Source: Malacoraja senta (lineage: Eukaryota). Taken from it: 64,000 nucleotides of DNA. The position numbers were made by a program, and so were the translations under genes. Below the pieces are notes generated by a model. The model had not been told where the DNA came from. It worked only from the letters and a program-made list of their open reading frames with translations, and ran no database searches. Where the stretch lies: the NCBI GenBank assembly GCA_038087875.1, contig CM075990.1, forward strand, positions 6,698,001 through 6,762,000. The letters are read 5' to 3'. Positions 1 through 64,000 of this stretch are shown one piece after another (position 1 is the stretch's first letter; every line of letters starts with the position of its first letter).

Positions 1-266
1 CCAGGCTGACCATTGATCATCCGTTCACACGAGTTTAATGTTATCCCACTTTCCTATCCACTCCCTACACATGAGGGGCAATTTTACAATGATCAATCAA
101 CCAACAAATCTTTGTGGGGGGAAGCCAGAACACCCAGAGGAAACCCACACAAGTCAAAATGAGGACGATCAAACTCCAAATACAGACTGCAGCCGAGTTC
201 AGGATCGAACCGGGGTCTCTGATGCTGTGAGACAGCAGATCGATCAGCTGCACCACTGTGCCACCT
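1..266 (-). mobile_element. tRNA-derived HE1/V-SINE-like SINE, cut by the window edge
   Basis: Reverse complement of the family head (ggtggcacagtggtgcagctg...gttcgatcctga) with pol III A/B-box-like motifs. Confidence 0.8.
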
Positions 267-397
267 GAAGGGTGGATTTTTCAGGCGGGTGCCCTGAGCA
301 GAGTTTGTGTTCGATCCAGGTACATCACATCGCTCCTATTTCTCAGCATGAAGAAGGCGTAGGCTCCCAGCTTTTGCATTGGGAGCAGCAACCTATT

Positions 398-745
398 GGT
401 ATTTGTTTATTATTGTCATGTTTACCGAGATACAGTGAAAGACTTTGCTTGCATGCTGTCCAATCAAATCATATTATACATGAGTGCAACAAAAGCATAC
501 ACTTGTAAAACAGATAGTGAAACTAGACTGCGGAATATAGTGTTGCAGTACGATGGTGTTACAGTTACAGATAAAGTGCAGACAAAAAAAGTGTAAGGTC
601 TGAAATAAAGTAGTTTGGAAAATCAGGACTACACCCTAGGTTATAGAAGGACCGTTCTGTAGTCTTATAACAGTGGGGAAGAAGCTGTGCTTGAATTTGG
701 TCGAACGCGCTTTCAAGCTTTTTTTATCTTCTGCCTGATGGGAGT
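398..745 (-). mobile_element. Rex-Babar/Rex1-like LINE 3' fragment
   Basis: Reverse complement resembles the ORF end (...SFFPTVIRLQN) and 3' UTR (tttcactgtatctcggtaaacatgacaataataaa) seen at 12707-13180. Confidence 0.65.
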
Positions 746-1255
746 ATGGAGACGTTTACCTCTCAATATGATAATAGAAAATTCTGGAAATACCCAATAG
801 TTCCACGGACTTGTTAATCCTGGCCAAATTGTAGAGGCTAGGACCCTAAAATTGAGTAAAGGCTTCTGGGCTGCTAGGCCATTTGGCCAATTTAAAAGTG
901 CTTTCTGTAGAAATGGGACAATCTGCAGAAAGGTGCCAGTTTGTCTACAGCCTAGATTAGAGTTGCAGGAAGAGAATGGGGACATCTGCAGACCATGTCA
1001 ATTAGGTACAAAATGCATAGAATGGATTGAATGAATGCAAAACAGACATACTAATTGTATATAATGTTGCAAAGCTTTACCTTGCTGGATGTTGATTGGA
1101 TTAAGTATTGAGCCTTGTCTGGTTTTCTTGCATATCAGGGCACACGTTGCGATGTTTGTTTCCTCTGAGAAACACTGTTTGAATACACTGTATTATTGGG
1201 TTAGGGAAATGTCTGTCATGTATGGGGTTAATCGATATCTGTTATTGGATTGTAA

Positions 1256-1563
1256 TGGGGCTGTCCCACTGTACGAGCTAATTCAAGAGTTCTCCCGAGT
1301 TTCCCCTGATTCGAACTCGGAGAATAGCCGCTCGTAGGTACTCGGGGCTCTCGAGGACATTTTTCAACATGTTGAAAAATCTTCACGAGTCTTCATGAGC
1401 TTACCGTGTTTCCCGAGTACCTGCTGTTAACATTACGAGCCGCTAAGAGACATCCCGAGCTCCGACGTACCCGCTACGTACATTCTACGTGCTTACCACG
1501 AGTTTGATTTTTTTTAAAACTTGGGAGAGCTCTTGAATTACCTCGTACAGTGGGACAGGCCCT
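1256..1563. mobile_element. PIF/Harbinger-type MITE
   Basis: About 45-bp imperfect TIRs (ggggctgtcccactgtacgagctaattcaagag / ctcttgaattacctcgtacagtgggacaggccct); TAA on both sides (1253-1255, 1564-1566). Confidence 0.85.
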
Positions 1564-2423
1564 TAAAGAGACCACCCCCATGTGGTTCGGCCCCTCAAGG
1601 TTCGGGGACCTGTAAAAGTCCGCTACCACAAGGTCCTGTGTCGATCTTCTGGGAGAACGTTTGGGACTGCATGACCTTCCGGAGTGTCTCTGTTTGAGCG
1701 AGGCCAAGAGAGCTTGATCAGGCAGATACGAGGATCGAACCTGTGGTGGTTAGGTACAGTAGTTGAACTGTAATAGTGTTTTGTCAAAATAAAGTTTAGA
1801 TGCGCAAGTGCTTGACTCAATGATTTTTGACTGAAACTAGACTGGGGGGAAGCTTAGAACGAGCTATTTACAGACATGGATTCAAAGATTTCAGCTAATG
1901 ATCCCATCAGAATTGCGAAAATGAAGAAATGGAAAGTCTCATTGTCTAGCTGTAATTATTAAAATTAATACTATGGTGCGCATAGTGATGTTAGTAGTAC
2001 AGTGAGCAATGAACATTTTAATCAAGAGTTCAACTCTGTTCCTGTTTGCTTGGGGAGATGGTCTCACCCCAGTAGAGATGATATCTGGATGGGTTTCAAT
2101 AACTTCAATCTTGCAGCTACCTTCCCTCGCCTTCACATCAGCCTGGCTGTTTAAAATGTTTTCGCTCCTTGCGCAGGAGTTCAGACAGGGAGACTAATTG
2201 CCCTGTCATGTCCACATCGCCTGAACTTTGTGTTTTGGATAATGGGCCTTAATCTCACTGCCATTGCTGCCGTTTTTAAGTCCCTGTTCTCTTATTACCA
2301 GTAAATTTTCTGTGACCATTATAAATCGAGAGTTAATCAGCAGTATCTTTGCGGAATAATGTACAGCGTGTTAACATGTGATGGCAGACGTTTAGCTGTT
2401 CCCTGTTGTTGATATATCTACGT

Positions 2424-2550
2424 GAAGGAAGAAACTGCAGATGCTGGTTTGCATTGAAGATAGACACCAAAATGCTGGAGTAACTCAGCGGGTCCAGGTA
2501 GCATTTCCGGTGAGAAGGAATGGGTGACGTCTTGGAGCAAGACCCTTCCA
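2424..2550 (-). mobile_element. Penelope-like terminal repeat fragment
   Basis: gaaggaagaaactgcagatgctgg...gacaccaaaatgctggagtaactcagcggg...ggtgacgt family sequence. Confidence 0.65.
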
Positions 2551-2926
2551 CTCTGCAAATATTGGCACACTCATTTTGTCTTGCTGCTCCCTTATTCTGT
2601 CCTTCCGTAACACACGGAAGTCTTTATCCTGCCACGATTCTCTGCTGCTCACCACCTGTCTCAGTTCAGTTGCTCGGCCAGATTTTTGGCCCCCTTCCAT
2701 TCATTGTTCGCTGCTGTTCTTCAGAGACCTCTCTTGCTCTTCCTTCTCGGTCACATCCTGATTTCTCACTGTGGGACTCCGGTGTAAGCGATGACTCACT
2801 CCGATGCATGGGGCTATGGGATTACAAGAGGTCATATCACTGCATACATAGAGCTATATATCATGTTCCATTTCAATGCACCAATGTCTGCTTAAACCAA
2901 AAATCCCCAAATATGACAAACAAGGT

Positions 2927-3307
2927 CGGCACGGTGGCACAGCGGTAGAGTTGCTGCCTTACAGTGCTGCGCTATGTAGGTTCGATCCTAACTACGCCGA
3001 AAAAATTGCCTAAGTGGGACAGGGGCTTTACTGCCTTACAGCGCCTGAGACCTGGGCTAATTACGGGTGCAGTCTCTACGGAGTTTGTACGTTCTCCCCG
3101 TGACCTGTGTGGGGTTTTTTGGGTGCTCCGGTTTCCTCCCACATGCCAAAGACGTACAGGTTTGTCGGATAATAGGCTAGGTATAAATATAAATTGTCCC
3201 TAGTGTGTGTACGATAGAGATAATGTGTGGGGATCGCTGGGCGGTGCGGACTCAGTGGACCGAAGCGCCTGTTTCCGCGCTGAATCTCCAAAGTAAACTA
3301 AACTAAA
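2927..3307 (+). mobile_element. HE1/V-SINE-like SINE with duplicated head and an embedded MITE end (about 2995-3027)
   Basis: Head ggtggcacagcggtagagttgctgcc, body ggagtttgtacgttctccccgtgacc, (taaac)n tail; cctaagtgggacaggggct MITE terminus inside. Confidence 0.85.
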
Positions 3308-3565
3308 AAGTTATAATCTGAAAATATTAACATCTCATGGGGTGTCTTTTTGTTACACTGAACATTCAAAATATATTGCTGTGTCAGCTGGAAGAAATAG
3401 CATCTAATGAATAAAACGTTGGTGACTGATTAAAAACAATGTTTTAGTAAAAAAGTTTTCTTTCACTCCATTGTATCTATTCAGTTGTGGTATCACATGG
3501 ATTTCTGCTCATCAGGACAAATGACCACTTCATTGGACATCAACTTGCATGAGTAGTTTGCTGGG

Positions 3566-3840
3566 GTGGCACGGTGGCGCAGCGGTAGAGCTGCTGCCTT
3601 ACAATGCCAGAGACCCGCGTTCGATCCTGACTACGGGTGGAGTGTGTACGTTCTCCCTGCGAATGTGTGGGTTTCATCCGAATGCTCAGGTTTCCTCAGC
3701 CGTGAAGGTTTGTAGGTTAATTGGTTTCTGCAAATTTCCCCGAGTGTGTAGGATGTGAAGCTGGGGTAATGTAAAACCAGTGTATGGGCGATCGATGGCT
3801 CTTGCGTTGGTTTCCATGCTGTATCTCTGAACTAAAGCAA
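3566..3840 (+). mobile_element. HE1/V-SINE-like SINE
   Basis: ggtggcgcagcggtagagctgctgcc...gttcgatcc head and family tail. Confidence 0.85.
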
Positions 3841-3844
3841 ACTT

Positions 3845-4036
3845 AGAACGTAGAACGTATAAAAATAATATAGCACAGGAGCAGGCTCTTTTCCCACAAT
3901 GTCTGTGCTGAACATAATGCCAAGATAGTAGCTTTAATCTCATCTGCCTACATTTGATCCATATCTCTCCATTCCCTGCGTCCATGTGTCCGTCCAAAAG
4001 CTTCTTAAATGCCACTATTGTATCATCTTCCACCAC
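3845..4036 (-). mobile_element. CR1 LINE 3' fragment
   Basis: Minus-strand translation DTIVAFKKLLDGHMD is typical of the CR1 ORF2 C-terminus; ttctacg-type tail. Confidence 0.75.
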
Positions 4037-4052
4037 CAATTGTGGGCAGCAA

Positions 4053-4335
4053 TGTGGCGCAGCAGATGAGTTGTTGCCTCACAGCGCCAGAGACCCATGT
4101 TCGATTCTGACTGTGGGTGCTGTCTGCGTGGAGTTTGCAAGTTCTCCCTGTGACCACGTGGGTTTTCTCAGGGTGCTCCGGTTTCCTCCCACATTCTGAA
4201 GACGTGCGGGTTTGGAGGTTAATTGGCTTCTGTAACTTGTCCCCAGTGTGTAGGATAGAACTGTTTTAAAGGTGATCGTTGGTTGGCGCAGACTTGGTTG
4301 GCAGAAGGGCCTGTTTCCACGCTGTATCTCCAAAC
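4053..4335 (+). mobile_element. HE1/V-SINE-like SINE
   Basis: Family head, body and tail. Confidence 0.85.
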
Positions 4336-4707
4336 CATCCCTGGCAGTGCATACCACACATCCATAGCACTAAAAAAAAGACGCCCCACAGATCACTGCT
4401 AAACTCTTCCCCACTCACATAAAGCTATGTGTCTAGTCTTCAACATTTCCACCCTGGACTGTCGATCATACCGATACCAAACTTTCCTTTGCACTATTTT
4501 CATAAGAAAGACATTTTTTTTTCAGGAATTAAGCAGGATTTTATAAAACCTTGGAAATAAATGAGATTTACCTGTTTCTTAGTTCACTGAGTATACTATT
4601 TCCTCTGACCTCTCAGTAGATTTGTGTGCGTGTTGAAAGCTGGAACAAATCTTAAGTGCAATGCCTTGTGTGTGCAGAAGTAGCTGATTTTTGAGCTTTT
4701 GAGAAAA

Positions 4708-5472
4708 GGTTTAGTTTAGTTTAGTTTAGCGATACAGCACGGAAACAGGCCCTTCAGCCCACCGAGTCCACGCCAACCAGCAATCCCTGTACACTAGCAT
4801 TATCCTACACACACTAGGGACAATTTACAATTTGTACCGAAGCCAATTAACCTACAAAACCTCTTCGTCTTTGGAATGTGGGAGGAAACCTGAGCTCCCG
4901 GAGAAAACCCATGTGGTCATGGGGAGAACGAACAAACTTTGTACAGACAGCTCACGTAGTAAGCCTGGGTCTCAGGCGCTGTAAGGCAGTAAAGCCCCTG
5001 TCCCACTTAGGTCATTTTTTCGGCGACTACAGGCCACTAGGCTGTCGCCAGGATGACGCAGGTTGTCGCTAGGTAACGTAGGTTGTCACCGGGTGCTGAC
5101 TTCGGTGAATTCCATTGGCGACTACCTACGTCAACTTGCGACGGGTACCGGCAACTGAATTGTCTTCAGTTGTCTTCAGTTGTCGCCGACAGGGTCGTTG
5201 CTTGTCGTAGCTTGTCGCGGGTGGACATAGGTTGACTTTGGTTGTCGTAGGTTGTCGCCTGTGTGGTCGTACGTGGACGTCCTAATGGGTCGCCGGTTGT
5301 CGGTAGCTTGCCGTAGCTTGACGGCGATTAGGTGGTAGCTTGTCATAGACATTGTCGTAGGGGGGGCCCAGTTGCTGCTTTTTCGGCGACCTGCTATGAC
5401 TGTGACAGTCGCCAGCAGTGGCCGAAAAGATCGCCTAAATGGGACAGGCCCTTAACTCTACTAATGCCGCCC
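4708..5472 (-). mobile_element. HE1/V-SINE-like SINE interrupted by a MITE
   Basis: (gttta)n tail at about 4710; head aggcagTAA|ctctac is split by the MITE. Confidence 0.85.
4993..5452. mobile_element. PIF/Harbinger-type MITE with CpG-rich gttgtcg internal repeats
   Basis: TIRs agcccctgtcccacttagg / cctaaatgggacaggccct; TAA TSD at 4990-4992 and 5453-5455; removing it restores the host SINE. Confidence 0.9.
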
Positions 5473-6500
5473 CTAAATACCGATATTTTCCCCAGTGGTA
5501 CTGTTTGCTATCCAGTAACCACTTCTAGAGGTGCATGGGTGCATGTTTAAGATAAGGTCACACCCAACAGTAATGCATCATGTGGCTAGATTTCCAGCTG
5601 GTGCTCATTGTCAGGCTCATGTGTAAAAGATGAGCAGTAGGGCAGGGTGCCAGAAAACATGCAGCATCTGTGGTCCTGTTCCAGGCAAGGAGACACACAT
5701 ATTCGAGAAGGAAGATTGAAGAAGGGAGAGGTGAGACAAAATGTATCTCATTTTGTTTGCAAATCTCAAGATCATAAGATAACAATTGCAAACCTGTTTG
5801 CAATCATTGCACAAACATGTAATGTTTATTCACCACAAATCAAGAAAAACACACTCGAGCATTTGCACAGATAGATGTGTATTTATGTAGTGTATTCCCT
5901 GTCCCTGTAAGTTCCAAAGCACTGCCTATTTATTTTAAAGAGTAAGCATTATTGCAATGTAGGAACACAGCCAGCAAATTTGCACAGCTATATGTCCAAT
6001 CAATTAATTCCACTTTGGTGATGTTGATCGAGAGATAAAGTTTAGAAATGGAGACATTTCCAGAGATGCTGCCCGACCCATTGAGTTACTCCAACACTTT
6101 GTGTCTGTCTTTGGTGTAAACCACCATCTGCATTTCTTTGTCTATCTGAGAGATAAACTTTGAGTGAAACATCACGAGAACTCCCTTGTACATCTTCATA
6201 CAGCAACATGCAGGGTTTTACGTCCATTTGGACGACAGGCTGTTGGTGACCTGGTAATGCGAGTTTGTCACTTCTTAAACCATTTACTTCAATGGGCTGA
6301 AAATCCATTGATACCAGCCGCTGATCCATGCAGTGCAGAGGAACAATGAGATAAAAATTGCAGACACTTGAAATCAAAAGAGGCCAAGTGCACAGCCAGA
6401 CACCTCTTTTGGAAAATGAGCCAGGAGAATTGTAATAACAAGAAACTGCAGATGCTGGTTTATACTAAAGAAAGTGACAAAGTACTGGAGTAACTCAGCG

Positions 6501-6899
6501 TTGGGTGGAGTTCCCCCCGCCACGGGTACCATGTAATCCCGTGCTACCTGCTCCATGGTCGGATAGTCGGCGACTAAACCGTCTCCCCCACCTGGTTTGC
6601 CAGGTGAGGAGGGGGCTGTGGACCCCCAGCAGGACCAATAACAAGATCTGTCAAAGGGCGGATGAGCTTCTAGCGAGCCAACGGCCATCCACACTTCAGT
6701 AGAAGTTGCGATCACTGTCATACACAGCATTGTAAGGAACGATGATAAAGCACACACACCAACATCCTATACTTCCAGCGGCGGAAGTCCGCAGGAACTG
6801 GAGAACAGATGTGTGGTGCATCCGTCACTGTTCCCATTGGAAACCAGCACCACTGCAACGCTAATGTTTTCAACGATGATGATAATGATGATGATGATG
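6501..6899 (+). mobile_element. About 400-bp non-autonomous retroposon with (GAT)n tail, probably RTE-derived
   Basis: Perfect 9-bp TSD aactcagcg (6492-6500, 6900-6908); (gat)n tail; no coding capacity. The RTE link is inferred from tail and UTR style. Confidence 0.7.
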
Positions 6900-7034
6900 A
6901 ACTCAGCGGACTAGGCGGCATCTCTGGAGAACATGGATAGGTGACGGTTCAGGACGGGACCCTTCTTCAGACTGAATGTGAAGGGGGGAGCGGGAAGGAA
7001 AGCTGTGGAAGAGGAGGCGCAGGACTGATCGTGG

Positions 7035-7270
7035 CTGGAGAACACTGGTGAACACTGGTGAACATTGGTGAAACTGGTGAACACTGGTGAACACTGGTGA
7101 ATGGTAAACAGTGGTGAACACTGGAGAACACTGGTGAACAGTGGTAAACAGTGGTGAACACTGGAGAACACTGGTGAACATTGGTGAAACTGGTGAACAC
7201 TGGTGAACACTGGTGAATGGTAAACAGTGGTGAACACTGGAGAACACTGGTGAACACTGGTGAACACTGG
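7035..7270. repeat. 10-bp minisatellite (aacactggtg)n
   Basis: Directly visible; variant block repeated at about 116-bp spacing. Confidence 0.95.
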
Positions 7271-8511
7271 CAAGTGGGGATTTGAAAGGCAGATTGTTGG
7301 ACGAAGGCCAGAGATGGAAAGACAGGTGTGTGAGCCCAAAAAGGATAAAGAGATGCATATTGTGAAACTGGAAGGTAGAAACAATATGAATTGTGTAGCC
7401 TTTGGAAGGGATGCAGGTGGAGGGGGTGGGGAAGGGGAGAAACCAGTGCAAGGTCAGCCAGGGTTCATGAGAGGGTGGGGGGTGTGGGAATGGGGGGCGG
7501 ATGGAAGTAAAGAGAGGGGAGGTTCCTGGGGGAGCATGCGGAGAGGGAAGGGGCTGTTTGCGGGTAATAAGAGTAATGTTTAACTGCAACATCGAGTGAG
7601 ACCAGTTGACGCAGCAACGTAAACATTCGGTGGATGTTGAGTGTTCTGAGAAGCTGGCAAAGGAGGAAATAAACTCATGTTTCAAGGGCTGAGTTTTATT
7701 ATTCAGCTTCTGCAGACCATTCATGACGAGTTACATTTTGTGAATCAGCCCTTGTTTGTCTAAGGCGAACAAGCAACACCACAGTGCCTCTGCTGCTGCA
7801 GCAAAGTCTACTTCGCTGTGAGGTTACTAATTATAAAGTAAGAGATGAAATTACACGGTTATGTTGTTACTGCAAAGGTTCTCTACTTATCCCAACCCTG
7901 TTGAGGTTTCTCACACTGTCACATTTTCCCTCTGTGTTGCCGGAGCCAATATAACTGATTGGCGTCCATGTTTTGGTTGGGAAACAATAGGCTGATTCAG
8001 TGGAAGTTGTAGTCTGGGTAGAGCTGACTCTAAGTGCTTGGATTCCTTGCATTAACTTGTCTCCTGACAGACTGCACGGACTGCAGCTTCACTCTCGTTC
8101 CTCTCACACAGACAGCTGGCGTCTATCACTGACTTAGAGCCTGAGCGGGTGTCTTTTCAAATGGAGAAAGCCTGATCATGTCTGATTCAGTCGAGAAGAG
8201 ACTCTCTCTCTCGATGTCTTGTTTTGGCTGAAACATTCTTAATCACAGTGTGAACTTCACCCACTGTTTCAGATCGAGATAGAGTCATACAGCATGGAAA
8301 CAGACCCTTTGGCCCAACTTGCCCATGCTGACCAAGATGTCCCATCTACAGTAATCCTATCTGCCTGCAATAGGCTCATATCCCCATAAACCTTTCCTAA
8401 GGACATTTTCAAGATGGATAGCATTGTATATGTCAATAGAAAAAAGGCTGCAACTATTTGTTGAAGTCTTTGTTTTCCCAGTAAGATGAGAAGAGTGACG
8501 CAGCAATAGAG

Positions 8512-9115
8512 TTGCCGTGGCTCTATAAGGCGCTGGCCAGACCGCATTTGGAGTATTCTGAGCAAATCTGGGCCCCATATCTGAGGAAGGATGTGCTGGC
8601 TCTGGAGAGGGTCCAGAGGAGGTTTACAAGAATGATTCCAGGAATGAGTGGGTTTGCATATGATGAGCGCTTGACAGCACTGGGCCTGTACTCGCTGGAG
8701 TTTAGAAGGTTGGGTGGGGGGGGGGGGGGGGGGGGCCTCATTGAAACTTACAGAATAATGAAAGGCATAGATAGAGTGGATGTGGAAAGAATGTTTCCAC
8801 TGGTGGGGGAGTCTAGGACCAGATGTCAGAGCCTCAGAATTAAAGGGCGCTCTTTTAGAAAGGAGGTGAGGAGGAACGTCTTTAGTCAGAGGTAGTTAAT
8901 CTGGGGAACTCATTGGCACAGAGGGCTGGGGGGGCCAAGTCAGTGGATATTTTAAGGCAGAGATAGACAAATTCTTGATCAGAACGGGTGTCATGGGTTA
9001 TGAGGACAAGGCAGGAAAATGGGATTTGGAGGCAGAGATCAGCCATGATTGAATGGCGGAGTAGAGTCGATGGGCCGAATGGCCTAATTCTACTCCTATA
9101 ACATGTGAACCTGTG
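8512..9115 (+). mobile_element. 5'-truncated CR1 LINE inserted in a SINE head
   Basis: LYKALARPHLEY..WAPYLRKDVLALERVQRRFTRMIPG..LYSLEFRRL (CR1 ORF2 C-terminus); SINE head at about 8497-8517 resumes at about 9120. Confidence 0.9.
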
Positions 9116-9119
9116 AATT

Positions 9120-9378
9120 TACAGTGTCAAAGACCCGGGTTTGATCCTGACTATGGGTGCTGTCTGTATGGAGTTTGTACATTCTCCCTGTGATCACGTG
9201 GGTTTTCCCTGGGTGCTCCAGTTTCTTCCCACATCCCAAAGAGGTTCAGGTGTGTAGGTTAATTGGCTTTTGTAAATTGTTCCTAGTGTGTAGGATAGTG
9301 CGAGCATATGGGGATCGCTAGTTGGCGTAAACTTAGTGGGCCAAAGGACCTGTTTCCACGCCGTATCTCTAAACTAAG
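9120..9378 (+). mobile_element. HE1/V-SINE-like SINE (remainder)
   Basis: gacccgggtttgatcctgactatgggtgctgtctg...tatctctaaactaa. Confidence 0.85.
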
Positions 9379-9470
9379 CGCTTATAAAAGGATCTGAGCC
9401 TGAGTGATGAAAGGCAGTTTATCCTTTGGCATATGTTATAGAATTGTGTACCTGACCTGATAATCTTCCC

Positions 9471-9662
9471 GAAGGAGCTGCAGATGCTGGTTTAAACCGA
9501 AGATAGACACAAAATGCTGGAGTAACTCAGCTGTTCAGACAGCATCTCCGGAGAAAAGGAGTAGGTGACATTTCACAAGACCCAGAAAGTCACCCACACC
9601 TTTTGCGCAGACATGCTTTCTGACCCGCTGAATTACCACAGCTTTTTGTGTCTATCTTTGAT
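9471..9662. mobile_element. Inverted pair of Penelope-like terminal repeats
   Basis: agatagacacaaaatgctggagtaactcagc ... gctgaattaccacagctttttgtgtctatct. Confidence 0.7.
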
Positions 9663-10349
9663 AATGCTCCCTCCAGTAATACTGTTAAAATGCTCATGAA
9701 GAAAGTTCAACCAAAGAAGATGGTTAAGACAAGTCCTGAAAATTTTAATCAACCAAACTTTTTTTTTACCAGAAATACAAATAATAATTTTCATTAGGAA
9801 TAGGCCATACTTAATCTGCAATAAGAACGTAATATAAACAAGATCATCATCATAATACACAGTCAGATCATCACTACTCGTTAAACAGTGCAAATTTCTG
9901 AACTGATCTCATTTTGCTTAATTTCCCGAATATCTAAAAAAAATTACCATCAAACACTCTGGTACTAGATGCAATATTGAATTCCAGGCATCTACTAAAT
10001 GGTTTTCTGTAATAATTACTTCCATAAGTTAAAAAATTAAATTACATTTTATGGCTCATCTCAATCTTTACAGCTAGGTGTGAACTCAAGACTTGTAATA
10101 GTTTACTCCACAACAGTGACTACACCTCATAGTCACTTTATTGGCTGTGAATTGTTCTGGGGCATATAAAAGTAAGAGTCTGGCTCTCAATCAGAATAGG
10201 TGGCTGTCCATTTCCCTGCTCGATCTCCTCCAGCACCTCTCTTTCTTTGCTCTTTCTTTCCTTCATTTGTCGGAGACGAGGAATTCAGTTAACAAAACAA
10301 GTTGGCCGTCCTGGGTCTCTTCCATTGGTAAGTCTATACCCGTCAATAG

Positions 10350-10592
10350 ATTACAAGGATCCAAGATGGCGGCAAAAACTAGGCGACGCTTTGCATGCTG
10401 GTCCCAGAAGTGGATCTGCCATCATTTAATACCATCGCTCCACTCTTTTAAATCTTTATTTCTGCACACTGTAAATGACCTGATTGTGATCATGTGTAAT
10501 CGTTTTGCTGAAAGGACAGCATGCAACAAAAAAGCTTTTCCCTGTACCTCAGTACACGTGGCAATAATATACAAAACTAAACCAAACCTAAA
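10350..10592 (+). mobile_element. Short element with caagatggcg head and Rex-Babar-type 3' UTR
   Basis: ccaagatggcggc at about 10361; tail caacaaaaaagcttttccctgtacctcagtacacgtggcaataa followed by taaac repeats. Confidence 0.55.
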
Positions 10593-10782
10593 CCCTGATA
10601 AGGGAGACCCATTCCCCACAGAACTTTACGTGATTTACCCATTTATTTGTCTTCAACCTCCTACCTTCTTTAACCCACATCATCTATGATTTTGCTTGCA
10701 GCTCCCTTTCTCTGGAATTCCTATCCTAAAACTTAGGCATTTCCTTTCTAGTTTGAAGAAGGGTCCAGCTAAAGGGCAGCAG

Positions 10783-11072
10783 AGTGGCACCGTGGTAGAG
10801 TCGCTGGCTTACAGCGCCAGAGGCCCGGGTTCGATCATGACTATGGGTGCTGTCTGTACGAAGTTTGTACGCTCTCCCCGTGACCATGTGGGTTTTCTGG
10901 ACGGGTGCTCCGATTTCCTCCCACACTCCAAACACATACACATTTATAGGTTAATTAGCTTTGGTAAAATTGCAAATTGCCCTAGTATGTGCCAGTTTAC
11001 GGGGTGATTGGCGGCCGGTGTGGACTCGGTGGGCCGAATGGCCTGGCTCTGCGCTGTATCTCTAAAGTAAAG
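10783..11072 (+). mobile_element. HE1/V-SINE-like SINE
   Basis: Family head, body and tail. Confidence 0.85.
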
Positions 11073-11756
11073 TTATTCAACTACTTTGTGTTGTTTTTTT
11101 AATCTTAAAACTTGGGTTGGCAATCTCCTTTCAGCCTCTTTTAAGCCCAGTGCTTTGAACGATTCTTTAAGCTCTCGTTTTAATTTTTCAGTGGCCTAGC
11201 ATCCTTTTTCGGTCAAATTAAGTGTGCTTTTGTATTTAACACTGTAATAAATCAAACAACATTTTTTACGGATATGTGATAGTTGACAAGTGTGCATTCC
11301 AAGCAAAGCTGCTTGACATTCCAAAGTAATGGTGACCATTCTACACTCTCCCTCAAACCCTATGTCCTCCAAGGTAAATAGTTTTGCCTGACCTCTCATT
11401 TGCTGGTCGACACACGAAGCAATCCAATCCAAAATAGTCTGGAGATAGCACATTTTAGCCCATGTTTTCCTATCCTCTTGTCTCTGCTTATAAATTCCCA
11501 AATTCTTGACAGTCTCAGAAGACACCAGGTTAAAGTGTAAGATTTTCACTGTTGCCTCACATAGAGATTTAAATATGAATCACCGATATTTTACATACCT
11601 CCCGATTTAATAGGAACCTGAGGGGCAACTTTTTCCACATGGACGGTAGTGGTATATGGAACGAGCTGCTGGAGGAGGTAGTTGAGGCATGTGCTATAAC
11701 AATATTTAAAAGACATTTCTGTAGATCCATGGATCGGAGAGGTTTCCCTTTCCCCT

Positions 11757-11846
11757 GACTCTCAGTCAGATGGAGGGTCTCGACCCGACTCTCAGTCAGA
11801 TGGAGGGTCTCGACCCGACTCTTAGTCAGATGGAGGGTCTCGACCC
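11757..11846 (+). repeat. 3 x 30-bp tandem repeat inside a Penelope-like repeat nested in a CR1 3' end
   Basis: (gactctcagtcagatggagggtctcgaccc)x3 followed by gaaacatcacc. Confidence 0.95.
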
Positions 11847-12304
11847 GAAACATCACCTATTCCTTTTCTCCAGAGATGCTCTCTGACCCGCTGAGTTACT
11901 CCAGCTTTTTATGTCTATTTAGGTTTATAGAGATATGGGTCAAACACGAGCAGGTGGGACTAGTGTATACGGGGCATCTTGGTCGACATGGGCAAGATGG
12001 GCTGAAGGGCCTGTTTCTATGCTGTATGATTCTATGACTTTAATCACCACCAAAGTGTTATAACATTTTCCTCTGACATTTTGGTGCATTTCTCACTTCT
12101 GTGTCCTGACCTGCTACCTCAACAATACCAATTGGGCCAAGAACATTTCCAACAGAGGGTGAGTAATTGAGTCAATTTGTACCCCGCAATCCCAACAATG
12201 TAGCCACACAACCCATTGCCTGTTCCACTAATAAGTTCTTCAGATTACTTCACGATGAATGCTACTCCATCCAGCACCAACATCTCATCCTCATCACTAA
12301 TGTG

Positions 12305-12640
12305 AACACAGAACATAGAAAAGTCCGGCACAGGATCAGGCCCTTTGGCCCACAATATTTGGGGTGAATATGATGCCAAGTTAAACTAATCTCATCTGCC
12401 TGTACATGATCCACACCCCACTATTCCCCACACTTCCATGTGCCTATGTAAAAACCGCTTTTATATCAGCCTCCAACACTCTCCCCAGCTATGCGTTCCA
12501 AGTCCCCACCATTCTCTGTGTAAAACGTTTACCCCAATGATGTCCCTTAAACTTTCCCCCTCTCACCTTATGGCTATGCCCTACAGTGTTGGACATTTCC
12601 ACCCTGGGACACAAATTCTGACTGTCTACCCTATTTTTAC
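12305..12640 (-). mobile_element. CR1 LINE 3' fragment
   Basis: aacatagaa tail, ggccctttggcccac, ccccaccattctctgtgtaaaa motifs. Confidence 0.7.
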
Positions 12641-12706
12641 CTTTCATCGTTGTATCTGTGCTGCCAGTAGGCTCTATATCTGCTTAACTAAGCAACTCAG
12701 TTGACC

Positions 12707-13180
12707 GCAAGAATCTGCAGCGAATTGTGGACGCAGCCCAGACCATCACACAAACCAACCTCCCTTCCATTGACTGCATTTATACCTCAAGCTGCCTTGG
12801 CAACTCCTAATCAAGGATGAGTCGCAGCCTGGCCACTCCCTATTTCTCCCCCCTCCCATTGGGCAAAAGGTATAGAAGTGTGAAAACGCCCACCTCCAGA
12901 TTCAGGGACAGTTTCTTCCCAGCTGTTATCAGGCAACTGAATCATCCTACCACAACCAGAGAGCAGTCCTGAACTACTATCTACGTCATTGGTGACCCTT
13001 GGACAATCTTTGCCCGGACTTTGCTGGGTTTACCTTGCACTAAACGTTATTCCCTTATCGTGAATCTGTACACTGTAAGCGGCTCGATTGTAATCATGTA
13101 TTGTCTTTCCGCTGACTGGATAGCAGGCAACAAAAGCTTTTCACTGTACCCCGGTACACTTGACAATAAACTAAACTGAA
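12707..13180 (+). mobile_element. Rex-Babar/Rex1-like LINE 3' end
   Basis: Decayed ORF LQRIVDAAQTITQTNLPSID..GKRYRSVKTPTSRFRDSFFPAVIRQLN, then UTR ending tgacaataaactaaactgaa. Confidence 0.8.
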
Positions 13181-14299
13181 CGGTGCTGATTCACTGAGAT
13201 ACAATTACCAGCAGAGCATCTGAGTTACTTGAAATTAGAGAAATCTTGAGATGATTTTAATGACTTGCTTCAGGTGCTCCACTGCAGATCCGATGGCAAA
13301 TTGCAGAACTCCAAACCTTAGGGCTTCAAGATGCACCTGTGGAAATAACACTGCCGAAGATAATCACCTGATTGTTTGTATCCTGGTATCTACTCCCTTT
13401 CTCCATTTTCGTTCATGGTCCCTGTAATGAAAGATGGTCCTTGGCACAAGGAACAGGAGGGTGTCAAGGGTTTAAGGAGAGAAATTGATGCACTAAAGGC
13501 CATTTCACAATAGTTTGAAGATTAGTTTTCGGTCTACAATGACTGATAGGAAAGGGATAGAGATGCCTTGTAGTTTTTTGTGACGGCGTATTGAGCATAT
13601 AAATAAGTCCACCCTTCAGAACGTTGCACAAAGGTGCCTGAAATTGGAGAAGTAGTCACAGAACAGAACTCAGTTGAAGTATCACAGCTGGCAACCATCA
13701 GAGCAGTTCTCCATTGATGGCGCAGAGAGGGTTGAAAGGAAAAGTATCACTTCTCCAGAAAAATTAACATTGCTAAATGAACCTTTGAAGGGACAAAGGT
13801 TGGCTGCAACCTATCGATATCCAAGACAACAATTAACCAGAGGAAGTCATTGTTCAGTGTAGTTAGTAGCTCTGTCTGTGTGATCAAAGCAGCGTAATCT
13901 TACTGCATTTTGGGAACATGAAGCAACGCTGACCTCTTGGGTTCATCGCTAATCAAATTCCAACACCTAATCAATCTAATTTAATTCATAGAGAATGCAA
14001 GTGGGTTCAGATTACTCCTTGCCTTCAATCCCAGTTACAGCTGGTCTCTGTGGTGAATATTAATCTTCCATGCAGGTGACATTGGTGTCAAATTCATTAT
14101 TAGTCTGTCGTATGTGTGACTTGTTCTGACAAAAGACTCGCCCGAGTTTCTGTGGAGAACAATGAGTGTTTGCAGAGCCAGGGTGGTGTGACACCTCCTG
14201 AGACACCTACTTACAGTTCACTGAACACCTATATTCACTGCTCGTGATTTCAAGCCCATCTTACTGCCGCTTCCAGACCAGGAAAATGACAATTTGCAG

Positions 14300-14525
14300 T
14301 AGGTTCATAAGGTCATAAGGTCATAATTGATAGGAGTAGAATTAGGCCATTCGGCCCATCAAGTCAAATCCATCATTCAATCATGGCTGATCTCCCTCTC
14401 CCTCCCAACCCCATTCTCCTGCCTTCTCCCCATAACTTCTGACACCTGTACTAATCAAGAATCTATCTATCACGGCCTTAAAATATCCACTGAGTTGGCC
14501 TCCACAGCCTTCTGTGGCAAAGAAT
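14300..14525 (-). mobile_element. CR1 3' end split by the DIRS element (continues 19333-19445)
   Basis: gccttctgtggcaaagAAT joins tccaccgattcaccacc, matching the uninterrupted CR1 at about 27287-27320. Confidence 0.9.
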
Positions 14526-14751
14526 AGTAAGATTAAACGAGAACTTACCAGTTTGAAGTTTGATCTTTATTTTATGAGGAGTTACGTTGGTGATTACGTG
14601 AAGAACCCCGTCAGGGCGCATGCGCGTCAATCTTCAAAGCAGCGGTATGAAATCACAGACAACACCATAATTGAAGTAACATATTAAGATGATCAACATG
14701 AGAACTACCATTATGACCTTTTTTCTATGAGAGAGGGTTGGGCGTGGCGGG

Positions 14752-14863
14752 CACGTAATCACCAACGTAACTCCTCATAAAATAAAGATCAAACTTCAAA
14801 CTGGTAAGTTCTCGTTTAATCTTACTATTTTACTTCGGAGTCACGTGAGTAACTACGTGAAGA
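14752..14863. repeat. DIRS internal complementary region (ICR)
   Basis: 14752-14829 is the exact reverse complement of 14523-14600 (78/78); 14827-14863 matches the reverse complement of 19299-19335 (35/37). Confidence 0.95.
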
Positions 14864-15072
14864 TTTTAAAGCTCTGTGATTTTTATGCCGCAGATCAAAA
14901 TCCCGGCTTCTCACTGCATCGATTGACTGAGTATCATCAATAATGCTGTAAACATGACATTGCATATCATGCAAAAACAAAACAGTTTTATTTTTGGTCA
15001 TAAAACAACCAATAAACCCTCTTAATGTAGGGCAACAAACGAAACAGAATGAAACAGTATTGAAAACAGACT

Positions 15073-16066
15073 TTAAACAATAGCAACAGCACTCAATATT
15101 GAGTTAGCAAACAGCCCTCCATCGGCAATCGGCCGATGGTAGTATTGCTGAAACACAAGTTCATTTTTCCAACCTGCGGCTTTTAATATATGGTCGATGG
15201 GAACGTCCATCGCCCTGGCCGCGGATGTTGCTACTGCGCTAGTGGAATGAGATGTAAACACATAAATGTTAATTCCTGCCTGAACCAACTCTTGCTTTAA
15301 CCACCTTGAGATAGTCTGAACTGCCACTCTTTTATGTTGGCTTTTTGTAACTGACAAATAATCCTGTTTCTTCTTGTCTTAAAGCCCTTGTGGCTTCAAT
15401 GTAATGTAACAAATGTGTCCTTACACATAAACATGGAGCTGTAGGATATGCTGAGAACACAATCTTAAAACCTGTCACACCTGGCCTGCTTTGTTTGAGC
15501 AGGTCAGAAATATAAAACAGAACATTCTCTGTATTCACTTCCATTCTCTCGAACTGAAGTTTTTTGGAAAGTCTGCACTCTCTGTACTGACACCAATGCC
15601 ATTAGCATAGCCAATTTCATGGTTAATTTTAACAAAGTTATAGCCGTGACAGGGACCCAATGACGAAGTATGTTACGAACAACGCTTACCTCGCAGATTA
15701 CCATATACCTAGGCTTAGGCGGTTTGGAATTAGATTCCTTTCATCAACCTAGATATGAGAGGGTGAGAACCTATACTTTGTGTCCGTGTACCTATTACAA
15801 GATATGCAGACAAAGCACTTCTAGCTGTATTGATAGCAGTATAGCTAAGACCTTCATCATAATAAAGTGTAGATAAACTCTAACACATTTTCAATAACTA
15901 CAGTATCATATTGAATATTCTTTTGAACACAATATTGTTCCTTTTTTTTTTTTTTTTCATAAGTCATATACTGTTTTTGAGTACTCTTTCTCCAGACTGC
16001 AGCGAGTATATACACCGTTGGCCTAGAAAGTCCTCGACCAATGTAAGGCATTCTTGAAACCTGCAA
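15073..16066 (-). pseudogene. DIRS tyrosine recombinase, frameshifted
   Basis: Fragments KLAMLMALVSVQRVQT, LKQSRPG, QTISRWLK..FTSHSTSAVATSA..ILKAAGW..FQQYYHR; the HSTR motif reads HSTS. Confidence 0.9.
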
Positions 16067-16089
16067 ACTAACAGATCCATACCGTCACA

Positions 16090-17700
16090 TAACGGATGAA
16101 CTTAATGCGTTACTGGATGCTCCAGCAAATTCCTACTGTTTGGAATCAGCAAAAAGAGGTTGGATCGCTATCTGTAACATCAAAGGGAACCATGGTTGAA
16201 TAGGCAATTTGGTATCACCAAAACCCCTGAAGCGGCATCCTGCTTGATTTTCTCAAACACCGACCTATGAGGCAGAATGGTGGGAAAATGTACACAAACA
16301 TATCATCCCAATTTAGTGAAAAGCATCAATTGCCACTGCCCCTGGATCTGGTGCCTATGAAACATATTTTGGCCTTCCATATAGAAGTACTATGTTCTTG
16401 AACACATCCTGGTTCCACATCCACTCTGTGTTATGATGGAATTTTCGTGAGCTGCCATCTGGTACTACATTAAGTTTCCCTGGCAGATAGATAGCTCCAA
16501 TCCAAATCTCTCTATCCCTACTCCAGGTCCAATTGTATTTGCCAACCTGTCACATGATAACGATTTGATTCCACCCATGTGATTCATATCAGCAACTGCT
16601 GTAGTGTTGTCTATTTTGCACTGCACATGCAAACTAGTTTAGTTAGTGTCATAAGCCTTGAGTCCATAAAATACTCTTGGTTAATTCCCCATGTATGCAG
16701 AAGCAATGTTCATCTGTCTCCACCGCTGGATCTTGTATCAGTAGCACCCTACCCAAGTGCTCTGACATCTGTCTGCAAATCATGGAAGCTTGGTCCAATA
16801 ACACTTTGGAACTACTAGTGGACACATGCTGAATCCACCATTGTACATCAGAAACAGCCTCTATTGATAGAAGCATAGGTCTATTATAATGACCCCAATG
16901 TATCCTCAATGCTTGTTCCTTTGACCTTTGTAATTCTAGATAATAAAGTGGCCATATTGAACTGCTGGAAATGCTGCCAGCCATTACCACAGCAGTCTTG
17001 TCACCTGGCTAATTGAAGGCTGTGTGTTAGCAATTAACTTGATATAGCTCTTAATTAGCTCTACCCTTTTTTGCCTGGGCAAGGTCACAATGATGTTGAT
17101 TAAGTCCATTGTGAACCCAACTAGTCAATTTGTGTCACAGGTATAAATTTAGATTTCTCAGAATAGCTTATAAAGCCCAATTAAAAATTGTTTTTTACCA
17201 ACTGCCACTGATGCTTCAGCTGTTTCCTTTGATTGTCCTACAATCAAGATATTATCTAGCTAAGCCATGAGCACATGACCTTGACTTCTCATCATGCCTA
17301 GAATAGGTTTTAACAGCTTTGTAATCCCTCTAGGAGCTGAAGACAAACCATTAGGCAGTGGATTGTAGTGGCATAATTCCCATCCAGCTGAATTTTAAAT
17401 CTTCTATCCTGCAAATGAACAGACACTGAATCCGCATCTTTAAGATCTCCTTCACAAACGTTTCCATCTTAAAATGTCTATACCGTACAAAAGGGTTAAG
17501 CCTATTCAGGTCTGTATAATTCTGCATCCCCCCCATCCTTTTTTGGTCTGGGAAAGATATTGGACACAACCTGATGGCTTTGGTAAACTGCCTTAGCAAT
17601 TACACCTTTATTACATAAGCTTGCAAGTTCCAGCTGAACTTCCAATTGTTCAGTGATACTGAAGTCAAACTCCTTTTATGGAACATGTTGCATGGGTAAA
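16090..17700 (-). pseudogene. DIRS reverse transcriptase / RNase H / adenine-methyltransferase-like ORF, decayed
   Basis: Hand translation: RHFKMET; NGLSSAPRGITKLLKP..MA*LDN (YLDD position); NTTAVADMNHMGG..YLPGKLNVVPD (RNase H); AIDAFSLNW..YIFPPF..VIPN..QPWFP (MT-like). Confidence 0.9.
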
Positions 17701-17865
17701 TCAGAATTTGCATTTAAGCTTTATTCGATGCCCTTGAATAACCTTCAGTATAAACATATCTGAGGTAAACATTTAATTGTATCACATTAGATCTGTCTAC
17801 ATGAGAACCAGACCCTCTTACCTCCTTACCACCTGGCATTCTTCCCCGGCCTTGAGCTGGATATC

Positions 17866-18686
17866 TCACCTCCGTGGCGGTGCTACAGCTGAACGCCAAC
17901 TGCGCTGCATCGTAGCTGGACTCGTCCCTTGCCTGGACCAGTCTGCTCCCTTATAGGGATACTTCCGCTTTGGTGAATATGTGGCTGCCGTCTTAGCCTC
18001 CTCCTCCAGCTCCTTCACCTGCTGTGCGAAATCCTCGCCAAACAGCTGTGCCAGTTGCACTGTGCCAGGCTGGCAGAGTGAAGCATATTTAGCATTGATG
18101 GTTGGTCTAATCGCATCTTGCGGAGGCAATTGATCTCAAAGTGGGCACTCCACAATAGCGCCTTTTGTTGTAATTTGTCATGCCCTCTCCATCCACCATC
18201 CTGGCAAAGCTCGTTATACCAGATGCCAGCAACTTTAAAAATATGCTGGAGCTTCACATGCTCCTGGGCTTTCCTTAGTATGCCCATCTTGCCCCAATTC
18301 TTCCTGTTCCCAACAGGAACTTTTAACAGTCCACAGTTGATTGGGGCTTCATACTTCGTTACTGTCTCATCCATTGTCAGCTCCTGTAGCTGATGTGAGA
18401 CTTGGTAATTTATGCTGGTGGCAAGTTCCTCACCCAGAGGCTCACCAGCATCCGACGACATGGCAAACCGTGCTGCACACGGTGTCAGCTCTGACAGCTG
18501 CCTGCCCTCCCTTTGGAAGTCGTCGGATTCAGGGTCAGTATCTGCCCTTCTGCACTCACCTCTTGCAAAGAGGGTGCTTTCAAGCAGGCCTCTACTAGGC
18601 ACTGCCAGCGGAGCCGTCCCCACGGCCTCCCGCCTGCACAACTCCTCCTGGAGTATGGCTTTATGAAGCAGGCCTCTACTAGGCAC
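17866..18686 (-). pseudogene. DIRS ORF1 (gag-like), frameshifted
   Basis: Position 5' of RT inside the element; YEAPINCGLLKVP and IRPTINAKYASLC..LFGEDFAQQVKEL motifs. Confidence 0.7.
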
Positions 18687-18822
18687 TGCCAGCAGAGCCT
18701 TCCCTAAGGCTTCCCGCCTGCACTACTCCTCCTGGAGTTGTGGCTTTATGAGGCAGACCTCTCCTAGGCACTGCCAGCGGAGCCTTCCCTATGGCTTCCC
18801 ACCTGCACTACTCCTCCTGGAG
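18582..18822. repeat. 3 x 84/85-bp tandem repeat in the DIRS ORF1 5' region
   Basis: Units start at 18582, 18666 and 18751 (aagcaggcctctactaggcactgccagc...). Confidence 0.9.
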
Positions 18823-19734
18823 CGTCTCTGTGGAGCAGCCCCTGTATGAGCTGCTCCTTTTGGATAACCACTGGGGAACGGTATCCTGTCCCCGACGGGA
18901 CTCTCGTGGCCCGACTCTGCGGAGTCTATAGCCCTGACAGACTAAACTTATGCCGACCGCCCGACTGGCGTTGGCTGTGTACCCGGCTGGGCACTTTGCC
19001 AAGTCTGTCGCCGCACCGCTACCGGCTTGCGACTCCCGAGGTGACAGGCTGCCTTTCAGAGACTGCGTCCCGCAGCTCTCTCCCTCTCCTTGTCGGCAGC
19101 AGCCTGCACCTTTTCCTTGTTCCTGTATGTGGGGGAAACACACACAGAAACAATTTCTTTACTTTTTTCTAACTCCTCCAAAGTCTCCCCGACTTTGGTG
19201 GAGCTGTATTTACTCACGTTGCAGCAGGAGCTCCGAGCTCCCGCTGCCGTTGTCGCCAATGCGTCAGACGTAATGACGCGCATGCGCCCTGACGGGGTTC
19301 TTCACGTAGTCACTCATGTGACTCCGAAGTAAAATTCCACCGATTCACCACCTTCTGACTAAAGAAATGTCTCCTCATCTCCTTCCTAAAAGAACGTCCT
19401 TTAATTCTGTGGCTGTGACCTCTAGTCCGAGACTCTCCCACTCCGATAAGAGTCTCAGGCGCTGTAAGGCAGCAACTCTACCCCTGCGCCAGCATTGAGG
19501 ATCTCATTACATTCACTTGCTTCCTGGGTAGCCATATTATGTGCGCATCTGACACTAGATTTGAGAAATAGAAACTCTATTCTGTTTCATCTTCAAGAGG
19601 CTAGCAAATAGACAGAGGATATTATTATTCAAGGTTGTCCTCAATAATCTCATCAGGATCGGAAGTGTTTATTTGTCAAATGCACAATTTTAAGGGCCTG
19701 TCCCACTGGCTATTTTTAGGCGACTGTCATAGTC

Positions 19735-20000
19735 CCTCTCTCTCCATCCCTCCCCCACCCAAGTCGCACCAGCTACTCGTTCTCACTCAGCAAACAGCTA
19801 ACAATGGCCTGTTTCCTTTATCATCGTTACTTTTTTGCATAACTTTCATATCTCGTTTCCCTTTTTCTCGACTTTCAGTCTGACGAAGGGTCTCGACCCG
19901 AAATGTCACCCATTCCTACTCTCCAGAGATGCTGCCTGAGTTACTCCAGCATTTTGTGTCTATGTTCGGTTTAAACCAGCATCTGCAGTTCCTTCCTGTA
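19735..20000 (+). mobile_element. Penelope-like terminal region
   Basis: Resembles the 30440-30750 arm; contains the hammerhead-like core. Confidence 0.7.
19880..19907 (+). ncRNA. Minimal hammerhead-ribozyme-like core
   Basis: CTGACGA-A-GGGTC-TC-GACCC-GAAATGTC; family consensus ends GAAACGTC. Confidence 0.55.
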
Positions 20001-20099
20001 CACTCAATTTTTGAAGCTGACAGCTTACATTTTAGACCCTGAGAGAGAGCAGGGATCTCCCTCTCTGTATTCGCTGGGCATTTGTAGACTGAACAATGT

Positions 20100-20327
20100 A
20101 CAACATACACTGTTACACATTGTTACATATTGTTACACATTGTTACAAATTGTGGCACATTGTTGCACATTGTTGCAGTGTTGCACATTGTTGCAGTGTT
20201 GCACATTGTTGCACATTGTTGCACATTGTTACACATTGTTGCACATTGTTGCACATTGTAGTACATTGTTACACATTGATACTCATTGTCGAATATTGTT
20301 GCACATTGTTACGCATTGTTGCACATT
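20100..20327. repeat. 10-bp minisatellite (ttgttgcaca)n
   Basis: Directly visible; abuts a Penelope-like repeat at about 20328-20415. Confidence 0.95.
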
Positions 20328-20484
20328 CGGGTCTCGTCCCGAAACGCCACCAATTCCTTCTCTCCAGAGATGCTGCCTCACCCGCTGAGTTACTCCAGCA
20401 TTTTGTGTCTACCTACCAGTTGTAGACTGAATCTGCGCAGGTGGGATTCCGCTGTGTGTAGCTCACTCCTGGTGTGAAGGCTAG

Positions 20485-20735
20485 GCAGTCGTGGGTACTG
20501 CCCGAGTCGACTGCCTGCCCCTCTTCTGGGCCTACGTCCGTGCCCGTGTGTCCCTGGAGAGGGATCACGCGGTGTCCACGGGGACTCTGGAGGCCTTTCG
20601 TGAAGGGGGGGGGGTAAGATAAAGTTGACAATATTTTAATCTGATAACTGTTTGATTGTAAACTGCCAGTGGCAGTCTTGGTTTTGTTACCACTCTGTAT
20701 TTGTGTATAATTGAATAAAAACATTTTTTTTGAAA
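20485..20735 (+). mobile_element. 5'-truncated Tx1/L1-clade LINE 3' end
   Basis: Perfect 14-bp TSD ggtgtgaaggctag (20471-20484, 20736-20749); translation DCLPLFWAYVRARVSLERDHAVSTGTLEAFRE; aataaa near the end. Confidence 0.8.
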
Positions 20736-21427
20736 GGTGTGAAGGCTAGCGTTTTCACACAGCCAGAAACCTAAGTTCAGCATTGCTGGTGGGGACCAGC
20801 ATGGATGGGACTGGTTTTGCTTGATGCAGGTGTTCTCCAGCACATGTGAGGCAGCATTGTTCTGAAGGAAGACAATGGATACTCTATCTCATTCACTATT
20901 CATGCTGTAAGAGCAGATGTGAGTGAAAAAAATCATGTAATGTCTGCCAAACGTAATGAGCATTAGTGAATAATGAGAAATGAGAAACCAAGTCCACTTA
21001 TGAAGGCTTTGTTCAGATAATTAATGATGAATTCATGCAACACTCCGAAGCTGAACAATGGGTCTGAAAAGTGAGTATTTCACCTCAGGGCTCGCTGTGG
21101 AAATTTCAAAGGTAATAAAAGCACAACTCTCTTGGTAAATGGTGAATGGTACATTGGAGTCTGTGCCCCAAAGCATGGGTGATGCGGACAAGGCTGGTAT
21201 AATGTGGTGTTACAGAGAGAGGAGGCGGAAGAGGGGAGCAACACAATGCCTTCCATGGCCGTAAGTCCCAGCAGGTAATGGCAGGTGCTGCCGCCTTTAT
21301 GGCCCAGTTAAGACAACAGGCCTTTATGACCAAGTTAAGACTCTAACATATTTAACAACTTTGAACTTGAAGGGTACAAGATGACCCAGGAAAACGTGGC
21401 GACTTGTGTCCTACCTCAGTGTCATCT

Positions 21428-21602
21428 CCTTCTTCTTGTCGAGTCCACACACAAGATTAGACGTTGTTCAGCCAGAGCTGAACGCACTTCACTGCATCTG
21501 CATACAATAGTGTCTGCTTTGCCCTTCTTGTGTTTCTTGTGCGTGGTGGTGGAAAGATTGGTGGAAACAGGGCCGCGACGTGAACGCTCTTTCCTTGACC
21601 CC
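21428..21602 (-). mobile_element. Short ribozyme-headed retroposon, family B (possibly Vingi/Ingi-type non-autonomous)
   Basis: TSD agtgtcatct/agcgtcatct (21418-21427, 21603-21612); (gaa)n tail; HDV-like head. Confidence 0.85.
21551..21602 (-). ncRNA. HDV/CPEB3-like ribozyme fold (52 nt)
   Basis: GGGGUC-AA-GGAAAGA-GCG-UUCACGU-CGC-GGCCCU-GUUUCCA-CCAA-UCUUUCC: P1 6 bp with G1-U, P2 7 bp, P3 3 bp. Confidence 0.85.
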
Positions 21603-22084
21603 AGCGTCATCTACTATCCTTACACTCTCTGCACTCTTGTAATTAAGCGTGATTGTGCTGATGTATAGTATGATTTTTATTGAACAGTATGCAAAAATAA
21701 AATAATTTCACTGTACAAACCCTTTGGCTCATTGATTCCATGTCGATCATGAAACCTCCACTGACACCAATTCTACACTCATCTCACATTCCTATCAACT
21801 CGATCACTCGCGTACTCACTGTGGAAAACTTACAGAAGCCAATTAACCTACAAACCAGAATATCCTTGGGATGTGAGAGAAATCTGGAGTGCCTGGTGGA
21901 AACCCGTGAATTCGCAGGGATAACGTGCAAACTCCAAAGAGGCAGCATCTGGGTCAGGGTTGAAGGCATGTTGCTAGATCTTAGTTGCCCATTCAAACAA
22001 TTCAATCAAATGAATGTGAAGGGATTTCTCATGCACATATAATGTCAGGTAGGAGGACCGCAGTCAAATATTAAGTATTAAGAA

Positions 22085-22465
22085 CAGTTTAAGAATAAGG
22101 AGTAAGCCATATAGAACGGAGATGAGGAAACACTTTTTCTCACAGAGAGTGGTGAGTCTGTGGAATTCTCTGCCTCAGAGGGCGATGGAGGCAGGTTCTC
22201 TGGATGCTTTCAAGAGAGAGCTAGATAGGGCTCTTAAAGATAGCGGAGTCAGGGAATGTGGGGAGAAGGCAGGAACGGGGTACTGATTGGTACTCCTGCA
22301 CCTATTGTTTATTGTCTATTGTCTATTGTCTATTCAAGAGAGAGTTAGATAGGGTTCTTAGGGCTAATGGAATCAAGGGATAGGGGAGCAAGCAGGATGG
22401 CGTTGCTGGCTCGAAGGCCAAATGGCCTGCTCCTGCACCTATTTTCTATGTTGCTATGATTCTAT
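22085..22465 (+). mobile_element. Two tandem CR1 3' fragments
   Basis: agaacggagatgaggaaacactttttctcacagagagtggtgagtctgtggaattctc; ctcctgcacctatt with microsatellite tails. Confidence 0.85.
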
Positions 22466-22569
22466 ACCGAGTTGAGCAATTATCAGAAGATTTTGAAACT
22501 ACGGAGGAGATCTCTTCCTCAGGAGCACTTGCTGGGTTCTTGTAGCAGAACAAAATATATCCCTTCCAC

Positions 22570-22930
22570 TGAAGATAGACACAATAAGCTGGATGAACTC
22601 ATCAGGACAGGCAGCATCTATGGAGACCCTTCTTCAGACTTCTCAACCCGAAACGTCATCCATTCCTTCTCTCCAGAGATGGTGCCTGTCCCGCTGAGTT
22701 ACCCCAGCTTTTTGATTCTATCTTCAGTTTAAACCATGATCTGCAGTTCCTTCCTACACATATCCCTTCCACCGGTGATTCTCCACCCATTCACCTTTAT
22801 GTCTGGGGACCGTGTGAGTCAACATATGTGCGTCTCAGATAGACACAAAACGCTGGAGTAACACAGCGGGCCAGGCAGCATCTCTGGAGAGAAGGAATGG
22901 GTGACGTTTTGGGTTGAGACCTTTCTTAAG
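22570..22930. mobile_element. Penelope-like terminal repeats (inverted pair plus an extra arm)
   Basis: Family sequence in both orientations. Confidence 0.65.
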
Positions 22931-23402
22931 AATGAGGGATTCTAGGGATGATTCCCACAGGTTTGATGATCCCGTCCGAGATCCTCCTTCCTTGATTTTG
23001 TTGGCAATGTTGCATCTTCAAAATCAATCAGTTAACACCGTTACTAAAGAACAAGATGGATGCTACAAATACGTGCATTAACATGGCTCCCTGCTGTAAG
23101 GTCAGGAATTTCATGTTCATTTTCTTAGGCCGGGGAGCAGCCTGGCAAAGGGATTGTCCACCTGCCATAGTCGACCAGAACACAGATCCAGAATACGGGA
23201 ATAGGAAAGGGTCAATCAATGAGATCACAGCTGATCAGAATCAACTCCAATGTTCTGCCATATCTCCATAAGCCTCCATGACCTTGCTAACAAAAACCCA
23301 GTTAGGAAGGTTTTACTCACATATCTCTGCTCAACAATGTTTTGATAGGGTGTGTGTTTTGATTTTCAAAGTCCTTCTGTGCGAAGTATTGTGTGAAGGG
23401 CG

Positions 23403-23726
23403 GTCACGGTGGCGCAGCGGTAGAGTTGCTGCCTTACAGCGTTTGCAGCACCAGAGACCCGGGTTCGATCCCGACTACGGGTGCTGTCTGTACGGAGTCT
23501 GTACGTTCTCCCCGTAACCGCATGGGTTTTCCCCGAGATCTTCAGTTTCCTCCCACACTCCAAAGACGTACTGGTTTGTAGGTTAATTGGTTTGGTATCA
23601 ATCTAAAAATAGTCCCTAGTGTGCGTAGGATAGTGTTAATATGCAGGGATCGCTGGTCGGTGTGGACCAGGTGGGCTAAAGGGCATGTTTCCTCGCTGTA
23701 TCTCTAAACTAAAAACTACAACTAAA
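23403..23726 (+). mobile_element. HE1/V-SINE-like SINE
   Basis: Full head, body and tail. Confidence 0.9.
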
Positions 23727-24055
23727 GTAGCATCTCTTGGCTTCACCTTGACACCACCTTACCTCCAATTCTAAGGTTATGATCTTGTTCTGGGCCACCG
23801 TATCGCAGGAAACAATTTATTTCTAAATATGCAATCAAATCCTTTAATCACCTTAAGCTCCGCAATTAGATCACCCTTTTAATCTTCTATACTCGAGGGA
23901 ATTCAAATCTACTTCAGGCAAAATGCTTTCATTATCTAACCCCTTCAGACTGCAGTGTTAAAGAAGGAACTGCAGATGCTGGAAAATCGAAGGTACACAA
24001 AAATGCTGGAGAAACTCAGCGGGTGCAGCAGCATCTATGGAGCGAAGGAAATAGG

Positions 24056-24084
24056 TAACGTTTCGGGCCGAAACCCTTCTTCAG
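24056..24084 (-). ncRNA. Minimal hammerhead-like core in a Penelope-like repeat (23962-24087)
   Basis: Minus strand CTGAAGA-A-GGGT-TTCG-GCCC-GAAACGTTA. Confidence 0.55.
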
Positions 24085-24414
24085 ACTGCAGTTGGTTTGG
24101 TGTTGCAGATTGTCCTTCAACAGGAGTTTAAATAAACTTTACTGACAGTCGACTCTTTTTATTTGCAGGAAAGTGATTGGAATGGTGTGAGCCACGATTG
24201 AGAAAGGACAGAAAGAGAGAGTATTGTTACCCACTCCTGGGTTATGCTGTGCTTCACCTAGTTAGCAGAGCCAATGTTTGTCTTTAAGTACTTATAAGGG
24301 CGATATTCCAGATATCCCGTTTTTTTAGTGTTTACTAAATATCATTGGCACAAATTCTGAACCACACTGAATCAAATCGGTCTTTACTGTCTTTACCTTG
24401 CAGTAACCTTTACC

Positions 24415-24645
24415 TTACCTGGGGCTTCAACATCGGGAGAAAAAATGGTGCAGGGGAGAGAAAAGACTTTGCCTTCCATCACAGTGAGGAGGAGATTCAC
24501 TGTGATGGATGTTTTTCTGTAGATTGAATTGTCTGTGTGTCGTGTAGGAATTGTTTTGTTTGTATGGCTGTGGAAATGGAATTTCGTTTGAGCCTCTTTG
24601 AGGTTCAAATGACAATAAAATCTATCTATCTATCTATCTATCTAT
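24415..24645 (+). mobile_element. 3' end of a non-autonomous retroposon with (tcta)n tail, nested in a Rex-Babar UTR
   Basis: Hairpin ccatcacagtga...tcactgtgatgg; aatgacaataaa followed by (tcta)n; related to 26430-26620. Confidence 0.6.
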
Positions 24646-25060
24646 TTTCTTATCATGTATCTGTACACTGTAAATGGCTCGATTGTAATCATGTATTGTC
24701 TTTCCGCTGACTGGTTAAGATGCAACAACAACTTTTCACTGTACCTTAGTACACGTGACAATAAACTAAACTGAAATGAATACTTTGGACCTAGAAGGTT
24801 TCTACTTGAACCAAAGCACTTTATTTATATCCAACTCACCCACACCAGTGATTTCAGAGGCTTATAGGATTCACACCTTAGCCTAATTTGACTTGTCACT
24901 TTTAATTAAGATCCTGTGTGCTTCAAAGGAATATGTTCGGATTCTGTCTGCATGGTAAATAAGAAACTCAGCTGTGTTTGTTGAATGTAATACCACAATA
25001 GACCCTACAATGCCACCTCTTCCCCACATTACATTGTGCCCTCTACACTTTCATCCAGCA

Positions 25061-25365
25061 GGGTGGCACGGTGGCGCAGTGGTAGAGTTGCTTGCAGCGC
25101 CAGAGACCCGGGTTTGATCCCGACTACAGGTGCTATCTGTACGGAGTTTGTACTGTACTTTCTCCCCGTGTCCTGCGAGGGTTTACTCCGAGATCTTCAG
25201 TTTCCTCCCACTTTCCAAAGACGGGCAGGTTTTACGTTAATTGGCTTGGTGTAACTGTAAATTGTCCCGAGTGAGTGTTGATGTGCGGGGATCGTTGGTC
25301 GGTGCAGACTCAGTGGGCCGAAGGGCCTGTTTCCGCGCTGTATCTCTGAACTAAACCAAACCAAA
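25061..25365 (+). mobile_element. HE1/V-SINE-like SINE
   Basis: Full head, body and tail. Confidence 0.9.
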
Positions 25366-25874
25366 TTGTACCTGCTCATTTTGTCTCTGGTTTCTGGCAA
25401 GGCAACTTTTTCCTGTTTGGTTAAGCAATGCTTGCTTTTGGTGTTATGGGTTAATTCTTCACTTAATAACTGCGAGCCAGCTTCAACTACCAACATCTGT
25501 TGGTTTTTAATCTTTCTCGAGGTATGAAGGAACCCAAAACCGCACCCAAAGGACAACCAGAAATCCCAAAGGAGTGCAAAATGACTTTTCTGTTCCAAGT
25601 GATAAAAACAAAAGTAATGAGACTGAGCAATTAGTAATGTGGTGTAGTATTGATGACTTGGTAATGTACAACAGAAAGCCAAGTATAAATTGGGAGAGCA
25701 AGTATAAATTGGGATTTAAATGCAAAGCTGACTTTATTTATTTTTATTTATGCATTTTCTGGGCTCCAGGCATTGTGAGCATGGCTAGTATTTATTGCTC
25801 CTCCCTAATTGCTTTTGAGAAGCAGGGGGTGAGCTTCCTACTTGAACTGCTACATCCTTCTGGTGAAGGTTCTC

Positions 25875-26305
25875 CCGCAGGGCAGCACTTCACGCTGCCC
25901 GGGAAAAGCAGCCGACACAATCAGAGACTTGTCCCTCCCCAGTTGTTCCTTCTTCTCCCCACTCCCATCCAGCAGAAAATACAGATGTTTGTAAGTGCAC
26001 ACCACCAGACTCAGAAACAGCTTCATCCCCTCTGTTATTAGGCTGCTGAACAGCCCTTCCTTAAGCTGGGGTACTGTCTGATTCACCTCTACCACATTGC
26101 GGACTTTGAACTTTGTCTCTGGAACTGATGCGCTACAATGCTGAGAAGTATATTCTGCACTCTGTACCTTCCCTATTGCTCTATCTATTGTACTTGACTT
26201 TGACGATTGGATTTATGTATGGTATCTTGTATCTGTTTGGAAAGCATGCACACCTTTTTGCTGTATCTTGGAACGTGTGATAATAATAAATCGAAACTTA
26301 AACCA
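25875..26305 (+). mobile_element. Rex-Babar-like fragment(s)
   Basis: ..TTRLRNSFIPSVIRLLN ORF end and UTR from about 25955; the preceding part reads in the opposite orientation. Confidence 0.65.
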
Positions 26306-26429
26306 AAACTGGTTGGGTAGGGATTTTTAGGTCTTAGACCAAGTGTTGATAAAAAACTGGAAAATGAAACAAGTCTATCATGAACCATCTATGGTTGGTA
26401 TGGACTTGATGGACTGAAGAGGCTGTTAC

Positions 26430-27607
26430 TGTCAATAGTCAATAGTCAGATTTATTCATCACATACACAATGAAGTGCAGTGAAATGAACTTGCCAGCAG
26501 CAGTACAATAATAAAGAACACACAATACACAATAAAAATTTAACACACAAACATCCACCACAGCATTCATCACTGTGGTAGAAGGCACAAAGTTCAGTTA
26601 GTCCTCCTCCATTTTCCCCCGTGGTCGGGACCACAAACCTCCGCACTCGCCGCTGCGGGCGGCCAGATGTACAGGCCCTCTCGTCTGGAAGGGTAAGTCC
26701 CGAATCGGTGCTTCCCAACCGGAGACCGCGGCTTCAAGATGAGGTAGGCCGCGGGCCAGCGGTCGGAGCTCTTCTCCTCCGGGGTCCCCAACGAGGGATC
26801 CCAGGCTCCGGACGCCACGCCAGCTGGAAGTTCCGCAGACCGCGGCTTCAGGATGTAACAGTCGGCGAGCCAGCGTTCGGAGCACTCCCTTCCGGCGACC
26901 CCCGGCGAGGGCTCGCCCGCTCCGCGTTGAAAAGTTCACACTGCGCCCGCTGCTGAAGCTCCGGGCCCGACTCCGGGAAAGGCCGCACCAATCCTTGTTG
27001 TTAGGCTGCGAGGGAGGCGGCATGGAAAGAGTCCCCCCTCACCCCCCCCCCCCTCACCACCCCCCCCCCCACACAAGACACACCGAGAAACATAGAAACA
27101 TAGAAAATAGGTGCAGGAGTAGGCCATTCGGCCCTTCGAGCCTGCACCGCCATTCAATATGATCATGGCTGATCATCCAACTCAGTATCCCGTACCTGCC
27201 TTCTCTCCATACCCCCTGATCCCTTTAGCCACAAGGGCCACATCTAACTCCCTCTTAAATATAGCCAATGAACTGGCCTCAACTACCTTCTGTGGCAGAG
27301 AATTCCAGAGATTCACCACTCTCTGTGTGAAAAATGTTTTTCTCATCTCGGTCCTAAAGGATTTCCCCTTTATCCTTAAACTGTGACCCCTTGTCCTGGA
27401 CTTCCCCAACATCGGGAACAATCTTCCTGCATCTAGCCTGTCCAACCCCTTAAGAATTTTGTAAGTTTCTATAAGATCCCCCCTCAATCTCCTAAATTCT
27501 AGCGAGAAACATTAAAACAAACATTTGGACATACTAAAGAAATAAAAAAAGTAGAAATGACTAACACGCTGCTGGCAGGGCAGCCGGCTCGCAGCGCCCC
27601 CCACCGA
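26430..27607 (-). mobile_element. GC/CpG-rich non-autonomous retroposon with Rex1-like 3' tail, interrupted by CR1
   Basis: Minus-strand end catttcactgcac...gtgtatgtgatgaataaa followed by (tgactat)n; no credible ORF. Confidence 0.6.
27094..27502 (-). mobile_element. Young 5'-truncated CR1 LINE
   Basis: Open frame RGDLIETYKILKGLDRLD..FFTQRVVNLWNSLP..FKRELD; 10-bp TSD cgagaaacat (27084-27093, 27503-27512). Confidence 0.92.
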
Positions 27608-27921
27608 CCAATGTGCTGTATGACTCTATGAGTATCAGACTTGGAGTTATGAATGGGTCTTTGCTCACAGCCCATGGTGTTTGAAGTGTGGTGTAGACTG
27701 ATCTTCACGGTGGATAACCAATTAAAAAACGAACTAACTATATCACCAACTAAAAAAGACACAAAATGCGTTAATAACTCGGCGGGACAGGCAGCATCTC
27801 TGGAGAAAAGGAATAGATAACGTTTTGGGTCGAGGGTTTCCACCCAAAAAGTCACCCATTCCTTTTCTCCAGAGATGCTGCCTGTCCCGCCGAGTTACTC
27901 CAGCAGTTTGTATCTATCTTC

Positions 27922-28239
27922 CCCCACAGTGGTGGTCATTGTGGGGGGATGATTTTGTGTGCTGTGCCTGTCAGTCCATGTACAAGATGGCGGTCGGAGG
28001 GGAGAGTGGACGCTGGCGCGATTTGGCTGCCGCTGCTCTCTCCTCAAATTGTGTTTCCTATTTTCTTTTGGTGCTCTTGAAATTGAATTCTGTCCTTGAT
28101 TTGTGTACTGTGGTGTTATTATATTTAATTTATTCCGATTATGTGTTTTGTATTTTTTTTGTGATTCTATGCATTGTAAGGTGTCCTTGGGTTTTAGAAA
28201 GGCGCCAGTAAATAAAATGATTATTATTATTATTATTAT
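27922..28239 (+). mobile_element. About 320-bp retroposon with L2-type 3' end and (att)n tail, inside a Penelope-like palindrome
   Basis: TSD tatcttc (27915-27921, 28240-28246); tgtaaggtgtccttg..gaaaggcgcc..aaataaa(att)n; caagatggcgg near the 5' end. Confidence 0.75.
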
Positions 28240-28867
28240 TATCTTCGGTGTAATTCGGCATCTGCAGTCCCTGCCTTCACTTGTTTTTCCAGCTGCTTTT
28301 TCTTATCCCCAACAAGCTGCAGAAAGCCCTCCCGCAGTCGCCTGTTCCGTTGCTCTTCCTTCTACTGGGCTGGCTTGGGCCTGGCAACAAATGCACGGTA
28401 AAGTAATCAGGCTGGTGCGTTGCCAATGAAACATCCAGATGATGGCGCCTCAGCCAGGCTGGTTTGAATATATTACGGAGAGCTCTGTGATGCACCATTG
28501 GGCCGATTGTGGAGAAAGCTTCAATGCCATTGTTGTGATGGAAGGCAGATGCTGAAAGCTTCCACCCTAAAGTTTCAACGGGGAACAATGACATGGAGTT
28601 TGCGAGGCTGTAACTCAGCCACGATCAGGTTCCTGAGGTTCAGTGACCTTTAGTATAATGAATAGCTCCTCCATTTTGATGAATGTGTACACAGAAGGGT
28701 CACCGGCTGCTCCTATTGTTCCGAGCTCTTTGTGATTAAATTATCCTGCCTGCTCAGTGACTCGTTCATTCCCGTTTTCTGGCATGACCCAGTACTGAAT
28801 TCCCTCCCGCCTGGCTGTGGCCTACTTCCCCCTCTGTTGCCGCTTCCTCTCAGCCTTGTTTTCACAG

Positions 28868-28979
28868 CGAGAGTGTGCACCGCAGGGGACTCATCGCAGA
28901 AGCCTTCAAAGAGCCGCAACGATCCACTCTCACTGACGGCTCTGGCGGAAATGCGACGGCAGCTGATGCTGGGGAGGAG
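28868..28979 (+). other. Candidate 112-bp exon of an unidentified host gene
   Basis: Long polypyrimidine acceptor ...ccttgttttcacag| and donor gag|gtaagg; non-repetitive and CpG-retaining; two frames open. Confidence 0.4.
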
Positions 28980-29236
28980 GTAAGGAGCAGCTGAGACATC
29001 CCGGCTCAGCGTCTTGGCAGTCAGACATCTTGGGAGTCTTGACTCCGTCCCACGAGCAGACACAATCCGTCACGTCCTCAGAGCTGGCCGTGGATAGACC
29101 TAGGGGAAAGACCCAAAGCTTGTATTCAAAGGACAACCAGAAATCCCAAAGGAGTGCAAAACGACTTTTCTAAGTCGTAAAGAAAAGGTATTGAGACTAT
29201 TGAGACAATTAGTAATGTGGTGCAGCAATGATGACT

Positions 29237-29436
29237 NNNNNNNNNNNNNNNNNNNNNNNNNNNNNNNNNNNNNNNNNNNNNNNNNNNNNNNNNNNNNNNN
29301 NNNNNNNNNNNNNNNNNNNNNNNNNNNNNNNNNNNNNNNNNNNNNNNNNNNNNNNNNNNNNNNNNNNNNNNNNNNNNNNNNNNNNNNNNNNNNNNNNNNN
29401 NNNNNNNNNNNNNNNNNNNNNNNNNNNNNNNNNNNN
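29237..29436. other. Assembly gap (200 N)
   Basis: Run of N. Confidence 1.
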
Positions 29437-30157
29437 CTGGCAGGGCGTATTGTTATAGACCTGTCTTCAACTGACATGCAGAGTATGGGCCTAACTGAAG
29501 GGCGGAGCAGGCTCAAGGGCCCGAATGGCCTATTTTTGGTCTGTCTTCCCATGTTTCTTTCTCTTATTACAATCACCATAAAAGAATATTTCTGACCTTA
29601 ACTCCAGGTAAGAAAAAAAAAAAAATGGAAAAAGTCACCCAGAGTCAGGAAGTAGGGGGTGTGGGGGGGGGGGGGAGCTGAGTGGAGCCTCCGACGCCAT
29701 ATAGACAGCCGGCCATTTGTACTCAGACAGGGCTAAGATACAATCAAAACACAGAGGTACACGCAGCTCACCAGGCTGCAGATTCAGAAACTGTAAAACC
29801 TTTCCTGTTCCAGTAAATATTTTCACTTGCTGTAAATGCATGGAAACATATGCGGAGTGGACTCCCAGGAGAGTGGGAAAGCTAAAAGAATAGAACTCTT
29901 GTTTCATGACTGTAATCCAACTAGGTCAGGAGGAAGCTGATATCCTTAATTGCCATCCTAAACAATGCAGCCCTTACCTGGCTGACACTTTTAAAAGCAG
30001 AGGAATGGTGCTGCCTATTTGTAATGTTTAAGGGCAGCGGCAGCTAAGTCACTAGGCTTCCAACTGTCTAAAGTCACAGGGGCGGGGGGGGGGGGGCTTC
30101 TCTGTGTGAACAGACTCACTGGTCATCTCGGTGGGATAACACAGCGGTATGAATATT

Positions 30158-30750
30158 GAAGATAGGCCCCAAAATGCTGGAGTATCTCAGCCGCACAGGC
30201 AGCATCTCGGGGGAGAAGGAGTGGGTGAGGTTTCAGATCGAGACCCTGCTTCAGACCGTGAGTCAGGGGACAGGGAATCTAGAGATATGGAAGGGTTAAG
30301 TGCAAAAGCGACAAATCAAAGCAGGTGAGATGTAGAACGGTTCATTGTTAGCTGAGGGGAAGGTGACAACACGTACAATTAGTAATATTTAATTGGGAGG
30401 ACAGGAGAACTAGTTGGAGAACTATTGGTTTCTCTAATTTCAAGTAACTCTTGTATTCCCTCCCTTTCCGCTGCTCCCCCACCCTAGATGTCCTGCTAGT
30501 TCCGCTGTTCGTATCCATATAGCACTTCGTTATCACCTCTTCCACAGGCAACAATGAACCATTGTGGGCTCTACCTTTCCTTGGTCATCGGTGCCAGCTC
30601 TGATTTGTTCTGATCCTTTTCATACCTCTAGTTTCCCTTTCCCTTGACTCGCATTCTGAAGAAGGGACTCAACTCGAAATGTCACCTATCCCTTTTCTCC
30701 AGAAATGCTCCCTGACCCACTGAGTTACTCCAGTACTTTGTGTCTATCTT
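30158..30750. mobile_element. About 590-bp Penelope-like inverted repeat
   Basis: 30158-30420 approximates the reverse complement of 30490-30750; centre tttctctaatttcaagtaa (FSNFK*) and nearby agcggtatgaatattga (SGMNI) resemble a Penelope GIY-YIG ORF end. Confidence 0.7.
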
Positions 30751-30792
30751 AGGTGGGATCTGTCCAGTGCGACTGCCCAGTACGACTTGCAC

Positions 30793-31068
30793 AGTCTTTT
30801 ACCCACAGTAGGGGAATCAAGGACTAGGTTTAAGGTGATAGGGGAAAGATGTAATTTGAACCTGGGGGCACCTTTTTCACTCAGAGGGTGGTGGGTATAT
30901 GGAATGAGCTGTCAGAGGGGGTAGTTTAGACAGGTACAATAACAACATTGAAAAGACACTTGGACAGGTACATGCGTAGGAAAGGTTTGGAGGAATATGG
31001 ACCAAATGCGGATAAATTGGACTAGTTTAGATGGGGCATCTTGGTTGGCATGGACAGGCTGGACCAAG
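30793..31068 (+). mobile_element. CR1 3' end (tail resumes at 32162-32200)
   Basis: tttttcactcagagggtggtgggtatatggaatgagctg; tail split by the hAT-like insertion. Confidence 0.85.
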
Positions 31069-32161
31069 TAGCAATGTTACAACATTTTGAGATTTTAAAA
31101 ATCAAGTCTGCAATTTATCCCATCAGATAAAGCATAAAAAGAAGTTTAATTTGACACCTAATTCACTTTCATATCTCCATCAGATAAAGCATAAAAAGAA
31201 GTTTAATTGACACCTAATTCACTTTCATATCTTCAGTATTAAAACAGTTATGGCCATTTGCATACTCGGAAATTAGCATCTTGTTCCCTATTGCTTTTCC
31301 ATTGACTTAACACAAAAGCTGTGATCGAGGACAGTCAAAAGCCCATAACTTTCTTAAAAATTAAGAGAACGGAAAGACATTTTCAGTTATTATAGATTGA
31401 AGCATTCTGAAACAAATATGAAACAATCTTACTTAGATGACCTGAAATTAAAGCATATAATTAGTTAGTTACTAATTGTAGCTAATTACAACATTCAATT
31501 ACTAGATCTAAACATCTATCCATTTCTTAAGAAAAGATTAACATTTTAAATAGCCTAAGTGTCCAAATAATATTCACACAAGAATTCACAATATAACATG
31601 ATTTTTAAATCTCCTTGTCATGAATTTATAGGCCAAATGGAAGGAATTTAGTGTTTAATTCCCGCTAAATTAATGGCCATTTAAATCATCTTGCGAGTGG
31701 AATTTGTGGAACGCGATCGTTTGGAACGTTGCGGTTTGCGGTGAATTTAAACCCATATCGGCAGGAGAAACACTGCCGGTTCGTATGGGGCCTAAATCAC
31801 CTTTTCGCAACGTAAAATTTGGATTAAAGTAATCCTAAGAAGCAAGTTTATATGTAAGATAAACGGCTTACCTTTATTTGTCCCGTACGGGAGATCCGTC
31901 CCGTTGTCGGCGGTTGACGGCGTTCGAAGTCGATTTTTATTTTACTCCTGTGATGAAATTGTCAGCGATGTTTTTTAAAAATTTCAGAGAACGGATGTCG
32001 GAGCAATTTTTCTGCAGCAACTGAACAGATCTGAGATAGATCGAATCTGACAGGCAGGAGAAAACGGCATTTTAAACCGCCCCCTCTCAAGGCGCAAAGC
32101 CGCGCACACGGCCAGTGGCAGAACTGCAGTGCCGCTGAAGGTAAGTTTTGTAACATACCTA
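31069..32161. mobile_element. 1.09-kb non-autonomous DNA transposon, hAT-like
   Basis: Imperfect TIRs tagcaatgttacaacatt / aagttttgtaacataccta; degenerate 7-8-bp TSD ggaccaag / ggccaag; interrupts a CR1 tail. Confidence 0.7.
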
Positions 32162-32539
32162 GGCCAAGGGCCTGTTTCTGAGACGCATCACTCTATGACT
32201 GGACAGGAAAGGGCACCTAATGATGGGAGTATACCTGTGGATGAGACTGAGTGAGTGGAAGCACTTGTGCCTTGTGTTGGCACATTTCACAACTGTATGT
32301 AGAGTCCAGGAAGGCATGCTCTGGGTAATATCAGACATGATGAAACATTGGACTCCTTACAAGTGAAATCACAAAATAAATGAGTGAAACCTTATTGTCT
32401 GAAATGTTAAATCTCTTTCTCTCTCCCGAGGTGCTGCTTGACCTGCTGAGCATTCCCCTTTTTCTGCTTTTGTGCCAAGTTTCCAGCATTTGTGTTTGTT
32501 TGCTTTTCAACTTGCAAAAAGCTATTCAGCCAGCCAGTT

Positions 32540-33002
32540 CAGTTAGTTTAGTTTGTTCGGTTCGGTTCGGTTCGGTTCGGTTCGGTTTGTTCGGTCGTTC
32601 GGTTCGGTTCGGTTCGGTTCAGTTCAATTCAGTTCAGTTTAGTTTAGTTTAGTTTAGTTTAGTATAGTTCAGTTCAGTTTAGTCTAGTTTAGTTTAGTGT
32701 ACAGCATGGAAACAGGCCCTTCGGCCACAAAGTCCACACCGAACATCAACCACCACTTCACACTAGTTCTATGTTATCCACTTTCTCATCCACTCCCTAC
32801 GCACTAGGGGCCATTACAGGGGGCAATTAACCTACAACCCACACGTCTTTTGGACGTGCAAGAAAAGTGGAGCACCTGGAGGAATGCACGTGGTCACAGG
32901 GAGTATGTGGAAACTCCACACAGACAACACCGCGGTCAGGATCAAACCCGGGTCTCTAGTGCTGTGAGACAGCAGCTCTACCAGCTGTCCCACTGTGCTG
33001 CC
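32540..33002 (-). mobile_element. HE1/V-SINE-like SINE with expanded (gttta/gttca/gttcg)n tail at 32540-32698
   Basis: Family sequence on the minus strand; pentamer array visible. Confidence 0.85.
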
Positions 33003-33146
33003 CTAATAGTTACGCTTTGTGGAGTTACCAGTCAGACTCTTCTTTTTCTCTATAATACACCAGTTCTTTTACCTTCAATATGTATCCAATTCTGTTTTCA
33101 AGGGCACAATTATAAGGGCAGCAGAGTGGCACAGAGAGAAGAACAT

Positions 33147-33441
33147 GGTGGCACAGCAGTAGAGTTGCTGCCTTACAGCACCAGAGACGCAGGAACAATC
33201 CTGATTACAGGTGCAGGCTGTGTGGAGTTTGTACGTTCTCCTGTGATCACCTGGGTTTTCTCCAGGTGCTTCGGTTTCCTCCTACATTCCAAAGACGTGC
33301 AGGCTTGTAGGTTAACTGGCTTCTGTAAATTGTCCGTATGTGTGTAGGTAGAACTAGTGTACAGGTTTAGTCGACGTGGACTCGGTGGGCCCAAGGTCCT
33401 GTTATCAAACTGTATCTTTAAATTAAAATAAACTAAACTAA
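33147..33441 (+). mobile_element. HE1/V-SINE-like SINE
   Basis: Family head, body and tail. Confidence 0.85.
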
Positions 33442-34089
33442 ATCCACATCCACCATAGACCTAGGCAGTACATTCCAAATAGGTACATGCTGCATTAAGA
33501 AAAGGTGTTCTCTAATCTTTTTATTCATCACTTTAAATCTACTTCCCTTGATCTTTCTGCTCCATTAACTGGGAAAACTTACCTCCATTTTCCACATCCA
33601 AAGCTATCATTTTTTTGCATACCTTATTAAGCTTCTCTACTCTCGATACCTGTGGCCCAACAGAGAAAATGCTTCATCCTCAGGGCATTCAGTAGATCTT
33701 TCCTGCATCCAGGACTTGCACACCTTTTCCAAAGATGCAGTGATTGATTGGATGCAATAGTCTAACGGTCACCCAGCTAGTGTCTTGCAAAGGTACGCAT
33801 TAGTTTCTCCCTCTTGCTCGCCATCTCTGTTTACAAAGTCTAGCAAAGGCTGCAGCCACAGCATTTCACAAAGTAACTGGCTCATTTTACCACAATTACC
33901 AAAAAATGTACTTGATCCCATAATGAGTGAGGCGGTCATGAATGAAGTAATTCTATGCATGAAAATTTTAAATGCTGCAGAAATGTGCACTGCTTCAACC
34001 TGCCCTTTAGAAATGTCGATAAATCCGAAAGGTCTGGCAATGTTGAACAAAGGAAAAAAGGAAATATTATTTCTAATCGTCCTCAATTA

Positions 34090-34382
34090 GGCGCAGCAGT
34101 AGAGTTGCTGCCTCACAGCGCCAGGACCCAAGTTCGATCCTGACTAAGGGGTGCTGTCTGTACGGATTTTGTACGTTCTCCCGTGACTGCGTGGGTTTTC
34201 TCCGGGTGCTCCGGTTTCCTCCCAATTCAAAGACGCACACGTTTGTAGGTTAATTGTCTTCGGTAAAAATTGTAAATTGTCCCTAGTGTGTGGGATAGCG
34301 CTAGTGTACGGGGATCACCGGTCGGCGGGCACTCGGTGGGCTGAAGGCCTGTTACTGAGCTGTATCTCTATGCTAAACTAAA
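34090..34382 (+). mobile_element. HE1/V-SINE-like SINE
   Basis: Family head, body and tail. Confidence 0.85.
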
Positions 34383-34846
34383 TGTTGAACATGCAGTAAG
34401 CTGTACTCAAGGAGCAATTTATCCATGATGATTGAGAAGCGGAATCAATGGGCAATGTGACTTTTCTTGCTCTGTCTTATCATATTCATTGTCCGAACAT
34501 TATAGTTGATCTCTGTAGGAAGATGTAGGCTCATGGTTCAGTCTTTCAAAACAAAAATCTATCATGAAAAATCCTGGACAAAAATGCAACAGACCTAACA
34601 ATTAGCAGCAAAATTAGAAGCAAGGGAATAAAAGGAAAGCTGCCAAGTCAGGGTGTAGATGATGGCACCTCCTCATCTCTGAGCTGGAAGGTTGTGAGTT
34701 CAACTCCCACTACAGAGAGATGAGCACTAAATCTAGGCTGATTCATCAGTGTAGCATTAACATTGTCGTGGGTTGGAGAAGTTTTACATAAGGTGTCACC
34801 CTGTGCCCTCATGATGTTGTGCAGTGTAGATGTCCATATCCCAGAA

Positions 34847-34974
34847 CTTCTTCTACTTGCGTATGGCGTGCACAGCCTAAGTTGTAGGACAACTTGTTCT
34901 ATTTGATTGTGCACACAGGTTGATCGTGTTTGTCGAAACAGGCGGACCACGTGAAAGTTGCAATCTCCCACCCC
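34847..34974 (-). mobile_element. Short ribozyme-headed retroposon, family A (decayed copy)
   Basis: Colinear with 54513-54650; TSD atcccaga / atccccaga (34838-34845, 34975-34983). Confidence 0.85.
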
Positions 34975-35025
34975 ATCCCCAGATCAATATCACAAACAAA
35001 CAAAGAAAACAGATTACCGCAGCAC

Positions 35026-35340
35026 TGTGGCACAGCAATAGAGTTGCTGCCTTACAGCGCTTACAGCGCCAGAGACCCGGGATCGATCCCGACTACAGAT
35101 GCTGTCTGTACGGAGTTTGTACATTCTCCCCGTGACCTGCGTGGGTTTTCTCTGAGAACGGTTTCATTCCACAGTCAAAGACATACAGGCTTGTAGGTTG
35201 ATTGGCTTGGTATACATGTAAAATTGTCCCGAGTGTGTGTAGGATAATGTTAATGTGTGGGGATTGCGGATCGGTGCGGACTCGGTGCCGAAGGGCCTAT
35301 TTTCATGCTCTATCTCTCAACTGAACTAAACTAAACTAAT
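35026..35340 (+). mobile_element. HE1/V-SINE-like SINE
   Basis: Family head with ttacagcgc duplication, body and tail. Confidence 0.85.
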
Positions 35341-35495
35341 CATTGCAGTTTGTGGGATCTCCTGTATAAATTGGTTACTACACTTTATATAATGTACAAC
35401 AAATACACAATAAAAGTGTTTCCTTGTCTACAGTATAAAATAGGGAGGGACATCTTGGACGTGAAGAACATGAATGAGGGATTTTTTAAAAGTAA

Positions 35496-35975
35496 AGGGG
35501 CAGTCCCACTGCGGTGACCTAATTGGCGAGTTTAGAAGAGTTTAGGAGAGTTTGAAACAGTGTCATGTTGAATACTCCTTCGTCTATGTGGAAGACCTCC
35601 TTCGACCTTCTTTGACTATGCTGAAGACTAGCTAGAAGACTAGCTTCGACTTCCTTCGATCTCCTACGACTACCTTTGATTACCTTTGACTACCCTCGAT
35701 TACCTACGAATAACATGCCGACCTACTTCGACTAAACTTACGAGTAAAAAATATCGATTTTTCCATGGCGGACTTTTTTCACACGAAGGCATTTTTCAGC
35801 AAGTTGAAAAATACGCCGCGACCTAGCTGAGGCCTCGAGTAGCGGGGACTACTCTCGAGCATGAAGGAGAGTTACAAAGACCTCCTGGGACCTCGTGTCG
35901 ACCAAGCTGCGAGTATGAGTCGAGGGTAAACTCTTCTAAACTCGCGGATTAGGTCCCCGCAGTGGGACAGTCCCT
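35496..35975. mobile_element. PIF/Harbinger-type MITE
   Basis: About 48-bp imperfect TIRs aggggcagtcccactgcgg..gcgagtttagaagagttt / aaactcttctaaactcgc..ccgcagtgggacagtccct; TAA TSD at 35493-35495 and 35976-35978. Confidence 0.9.
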
Positions 35976-36094
35976 TAAGGCACTCGTTGACATCTCCACT
36001 CTCTGAACTGCGGACACATGGTATTTACTGTAGAACATTTTCTGTAACCACTTCGGTATAAACCAGCATCTGCAGTTCCTTCCTACACTTCCCA

Positions 36095-36390
36095 CACACG
36101 GTGGCACAGCGGTGGAGTTGCTGCTTTACAGCGCCAGAGATCCTGACTATGGGTGCTGTCTGTATGGAGTTTGTACGTTCTCCCCGTGACCATGTGGGTT
36201 TTCATCGGGTGCTCTGGTTTCCTCCACACTCCAAAGACGTTCAGGTTTGTGGGTCAATCGGCTTTGGTAAAAATTGTAAATTGTCCATGTGTGTGGGACA
36301 GTGTTGGTGTACAGGGTGATTGCTGGGCAGCGCGATCGGTAGGCCAAAGGGCCTGTTTCCGCGCTGGATCTCTGAACTCCAAACTCTAAA
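36095..36390 (+). mobile_element. HE1/V-SINE-like SINE
   Basis: Family head, body and tail. Confidence 0.85.
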
Positions 36391-37489
36391 CATGGTATTT
36401 CTGCAGAAAACTTTCTGTAACCACTTCGGCATAAACCAACATTTGCAGTTCCTTCCCACACATGGTATTTTCCGTCTTTACTTGACATCGAAATGGGAGA
36501 TTATCGCTCGCAATTGGAATGAGGGAGGATTCAGCTGAGTGGAATGTGGGACAGCTGCTTAGGCCATCATTCTCCTGTTAATGTGAAGGGATTTCTGCCC
36601 TGAAACACTGGGCTGAATACATTGTGTTGTGTGTTTCAGGGCTTCGCTGCTCTCTCTCTCTCCTGAGACAGTTCTCCCATGTGCAGCTATCTGCAGCCTT
36701 TTTTCTCTTTCATTGAAACTTTAACTGGGGCACAGTTCAGAAAAATCCCTCCTCTTTAGAAGAATGTCGCAGTCTCACAGCCAACAAATGGGAAATATGA
36801 AGAAAGCAAGGGTGGATGAGCAAAATTGTTGCGTGAGCCATAACATTTTTTTGCACTAAACCCTCGGATTAACACTTAGACAGTGGGATGCATTTGACCT
36901 GGCAAATCTGAGCTGTAGCTCAAACAGAGTTTAGGTTTTTAATGCACCAACTCCAAGCAGCGCAGGAGGCGTCTGGTTGTTCTGAATTGGAGCCATCTAC
37001 AATCCCTTTAAGTTCACACCTAGAAGTGAGCCATTAATAACTCTCCCCCTTCAGATGCCTTACAGCGGTCGGTCGGCGCAAAGCTAATTTACACCTCGAA
37101 AATGCCAAGCGGAGCTGTTGGGTGCTGTGTAAGGATTGTGTGGGTCAGGGCTGTGGGTTGGAATGTTTTGCTGCAATTTTGCGTGGTATCGGCTCGTAAA
37201 AAGGGAATCAGAAGGCAAGTAAATTAACTAAGCTTAACAGAGTTGAAGGGTCAGCCAATTCTTTGGTGTTTAAATATGACCGAATTTTCCAAAGATGTGA
37301 TCGCAGTGGCAGGCAGGTTAAAGGTGAAGGGAGGATAGACCTACTGCCTGGGTATTTGATGTTGCCAATTGAAACAAACAAAAAAGTTAGAAAAGAATAT
37401 TTCAATTGTAGTAAGTGTTATTCTCAACCTTACCCAAATGGAAGTGTGAAATTGATGTTCCCCAAAAAAGTACTTCATATAGAAGAGAG

Positions 37490-37730
37490 ACAGAAATAGC
37501 TGGGGTAACTCAACAGGTCAGCAGCATCCCTGGAGAAAAGGAATAGGTGATGTTTCGGGTCGAGACCCTTCTTCAGACTCACTTCCTCAGACTTCAGAGG
37601 CTGAAGAACGGTCTCAACCCGAAACATCACCTATACCTATTCTCCAGAGATGCTGCCTGAACAGTTGAGTTACTCCAGCTTTTTGAGTCTACCTTCGGTG
37701 TAAACCAGAATTCTGCAGTTCCTTCCTACA
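37490..37730. mobile_element. Penelope-like palindrome with two divergent hammerhead-like cores
   Basis: gtttcgggtcgagacccttcttcag ... ctgaagaacggtctcaacccgaaacatc. Confidence 0.7.
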
Positions 37731-37745
37731 GTTCTTCATATTTGT

Positions 37746-38058
37746 AGTTTAGTTTAGTTTAGAGATTCAGTGCGGAAACAGGCCCTTCGGCCCACCGGGT
37801 CCGCGCCGACCAGTGATACCCGCATATTAACACTATCCTACACACACCAGGGACAATTTACACATACCCCAAGCGAATTAACCTACATACCTGTCCATCT
37901 TTGGGTTGTGGGAGGAAACAGAAGATATCAGATTAAACCCACACAGGTCACAGGGAGAAGGTACAAACTCCGTGCAGAAAGCACTCGTAGTCGGGATCGA
38001 ACCCGGGTCTCTGGCGCTGTAAGCGCTGTAAGGCAGCAACTCTACCATTGCGCCACCA
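37746..38058 (-). mobile_element. HE1/V-SINE-like SINE
   Basis: Full copy, minus strand. Confidence 0.9.
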
Positions 38059-38349
38059 TGACAAAAGCATGACAAAGGCCCAGCATTCACACACTTCTGG
38101 ATGCGATAACCTTGTACATCACAAGGGCAGGATAATCACTCACCCTGCAGCATACATCCTCAATGCTGGACCTTTCAATGTGCAACACCATTTCTGAGCC
38201 AGATTGTCAGCTCAGCTTCTTAGTGTTTCGTTGGGTTCAAATCCTATACCAAAGTCAGCAATGTCTGGGCTGGCAAACCTGTGGTGCTGATGGTGTACAA
38301 CAATGTCAACCACACCAACTCCCAATAGATTTAAACCCAGATAAAAAGT

Positions 38350-38600
38350 CGTTCTTTTAGGAAGGAGATGAGGAGAAATTTCTTTAGTCAGAGGGTGGTG
38401 AATCTGTGGAATTCTTTGTAAAAGTCAGTGGATATTTTGAAGGCAGTGATAGATATTGATTAGTACAGGTGTCAGAGGTTATGGGGAGAAGGCAAGAGAA
38501 TGGGGTTAGGAGGGAGAGATAGATCAGCCATAATTGAATGGTGGAGTAGATTTGATGGGCCGAATGGCCTAATTCTACTCCTATTACATGTGACATGATG
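38350..38600 (+). mobile_element. CR1 3' fragment
   Basis: gaaggagatgaggagaaatttctttagtcagagggtggtgaatctgtggaattc. Confidence 0.85.
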
Positions 38601-39159
38601 TATCCTCCCAAAAGGGCAGTAATATACTGTGTCTCAGGGCACTATTTTACAAAGACCACAGTGTCCTGGACAATGTTCATCCGTTAAAGGACCGCTAATG
38701 CTGATCATCAACTCACACGTTTTATGGGTGTTTGTTGTGGGCAAAATAGCAGCCAAGTTTCCTACAGTAAAACTGCAATGGAAGTTTATTAGTTGAGTGG
38801 CAAGATTTTTTTCCATTTAATTGATGCCTCTGTTTTACTAGGCACAGGGAGTATAAAGAAAACCTTACTTTTAAATAAATGGAGGGCAGTGTTCCAAGTA
38901 GCATACGAGCAGGCGAGAATTGACCCTGAATTATACCGGGCAGATGAATAATAGTTTAAGGATAGCTAAATACAGAGGTGAAGTCATGCAAAGCTTTATA
39001 TGGTGCTTTCACAACCTCCAAGTCTCTCAAAGCAATTCATACTTTGACTTGGATTGAAGAATATGCTCAGAGTCTCCTTGAAGCAATGTCCACATTGACT
39101 CCTAGAAACCTCTGGGCCACAACTGTACCAAGTGGGGAAGCAGCAGTCAACATGGTGTT

Positions 39160-39610
39160 GAGCTCAGTCCAAAGAAGGGTCTCGACCCGAAATGTCACCC
39201 ATTCCTTCTCCCCAGAGATGCTGCCTGTCCCGCTGAGTTACTCCAGCATTGTGTGTCTATCTTCGGTTTAAACCAGCGTCTGCAGTTCCTTCCTATCCAT
39301 GGTGTTGAGAACCTCATGTCCATACTGCAGGGACACAGAGAGACAGCCCTGTGGACAGAGAGCACCGCCTCTCCAGCTACCCACCTGCCCGCCCCATCAG
39401 TTACCCAACTGAATCATCTACGGAAGAGCAAAACACAAAGTGCTGGAGCAACCCAACGGGTCAGGTAGCATCAGTGGAAGGAATGGACAGACATTGTTTC
39501 GGATCGGGACCCTTCGGACTGATTGTGGTAGGGGGGAGGGGAAAGCTGAAATAAAGAGGTGGGGCAGGACAAAGCCTAGCAAGTGATAGGTGGATACAGG
39601 TGAGTGGGGT
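39160..39610. mobile_element. Two Penelope-like terminal repeat arms
   Basis: 39160-39300 (+) and 39430-39610 (-) family sequence. Confidence 0.65.
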
Positions 39611-39639
39611 TTGACTCATCTGCTGATTAATCCCCCGAG

Positions 39640-39880
39640 CCATCAGTCCGTCCACCAACCTTCTGCTTTCTATGAGTAAGCCAGTTCTGAATAAAAGTCA
39701 CCATGAATCCTATGCATCATAATCTTCTGGATCAGCCTACTATGAGGGACTTTATAAAATGGCTAAAATCCATGTAGACAATATCCATTGCCAAACCCTC
39801 ATAGATCACCTTGGTCACCTCAATAAACTCAATTGAGTTCATAAGGCAAGACCTTGCAGACAAAGCCATGTCCCTAATTA
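39640..39880 (-). mobile_element. CR1 reverse-transcriptase fragment
   Basis: Minus-strand translation RSCLMNSIEFIEVTKVIYEGLAMDIVYMDFS. Confidence 0.7.
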
Positions 39881-39921
39881 AACACAAGGTGCTTGGGGCA
39901 AAGAAACATCTAGCAGTGCAA

Positions 39922-40228
39922 TTTAGTTTAGTTTAGTTTAGAGGAACAGCACAGAAACAGGCCCTTTGACCCACCAAGTCCGCACCGACCATTGATCCCT
40001 GCACAACAACACTACCCTACACACACTAGGGACAAGTTACATTTACCAAGCGAATTAACCTACAAACCTGTACGTCTTTGGAGTGTGGGTGGAAACCGAA
40101 GATCTCGGAGAAAACCCACGTAGGTCACGGGGAGAACGTGCAAACACCGTGCAGACAGCACCCGTTGTCAGGATCGAAACAGGGTCTCTGGCGGCAGTCA
40201 GGCAGTAGTTCTACCGCTACACCACAGT
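39922..40228 (-). mobile_element. HE1/V-SINE-like SINE
   Basis: Full copy, minus strand. Confidence 0.85.
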
Positions 40229-40899
40229 GCAAGTTAAGTCTAAGATTTTGGTCAGCAAGCTACAGAAATCTCCACTTCTGATCTCCACCACATAGGCAGG
40301 AATGACGCCTTGGAACTAAAGGTGGAGGAAATCTTTGATGTTGATGGGAGAAGGCCGAAGGGGGTTTTGTAGATGTCAACGAGAATTTAAAACAGACTTC
40401 TATTTAATAGAAAGTCTGTTCATGGCTGGTTTACAATTTAGTTTTCCAATTCCTTTTAAATATTTACAGTTTTGTCCAAAGCCAGAGAGATGAAAACTTA
40501 GATTACAGTGTGGGCCGTTTTGTTACAAGATCAAGCAAGAACACAACTGGCTTCTGGCTAGCCTTACTTGGAAACCTAAGAGCTCCCAACATTGAAAAAA
40601 AAAGTATTTTATTAGAATCACTGTTTATTCAAGAATGCATAATACTTTTTGTTTCGTTCTCGATTAGGTTTGGGTTTCCATAGGCTTATATTTTTTAACT
40701 GCCATTGGCAAACAACAGCAAAAAAAACATAGTATTTCATATATTTATGGGGATGACAGTAGATTAATCTGGGAGAAAAGGTCAAATCCCAACATTTGAG
40801 GCCTACAGCTGAAAAGAAGTCTTAAAAATTGGAAGTAAAATGCTGAAATAAGCAGGTGCAACCACAAAGCTGCCAGATTATTATCAAAACCTAGTGAAT

Positions 40900-41180
40900 T
40901 CAAAGATAATGCATGGAAACAGGCCCTTCGGCCCATTGAATCAATGCCGACCATCGATCATCCATTCACACTAGTTGTATGTTATCCTATTTTATCATAC
41001 ACTCCCTACACACCAGGGACAATTTGCAGAGGCCAATTAACCTACAAACCTGCACGTCTTTGGGATATGGGAGGTGATCAGAGCACCCAGAAGAAGCCCA
41101 CATGGTTACAGAGAGCATGCAAACTCCACACAGACAGCACCCCATGGTTTCTGGAGAGGTGAGGCAACAGCTCTAACTGC
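40900..41180 (-). mobile_element. HE1/V-SINE-like SINE
   Basis: Family sequence, minus strand. Confidence 0.8.
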
Positions 41181-41604
41181 TCTATGCAGCAGCAGACCAG
41201 GCATGAGTATATCAGGGCATGCAACAGAGAAAAGAAACAGCGTGCAGAATACAGTGATACAGCTACAGAGAAAGTGCAGATAAAAGAAATGTGCGTAGAC
41301 CTTAATGAAGTAGATTGGAAGATCGGGAGTTTATTGTCAGGAAATAAAAGGTCCGTTCTTGTCCGATAACAATGGTGGTATTTGCTTTCAAGATTTTGTA
41401 CCTTGCCTGACATGAGAGCGAAGAGGGAATGGGCAGGATTTGAGTGATCAACATGACTGCTTTCCTGAGGCAGTACAGATGCTGTAGATAGGGGGAAAGC
41501 TGTTTTACTTACTGCATACGCAACAACTGTTCAACTTCTCCTGGTCTTGGGCAGAGCAGTGGCCATAATGATGGAAATAATAAAATGGATATGGTGTATT
41601 AAGG

Positions 41605-41900
41605 GCTGCACAGTGGTGCAGCGGTAGAGTTGCTGCCTTGCATCGCCGGAGACCCGGGTTCGTTCCTCATTAAGGGTGCTGTCTGTTTGTACGTTCTCCC
41701 TATCACCATGTGTGTTGTGGTGGGGTGCTCCGGTTTCCTTCCACACTCCAAACACGTGCAGGCTTGTAGGTTAATTGGCTCTGGTAAAATCATAAATTGT
41801 CCCTACTGTGTGCTACCGTACGGGGTGATCGCTGGTCGGCACGGACTTGATGGGATGAAGGGACCTGTTTTTGCATTGTATCTCTAAAGTCTAATATCTA
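41605..41900 (+). mobile_element. HE1/V-SINE-like SINE
   Basis: Family head, body and tail. Confidence 0.85.
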
Positions 41901-43174
41901 AATCTGTGTAAATTGGTAACAGCTGTTAGAAACATGTGGAATTCCCTTAATCTTATGGTGGTGGTGTGCTTTCATGGCCATGGTGCTAAGGTGGGTTAGA
42001 CCAGGACTAACTATTGGTGGTATTCACACCTTGGGAACTTACAACTTTTCCTTGTTTCAAGTTGCTCCTGGAGGTGCCAGTTACACGGGGACATAAGGCA
42101 TTGCCCATGGCACAAGGGACAAGGCACAAAGAGTGAATGCCTGAGTGACACAAGAGTCCTCCTTTGCGTATGTTCTGAGGAGGGAACTAGGTCATTTCTA
42201 CGCCGCACTCTGAAAGGCGTCGCGGCATCGATGGACCCAGCCAACTCGGCAGATGGACCTTTACGCACCTGATAAACCTCAAACTCAGTTCCAAGTGCCG
42301 ACCAAGGCCAACGTACGACACCCTTTCAAACGGTGGCTCATGCCCGTCTCTCAACCAATGAATCAATGAGCATGTACTGACAAAGGGAAAAAGCTCACCT
42401 CTAGCCTACTTACTCCTGCACAAGTAGAAAGATGCAAGTGAACAACATAGAAGCAGACTTTTATGTTTAGCTGGCGTTGTTTGCTGTTGAATTCAGACAT
42501 GGTGCTTACTCTACATCCTGTTGTGTGAATTACAGACTGAAGCAGTGAGATTAAGTGTGGAGTATGATCCTCCATGCTTTAAAAACTAGGACACGCAAGC
42601 AGTCATTAATCATCGCTTATTGTTACAGTTGGAGGCACCTGGAAGGTTTTCTCAGTGTTTTCGCAGGAAGTTCATCCAAGTCTTCATCTATTTTGAAGCC
42701 CCTGGGGAGATAAGAGAATAGTTGCTTCCTGAAGAAACTTTGTATGTGAACTTAAAAGGAGAGGGGAAATCAAATAAATTACTGTTGTAATATTCAGAGT
42801 ATGTTTCCTACAGTGTGTGTTGGGAATATGGAAAATAAGACAAGGTACATGAGGTTGAAGTGTATCTATTTTAAGGGATAACTTCCTGAGTTATAGTCAT
42901 GGATAATGCAACTTATGTAGAGTGAATGTGCTCTTGCTCAAAGCACCCGCTATTTATTTTAAAACTTTGCAAAAAAATTAAAGTAAATAGAGTTATAAGT
43001 AAGCCATGAGTGTGAATGTCTCTGATTGGATAAACAAGGGTTTAGTTTAGTTCAGTTTAGTTGACTTTAATTTATTTAAGAAGGTTTCGGCCCGAAACGT
43101 TGCCTATTTCCTTCGCTCCATAGATGCTGCTGCACCCGTTGAGTTTCACCAGCACTTTTGTCTACCTTACTTTA

Positions 43175-43460
43175 TTTGAGTTTAGTTTAGAGATGCAGCG
43201 TGGAAACAGGCTCTTCAGCGTCAGTCTGCGCCAATCAAAAATCACCCAAACGCTAGTTCTATCCTACACACTAGGGACAATTTGCAAAGCCATTTAAACC
43301 TACACAAACCTTTGGAATGTACGAGGAAACGGGCGCACCCGGAGGAAAGGCACGCAGTCACGGGGAGAAGGTAAAAACTCCGTACAGACAACACCCGTAG
43401 TCAGGATCGAACCGGGTCTGTGGTGCTGCGAGGCAGCAACTGTACTGCTGTGCCACTCTG
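43175..43460 (-). mobile_element. HE1/V-SINE-like SINE
   Basis: Family sequence, minus strand. Confidence 0.85.
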
Positions 43461-43479
43461 CCGCCTTCATGATGACCAC

Positions 43480-43572
43480 GGGATGCAAGCAGAAGCCTCC
43501 ACGTGGCGCATCCCGGGCAATGCTGATGACAGAAACTGTACCACAGTGACTGACTGAAGTAGCCAATTTTGC
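43480..43572 (+). ncRNA. HDV-like ribozyme fold (93 nt, long P4 region)
   Basis: P1 GGGAUGC/GCAUCCC, P2 GCAGAA/UUUUGC, P3 GCC/GGC, L3 UCCACGU, P1.1 CC/GG, J4/2 GCCAA (putative catalytic C at 43563). Confidence 0.88.
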
Positions 43573-43648
43573 AACCACCGACCGTCAACCATCACTGACC
43601 GACCGGAAAGACATGATATAGAAGATGGCCGGACACGAGGAAGGAAGA
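43480..43648 (+). mobile_element. Short ribozyme-headed retroposon, family C
   Basis: Perfect 11-bp TSD atgatgaccac (43469-43479, 43649-43659); tail acacgaggaaggaaga. Confidence 0.88.
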
Positions 43649-43694
43649 ATGATGACCACAGCTAGAACAATCAGCAGGTCAGCCTACCATGTCG

Positions 43695-44080
43695 TGGGGA
43701 GAGAGGGAGAGGGAGGGGAGAGGAGGGGAGAGGGAAAGGGAGAGAGAGGGGGAGGGTGGGGGAGAGGGAGAGGAAGAGGGAGAGGGAGAGAGAGGGGGAG
43801 AAGGAGAGGGAGGGGAAGGGGAGGGGGAGGGAGGAGGGGAAATGGAGAGGGGGAGGGGGAGAGGGAGAGGGAGAGGGAGAGGGAGAGGGAGAGGGAGAGG
43901 GAGAGGGAGAGGGAGAGGGAGGGGGAGGGGGAGAGGGAGGGGGAGGGGGAGAGGGAGGGGGAGAGGGAGAGGGAGGGGGAGGGAGAGGGAGAGAGGGGGA
44001 GAGAGGAAGAGAGAGATAGAGGAAGAGAGTGGGAGAGGGAGCAAGAGGGAGCAAGGGGGGGAGAGAGAAAAGGGAGAGAA
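43695..44080. repeat. Polypurine (gaggga)n low-complexity tract
   Basis: Directly visible. Confidence 0.95.
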
Positions 44081-44329
44081 AACAAACAAGCTGAGCTTAT
44101 ATCACTCATTAATGTTTCAAGTCTGAGACTCTCATCAGAACTAAGAAAAGTTTCTTCCAATCAACTTGCTCACTGGAGAAATAGAATCACAACATCAGAG
44201 AAACCTATGACTTCTGGCCTTCTAAAAAAAGCATTTGAGAATTAACCCTAGTTACCAGTTCCTGGGCTGTAGATTTTTGCATTTAAATGACCCATAAGGT
44301 AATTTAAAGTGATGCTTCCTCAATATACT

Positions 44330-44630
44330 TTTTTAAAATTTGTTTTGTTTTTGTTTATTTTATTAGAAGTTAATACAATACAAAACAATACAGTGGTACC
44401 TAATGTTAGGTGCCAACTATGTCATAACGTAATACATTCTATGTACAACCTCTAGTTTTATGTTTTTGAAAAGGAGGTAAAAAATAAAAAATAAAAAATA
44501 AAAAAATAGAGAAAAGAAAGAGGAAAAATAAATAGTAGAAAATAGAAAAACGTGAAGTGTGTATATAAGAAAAGAAAAAGTAGAAAGTAGAAATAGTAGA
44601 AAAAGACCCTTAAAAAAGAAATTTTCAAAT
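44330..44630 (-). mobile_element. Probable L1/Tx1-type 3' UTR fragment
   Basis: Minus-strand end cttctaataaa plus A-rich tail, similar to 49747-50147. Confidence 0.5.
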
Positions 44631-44804
44631 CTTTATGGTAGAGTTTCAGGCCTTGCCATTCTCTTGGTGAAATCATCTTTCCTCAAAAATCCTTTTACCT
44701 GATACCTTTATTGATTCTGCAAGATAAATCAAATTCTTCCTCGTTTCACAATCTAAGTCTCGAGTAGTTTTATGTGCTTCTATTAAATCTTCCTCCAGCC
44801 TACT

Positions 44805-45480
44805 GTGTTTATGTGTGGGTCTGTGCACATGTGTGTGTCTGTGCGCATGTGTGTCTGTGTGCGCGTGTGTGTCTGTGCACATGTGTGTCTGTGTGCGCAT
44901 GTGTGTCTGTCTGTGTGCGTGTGTGTGTGTGTGTCTGTGTGCGCGTGTGAGTCTGTGTCTGTGCGCACATGTGTGTGTGCCTGTGTGCGCGTGTCTGTGT
45001 GCATGTGTATGTATGTGTCTGTGTGCGCGTGTGCGTCTGTGTCCACGTGTGTGTCTGTGCACACGTGTGTGTGTGTGCCTGTGCACGTGTGTGTGTGTGT
45101 CTGTGTGCGCGTGTGAGTCTGTGTCTGTGCGCACATGTGTGTGTGCCTGTGTGCGCGTGTCTGTGTGCATGTGTATGTATGTGTCTGTGTGCGCGTGTGC
45201 GTCTGTGTCCACGTGTGTGTCTGTGCACACGTGTGTGTGTGCCTGTGCACGTGTTTGTGTGTGTCTGTGTGCGCGTGTGTGTCTGTGACTGTGTGCACGT
45301 GTGTGTGTGTGTCTGTGTGCGTGTGTATGTGTGTGTCTGTGTGCGCGTGTGCATCTGTGTCCACGTGTGTGTCTGTGCACACGTGTGTGTGTGTCTGTGT
45401 GCGCGTGTGTGTCTGTGACTGTGTGCACGTGTGTGTGTGTGCCTGTGTGCGTGTGTATGTGTGTATCTGTGTGCACATGC
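44805..45480. repeat. Complex (GT)n-derived satellite with a 166-bp higher-order unit
   Basis: Marker gtgtgagtctgtgtctgtgcgcacatg at 44945 and 45111. Confidence 0.95.
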
Positions 45481-45649
45481 GAGAGAGAGAAAGTGAGAAA
45501 GAGAGAGGTCCTATTACCATGCATGTGCATCTCAATAAAAACAAAACACACGCTCACCACTGTGTGCCCAGAGAAATTGAGCACCAGTTTCACATCCAAG
45601 GAACTGTGTAGGTGCTGTTAATTTGGCAGTGCTGAGCAACTTGCCATTT

Positions 45650-46000
45650 CTCAGCTCACAAGACTAACACTCCAATACAACACTGATAGAGCGAGGCATT
45701 GTCAGAGGACCATCTTCAGATGAAAATGAGATCCACTCAGCCCTTTAGTGTGTAAACAATGTTACTTCTAAGAATAAAGATGAGTTTATGTTCTTAAATC
45801 CCCAGCCAATGCCTAATCCTCAATTAATAACAAAGAAAAATAGATCATACTATTAACATTGCAGCTTGTTGCAATTTTCTGGGTACAAACTGACTTCTCC
45901 ATTCCCATCAATGGAGCACTAAGTTTAAAAAGTACTTTACTGGTTGTTGTGAAGCACTTTGGTATGTCTTCTGTTTCTGAAATGACACCTTGTGAATTAC
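45650..46000 (+). mobile_element. Old DeuSINE/SacSINE1-like element
   Basis: cattgtcagaggaccatcttcagatga and aaaaagtactt..tgtgaagcactttgg motifs. Confidence 0.5.
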
Positions 46001-47479
46001 TCATGTTCTGTTCATGTTTAGGCTTGTGAGATTGTACAGCAGAAAGATTTTGTGGCCTGGTGGGAGGATTTGCCCTTCAGTTTCCATTCATGGGGCAGAC
46101 GTTCCACAATTATAACTGATACCATCATATCTGATCATAAGAAACCAGAAAGATAGGAATATAACAAGGCCATTTGGTCTCTTGTTTGCTCCACCATTCA
46201 ACACTACCTTGGCCAGTTTTCATGGACGTTGCTGGCTTTACCTGGCACTAAAACGTTATTCCCTTATCATGTATCTGTACACTGTAAATGGATCGATTGT
46301 AATCATGTATCGTCTCTCTGCTGACTGGATAGCATTCAACAAAAGCTTTTCACCGGTACACGTGGCAATAAACTAAACTGAACTGAACTGCAGTGCCATG
46401 TTCCTGCTTTTTTCCCCTACCTCTACATTCCTCTACTATCCAGTGATACCGTGCAGACAGCGCCTGTGGTCAGGATCGAACCCACGTCTCTGGCGCTGTA
46501 AGGCAGCAACTCTACCACTGCACCACCAGGCTGCCCTATGTCATGTACCCTGCTGTCCACAGAGTGATGGACCACAGGCATATGTTGTGTGCTGATGTGG
46601 AATTTAATAATCACCTCTCAAATCTGCTGCAGCTCAGTAGGTGTGGAGATCAAAATAATTTTGCATGCACCTTGGCCAGGAGGCTGTCTTTATGGGCCAA
46701 GTCTTCTCATGGAAAACAAGCATTTAAAACGTCTGCAAAATATTGAATTAATGCTAATCACCTCAGCAACGATGTGCGCAAGAAAGGAAAGTGTACCTGG
46801 AAAGTTAAAAACCAATAATCCTGCCCACAGTGTGTGGAAAGAATGCACAGCCTTAAACACTTTCAAAATATTATAGAGATTAAGTCTCTATTTCCTTTAC
46901 CAGACGTCTCCACTCTAAAGACTAACAAGCCTTGGAATAATGCAAAATCTTTGTTAAGCTTTCATAATACACTCTCACTCACAGACATTTTGTTGATAGG
47001 AATATTTGGTCTCAGGCACCAATGCTCAGACTTGTATTAATTCTTTGCACACCATAATGGAAAAACTGCTGGTTTTAATAACCTCCAAAAAATATCAAAC
47101 CCAGTCTATTGGGACCCCAGATAAATAGCTGACTAGTTCAAGCCCTGGCAAGGAATAGTTCTCCGTCCTTCTTCTCCCATCATAGTTAAGGTTGAATAAA
47201 ATGGAAGGTGATACAATCTTTGAACTGGCGCCCTCTTTAACTCTGGATTGACGCAAAACTGTGTTGGAAACTGCAAGTATCTCAGGGTGACCCATATCTG
47301 GTTTATTCACAAATACACAAATCTCATCTAGTTGGCTGCATACCTCTCAAAAATCTTTGGCTTTTATTTGAGAGAGTGTAAATACCAAATTCCATTTGCC
47401 ACCACAGGGGCTGAGAGCGGGTTTGTAAGGGTATGACCAAGAGGACAGAATTAGTTATGTTACCTATTACTGCGGATTG

Positions 47480-48118
47480 CACACCAACGCCTCTGCTTCC
47501 TTAGAAGGCTTAAGAAGTTCAGCAAGTTCCCCTACAAATCTCACCAGCTTCTGCATAGATGCATCCAAGACCGCGAGAAATTGCAGCAAATTGTGGACGC
47601 AGCCCCAGACCATCACACAAACCAACCTCCCTTCCATTGACTCCATTTATATCTCACGCTGCCTCGGCAAGGCCAGCAGCATAATCAAGATTGAGTTGCA
47701 CCCTGCCCACCCCCTCTTCGCCCCTCTCCCATCGGGCAAAAGGTAAAGAAGTGTGGAAACGCCAGATTTAGGGACAGTTTCTTTCCAAATGTTATCAGGC
47801 AAGTGAATCATCCAACCAGCTTCAGTTCCGTTTCAGTTTAGTTTACAGTGAAAAGCTTTTGTTGCATGCTAATCAGTCAGCAGAAAGACAATACATGATT
47901 AAAATCGACCCATTTACAGTGTACAGATACCTGAAAAGGGAATAACGTTTAATGCAAAGTAAAGCCAGCAAAGTCCAATCAAGAATAGTCCGAGGGTCTC
48001 CAAAAAGGTAGATAGTGGTTCAGCACTGCTCTCTGGTTGTGGTAGGATGATTCAGTTGCCTGATAACAGCTGGGACGAATCTGTCCCTGAATCTGGTGAC
48101 GTGCACTTTCACACTTCT
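47480..48118. mobile_element. Two convergent Rex-Babar-like fragments (+ 47480-47818, - 47821-48118)
   Basis: QTITQTNLPSIDSIYISRCLGKASSIIK..HPLFAPLPSGKR on the plus strand; ORF end and UTR on the minus strand. Confidence 0.75.
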
Positions 48119-48834
48119 AGAACTATAACTATTCCACGACTACTGATTGTGACTCGGGGCTGGATGGCATTGTTTCAGGCCAAAGCTTCCGGTTGGCGTC
48201 GAGAATCTATCCTCCCTACTATTTGCCAAGGTAAATTCAATGCGCTGTACACCTAAGATTTTGCCAGTCGTTGCTAGATTAAAAATTCTGATTGCAATCT
48301 GGATATCAAGCTGTGGCGGCAGAGAGGTCCAGGTGCAACCATGGAAGGACATGTAGAGGACATCATGGGAGGGGGGGGGGGGCGAAATGTGGCAAATGTA
48401 GATGGTTGCTATTGCATTGGGTCCCTGTGAAATACACCACTGATTAGTCACACCTTGAATTTGGAAGAAGATGAATTGTCAATTTGATTTCGTAAGGATA
48501 AAATATGAGTAAACACGAGGCCAGTGGGTATGGTGGTGGCACAATGCTTGCTTTGCTACATTTATAATTCAGAAATCTGGACAAGCAATGCAGAACATTG
48601 AGTTCTAATCCCATCGCTCCAGTTTTGGAATGTAATCCCAATTAATAATCTGGAGTTTGGATACGACAACGGCACATCTTGGTAGAAATGACCACGAATA
48701 CAGATGTGTAGGAAGGATGCTGGTTAAAACCGAAGATAGATACAAAAAGCTGGAGTAACTCTGCGGGACAGGCAGCATCTCTGGAGAGAAGGAATGGGTG
48801 ACCTTTCGGGTCGAGACCCTTCTTCAGACGATTG

Positions 48835-49680
48835 GGTTAAGAGAAGCGTTTGATGGCTATGGGCCTGGAGTTTAGAAGAATGAGGGGGAATCTAATTGAA
48901 ACCGACCGTAAGACCCTCGGGGAGTGAACCTTTGGAGCTCTCTGCCCTGGAGGGGTGCAGTGGCTCCCGTGACTACAACCACTTAAAACAAATATCATTG
49001 CAATTCTTGGCATTGAGGTAATCAAAGGATATGGAGATAATGAAGGAAAAGAACACTGAGAAGGAAGATTTGCCATGATTGCAACGAATGTCCAGAGGAC
49101 ATAGGTTTAAGGTTTAAGGTGATGGGGAAAATATTTAATTGGAATCTGAGGGGTCACCTTTTCACACAAAGGGCGGTGGGTGTATGGAATGAGCTGCCAG
49201 AGGAGGTAGTTGAGGCAAGGACTATTGCAAGGTTTAAGAAACAGAGAGGTACGTAGATAGGACAGATTTAGAAGGATATTTACTGATTACTGTTTACTGT
49301 TGTGTGGTGTCTTTTTTTAAATTGCTTTTTTTCCTTTTTCTTCACTCCCTCCCCTCAAATATGTAATATGTGAATATGTGATTCTGTTCCATTCTGTTTG
49401 TAGTTTGTTTGTTTTTTTGCACAATCCGCGAGCATTGCCACTTTTCATTTCACTGCACATCTCGTATGTGTATGTGACGAATAAACTTGACTTGACTTGA
49501 CTTGATATGGGTCAAATATGGACAGATGGGACGAGTGTAGATGGGACATGTTGGCCAGTGTGGGCAAGTTGGGCCAAAGGGTCTGTTTCCACGCTGTATG
49601 GATCTATGATTCCATCACTCCATGACTCTATGAATGGTGGAGCAGGCTCGGAGGGCTGAATGGCCAGCCCATGCTTCTAT
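48835..49680 (+). mobile_element. Nested CR1 3' fragments with a Rex1-type (tgact)n-tailed insert at about 49280-49505
   Basis: CR1 motifs on both sides; insert ends catttcactgcacatc..gtgacgaataaa(cttga)n. Confidence 0.7.
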
Positions 49681-49746
49681 TCTTACCAACATAGCTAGTA
49701 CACGTTCTGCAAAGGACATTTCTGCAAGGTTCTGCAAAGGACATTT

Positions 49747-50147
49747 TTTATTTTAATTTAAATTTTTTATTTTTTATTTATTAGAAGTACATTACATTAC
49801 AACCACATACATTAGTACTCGTCACTTATGTCTTCTTACAATTAATGTACTCCATTTGTTTTTTACACTAGTAAAAGGAAAAGATAAGATTGAAAGAAAG
49901 AAGAAAGTGAAGGAAAAAGTGAGAGTGTAGAAAATGTGACAACAAAAAAGGACGAAGACCCTATAAGAACAAAATTAAAAAAAAAAGAAAAAGAGTTAAG
50001 AAATAGACCCTAGAAAAGAAGGAGAAAGAGAAAGAGGAAAAAGAGAGAAACAAATATTTTTAATGAGCATTACGCAAATGGGACATACCAACTCTTCAAC
50101 TATCATCCCCCCTTACCTGACCTCAATTTTTTTTAAGGTACCTTTGC
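49747..50147 (-). mobile_element. 5'-truncated poly(A)-type retroposon (L1/Tx1-like 3' UTR)
   Basis: 15-bp TSD ctgcaaaggacattt / ctgcaaagggcattt (49732-49746, 50148-50162); T-rich tail on the plus strand. Confidence 0.7.
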
Positions 50148-50213
50148 CTGCAAAGGGCATTTCTACGACCTACTTGATTTCTTCTCTTCACTTATACCAA
50201 GTTCAATACGTAG

Positions 50214-50525
50214 GGTGTCACGGTGGCGCAGCGGTAGAGTTGCTACCTTACAGCGCCACAACCCAGGTTCAACCCTGACTACGGGTGCTGTCTGTATGGA
50301 GTTTGCATGTTCTCCCCGTGACTAGGTGGGTTTTTCCCCAGATGCTCCGGTTTCCGCCCACACTCCAAAGACGAAGAGGTTTGTAGATTAATTTGGCTTC
50401 GATAAAAATTGTAGATTGTCCCAGGTGTGTGTAGGATAGTGCTAGTGTACGGGGATCGCTGGTCGGCGCGGACTCGGTGGGCTGAAAGGCCTGTTTCCGC
50501 GCTGTATCTCTAAACTAAAGTAAAG
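50214..50525 (+). mobile_element. HE1/V-SINE-like SINE
   Basis: Full copy. Confidence 0.9.
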
Positions 50526-51075
50526 TCTGTCCCTTGTTTGAGAGTCAGCCTGATCCTATAAATAGTCCGTAGCTTAAGGGCTGGAAAACTGATAGATATG
50601 TTAAGAACTAACTCCAACGTTCCAACTCACCGCTGAGAATTGGAGAGGCTTCAAAGAGACAGCCTTGTACATGGTAATCATTAATATCCAGCATGAATGA
50701 AATTAGAGAGTACAATAACATATATTAGTCATCACATAGAGAATGTTTAAGGCTTGTGTACCCTTACAGGACCGGAAATGTACTGCTGGTGAGGGCCAGT
50801 GGTTGATGGTTTATCATTAACAGTGTTTGATCACCACCAACTCCCCCCAACCACCCCCCATCTTCTCTGCGACTTAAGCTGTTATCTTCTCCGTTTCCTT
50901 GCTCTGACAATGGATCTTGGACATCTCTCTCCGCAGATGTTGCCTTACCTGCTGAGTTTAGTTTAGAGATACAGTGCAGAAACAGGCCCTTCGGCCCACT
51001 GAGTCCGTGCCGACCAGCAATCCCCGCACATTAACACTGCCCTACACACACCAAGGACAATTTTTTTTACATTTA

Positions 51076-52690
51076 CAGTGGCTTGCAAAAGTATTCATAC
51101 CCCTTGAACTTTTCCACATTTTGTCACGTTACAACCACAAACGTAAATGTATTTTATTGGGATTTTATTTGATAGACCAACACAAAGTGGTGCATAATTG
51201 TGAAGTGGAAGGAAAATGATACGTGGTTTTCAAAGTTTTTTACAAATAAAAAATTGAAAAGTGTGGCGTGCAAAAGTATTCAGCCCCCCTGAGTCAATAC
51301 TTTGTAGAACCATCTTTCGCTGCAATTACAGCTGCAAGTCTTTTGGGGTATGTCTCTACCAGCTTTGCACATATAGGGACTGAAATTTTTGTCCATTCTT
51401 CTTTGCAAAATAGCTCAAGCTCAGTCAGATTGGATGGAGAGCGTCTGTGAACAGCAATTTTCAAGTCTTGCCAGAGATTCTCAATTGGATTTAGGTCTGG
51501 TCTTTGACTGGGCCATTCTAACACATGAATATGCTTTGATCTAAACCATTCCATTGTAGCTCTGGCTGTATGTTTAGGGTCGTTGTCCTGCTGGAAGGTG
51601 AACCTCCGCCCCAGTCTCAAGTCTTTTTCAGACTCTAACAGGTTTTCTTCCAAGATTGCCCTGTATTTGGCTCCATCCATCTTCCCATCAACTCTGACCA
51701 GCTTCCCTGTCCCTGCTGAAGAAAAGCATCCCCACAGCATGATGCTGCCACCACCATGTTTCACAGTGGGGATGTTGTGTTCATGGTGATATGCAATGTT
51801 AGTTTTCCACCACACATAGCGTTTTGCATTTAGGCCAAAAACTTCAATTTTGGTCTCATCTGACCAGAGCACCTTCCTCCACATGTTTGCTGTGCCCCCA
51901 CATGGCTTGTGGCAAACTGCAAATGGGACTTCTTATGGCTTTATTTCAACAATGGCTTTCTTCTTGCCACTCTTCCATAAAGGGACGATTTGTGGAGTGC
52001 ACGACTAATAGTTGTCCTGTGGACAGATTCTCCCACCTGAGCTGTGGATCTCTGCAGCTCCTCCAGAGTTACCATGGGCCTCTTGGCTGCTTCTCTGATC
52101 AATGCTCTCCTTGCCCGGCCTGTCAGTTTAGGTGGACGGCCATGTCTTGGTAGGTTTGCAGTTGTGCATACTCTTTTCATTTTCGGATGATGGATTGAAC
52201 AGTGCTCCGTGAGATGTTCAAAGCTTGGGATATTTGTTTATAACCTAACCCTGCTTTAAACTTCTCCACATCTTTATCCGTGACTTGTCTGGTGTGTTCC
52301 TTGGGCTTCATGATGCTGTTTGTTCACTAATGTTCTCTAACAAACCTCTGAGGCCTTCTCAGAACAGCTGTATTTATACTGAGATTAGATTACACACAAG
52401 TGGACTCTATTTACTAATTAGGTGACTTCTGAAGGCAATTGGTTGCATTGGATTTTATTTAGGGGTATCAGAGTAAAGGGTGCTGAATACTTTTGCACGC
52501 CACACTTTTCAGTTTTTTATTTGTAAAAAAAATTGAAAACCATGTATCATTTTCCTTCCACTTCACAATTATGCGCCACTTTGTGTTGGTCTATCACATA
52601 AAATCCCAATAAAATACATTTACATTTGTGGTTGTAACGTGACAAAATGTGGAAAAGTTCAAGGGGTATGAATACTTTTGCAAGCCACTG
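51076..52690 (-). mobile_element. Full-length Tc1 (DD34E, IR/DR-type) DNA transposon
   Basis: About 210-bp TIRs starting cagtggcttgcaaaagtattcatacccc, inner repeat tgcaaaagtattca; TA TSD at 51074-51075 and 52691-52692. Confidence 0.97.
51294..52311 (-). pseudogene. Tc1 transposase (about 339 aa reconstructed) with 2 stops and 2 frameshifts
   Basis: MKPKEHTRQV..GLGYKQIS..GRPPKL; WSDETK, QQDNDPKH, DLNPIENLW with 34-residue D-E spacing. Confidence 0.95.
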
Positions 52691-53344
52691 TATACCAAGC
52701 CGATTGACCTACTAACCTGTACGTCTTTGGAGCGTGGGAGGAAAACGAAGATCTCTGAGAAAACCCACGCAGGTCACGGGGAGAACGTACAAACTCACTA
52801 CAGACAGCACCGGTAGTCAGGATTGAACTCGGGTCTCCGCTGCGCCACTGTGCCGCTTTTTTATTTCAGACTTCTGGCATCTGCATTTTTAAAATTAAAT
52901 TTCATCCACCACTATGCATGAGTTGTGGGCTCAATGGAGCCATTAGAGGGGCCTTGGATAGGTAACATTAAGGTAGCAACCAGCATCCAATCACGAGCAG
53001 GTTTATTGATACGTGGAATGCCTGGGGCTCCTTGAAGCCAAGAACGCAGCAATATAATCCTACATTTCCCAATTATTCTCTCATGGGCTCTGCTTAGATT
53101 TTCCATTAATTTCCCCTGGCCTTGTTTATTACTGAAATCATTTGTAATCGCAGCTTTGCTTTATTGATGTTAGTTCTATTCCAGTTGCCAAGACACTTAT
53201 AAGACACGATGCTTCCAATAGGAAACATAAAACTGGAAGCTTGGATGAACTGCTAAAACCAATCAGCATACAAGGCGTAAGTACTTGTGGACAATGTTAT
53301 TGTACGTGTTGGCCACTTGGAGAGAAAATTAGGAGTCAAACTTA

Positions 53345-53635
53345 CATTTAGACTTTATACTTTAGAGATACAGCGTGGAAACAGACCCTTCGGCTCACCT
53401 GCTCCACGCCGACCCGTGATCAACCCGTACACTAGCACTATCCTACACACTGGAGACAATTTACACTTTTTTACCAAAGCCAATTAACCCCACAAAGCTG
53501 TACATCTTTTGGAGTGTGGGGGGAAACTGGAGAAAACCCACATAGTCAAAGGGAGAACTTACAAGCTCCGTAAAGACAGCACCCATAGTCAGGATCAAAC
53601 CCGGGTCTCTAGCGCTGTGCCCCACTGTGCCGCCC
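53345..53635 (-). mobile_element. HE1/V-SINE-like SINE
   Basis: Family sequence, minus strand. Confidence 0.85.
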
Positions 53636-53864
53636 TTTACTCGAATGATTAATTTTATAACATAAAGGGCACTCTTCCTACCAGGGAATTTCTATTGTTA
53701 AAGAGACATAAATATTTGAGAATACATTGTTCCCCAAACTGATTGCAAATTTGGACTTTAGATCCAGTTTTTAGAATATGCTTCTCGTGACAAATGTGAA
53801 AATGCAGAATTAATTTTTTTCATTTTTATACCCAAAACTTTATCTTCCAAGGTGTAAAAAAGTT

Positions 53865-54030
53865 GAGGCAGAGATAGATAGATTCTTGATTAGGACGGGT
53901 GTCAGGGGTTATGGGGAGAAGGCAGGAGAATGGGGTTAGGAGGAAGAGATAGATCAGCCATGATTGAATGACGAAGTAGACTTGATGGGCCGAATGGCCT
54001 AATTCTGCTCCTATCATTTATGACCTTATG
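53865..54030 (+). mobile_element. CR1 3' tail
   Basis: aggcagagatagatagattcttgatt..gggccgaatggcctaattctgctcc. Confidence 0.85.
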
Positions 54031-54512
54031 ACCTACACAAGCTAAAACCAAATAAATTTGACCCGGGGCAGATTTTATTCCGAACATAATGTATGTAATT
54101 CTTCTTCGGCCCCCCTCGGTCATGGCTGACCATGGGTGTCTCCAGGGTGTTATCCCTATATGGAGGACGCCTGTGCGTGACTTTGTTTAACGTGGGGAGA
54201 CTGATGCACAGACAGCCACCCCACGGTCCTTGACAGATCTCGGTCAGGATCCAGTGGCATGGAGTCCAAGACGACCGGAGACCCTTTTCTGCTGCAGCTT
54301 TCATCCACCTTCCCAGCCGTTGTGACGCTCCACAAAGGTCAGCCATCATCCTCCTCCTGTTCCACCGTTGAGGTCTTGGTTGGATTGCTCTTTGTTAGAG
54401 ACCTCCCCCTCGACCTTACCACAATGGGTGGCCCTTCCAGGAACATAGCTCCAGACGGCATCGCTCTCAGGATCTCAGGTCCACACAAGCTTCTCCACCA
54501 CGACAAGGTGAC

Positions 54513-54650
54513 TTCTTCTTCTTGCATATGGCGTGCACAGCCTAAAGTTGTAAGACAACTTGTTCTGTTTGATCTTCTCTTTGTGCACGCCAGGTGGATT
54601 GCATTCGTTGAAACAGGGTGGACCACGTGAAGGTTGCAATCGCCCACCCC
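54513..54650 (-). mobile_element. Short ribozyme-headed retroposon, family A (138 bp)
   Basis: Perfect 11-bp TSD gacaaggtgac (54502-54512, 54651-54661); (gaa)n tail. Confidence 0.92.
54597..54650 (-). ncRNA. HDV/CPEB3-like ribozyme fold (54 nt)
   Basis: GGGGUGG-GC-GAUUGCA-ACC-UUCACGU-GGU-CCACCCU-GUUUCAA-CGAA-UGCAAUC: P1 7 bp with G1-U, P2 7 bp, P3 3 bp, J4/2 CGAA. Confidence 0.9.
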
Positions 54651-55876
54651 GACAAGGTGACAATCCACGGAGAAGATGTATGTAATAAAAAGCTGCAAAT
54701 GCTATAACTCGGTGATCAGGCAGCATCTATGGCAAACATGGACAGGTGACTTTTGGGGTCCAGAGGGGACCCTAGAATTATCTTTAATCAGACTTTACTG
54801 GACTTTAACTTACAGTAAACATTATTCCCTTTATCCTGTATCAATGCAACTACCTGTGACAGGACGGATATACAAAGAACTGCAGATGCCAGTTTAAAAC
54901 AAAAAAAGAACAAAGTGCCAGAGTAGTTCAGCGGGTCAGGCAGCATCACTGGAGAATGTAGATAGGTGACGCTTTGTGTTGGGACCTTTCTTCAGACCCG
55001 GGAGAGTGAAGGTTTGAGGTTCGTGCGGACAGTTTTGAGCGTGCATGAAACTCTGAAGATAGCATTGAAGAATATGTAACACAATATGTTCACAGTTCTG
55101 AAAACAAATATGTTGAAACAACAATTTTGGTACAGAATGTGAAGCCAGATGTGCTTGAAGCCTATGTGGAGAAGTAAATAATTAGAATGACTCATGCCTG
55201 GAGGTGGTATCTCAGAGTGCCAAATGTAACTGGCAGCGAAGAATTCAATGAACAGAGAGACCAAGATATCCAGAGAATTAATGGTTTGAATTTTCCAGTG
55301 CATATTGGCGTAAATAGTTAACCATGCATAATTGTTTGTATTCAAGTGGTTAATGGTCTGTGTGGGGGTTTTCGTTTGTTTTATAGAGTTATGGTGGCAC
55401 AGGGTAGCAGTGGTAGAGTTGCTGCCTTACAACGCCAGAGTCCCAGGATCGATTTTGACTATCAGTACGGAATTTGTACGTTCTCCCTGTGACCGCATAA
55501 TTTGTATAGGAAAAAAAAGGCCTAAATTGATGTTTCTGCGACAACAGAACTGCAAAAAAAAAGAAAGTTTGCCAGTATATAATAGTCCCAGGAAGGAGTG
55601 GGATGGAGGAAGGTTGGTGATATGCAGAACTAGATGGGGATGGGATAATGAGCAGGTGAAACAAGATGGATGGAAGGAGGAGGCAATGGGAAGGGTGAAC
55701 AAATGGAAAAGAAAACTAGGTGTTTCAGAGCAAATGGCTGTGCTGTGGTTTGGGTTTGTGGCAACTGTTAATTGAATGTAATTTCATTTATTAATATTAA
55801 TTTTCACATAACGACTCTACCACAAATATTTCACTGCCTGCTAACCTGAGAAGCAGATGTTTGATCTGAATGTTTA

Positions 55877-56052
55877 AGAAGGAACTGCAGATGCTGGAAA
55901 ATCGAAGGTAGACAAAAATGCTGGAGAAACTCAGCGGGTGAGGCAGCATCAATGGAGTCTGAAGAAGGGTTTCGAACCGAAACGTTGCCTGTTTCCTTCG
56001 CTCCATAGATGCTCCCTCACCCGCTGAGTTTCTCCAGTATTTTTGTCTACCT
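55877..56052. mobile_element. Penelope-like palindrome with hammerhead-like core at 55959-55986
   Basis: gtagacaaaaatgctggagaaactcagcgggtgag ... ctcacccgctgagtttctccagtatttttgtctac; flanked by a tgtttgatctgaatgt direct repeat. Confidence 0.75.
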
Positions 56053-56284
56053 CCTGTTTGATCTGAATGTCCAGGTTTGGGTTTTACCTGCTCTGTACCC
56101 AGCCTGGAACCAGTCCAAACTCCAAGCGGTAGGGCTCACTTTAAGGTAGAAGGAGTTATTCTGGAGTTACAGAACAACCTGAAGATCTCGGAGATCTCAT
56201 AATTCAACCGCGTTTCTGAACTTACAACTTGTTATTTTCCAAATGTTCTTTATATCAGGACAGGTCCGTGGATAGGAACGATTT

Positions 56285-56700
56285 AGCTGAGAGGTACAAC
56301 ATGGAAATGGTCCCTTCGGCCCACCCAGTCCGCGCTGACCATCGATCACCCATTCACACGAGTTTCTGTGCTATATCTCACTTTCTCATCCACTCCTTAC
56401 ACTCTAGGGGCAATTGATAGAAGCCATTTAATCTACAAACACAACGGTTTTGGGGATGTGGGAGGAAACCAGAGCACTCAGAGGTACCCGTCATGGTCAC
56501 AGGGAGGACGTGCGTACTCCACATAAACTGAACGCAATGTCAGGTTGCACCGAAGATGGACACAAAAAGCTGGAGTAACTCAGCGGGACAGGCAGCATCT
56601 CTGGAGTGAAGGAATGGGTGATGTTTCGTGCCGAGACCCTTCATCCCTGGTCTCTGGTGTTGTAAGGCAGCAACTCGATCAGATGTGCCACTGTGCTAGC
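56285..56700 (-). mobile_element. HE1/V-SINE-like SINE containing a Penelope-like arm (about 56550-56645)
   Basis: Family sequences, nested. Confidence 0.7.
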
Positions 56701-57594
56701 CTCAAAGCGATATGGGACAGGCGTGGGCAAATGGCACCAACTTGGATGGGGCATCATGGTCAGCTTGAACAAATTGGGCCAAAGGGCCTTTCTCCATGTA
56801 GTATAACTCTCTGACCACTGCAAACGCAGACCACTGGCAGGGTGCAGTGAAGCAATGTTTTTATACCCTGACATTCAATAATCCGAGGATGCAGCGGATG
56901 TTATGTTTATGCAGCTTGCGAGGTGCCTGCACACAGCTGTGTTCTGTAGCTGGACTTAGAGAGTGCATGACAGTTGCGGCTTGGCTTGTGGTCTATAACA
57001 TGCAAGCATTGATATTAAACAGCACTGCTTTATTGCAGCAGGAAACCTCCGGTGTATTGAACTAGAAAGTTTATGGGAGACGACAAAGTTGGAAAAGTGC
57101 TGTATCAGTGTCACAATGAATAACCAACAAAGAAAAATAGAGAAATTCTCCAATATCTCAAGATTATCCAACATTGTCTACCAGCATCGATAACATAGAT
57201 AAATATTTATTGATAGCGGTGTTTCGGCTTCATGTGGATATGATTTGCATAAGAAATATTGAGCATCGAAAGAATAAAGTTTTGCATTTATGTAACCTTG
57301 TCTTCAAATAGAAAGACTGCATGGATTATTATTGCCAATCACCTCCCACCAGTAAAACACAGATAGGAAAGGTTTAGGGAAGTGATGTTGGCTAGACATC
57401 ACTTCCCTGCAAGTGGGCAAGTAGGACTCGTTCTTTCAGGCAATATGGTCGGCATGGGTGAGTTGGGCCTTGGGCCTGTGTTCATGTGGTGTAGCACTAA
57501 GACTAATTGTGATAAGGATTCTTTGACCAGAAACATTAGCTCTATTTCTCTCTTCACAAAAGCTACCTGAGTATTTTCAGTAACCTCATTTTGA

Positions 57595-57780
57595 CAGCAT
57601 CTCTGGAGGAAAGGATTAGGTGACGTTTCGGGTCGAGACCCATCTCCAGAAGACCCTTCTTCTCAGCCCGAAATGTCACCTATCCCTTTCCTCCAGAGAT
57701 GCTGCCTGAACCCGCTGAGTTACTCCCGATGTTTGTGTCTATCTTCAGTGTCAACCAGCATCTGCAGTTCCTTCCTGCAC
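57595..57780. mobile_element. Penelope-like palindrome
   Basis: cagcatctctggaggaaaggattaggtgacgtttcggg ... cccgaaatgtcacctatccctttcctccagagatgctg. Confidence 0.7.
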
Positions 57781-58439
57781 CTTTGTTTCGATTTCAGATT
57801 TGCAACATGTGCAGTATTTTAGCTTTACCTTGACCAGGAATTATTAGCTGACATTTTCCATTGGGTTGCAGTTTACCTTTAGCCTGTCAGTCCTTCACAG
57901 AAATAACACTTCATGTAATCTTAGCACTTGAGTATAAAGCTATGAATAGGCAGGAAAACAGGGAAAGATGGACCAGCTTGCCAATATGTAGCAGGTTTCC
58001 AGGTTAGATGAAAATAGGCCTTTCGGCCCACCAGGTTTATTCTGACCAGCGAATGCCCATTTACCTAATCTTACTTGAATCCCATTTTATTCTCCACACA
58101 TTCTCATCAGCTTTCATTATATTGGCACTTGCCCTACCTGCTCAAACAAGAAGTGTTTGGTAATTGGTAGAGGTATTGGTTGGTATTGGATTATTATTGT
58201 TACATGTACCGAGATACAATGGAAACTTTCTTTGTCTGCTACAGACAATGCTTTTGTACACTCAAGCCATGCATAAGATAGTGCAACGAGAAAAATACCA
58301 GAGTGCAGAATATAGTGGTGCAGCTTTATAGTGATTACAACTACAGAGAAAAAGTATAAGGCCCGCATTGGGAAGATTGGGGTTACACCCAAGCTTACGG
58401 GGCGATCGTTCAGTAGTCTCATACCTCTTCTGATGCAGC

Positions 58440-58820
58440 TAGAGTCATAGAGTGATACAGCGTGGAAACAGGCCCTTCGGCCCAACTTGCCCACACCAGC
58501 CAACATGTCCCAGCTGCACTGGTCCCACCTGCCTGCGTTTGGCCCATATCCCTCCAAACCTGTCTTATCCCTGTGCCTGTAGATCTGTTTCTTAAATGTT
58601 GGGATATTCCCTGCCTCAACTACCTCCTCTAGCAACCCTTTCCATACACCCACCACCCTTTGTGGGAAAGGTTTACCCCTCAGATTCCTATTAAATCTTT
58701 TCTCCTTCACCTAAAGCCTATGTCCTCTGGTCCTCGATTCACCTACTCTGGGCAAGAGACTCTGCGCATCTACCCGATCTATTCCTCTTGATTTTGTCCA
58801 CCTCTATAAGATCGCTTCTT
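58440..58820 (-). mobile_element. CR1 3' fragment
   Basis: KEKRFNRNLRGKPFPQRVVGVWKGLLEEVVEAG..FKKQI. Confidence 0.85.
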
Positions 58821-59673
58821 TATTCTCTCAACATAATTAAAGCATCACACCAGTGTTACATTCCAGACAAACTCTTTTAGGCCTCGACACTCTTCCGAAA
58901 GTTCAGAGAATTGGGCATGATAGTCCAGCCTGGAGAAGCAGCCACTTCACCTGTTTGTTGAGTAATGTTCCGTCATGGATTGTTGCAGCTGACCCAGTGC
59001 CATCTCATTTTAAGAACATTTAAAAAAAGTGGGAGCAAGGGGGGAGGCCATACTGCCCTTCTAGTCTGTTCTCCCATTTCATAAGATCACCTTTGACCTG
59101 TTTGTCTTTGACTCTATTTTCCTACCTGTTCTCCATAACCTTTTACCCCCGCACCAGAGGTCACGAGTTGCTAGGAGCATTCTACACCTGTCAAGCAGGT
59201 GTTACAGTATTTTAACTTGACGCCTTCTTAAATGTGCAAAGATTCTTGAAAAATCTGCTGTGAGGAATGTTTGAGAACTTTTTAATTCTCATTGATTTAT
59301 TTTACTTCCCTGTCTCGGAGAAGAGGAGACAAAGAGATGAAGCAATTCTCAGAGTATCGTGGTGCTCACTGTTCAGTCCTCGTGGAGCTGTACAGCACAG
59401 AAACAGGCCCTTTGGCCCACCATGTCTGTGCCGACCTTTGCACACATTTACACTTGTAATGTTTAGGGAGCAAATCTGTGGAGAAACTTTCAAAAAACAA
59501 AGGACATCACTTTTACTGATGAATATTGTCAATCTAATTAACAAATGTGACCATATCAGGGATGCTAACTTACAGAGTTTATTATAAAATGATGTACTCC
59601 CAGTGAAATAGCCTTCCCAAAAGAAATCAATTTTAGAAAGTCAGGCAAGCAAATATCTGGGCTGTGTGTGTGG

Positions 59674-60605
59674 GGTGGCACGGTGGTGCAGCGGTAGAGT
59701 TGCTGCCTTACAGCGCTCGAGATCCGGGTTCGATCCTGACAATAGGTGCTGTCTGTATGGAGTTTGTACGTTCTCCCCGTGGCCGCATGGGTTTCTCCAG
59801 GTGCTCCGGTTTCCTCACACACTCCCAAGACGTGCAGGTTTGTAGGTTAATTGGCTTTGGTAAAATTGTAAATTGCCCCAGTGTTTAAGATAGTGCTATT
59901 GACCTGCTATTGATCTCGAAAAGATCATCCACACATTTATCTCCTCCCGCCTAGATTACTGCAACTCCCTTTACACTAGCATCAGCCAATCTTCCCTATC
60001 CCGCCTGCAACTGGTCCAAAACGCCACAGCGAGACTCCTGACGGGCACCCGAAAAAGGGACCACATCACCCCAATCCTGGCCTCTCTCCACTGGCTCCCT
60101 GTGCGGTTCCGTATACATTTCAAGATCCTCCTCTATGTCTACAAACATTATGTCCACCTACATTAAAAGTCTTCTCACCCACCACTCCACCTCCAGGTCC
60201 CTCAGATCGGCCGACTTGGGGTTGGGGTTGCGGTCTAGGCATAAGCTCAGGGGCGACCGCGCCTTTGCGGTTGCAGCTCCTAGACTGTGGAACAGCATCC
60301 CCCTTCCCATCAGAACTGCCCCCTCCATCGACTCCTTTAAGTCAAGACTAAAAACGTATCTATACTCCCAAGCCTTTCTTGACGTCCTCTGAGCGAGGGC
60401 TATATGTATATATGTATGTAGTTTGTTTGTTTATACTATTCTTATAACAAATGTAAAGCACTTTGGCCAACGAGAGTTGTTTTTTAAATGTGCTATATAA
60501 ATAAATGTGACTTGACTTGACTTGACTTTAGTATGGGGATCGCTGGTCGGCGCAGACTCGGTGGGCTGAAGGGCCTGCTTCTGCGCTGTATCTCTAAAGT
60601 CTAAG
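59674..60605 (+). mobile_element. HE1/V-SINE-like SINE split by an L2 fragment
   Basis: Head and body 59674-59898, tail 60528-60605. Confidence 0.85.
59911..60527 (+). mobile_element. 5'-truncated L2 LINE
   Basis: Near-identical to about 63264-63897; (tgact)n tail. Confidence 0.92.
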
Positions 60606-61129
60606 CTCTCTGATGTCTCCCTGAAGTACTAAACTCGCTGGCACGGGAAATACAGTAATAGTCATGACCAAGTTACAGGATTATGTCTAAAACCAGAAAC
60701 CTTACCATAGCTTTGCAATTTGCTACTCTGGCCACTGTGAGTGATTGCTGTGCTCGAGGGGAACTCAGTCATTTGAAGTGTAAAAATAGAAAATTAAATA
60801 AAAAGTTGGCAGTAAGGCAGTCCGATGATTATTGCACAAGTTGCTTTGTTAATTCATAAGTGAGCATTGAAATATGGGAAGTGCACACAGAGGGCAGAAC
60901 ATAAATAAATTCAAAGGACAACTAGTTTTATTATGTGTGTCAACTTTATTTAAAAACCGCCTACATGTGATGAACTTTTGCAAACACACGACAACCATTT
61001 TCTAATCAGCAAGATGCCACATTAGTAATATCAATCGCAAAATAACGCGTAGAATCATTCAACTATTGTGGCATGGGAAGTTAGTCAATCTATCAAGTTT
61101 ATGCTGGATCCTAGCAGACCATAGACAAG

Positions 61130-61720
61130 GTATTGAAGGATATGGATCACATGCAGGCAGAGGAGATTAGTTTAACTTGGCATCATGTTCGACACAGATA
61201 TGATGGGCCGAATGGCCTGTTCCTGTGCCGTGCTGTTCTACATTCGATTCTCTATTTATGAGGAGGTTTACGAGAATGATCCCAGGAATGAGTATGTTAA
61301 CATATGGTGAGTGTTTGAAGGCACTGGGCTCGCTGGAGTTTAGATAGATTGAAACTTACCGAATAGTGAAAGGCTTGGATAGAGTGTATGTGGAGAGGAT
61401 GTTTCCACTAATGGAGAGTCTAGGACCAGAGGTCATAGCCTCAGAATTAAAGGACATTCCATTAGGGAGGAGATGAGGAGGAATATCTTTAGTCAGAGGG
61501 TGGTGAATCTGTGGAATTCATTGCCACAGAAGGCAAAGTCAGTGGATATTTTCAAGGCAGAGATAGATAGATTCTTGATTAATACGGGTGTGAGGGGTTA
61601 TGGGGAGAAGGCAGGAGAATGGGATTCAGAGGGAAAGATAGATCAGCCATGATTGAATGGTGGAGTAGACTTGAAGGGCCAAATGACCTAATTCTGCTCC
61701 TATTACTAATGAACTTATGA
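61130..61720 (+). mobile_element. CR1 3' fragments
   Basis: gaggaggtttacgagaatgatcccaggaatg...; resembles 8615-9115. Confidence 0.85.
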
Positions 61721-62026
61721 ACACTATTTTTCTCTGACCCATTCTCCTGCCTATCACGTGCACCTCTATATATTATTCTCCCTCATGTACATGTCCAATA
61801 CCCACCTAATATATTACACCACTCTCAAAAGGATAACGAGAATGAGGATGCGAGTTCCAAATCATAGCTGCACCACCTACATTTTGATTTCCCTCACATC
61901 GCCACTGTAGTTTTGTCCAATATTTTAAATAGGCTTCCCCTGTTTTTGCTTAACGTTGTTTGTTGGGACAATGTTAACCAACACTTCAGATGGTGCCAAG
62001 CCTAAAATACGTATGCATGTGTACTT

Positions 62027-62255
62027 TGGGCAGCTCGGTGGCGCAGCGGGAGGGTTGCTGCCTTACAACGCTGGGGACCTGGGTTCAATCCTGGCTATGT
62101 GTGCTGTCTGTTGGCAGATTGTATGTTCTCCCTGTGACCTGCATGGTTACTCTGGGTGCTCCGGTTTCCACCCACACTCCAAAGACATACAAGTTTGTAG
62201 GTTAATGGGCTTTGGTAAGATTGTAAATTGTCCCCAGTGTGTGAAGGATAGTGTG
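62027..62255 (+). mobile_element. HE1/V-SINE-like SINE (tail truncated)
   Basis: Family head and body. Confidence 0.8.
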
Positions 62256-62623
62256 ACAGCATTATGGAATAATATCATCTCCAATCACCAGGACCCCGTG
62301 CTCCAAACCCACTGTATAGTAGAGACCTATTGGCTGACATATTTAAGTTTGGGTTCAGGTTTAGGTTTAGGTATATATTGTCACAAGTACAGTGAAAAGC
62401 TTTGCGTTGCACGCTATCCAAACAGATCAGATATACCATGCATAAATACAATCAAATCAAACTCAAGTACAATAGATAGAGCAAAGGGGAAGATACAGAG
62501 TGCAGAATATACTTCTCAGCATTGTAGCGCATCAGTTCCAGAGACAAAGTCCTATGTCTGCAATGGGTAGAGGTGAATCAGACAGTAGCCTGGCTTATGG
62601 AAGGACCGTTCAGAAGCCTAATA

Positions 62624-63763
62624 GAAGACTGTGCAATTCTACTCCTTCTTGACCTCAGCGCAGCATTTGATACTGTCGACCACACCATCCTAATTGACCG
62701 TCTCCGGTATGGGGTTGGTATTGATGGCACTGCCCTGAGCTGGTTCATCTCCTACCTCAAAGGTAGGAGTTTCTCGACTAACATAGGCAACTCTTTCTCC
62801 TCCCCAGCTAAACTCTGCTGTGGGGTTCCACAAGGTTCCATCCTTGGCCCCATTCTCTTCTCTCTGTATATGCTCCCCTTAGGCCAAGTCATTGAAAGGC
62901 ACGGCATTTCCTTCCATTGCTACGCAGACGATACAAAACTCTATCTTCCCCTGAAGCCCAAAAAACAATCAAATCTGTTTAACCTTACCCACTGCCTCGA
63001 GGATATAAAGTGTCGGATGGCCCAGAACTTCCTCCAACTAAACGAGAGTAAGTCTGAGGTCATCCTTCTCGGCCCCTCGGACTCAATCAAACTGATAGCA
63101 GGCAGCCTTGGAAGCCTTACCCCACTACTCAAACCTCACGTCAAAAACCTTGGCGTTATATTTGACTCAGCACTGAAATTTGACAAACAAGTCAATGCCG
63201 TGGTAAAAGCTAGCTTCTTTCAGCTTCGGACGATAGCTAAAATAAAACAATTCCTCCAGTTTGATGACCTCGAAAAGATCATCCACACATTTATCTCCTC
63301 CCGCCTAGATTACTGCAACTCCCTTTACATTGGCATCAGCCAATCTTCCCTGTCCCGCCTGCAACTGGTCCAAAACGCCGCAGCGAGACTCCTGACGGGC
63401 ACCCGAAAAAGGGACCACATCACCCCGATCCTGGCCTCTCTCCACTGGCTCCCTGTGCGGTTCCGTATAAATTTCAAGATCCTCCTCCATGTCTACAAAG
63501 CCCTCAATGGGCTTGCCCCCACCTACATAAAAAGTCTTCTCACCCACCACTCCACCTCCAGGCCCCTCAGATCGGCCGACTTGGGGTTGCTGAATATCCC
63601 ACGGTATAGGCATAAGCTCAGGGGCGACCGCGCCTTTGCGATTGCAGCCCCTAGACTGTGGAACGGCATCCCCTTTCCCATCAGAACTGCCCCCTCCATC
63701 GACTCTTTTAAGTCAAGACTAAAGACTTATCTATACTCCCAAGCCTTTCCTGATGGCCTCTGA
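62624..63763 (+). pseudogene. L2 ORF2 C-terminal half (reverse transcriptase), open but 5'-truncated
   Basis: [68 protein letters not shown]. Confidence 0.93.
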
Positions 63764-63897
63764 GTGAGGGCTACATGTATATATGTATGTAGTTTGTTTT
63801 GTTTGTGCTATTCTTATAACAAATGTAAAGCACTTTGGCCAACGAGAGTTGTTTTTTAAATGTGCTATATAAATAAATGTGACTTGACTTGACTTGA
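62624..63897 (+). mobile_element. Young 5'-truncated L2 LINE inserted in a Rex-Babar fragment
   Basis: 6-bp TSD ctaata (62618-62623, 63898-63903); (tgact)n tail. Confidence 0.93.
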
Positions 63898-64000
63898 CTA
63901 ATAACAGAGGGGGATATGTATATTAGGCCAATAAAGACTAGGGAGATATGCAGTGAGTAAATCAGTTCTATAAGTAGATATACAGTAAGTAACACAGTTC

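Follow-up and report, generated by a model that had tools for sequence, protein, structure and literature searches.

The feature at positions 43480 to 43648 of the window analyzed here (a 64,000-nucleotide stretch of the Malacoraja senta genome, to which all positions below refer) is a copy of an interspersed repeat 169 nt long, designated family C. Its parts are listed in Table 1 together with two further families of ribozyme-headed repeats, an exon-like stretch on the plus strand, and a tRNA-type SINE that adjoins the insertion site; this SINE is abundant, has no relation to family C and is presumably V-SINE-like.

Table 1. Coordinates of the family C copy and of related features in the window
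Feature	Position	Strand	Basis or remark
tRNA-type SINE, unrelated, abundant, adjoining the insertion site	43280..43467	-	Sequence
Left target site duplication (TSD)	43469..43479	+	11 bp, identical to 43649-59
Element nt 1-110, 5' end (5' UTR) of parent Vingi-like LINE	43480..43589	+	93.5-96% to L140, L141, L142
HDV-like double-pseudoknot fold	43480..43572	+	Pairing pattern, covariation; cut predicted between 43479/43480
P1	43480-86/43508-14	+	7 Watson-Crick pairs
J1/2		+	2 nt, between the P1 and P2 strands
P2	43489-94/43567-72	+	6 bp including one G.U
P3	43495-97/43505-07	+	3 bp
L3	43498-504	+	7 nt, with U20/G25 equivalents (T43498, G43503)
P1.1	C43499, C43500 with G43516, G43515	+	Two G-C pairs
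P4 region	G43517 to G43562	+	46 nt
Catalytic C75 equivalent, in J4/2	C43563	+	Then C, A, A; A78 equivalent is A43566
Deletion junction	43590..43601	+	12 nt, seemingly made up of short repeats of neighboring 5' sequence
Element nt 123-169, 3' end of parent LINE	43602..43648	+	In 30/30 LINE 3' fragments examined
Right TSD	43649..43659	+	11 bp
Family A	54512-54650 and 34846-34974	-	139-nt ribozyme-headed element, almost no P4
Family B	21429-21602	-	Ribozyme-headed, 6-bp P1; further copy L154:9172-9346
Exon-like stretch ending at GT donor	28673..28979	+	Contigs of a relative join repeat; probably non-coding

Ribozyme fold and copies of family C

Reading the sequence directly confirmed the HDV-like fold, C43563 and the 11-bp TSD: the nested double pseudoknot of P1, P1.1, P2, P3 and P4 is present, with equivalents of C75 (the catalytic position of HDV; PMC13635239), U20/G25 and A78. 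A preliminary description made from the sequence alone had read a perfect 7-bp P1, a CC/GG P1.1, a P4 of about 46 nt, GCCAA in J4/2 and a perfect 11-bp TSD, all of which held at the coordinates of Table 1 (11 of 11 TSD positions agree). A descriptor of the fold matched once in the window, both strands included, and at least once in 5 of 100 resampled 64-kb windows, so that by itself the descriptor gives P of ∼0.05; the fold at 43480 is secure because it starts exactly at the TSD and covaries across families. A scan against Rfam at gathering score returned no match in the window. Two structural details of the preliminary description fared less well. Two small hairpins had been drawn within P4, for which complementary bases do exist, but ViennaRNA favored a single irregular stem-loop (inner hairpin 43535-39/43543-47). 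Likewise, the 9-bp closing stem with one mismatch (43578-86/43624-32, with one G.U as well, outside the ribozyme) is present but no stronger than in shuffled sequences (P = 0.29; P = 0.44 in a copy of the parent LINE), and a 5'/3' closing stem was therefore rejected as a family C signal. In a pseudoknot-free model the pairing probability of P1 was only 0.22 to 0.72 depending on flank length, and the window copy may therefore misfold.

A search of the species' own genome (1.94 Gb) returned 400 candidate loci, and all 40 that were scored matched over nearly the full length at 96 to 100% identity. Exact cores were found 142 times (28-nt ribozyme core) and 165 times (26-nt tail core), and reversed control patterns of these cores had no match in the same genome; allowing for divergence, we infer some 250 to 300 copies, a number that would include some haplotig duplicates. 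Across 30 aligned loci the common sequence runs from the first G of P1 (G1) to the (AAG)n tail, and the flanks upstream of G1 have no sequence in common. A set of 60 loci, overlapping in part with these 30, showed TSDs of at least 7 nt in 46 copies (11 to 12 nt in 27 of them) and a full P1 strand at the start of 48. The base preceding G1 in this set was T in 32, C in 15, A in 9 and G in 4, an excess of T and C that may reflect a target-site preference or untemplated addition. The ribozyme likely makes this 5' end, as modeled below.

Mean divergence from the column majority was 2.1% (57 copies, a sample biased to close copies). The window copy carries four substitutions, one of which, the T at 43569 where most copies have C, makes the G.U pair of P2, and its tail has one extra G. 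It is among the 37 of 57 copies in which the 18 core pairs and the catalytic positions are all intact. Substitutions in the core (30/2337) were only slightly below those in the rest of the element (48/2381 and 48/2760) in a sample selected via an exact core match. Family C also occurs in contigs of relatives (organisms C, D and E); a contig of organism E spans 43382-43506, of which 27 letters lie on the element side, too few to count as bridging. The claim of an “independent, fairly young family” is borne out as to youth by the 2.1% divergence, with the stated bias of that sample; independence applies to the sequence but not to the origin, since the family arose by deletion from an autonomous LINE that this genome also contains. 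Most likely the window copy is a mere passenger whose predicted ribozyme is intact.

Parent LINE and sister families

A Vingi-like LINE met by chance had an HDV-like 5' end and ORFs that stop just short of the tail, which suggested that the family C tail contains the last codons of an ORF. A pattern built on this had a single match, L108, the truncated end of a LINE, with a CCHC motif and the 47-nt tail of family C, whose LINE-specific part in turn matched 41 places with variable 5' truncation. Every one of the 30 LINE fragments examined, truncated to differing lengths, carries the 3' end of family C; in the window copy this segment holds the last ORF codons, the stop (43619-21), a short 3' UTR and the tail. 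Of the LINE copies that also have the family C 5' end, L140 (full length, about 3.07 kb, 10-bp TSD) and L141 (full length, with a 1.26-kb insertion) begin with element nt 1-110, and L142 (G000:C6:18455500-18458500) has it inverted. The element thus keeps both ends of the parent LINE with the interior deleted, which makes it a bipartite non-autonomous LINE, a class reported for RTE, Ingi, Vingi and R2 elements (PMC5786205). CAACCAC-like motifs border the deletion in the parent. As for membership of the SIDEs, family C is multicopy, with TSDs and a LINE-type tail but without an ORF, and the two ends of L140-L142 correspond to its nt 1-110 and its nt 123-169. L142 and a second locus (L100:4937-5174) each place an inverted LINE 5' end beside a short 3' fragment and may be intermediates in the birth of bipartite derivatives.

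The parent is about 3.07 kb long and has a single ORF with reverse transcriptase (RT; Pfam, E = 1e-26) and a C-terminal CCHC finger; the ORF was intact in none of the five copies read. Its endonuclease (APE) gave a match below the Pfam cut-off (E = 0.032, in a decayed copy) and is clear in a relative of 57% identity (P0001). Pfam detected no RNase H in the C-terminal 240 aa of the parent, in P0001 or in P0021, although UniRef labels the parent's closest relative “ribonuclease H.” The best relatives among longer proteins are from teleosts (57% over 95% of the query; 64% over 57%), followed by insect, lizard and sea-urchin proteins (47 to 52%). In a quick RT tree, none of whose rows carried the label Vingi, the parent fell among proteins of teleosts, Anolis and invertebrates and apart from the RTE and L2-like sequences. 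Vingi elements are described as compact, with a single ORF encoding APE and RT and, unlike Ingi, without RNase H (PMC13708176); the parent shares the compact single ORF with APE (weak in the parent, clear in P0001) and RT and, by Pfam, the absence of RNase H, and thus looks like a Vingi-like LINE. Two other Vingi-like LINE families, tried as parent, had no match to the element, and RTE was rejected in the same role (20 DUF6451 loci and six extended loci have only the (AAG)n tail in common with it).

The fold recurs in relatives of the parent. Families C, A and B and a further Vingi-like LINE, at L071, each have their own P1, P2 and P3 sequences, and in each the strands pair, whereas L3 and the C-N-A-A motif are conserved across all four. 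The P4 region ranges from about 5 to 46 nt, so that the long P4 is a trait of family C, and the parent LINE has an identical one. Metagenome contigs yielded 80 related loci, 15 of which include or approach the start of the ORF; under a strict scan, four of these 15 (two independent elements, one of full length with a TSD) carried the fold ahead of the ORF, against none of 95 control stretches. Similar cores were seen by eye at L246, L251, L259 and L266. On these comparisons of sequence, the HDV-like fold is apparently under selection in the LINE lineage.

Exact 28-mer cores of family A number 2,330 genome-wide, and its last 37 nt are the end of a Vingi-like ORF fragment (L100:5138-5174); the other ribozyme-headed repeats of the window appear to derive from sister LINEs. 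Families A and B also show 11- to 12-bp complementarity between the segments after P2 and before the tail (P < 0.001 and P = 0.005 versus shuffles). Little or none of it is seen in family C and two LINEs, and it may be an end-pairing signal favored in successful derivatives. A fourth short element, on the minus strand at 54100-54330 and with a further copy at L205:7852-8080, ends in (GAA)n; ribozyme fold scans of it found none, and we take it to be RTE-like. Broken frames at 15076-18722 (minus strand; a similar frame lies at L145:5214-5582) presumably resemble a DIRS-type element (RT plus tyrosine recombinase).

Host context and orientation of genic copies

To the left of the element, one study of a relative (organism A) has contigs in two runs that start at 28673 or 28844, reach 28979 and part from the genomic sequence precisely at the GT donor. 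This supports plus-strand splicing at that position in the relative, although the RNA status of these runs is a tool's guess (one is flagged as probably DNA); a DNA run, X8, reads on past 28979. The sequence joined is a repeat, a 27-mer of which has five exact matches genome-wide, and the one copy nearby, on the plus strand and 9.4 kb outside the window, has no AG acceptor in the assembly. A 200-N assembly gap at 29237-29436, 257 bp past the donor, could hide the real one. No next exon was found within the window. For 36000-43690 no RNA data set was listed, which speaks neither for nor against a transcript. The open frame of the exon had no homolog among nine candidates and no Pfam family (28861 peptide scanned), and in organism D the exon differs at 5 of 112 nt against 40 of 775 overall, with no coding signal. 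No host coding exon was recognized in the window, in the 150 kb upstream of it or in the 80 kb downstream of it, a region in which the Pfam check covered the downstream phosphatase gene and the 28861 peptide only. That gene, the nearest recognized coding gene, encodes a FERM-PDZ-tyrosine phosphatase (PTPN13/20-like; L153-L164, G000:C14:6.84-6.96 Mb), lies some 80 kb past the window, on the minus strand, and holds antisense copies of families A, B and C in its introns. The plus-strand host transcript raised in the preliminary description is supported, within that guess on RNA status, by the joint at 28979 in a relative, but no coding gene was recognized over the site, and the element may lie in a non-coding transcript.

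Orientation relative to genes was assessed in 10 kb around each of 60 family C copies (three pairs being near twins), in which exons were predicted and 465 candidates scanned in Pfam and 10 in PDB. Pfam matches to host genes came from four loci (L205, L214, L223 and L229) plus one below the cut-off (L216), the others being transposon domains. The genes at the copies were those for FANCI (L223), RET (L229), a formin FH3 protein (L205), WASF (L201) and SEMA6D (L226; weak match, E = 0.14), and the copy at L154 lies inside the phosphatase gene. Each of the six family C copies that could be assigned to an identified gene, inside it or at it, is antisense, and three of the six have identified exons on either side. 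One family A and one family B copy in those genes are antisense too. In the same genes, control repeats were near even (tRNA-type SINE: 19 sense, 17 antisense; CR1: 14 sense, 10 antisense), giving a Fisher P of 0.024 for family C, on a small sample, and of 0.005 with families A and B. Two loci were set aside: L216, with a same-strand Pfam match below the cut-off, and L214, which lacks part of P1 and lies on the same strand 3.2 kb upstream of a BCL7-like first exon. That exon (L214:8280-8360) has an apparent one-base frameshift, through an assembly error or as a pseudogene. PDB named a gene for three of six antisense and none of four sense candidates, chosen with the orientation known. An antisense bias of intronic copies, for which the preliminary description had proposed a genome-wide test, is thus seen in six of six placements, but the sample is tiny and blind counts by top exon candidate ran from 23:15 to 7:2 antisense (P = 0.06 to 0.30). 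The difference from the control repeats hints that sense copies in genes are purged, rather than that the ribozyme has a host role.

Mechanism, alternatives and known systems

We consider it very probable that the 169-nt element is an internally deleted Vingi-like LINE whose HDV-like head likely frees its RNA from read-through transcripts for retrocopying, as reported for R2, L1Tc/NARTc and RTE elements (PMC6765202; PMC4035085). A copy would be transcribed from a host promoter or by read-through; the double pseudoknot is predicted to fold, with C43563 as general acid, and cleavage just before G43480 would set the exact 5' end. The APE-RT protein of the parent would then bind the common 3' end and prime reverse transcription at a staggered DNA break, leaving TSDs of 10 to 14 bp and the (AAG)n tail; such a cycle would yield what is seen in the genome, dispersed copies starting at or beside the first G of P1. 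Sense insertions in genes may cut the pre-mRNA and would likely be purged, so that the surviving genic copies are antisense. Purging would fit the reported finding that splicing was blocked by a fast HDV ribozyme in an intron but not by a slow hammerhead (PMC2995048).

The window copy might instead act in sense within a long plus-strand intron as a CPEB3-like cut site that lowers or tunes the host RNA. Its core is intact, two runs of a relative place a joint exactly at the predicted donor, and one of the five exact matches of the joined 27-mer lies on the plus strand beyond the window. Against this, the nearby joined copy has no AG acceptor (unless the gap hides one), the contigs are RNA by guess, the exon lacks a coding signal, the copy is no better conserved than others, and genic family C copies are antisense, all of which makes such a role very unlikely. 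Nor do we think it likely that the head is mainly an internal Pol II promoter or translation element whose fold is kept while cleavage is slow or irrelevant in vivo. Pr77, at the head of L1Tc, is both promoter and ribozyme (PMC4035085), HDV-like heads have been proposed to help translation (PMC6765202), and an internal promoter starting at +1 would give identical exact 5' ends; yet all helices covary, the catalytic C is conserved in four families, and the antisense excess is missing in control repeats. Derivation from RTE, or from a tRNA-headed Pol III SINE, is extremely improbable. RTE elements are the usual source of bipartite elements (PMC5786205), and the RTE family of this genome also ends in (AAG)n, but similarity to 20 RTE loci never extends beyond 14 nt, the parent ORF is 22% identical to that of the genome's RTE, and ARAGORN found no tRNA gene in 43000-44000, where the head is a LINE 5' end; both ends of the element match another LINE, and this parent refutes either origin.

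Retrocopying of a ribozyme-freed RNA thus remains the preferred reading, and it allows a broader, more tentative proposal, which we hold with somewhat less than even confidence: that Vingi-clade LINEs generally carry a working HDV-like ribozyme and that their short derivatives are strand-specific transcript cutters purged from sense introns. If true, hundreds of family C and over 2,300 exact-core family A copies would be such cutters, the genome would be a natural experiment, thousands of copies strong, on the question whether pre-mRNA processing in vivo is aborted by a fast ribozyme in an intron, and the few copies that survive in sense, the window copy among them, would mark dispensable or ribozyme-tuned transcripts. 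Reporter studies disagree on whether cutting within an intron blocks splicing (PMC2995048); intact copies that are antisense only, a pattern not seen in neighboring non-ribozyme repeats, would settle the question by population genomics. Vingi, together with its native 5' UTR, is also under development for gene writing (PMC13708176), for which a 169-nt natural template shows which LINE ends suffice.

In the passages of the literature covered, no description of family C and no tie between a ribozyme and Vingi was found; either may already be in print. Ribozyme-headed bipartite LINEs are a known class, of which family C is a further member. The genomic HDV and CPEB3 ribozymes have the P1, P1.1, P2, P3, P4 topology and the C75 equivalent in common with family C (PMC13635239). 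Viral HDV has two G-C pairs in P1.1, as here, whereas in the CPEB3 ribozyme, which is conserved and occurs singly in an intron, P1.1 is weakened (PMC13635239); family C is multicopy with no sign of conservation for the host. R2 SIDEs are likewise ribozyme-headed, internally deleted non-LTR elements, but they insert in 28S rDNA using an RLE protein, whereas family C is dispersed (PMC3414825). Bipartite Vingi derivatives, such as those of Vingi-1_EE, share the internal deletion of a Vingi-type LINE, and Vingi-type derivatives have a similar tail before the microsatellite (PMC5786205); the 5' end of Vingi-2_Gav, found in SINE2-1_AMi (PMC5786205 supplement), has P2 strands and a J1/2 length identical to those of family C. 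NARTc and RIME, derived from L1Tc and ingi of trypanosomes, are alike in joining LINE 5' and 3' ends under an HDV-like head, with TSDs and no ORF (PMC4035085); family C differs from them in lying in a vertebrate genome, in a parent without an RNase H match, and in its predicted 93-nt ribozyme with a 46-nt P4 region.

Follow-up and report, generated by a model that had tools for sequence, protein, structure and literature searches.

[quoted passage not shown] The sections of Kojima 2018 (PMC5786205) on which we draw count Vingi among the producers of bipartite elements and not among the ribozyme-bearing clades, and the supplement of that paper prints the 5' end of Vingi-2_Gav. Donor RNAs of Vingi-1_Acar carry both UTRs, and the excerpts of PMC13708176 cited here mention neither a ribozyme nor end pairing for Vingi. 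Minimal HDV-like ribozymes without P4 are active in phages according to the cited part of bioRxiv 2023.06.13.544163, and the CPEB3 ribozyme has been reported absent outside mammals (Bendixsen 2021). Here we describe an element from Malacoraja senta that bears on all of these systems.

The analysed stretch of DNA (64,000 nucleotides, hereafter the window) contains on the minus strand a 138-nt bipartite non-autonomous Vingi-like element (54513..54650). It begins with a predicted P4-less HDV-like ribozyme of 54 nt (54597..54650) and ends in a terminal motif with a (GAA)n tail (54513..54528), of the type found in Vingi-like families of the same genome. The predicted cut site, G1 (54650), is also the 5' end of the element and abuts the upstream copy (54651..54661) of an 11-bp target-site duplication whose downstream copy lies at 54502..54512. 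The repeat that received the element (54100..54675, minus strand) measures ~430 nt without the insert and has its own 11-bp duplication and GAA tail; 9/9 other fetched copies of it lack the insert and have the target site only once. This host repeat looks like a derivative of an RTE 5' UTR and had 2,880 candidates in the genome, 94-96% identical.

A second, decayed copy of the 138-nt family, 82% identical, lies in the window at 34846..34974 (minus strand), and the family is abundant in the genome (1.94 Gb). A search gave 3,467 candidates, the 40 that were scored being 96-100% identical. Exact matches numbered 3,628 for the ribozyme core and 3,253 for the 3' end, with none for reversed-pattern controls; the 3' pattern, checked by hand, was also present in 30 of the first 100 core matches. 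From these numbers we roughly infer ~10,000 copies, the 3' count including ends of the parent element described below. Most distinct copies examined were full length (75/79), and 55 of those 75 had target duplications of at least 8 bp (8-15 bp), vs 3/372 in the control. The duplication ended 0 to +3 nt from G1 in 42/55 and a few bases upstream in the other 13. When copies were chosen by the 3' end alone, 27/30 extended to the head. Duplications, variable tails, 5' truncations and inversions, the hallmarks of target-primed reverse transcription (TPRT), were all found. Divergence was 8.2% among position-sampled short copies (n = 41) and 2.5% among the 30 nearest to the 138-nt copy, which were selected by similarity. 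Viral contigs contained no relative.

The two halves of the element correspond to opposite ends of a 3-kb Vingi-like LINE in the same genome, ~78 nt of its 5' end and ~46 nt of its 3' end. At one locus, L335, the element head (90% identity over 62 nt) and the element 3' end lie on either side of an endonuclease-RT ORF that has decayed. When L335 served as the query, 40 candidates were scored and contained 54 matches. Most of 30 fetched parent copies end in the last ~40-46 nt of the element, including the ORF stop codon; one (L350) is almost complete and has a target duplication, and another (L358) is a 1.6-kb deletion intermediate, also with a target duplication. In the 138-nt copy, parent 5' UTR follows right behind the ribozyme as a 5' box (54582..54592). 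The deletion junction lies at approximately 54558..54573 and includes ~14 nt that match neither parent end. Beyond it come the end of the parent ORF with its stop codon (54542..54544) and a 3' box of parent 3' UTR (54529..54539), which is complementary to the 5' box and runs up to the terminal motif. A 7-bp hairpin (54545..54561) takes its 3' arm from the final stretch of the parent ORF, and its 5' arm arose at the junction. At two further loci (L085, L086) the parent has been deleted in another way, with more 5' UTR retained. Two head-tail pairs 3.3 kb apart (L196, L197) turned out to be short copies split by 3.3-kb CR1-type insertions.

The 30 fetched parent copies included no intact one, the longest frame being 442 aa, and mean divergence among them was 7.0% (n = 28). 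Set beside the 8.2% of the sampled short copies and the 2.5% of the nearest ones, this value suggests that the youngest subfamily may use the RT of another family. Since the junction lay elsewhere, four exclusion patterns aimed at the parent brought up nothing but deletion variants and truncated copies, and Pfam endonuclease and RT searches of the genome gave Nimb, CR1-type and L1-like elements, none with the element ends. A motif that we took to be typical of Vingi endonucleases, used as a search pattern, had 45 matches in the genome and one in the control, and further Vingi-like families came up when an intact ORF was used as the query of a protein search. Intact sister ORFs contain RT and endonuclease domains without RNase H (Pfam), in line with the account of Vingi in the cited part of PMC13708176. 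A single ORF of ~1,000 aa with APE and RT, no RNase H and a length of ~3 kb, as expected of Vingi, were read on these intact sisters, with which the decayed parent is colinear. In a tree of 25 RT rows, built without Ingi or named Vingi proteins, the parent grouped with the Vingi-like families and the Anolis protein P0061 (100/99), and the Nimb and CR1-type elements fell outside this clade. We take P0061 to be Vingi-1_Acar; the named Vingi anchor is the head of Vingi-2_Gav. ESM Atlas and protein searches yielded no clade name.

Several sister loci had features of their own. Two Vingi-like copies (L269:834-3857 and L271:833-3874) have unbroken frames of ~1,010 aa, are 96-98% identical to their sisters and carry the first 26 nt of the head as a tandem repeat. 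Family G copies with the same 352-aa frame and upstream sequence recur at L324, L325 and on many unplaced contigs, which suggests amplification or a tandem array. At L306 the 5' half is inverted, as is typical of twin priming.

Its short length, high copy number and a GAA tail like that of the host repeat could also mark the element as an ordinary SINE headed by a small RNA, or as an RTE-like host derivative. We give that reading almost no credence, as it is refuted by the Vingi-like parent to which both ends map; moreover, there is no Rfam small-RNA match, and the host repeat is an insertion target only. A SINE in the strict sense has a tRNA, 7SL, 5S or snRNA head, and the head here is a LINE 5' end.

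The head has the nested double pseudoknot of HDV-like ribozymes, with its helices at the positions given in the original prediction: a 7-bp P1 (54650-54644/54621-54615) with a G1-U36 wobble, P2 (54641-54635/54603-54597), a 3-bp P3 (54634-54632/54624-54622), a 7-nt L3 (54631-54625) and, after a further 7 nt, J4/2 (CGAA, 54604..54607), which opens with the predicted catalytic C44 at 54607. By the reference features and CPEB3 numbering in the cited part of PMC4836649, the core residues are all present (U20, C22, G25, G37 of P1.1 and the C first in J4/2). A true P4 helix is missing, as had been stated, consistent with the minimal subclass, but the 7 nt before CGAA resolve into J1/4 (GU) and a 5-nt P4 remnant (54608..54612), UUCAA here and UUCGA in most copies. 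A strict ribozyme descriptor, run over both strands of the window, had two matches, this head and another Vingi-type head. A looser scorer gave the 138-nt copy 33, and 0/600 control windows of 200 nt reached 29. Rfam had no match in the window at gathering level and none for the element at E up to 10.

On one descriptor, 16/19 heads from the same genome and from metagenome contigs scored at least 26, vs 2/600 controls. As pairing is built into this descriptor, percentages of paired positions do not count as independent evidence, but the location at the 5' end does. Across sister heads the helices vary and the core residues stay, in a set of 19 heads in which the parser misread families B and C and returned none for M; among metagenome heads it recovered 3/21, and more were recognised by eye. 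The proposal of an HDV-like ribozyme without P4 is supported by the sequence, by its place exactly at a retroposon 5' end and by the covarying heads of sister families. Heads without P4 also occur in family L of the window and at metagenome locus L388. The family L element (21427-21603, minus strand) reached 29.7 bits on the Rfam CPEB3 model RF00622 and has a GAA tail and, by eye, a 10-bp end pairing, and six further copies were among the best 30 Rfam matches. Another short ribozyme-headed element, family K (43480-43649, plus strand), has a 10-bp duplication, a tail like that of the Vingi-like locus L320 and end pairing of 8/9.

A head without P4 might no longer cut and might instead have the role of an internal promoter, or of a fold that protects the 5' end, full-length 5' ends then coming from the transcription start. 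The J4/2 sequence does vary among subfamilies (CGAA, CUAA, CAAA), and Pr77 of L1Tc is described as both promoter and ribozyme in the cited part of PMC4035085. A polyA RNA run of another organism (~6% read, 1,022 reads placed) had reads on both strands, 237 of which crossed G1 into the flanks, and no pile-up of starts; the lack of a cleaved-end signal agrees with an inactive head, although such read placement neither shows nor excludes cleavage. Against inactivity, positions required only for catalysis are kept while the helices differ (C24 in 14/17, G25 in 15/17, and the C of J4/2, with 2/17 rows mis-parsed), 12/30 copies sampled by their 3' end keep the whole descriptor, and P4-less forms are active in phages (bioRxiv 2023.06.13.544163, in the part cited). 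We regard loss of cutting as improbable and, judging from sequence, the 138-nt family as probably catalytic.

For the copy at hand, the suggestion that it may still be active was weakened by modelling. An A9C change at 54642, private to this copy (1/75), is predicted to extend P1 into P3, a 9-bp P1 being favoured at -15.8 vs -12.8 kcal/mol, and a sister copy is predicted to fold natively. In the construct proposed earlier, the upstream flank is predicted to capture the 3' strand of P2. These are nearest-neighbour predictions without pseudoknots. With both A9C and its leader predicted to misfold the head, the 138-nt copy is a poor representative of its family, and from its sequence we would put catalysis by this copy itself at somewhat short of an even chance.

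Downstream of the head, both helices were exact as described: an 11-bp stem at 54592-54582/54539-54529 and, enclosed by it, a 7-bp hairpin at 54561-54555/54551-54545. The 3' half, taken to be fully structured, does contain these helices, but the tail and ~20 nt enclosed by the stem have essentially no pairing; on folding it was more stable than shuffled sequence (z -3.24), and the whole element had z -2.16. One arm of the stem is parent 5' UTR and the other parent 3' UTR, 3 kb apart in the LINE. In-register pairing of the ends, with differing sequences, recurred across 13 Vingi-like families. Cognate ends averaged 7.5 pairs of 9 vs 5.3 for non-cognate ends (0/500,000 permutations), a permutation value that is too strong given that the families are related and the register was set post hoc: the pairing was noticed by eye in sister families and then scored, and the register was chosen afterwards. 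At least 7 of 9 pairs formed in 10/13 cognate and 24/156 non-cognate combinations, and the register was nearly constant (5' offset 4-6 in 13/13, 3' offset 0 in 12/13). The tail anchor of family E is uncertain in this test, families I and J were each assembled from two different copies, and families G, M and N and loci L371-L373, which have one end missing, were left out. The three held-out metagenome elements among the 13 had 7, 7 and 9 pairs of 9, and held-out m369 did no better than controls. In ten families, duplex energy averaged -12.4 when the ends were cognate and -6.4 when they were not (1/200,000 permutations), the cognate end being the best by duplex energy in only 4/10 rows.

The end pairing might still be a functionless by-product of reverse transcription, in which template switching or fold-back copies one end onto the other. 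In its favour, 5' inversions and tandem head duplications do occur, as noted above (L306; L269, L271), 25/27 copies of the 138-nt subfamily form all 11 bp of the stem where parent-like copies form 8-10, and families B, F and H form only 6/9 end pairs. A fixed register across ~3-kb families with different box sequences speaks against this origin, which we consider unlikely. The inner hairpin is missing from the parent and is therefore probably not an RT signal. The earlier idea that the 3' stem is a candidate signal for RT recognition stays plausible in modified form, as an inherited pairing of 5' UTR with 3' UTR common to Vingi-like families.

Overall, we consider it very probable that the ends of a Vingi-like LINE were joined by internal deletion and that the product spread to thousands of sites, likely by means of its ribozyme and a borrowed RT that would recognise the end stem. 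By cutting at G1, the ribozyme would free the element from read-through transcripts of the host, and an RT supplied in trans by a full-length Vingi would recognise the stem formed by the two ends. The stem may serve in template selection or in protecting and compacting the RNA.

Sister heads of the element also match the CPEB3 ribozyme model RF00622, with up to 64.2 bits at a cut-off of 35. Family A heads that sit directly on Vingi-like ORFs scored 63.8 and 59.7 bits. In a genome search, 39/51 matches exceeded the cut-off, with none in 14 control genomes; the best 30 comprised 10 on Vingi-like ORFs, 5 of families A/D, 6 of family L and 9 orphan heads. Compared by eye over the 54 positions outside the middle of P4, the gharial Vingi-2_Gav head equals the Rfam CPEB3 consensus at 52/54. 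From the cited part of the PMC5786205 supplement, again by eye, the alligator SINE2-1_AMi has the same P4 stem, and a short hairpin just before its Vingi-type tail motif. Five orphan heads of family M (L457, L459, L461, L467, L470) resemble the CPEB3 consensus even in P4, and family M heads are followed by ~25 nt like the 5' UTR of family C.

Such likeness could reflect convergence on a narrow fold instead of descent. RF00622 is permissive near its cut-off, giving 37.3 bits to an unrelated P4-less metagenome head, and the heads of families M and N, which include the five closest, had no Vingi ORF within 10 kb downstream (9/9). Yet paired positions vary freely among heads and Vingi-2_Gav still agrees at all but two positions, SINE2-1_AMi shares the P4 stem, and a third of the best 30 matches lie directly on Vingi-like ORFs, so that convergence appears quite improbable. 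On sequence comparison, the mammalian CPEB3 ribozyme is likely a stranded Vingi 5' end; descent is inferred here, and what speaks for a direction from Vingi to CPEB3 is how widely Vingi heads are distributed. On balance we lean towards a broader reading: Vingi elements would start in a CPEB3-type ribozyme, and their RNA would be closed by pairing between the box that follows the ribozyme and the one that precedes the tail, which would account for the two-ended miniatures of the clade; the memory-linked mammalian CPEB3 ribozyme would have been domesticated from a Vingi 5' end, and thousands of its minimal relatives would be dispersed in the genome studied here. If true, this would give the CPEB3 ribozyme the origin and the outgroup that it has lacked. 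A search of the open literature found neither a Vingi origin of CPEB3 nor Vingi end pairing; Repbase or Dfam notes, patents and subscription journals may record a Vingi ribozyme.

Compared with known systems, the element is a new minimal form of a known architecture, the ribozyme-headed bipartite derivative, here of Vingi, and its value lies in two wider leads, end pairing and the origin of CPEB3. It is built like R2 SIDE, NARTc, RIME and the Vingi-1_EE deletion derivatives, and unlike them it is only 138 nt long, has a head without P4 and is dispersed in thousands of copies; the cited parts of the sources describe no end-to-end stem for elements of the R2 SIDE, NARTc or RIME type. Such a stem offers a testable reason why Vingi yields two-ended non-autonomous elements, a bias unexplained in the cited sections of Kojima 2018 (PMC5786205). 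It also flags an RNA element in a clade used for gene insertion: the Vingi-1_Acar gene-writing systems, as described in the cited part of PMC13708176, likewise build on a single-ORF APE element without RNase H. The CPEB3 ribozyme shares with the head L3, J1/4, J4/2 and the numbering to position 38 (U20, C22, G25, U36), but is single-copy, intronic and equipped with P4, and the 138-nt element itself has no RF00622 match. Minimal HDV-like and theta ribozymes, in the cited part of bioRxiv 2023.06.13.544163, also lack P4 and have the catalytic C first in J4/2; those were found next to tRNA genes in phages of the gut and in metagenomes, whereas the head described here belongs to an animal retroposon. 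P4-less ribozymes, known from phages, would thereby extend to the genome of an animal, where they number thousands.
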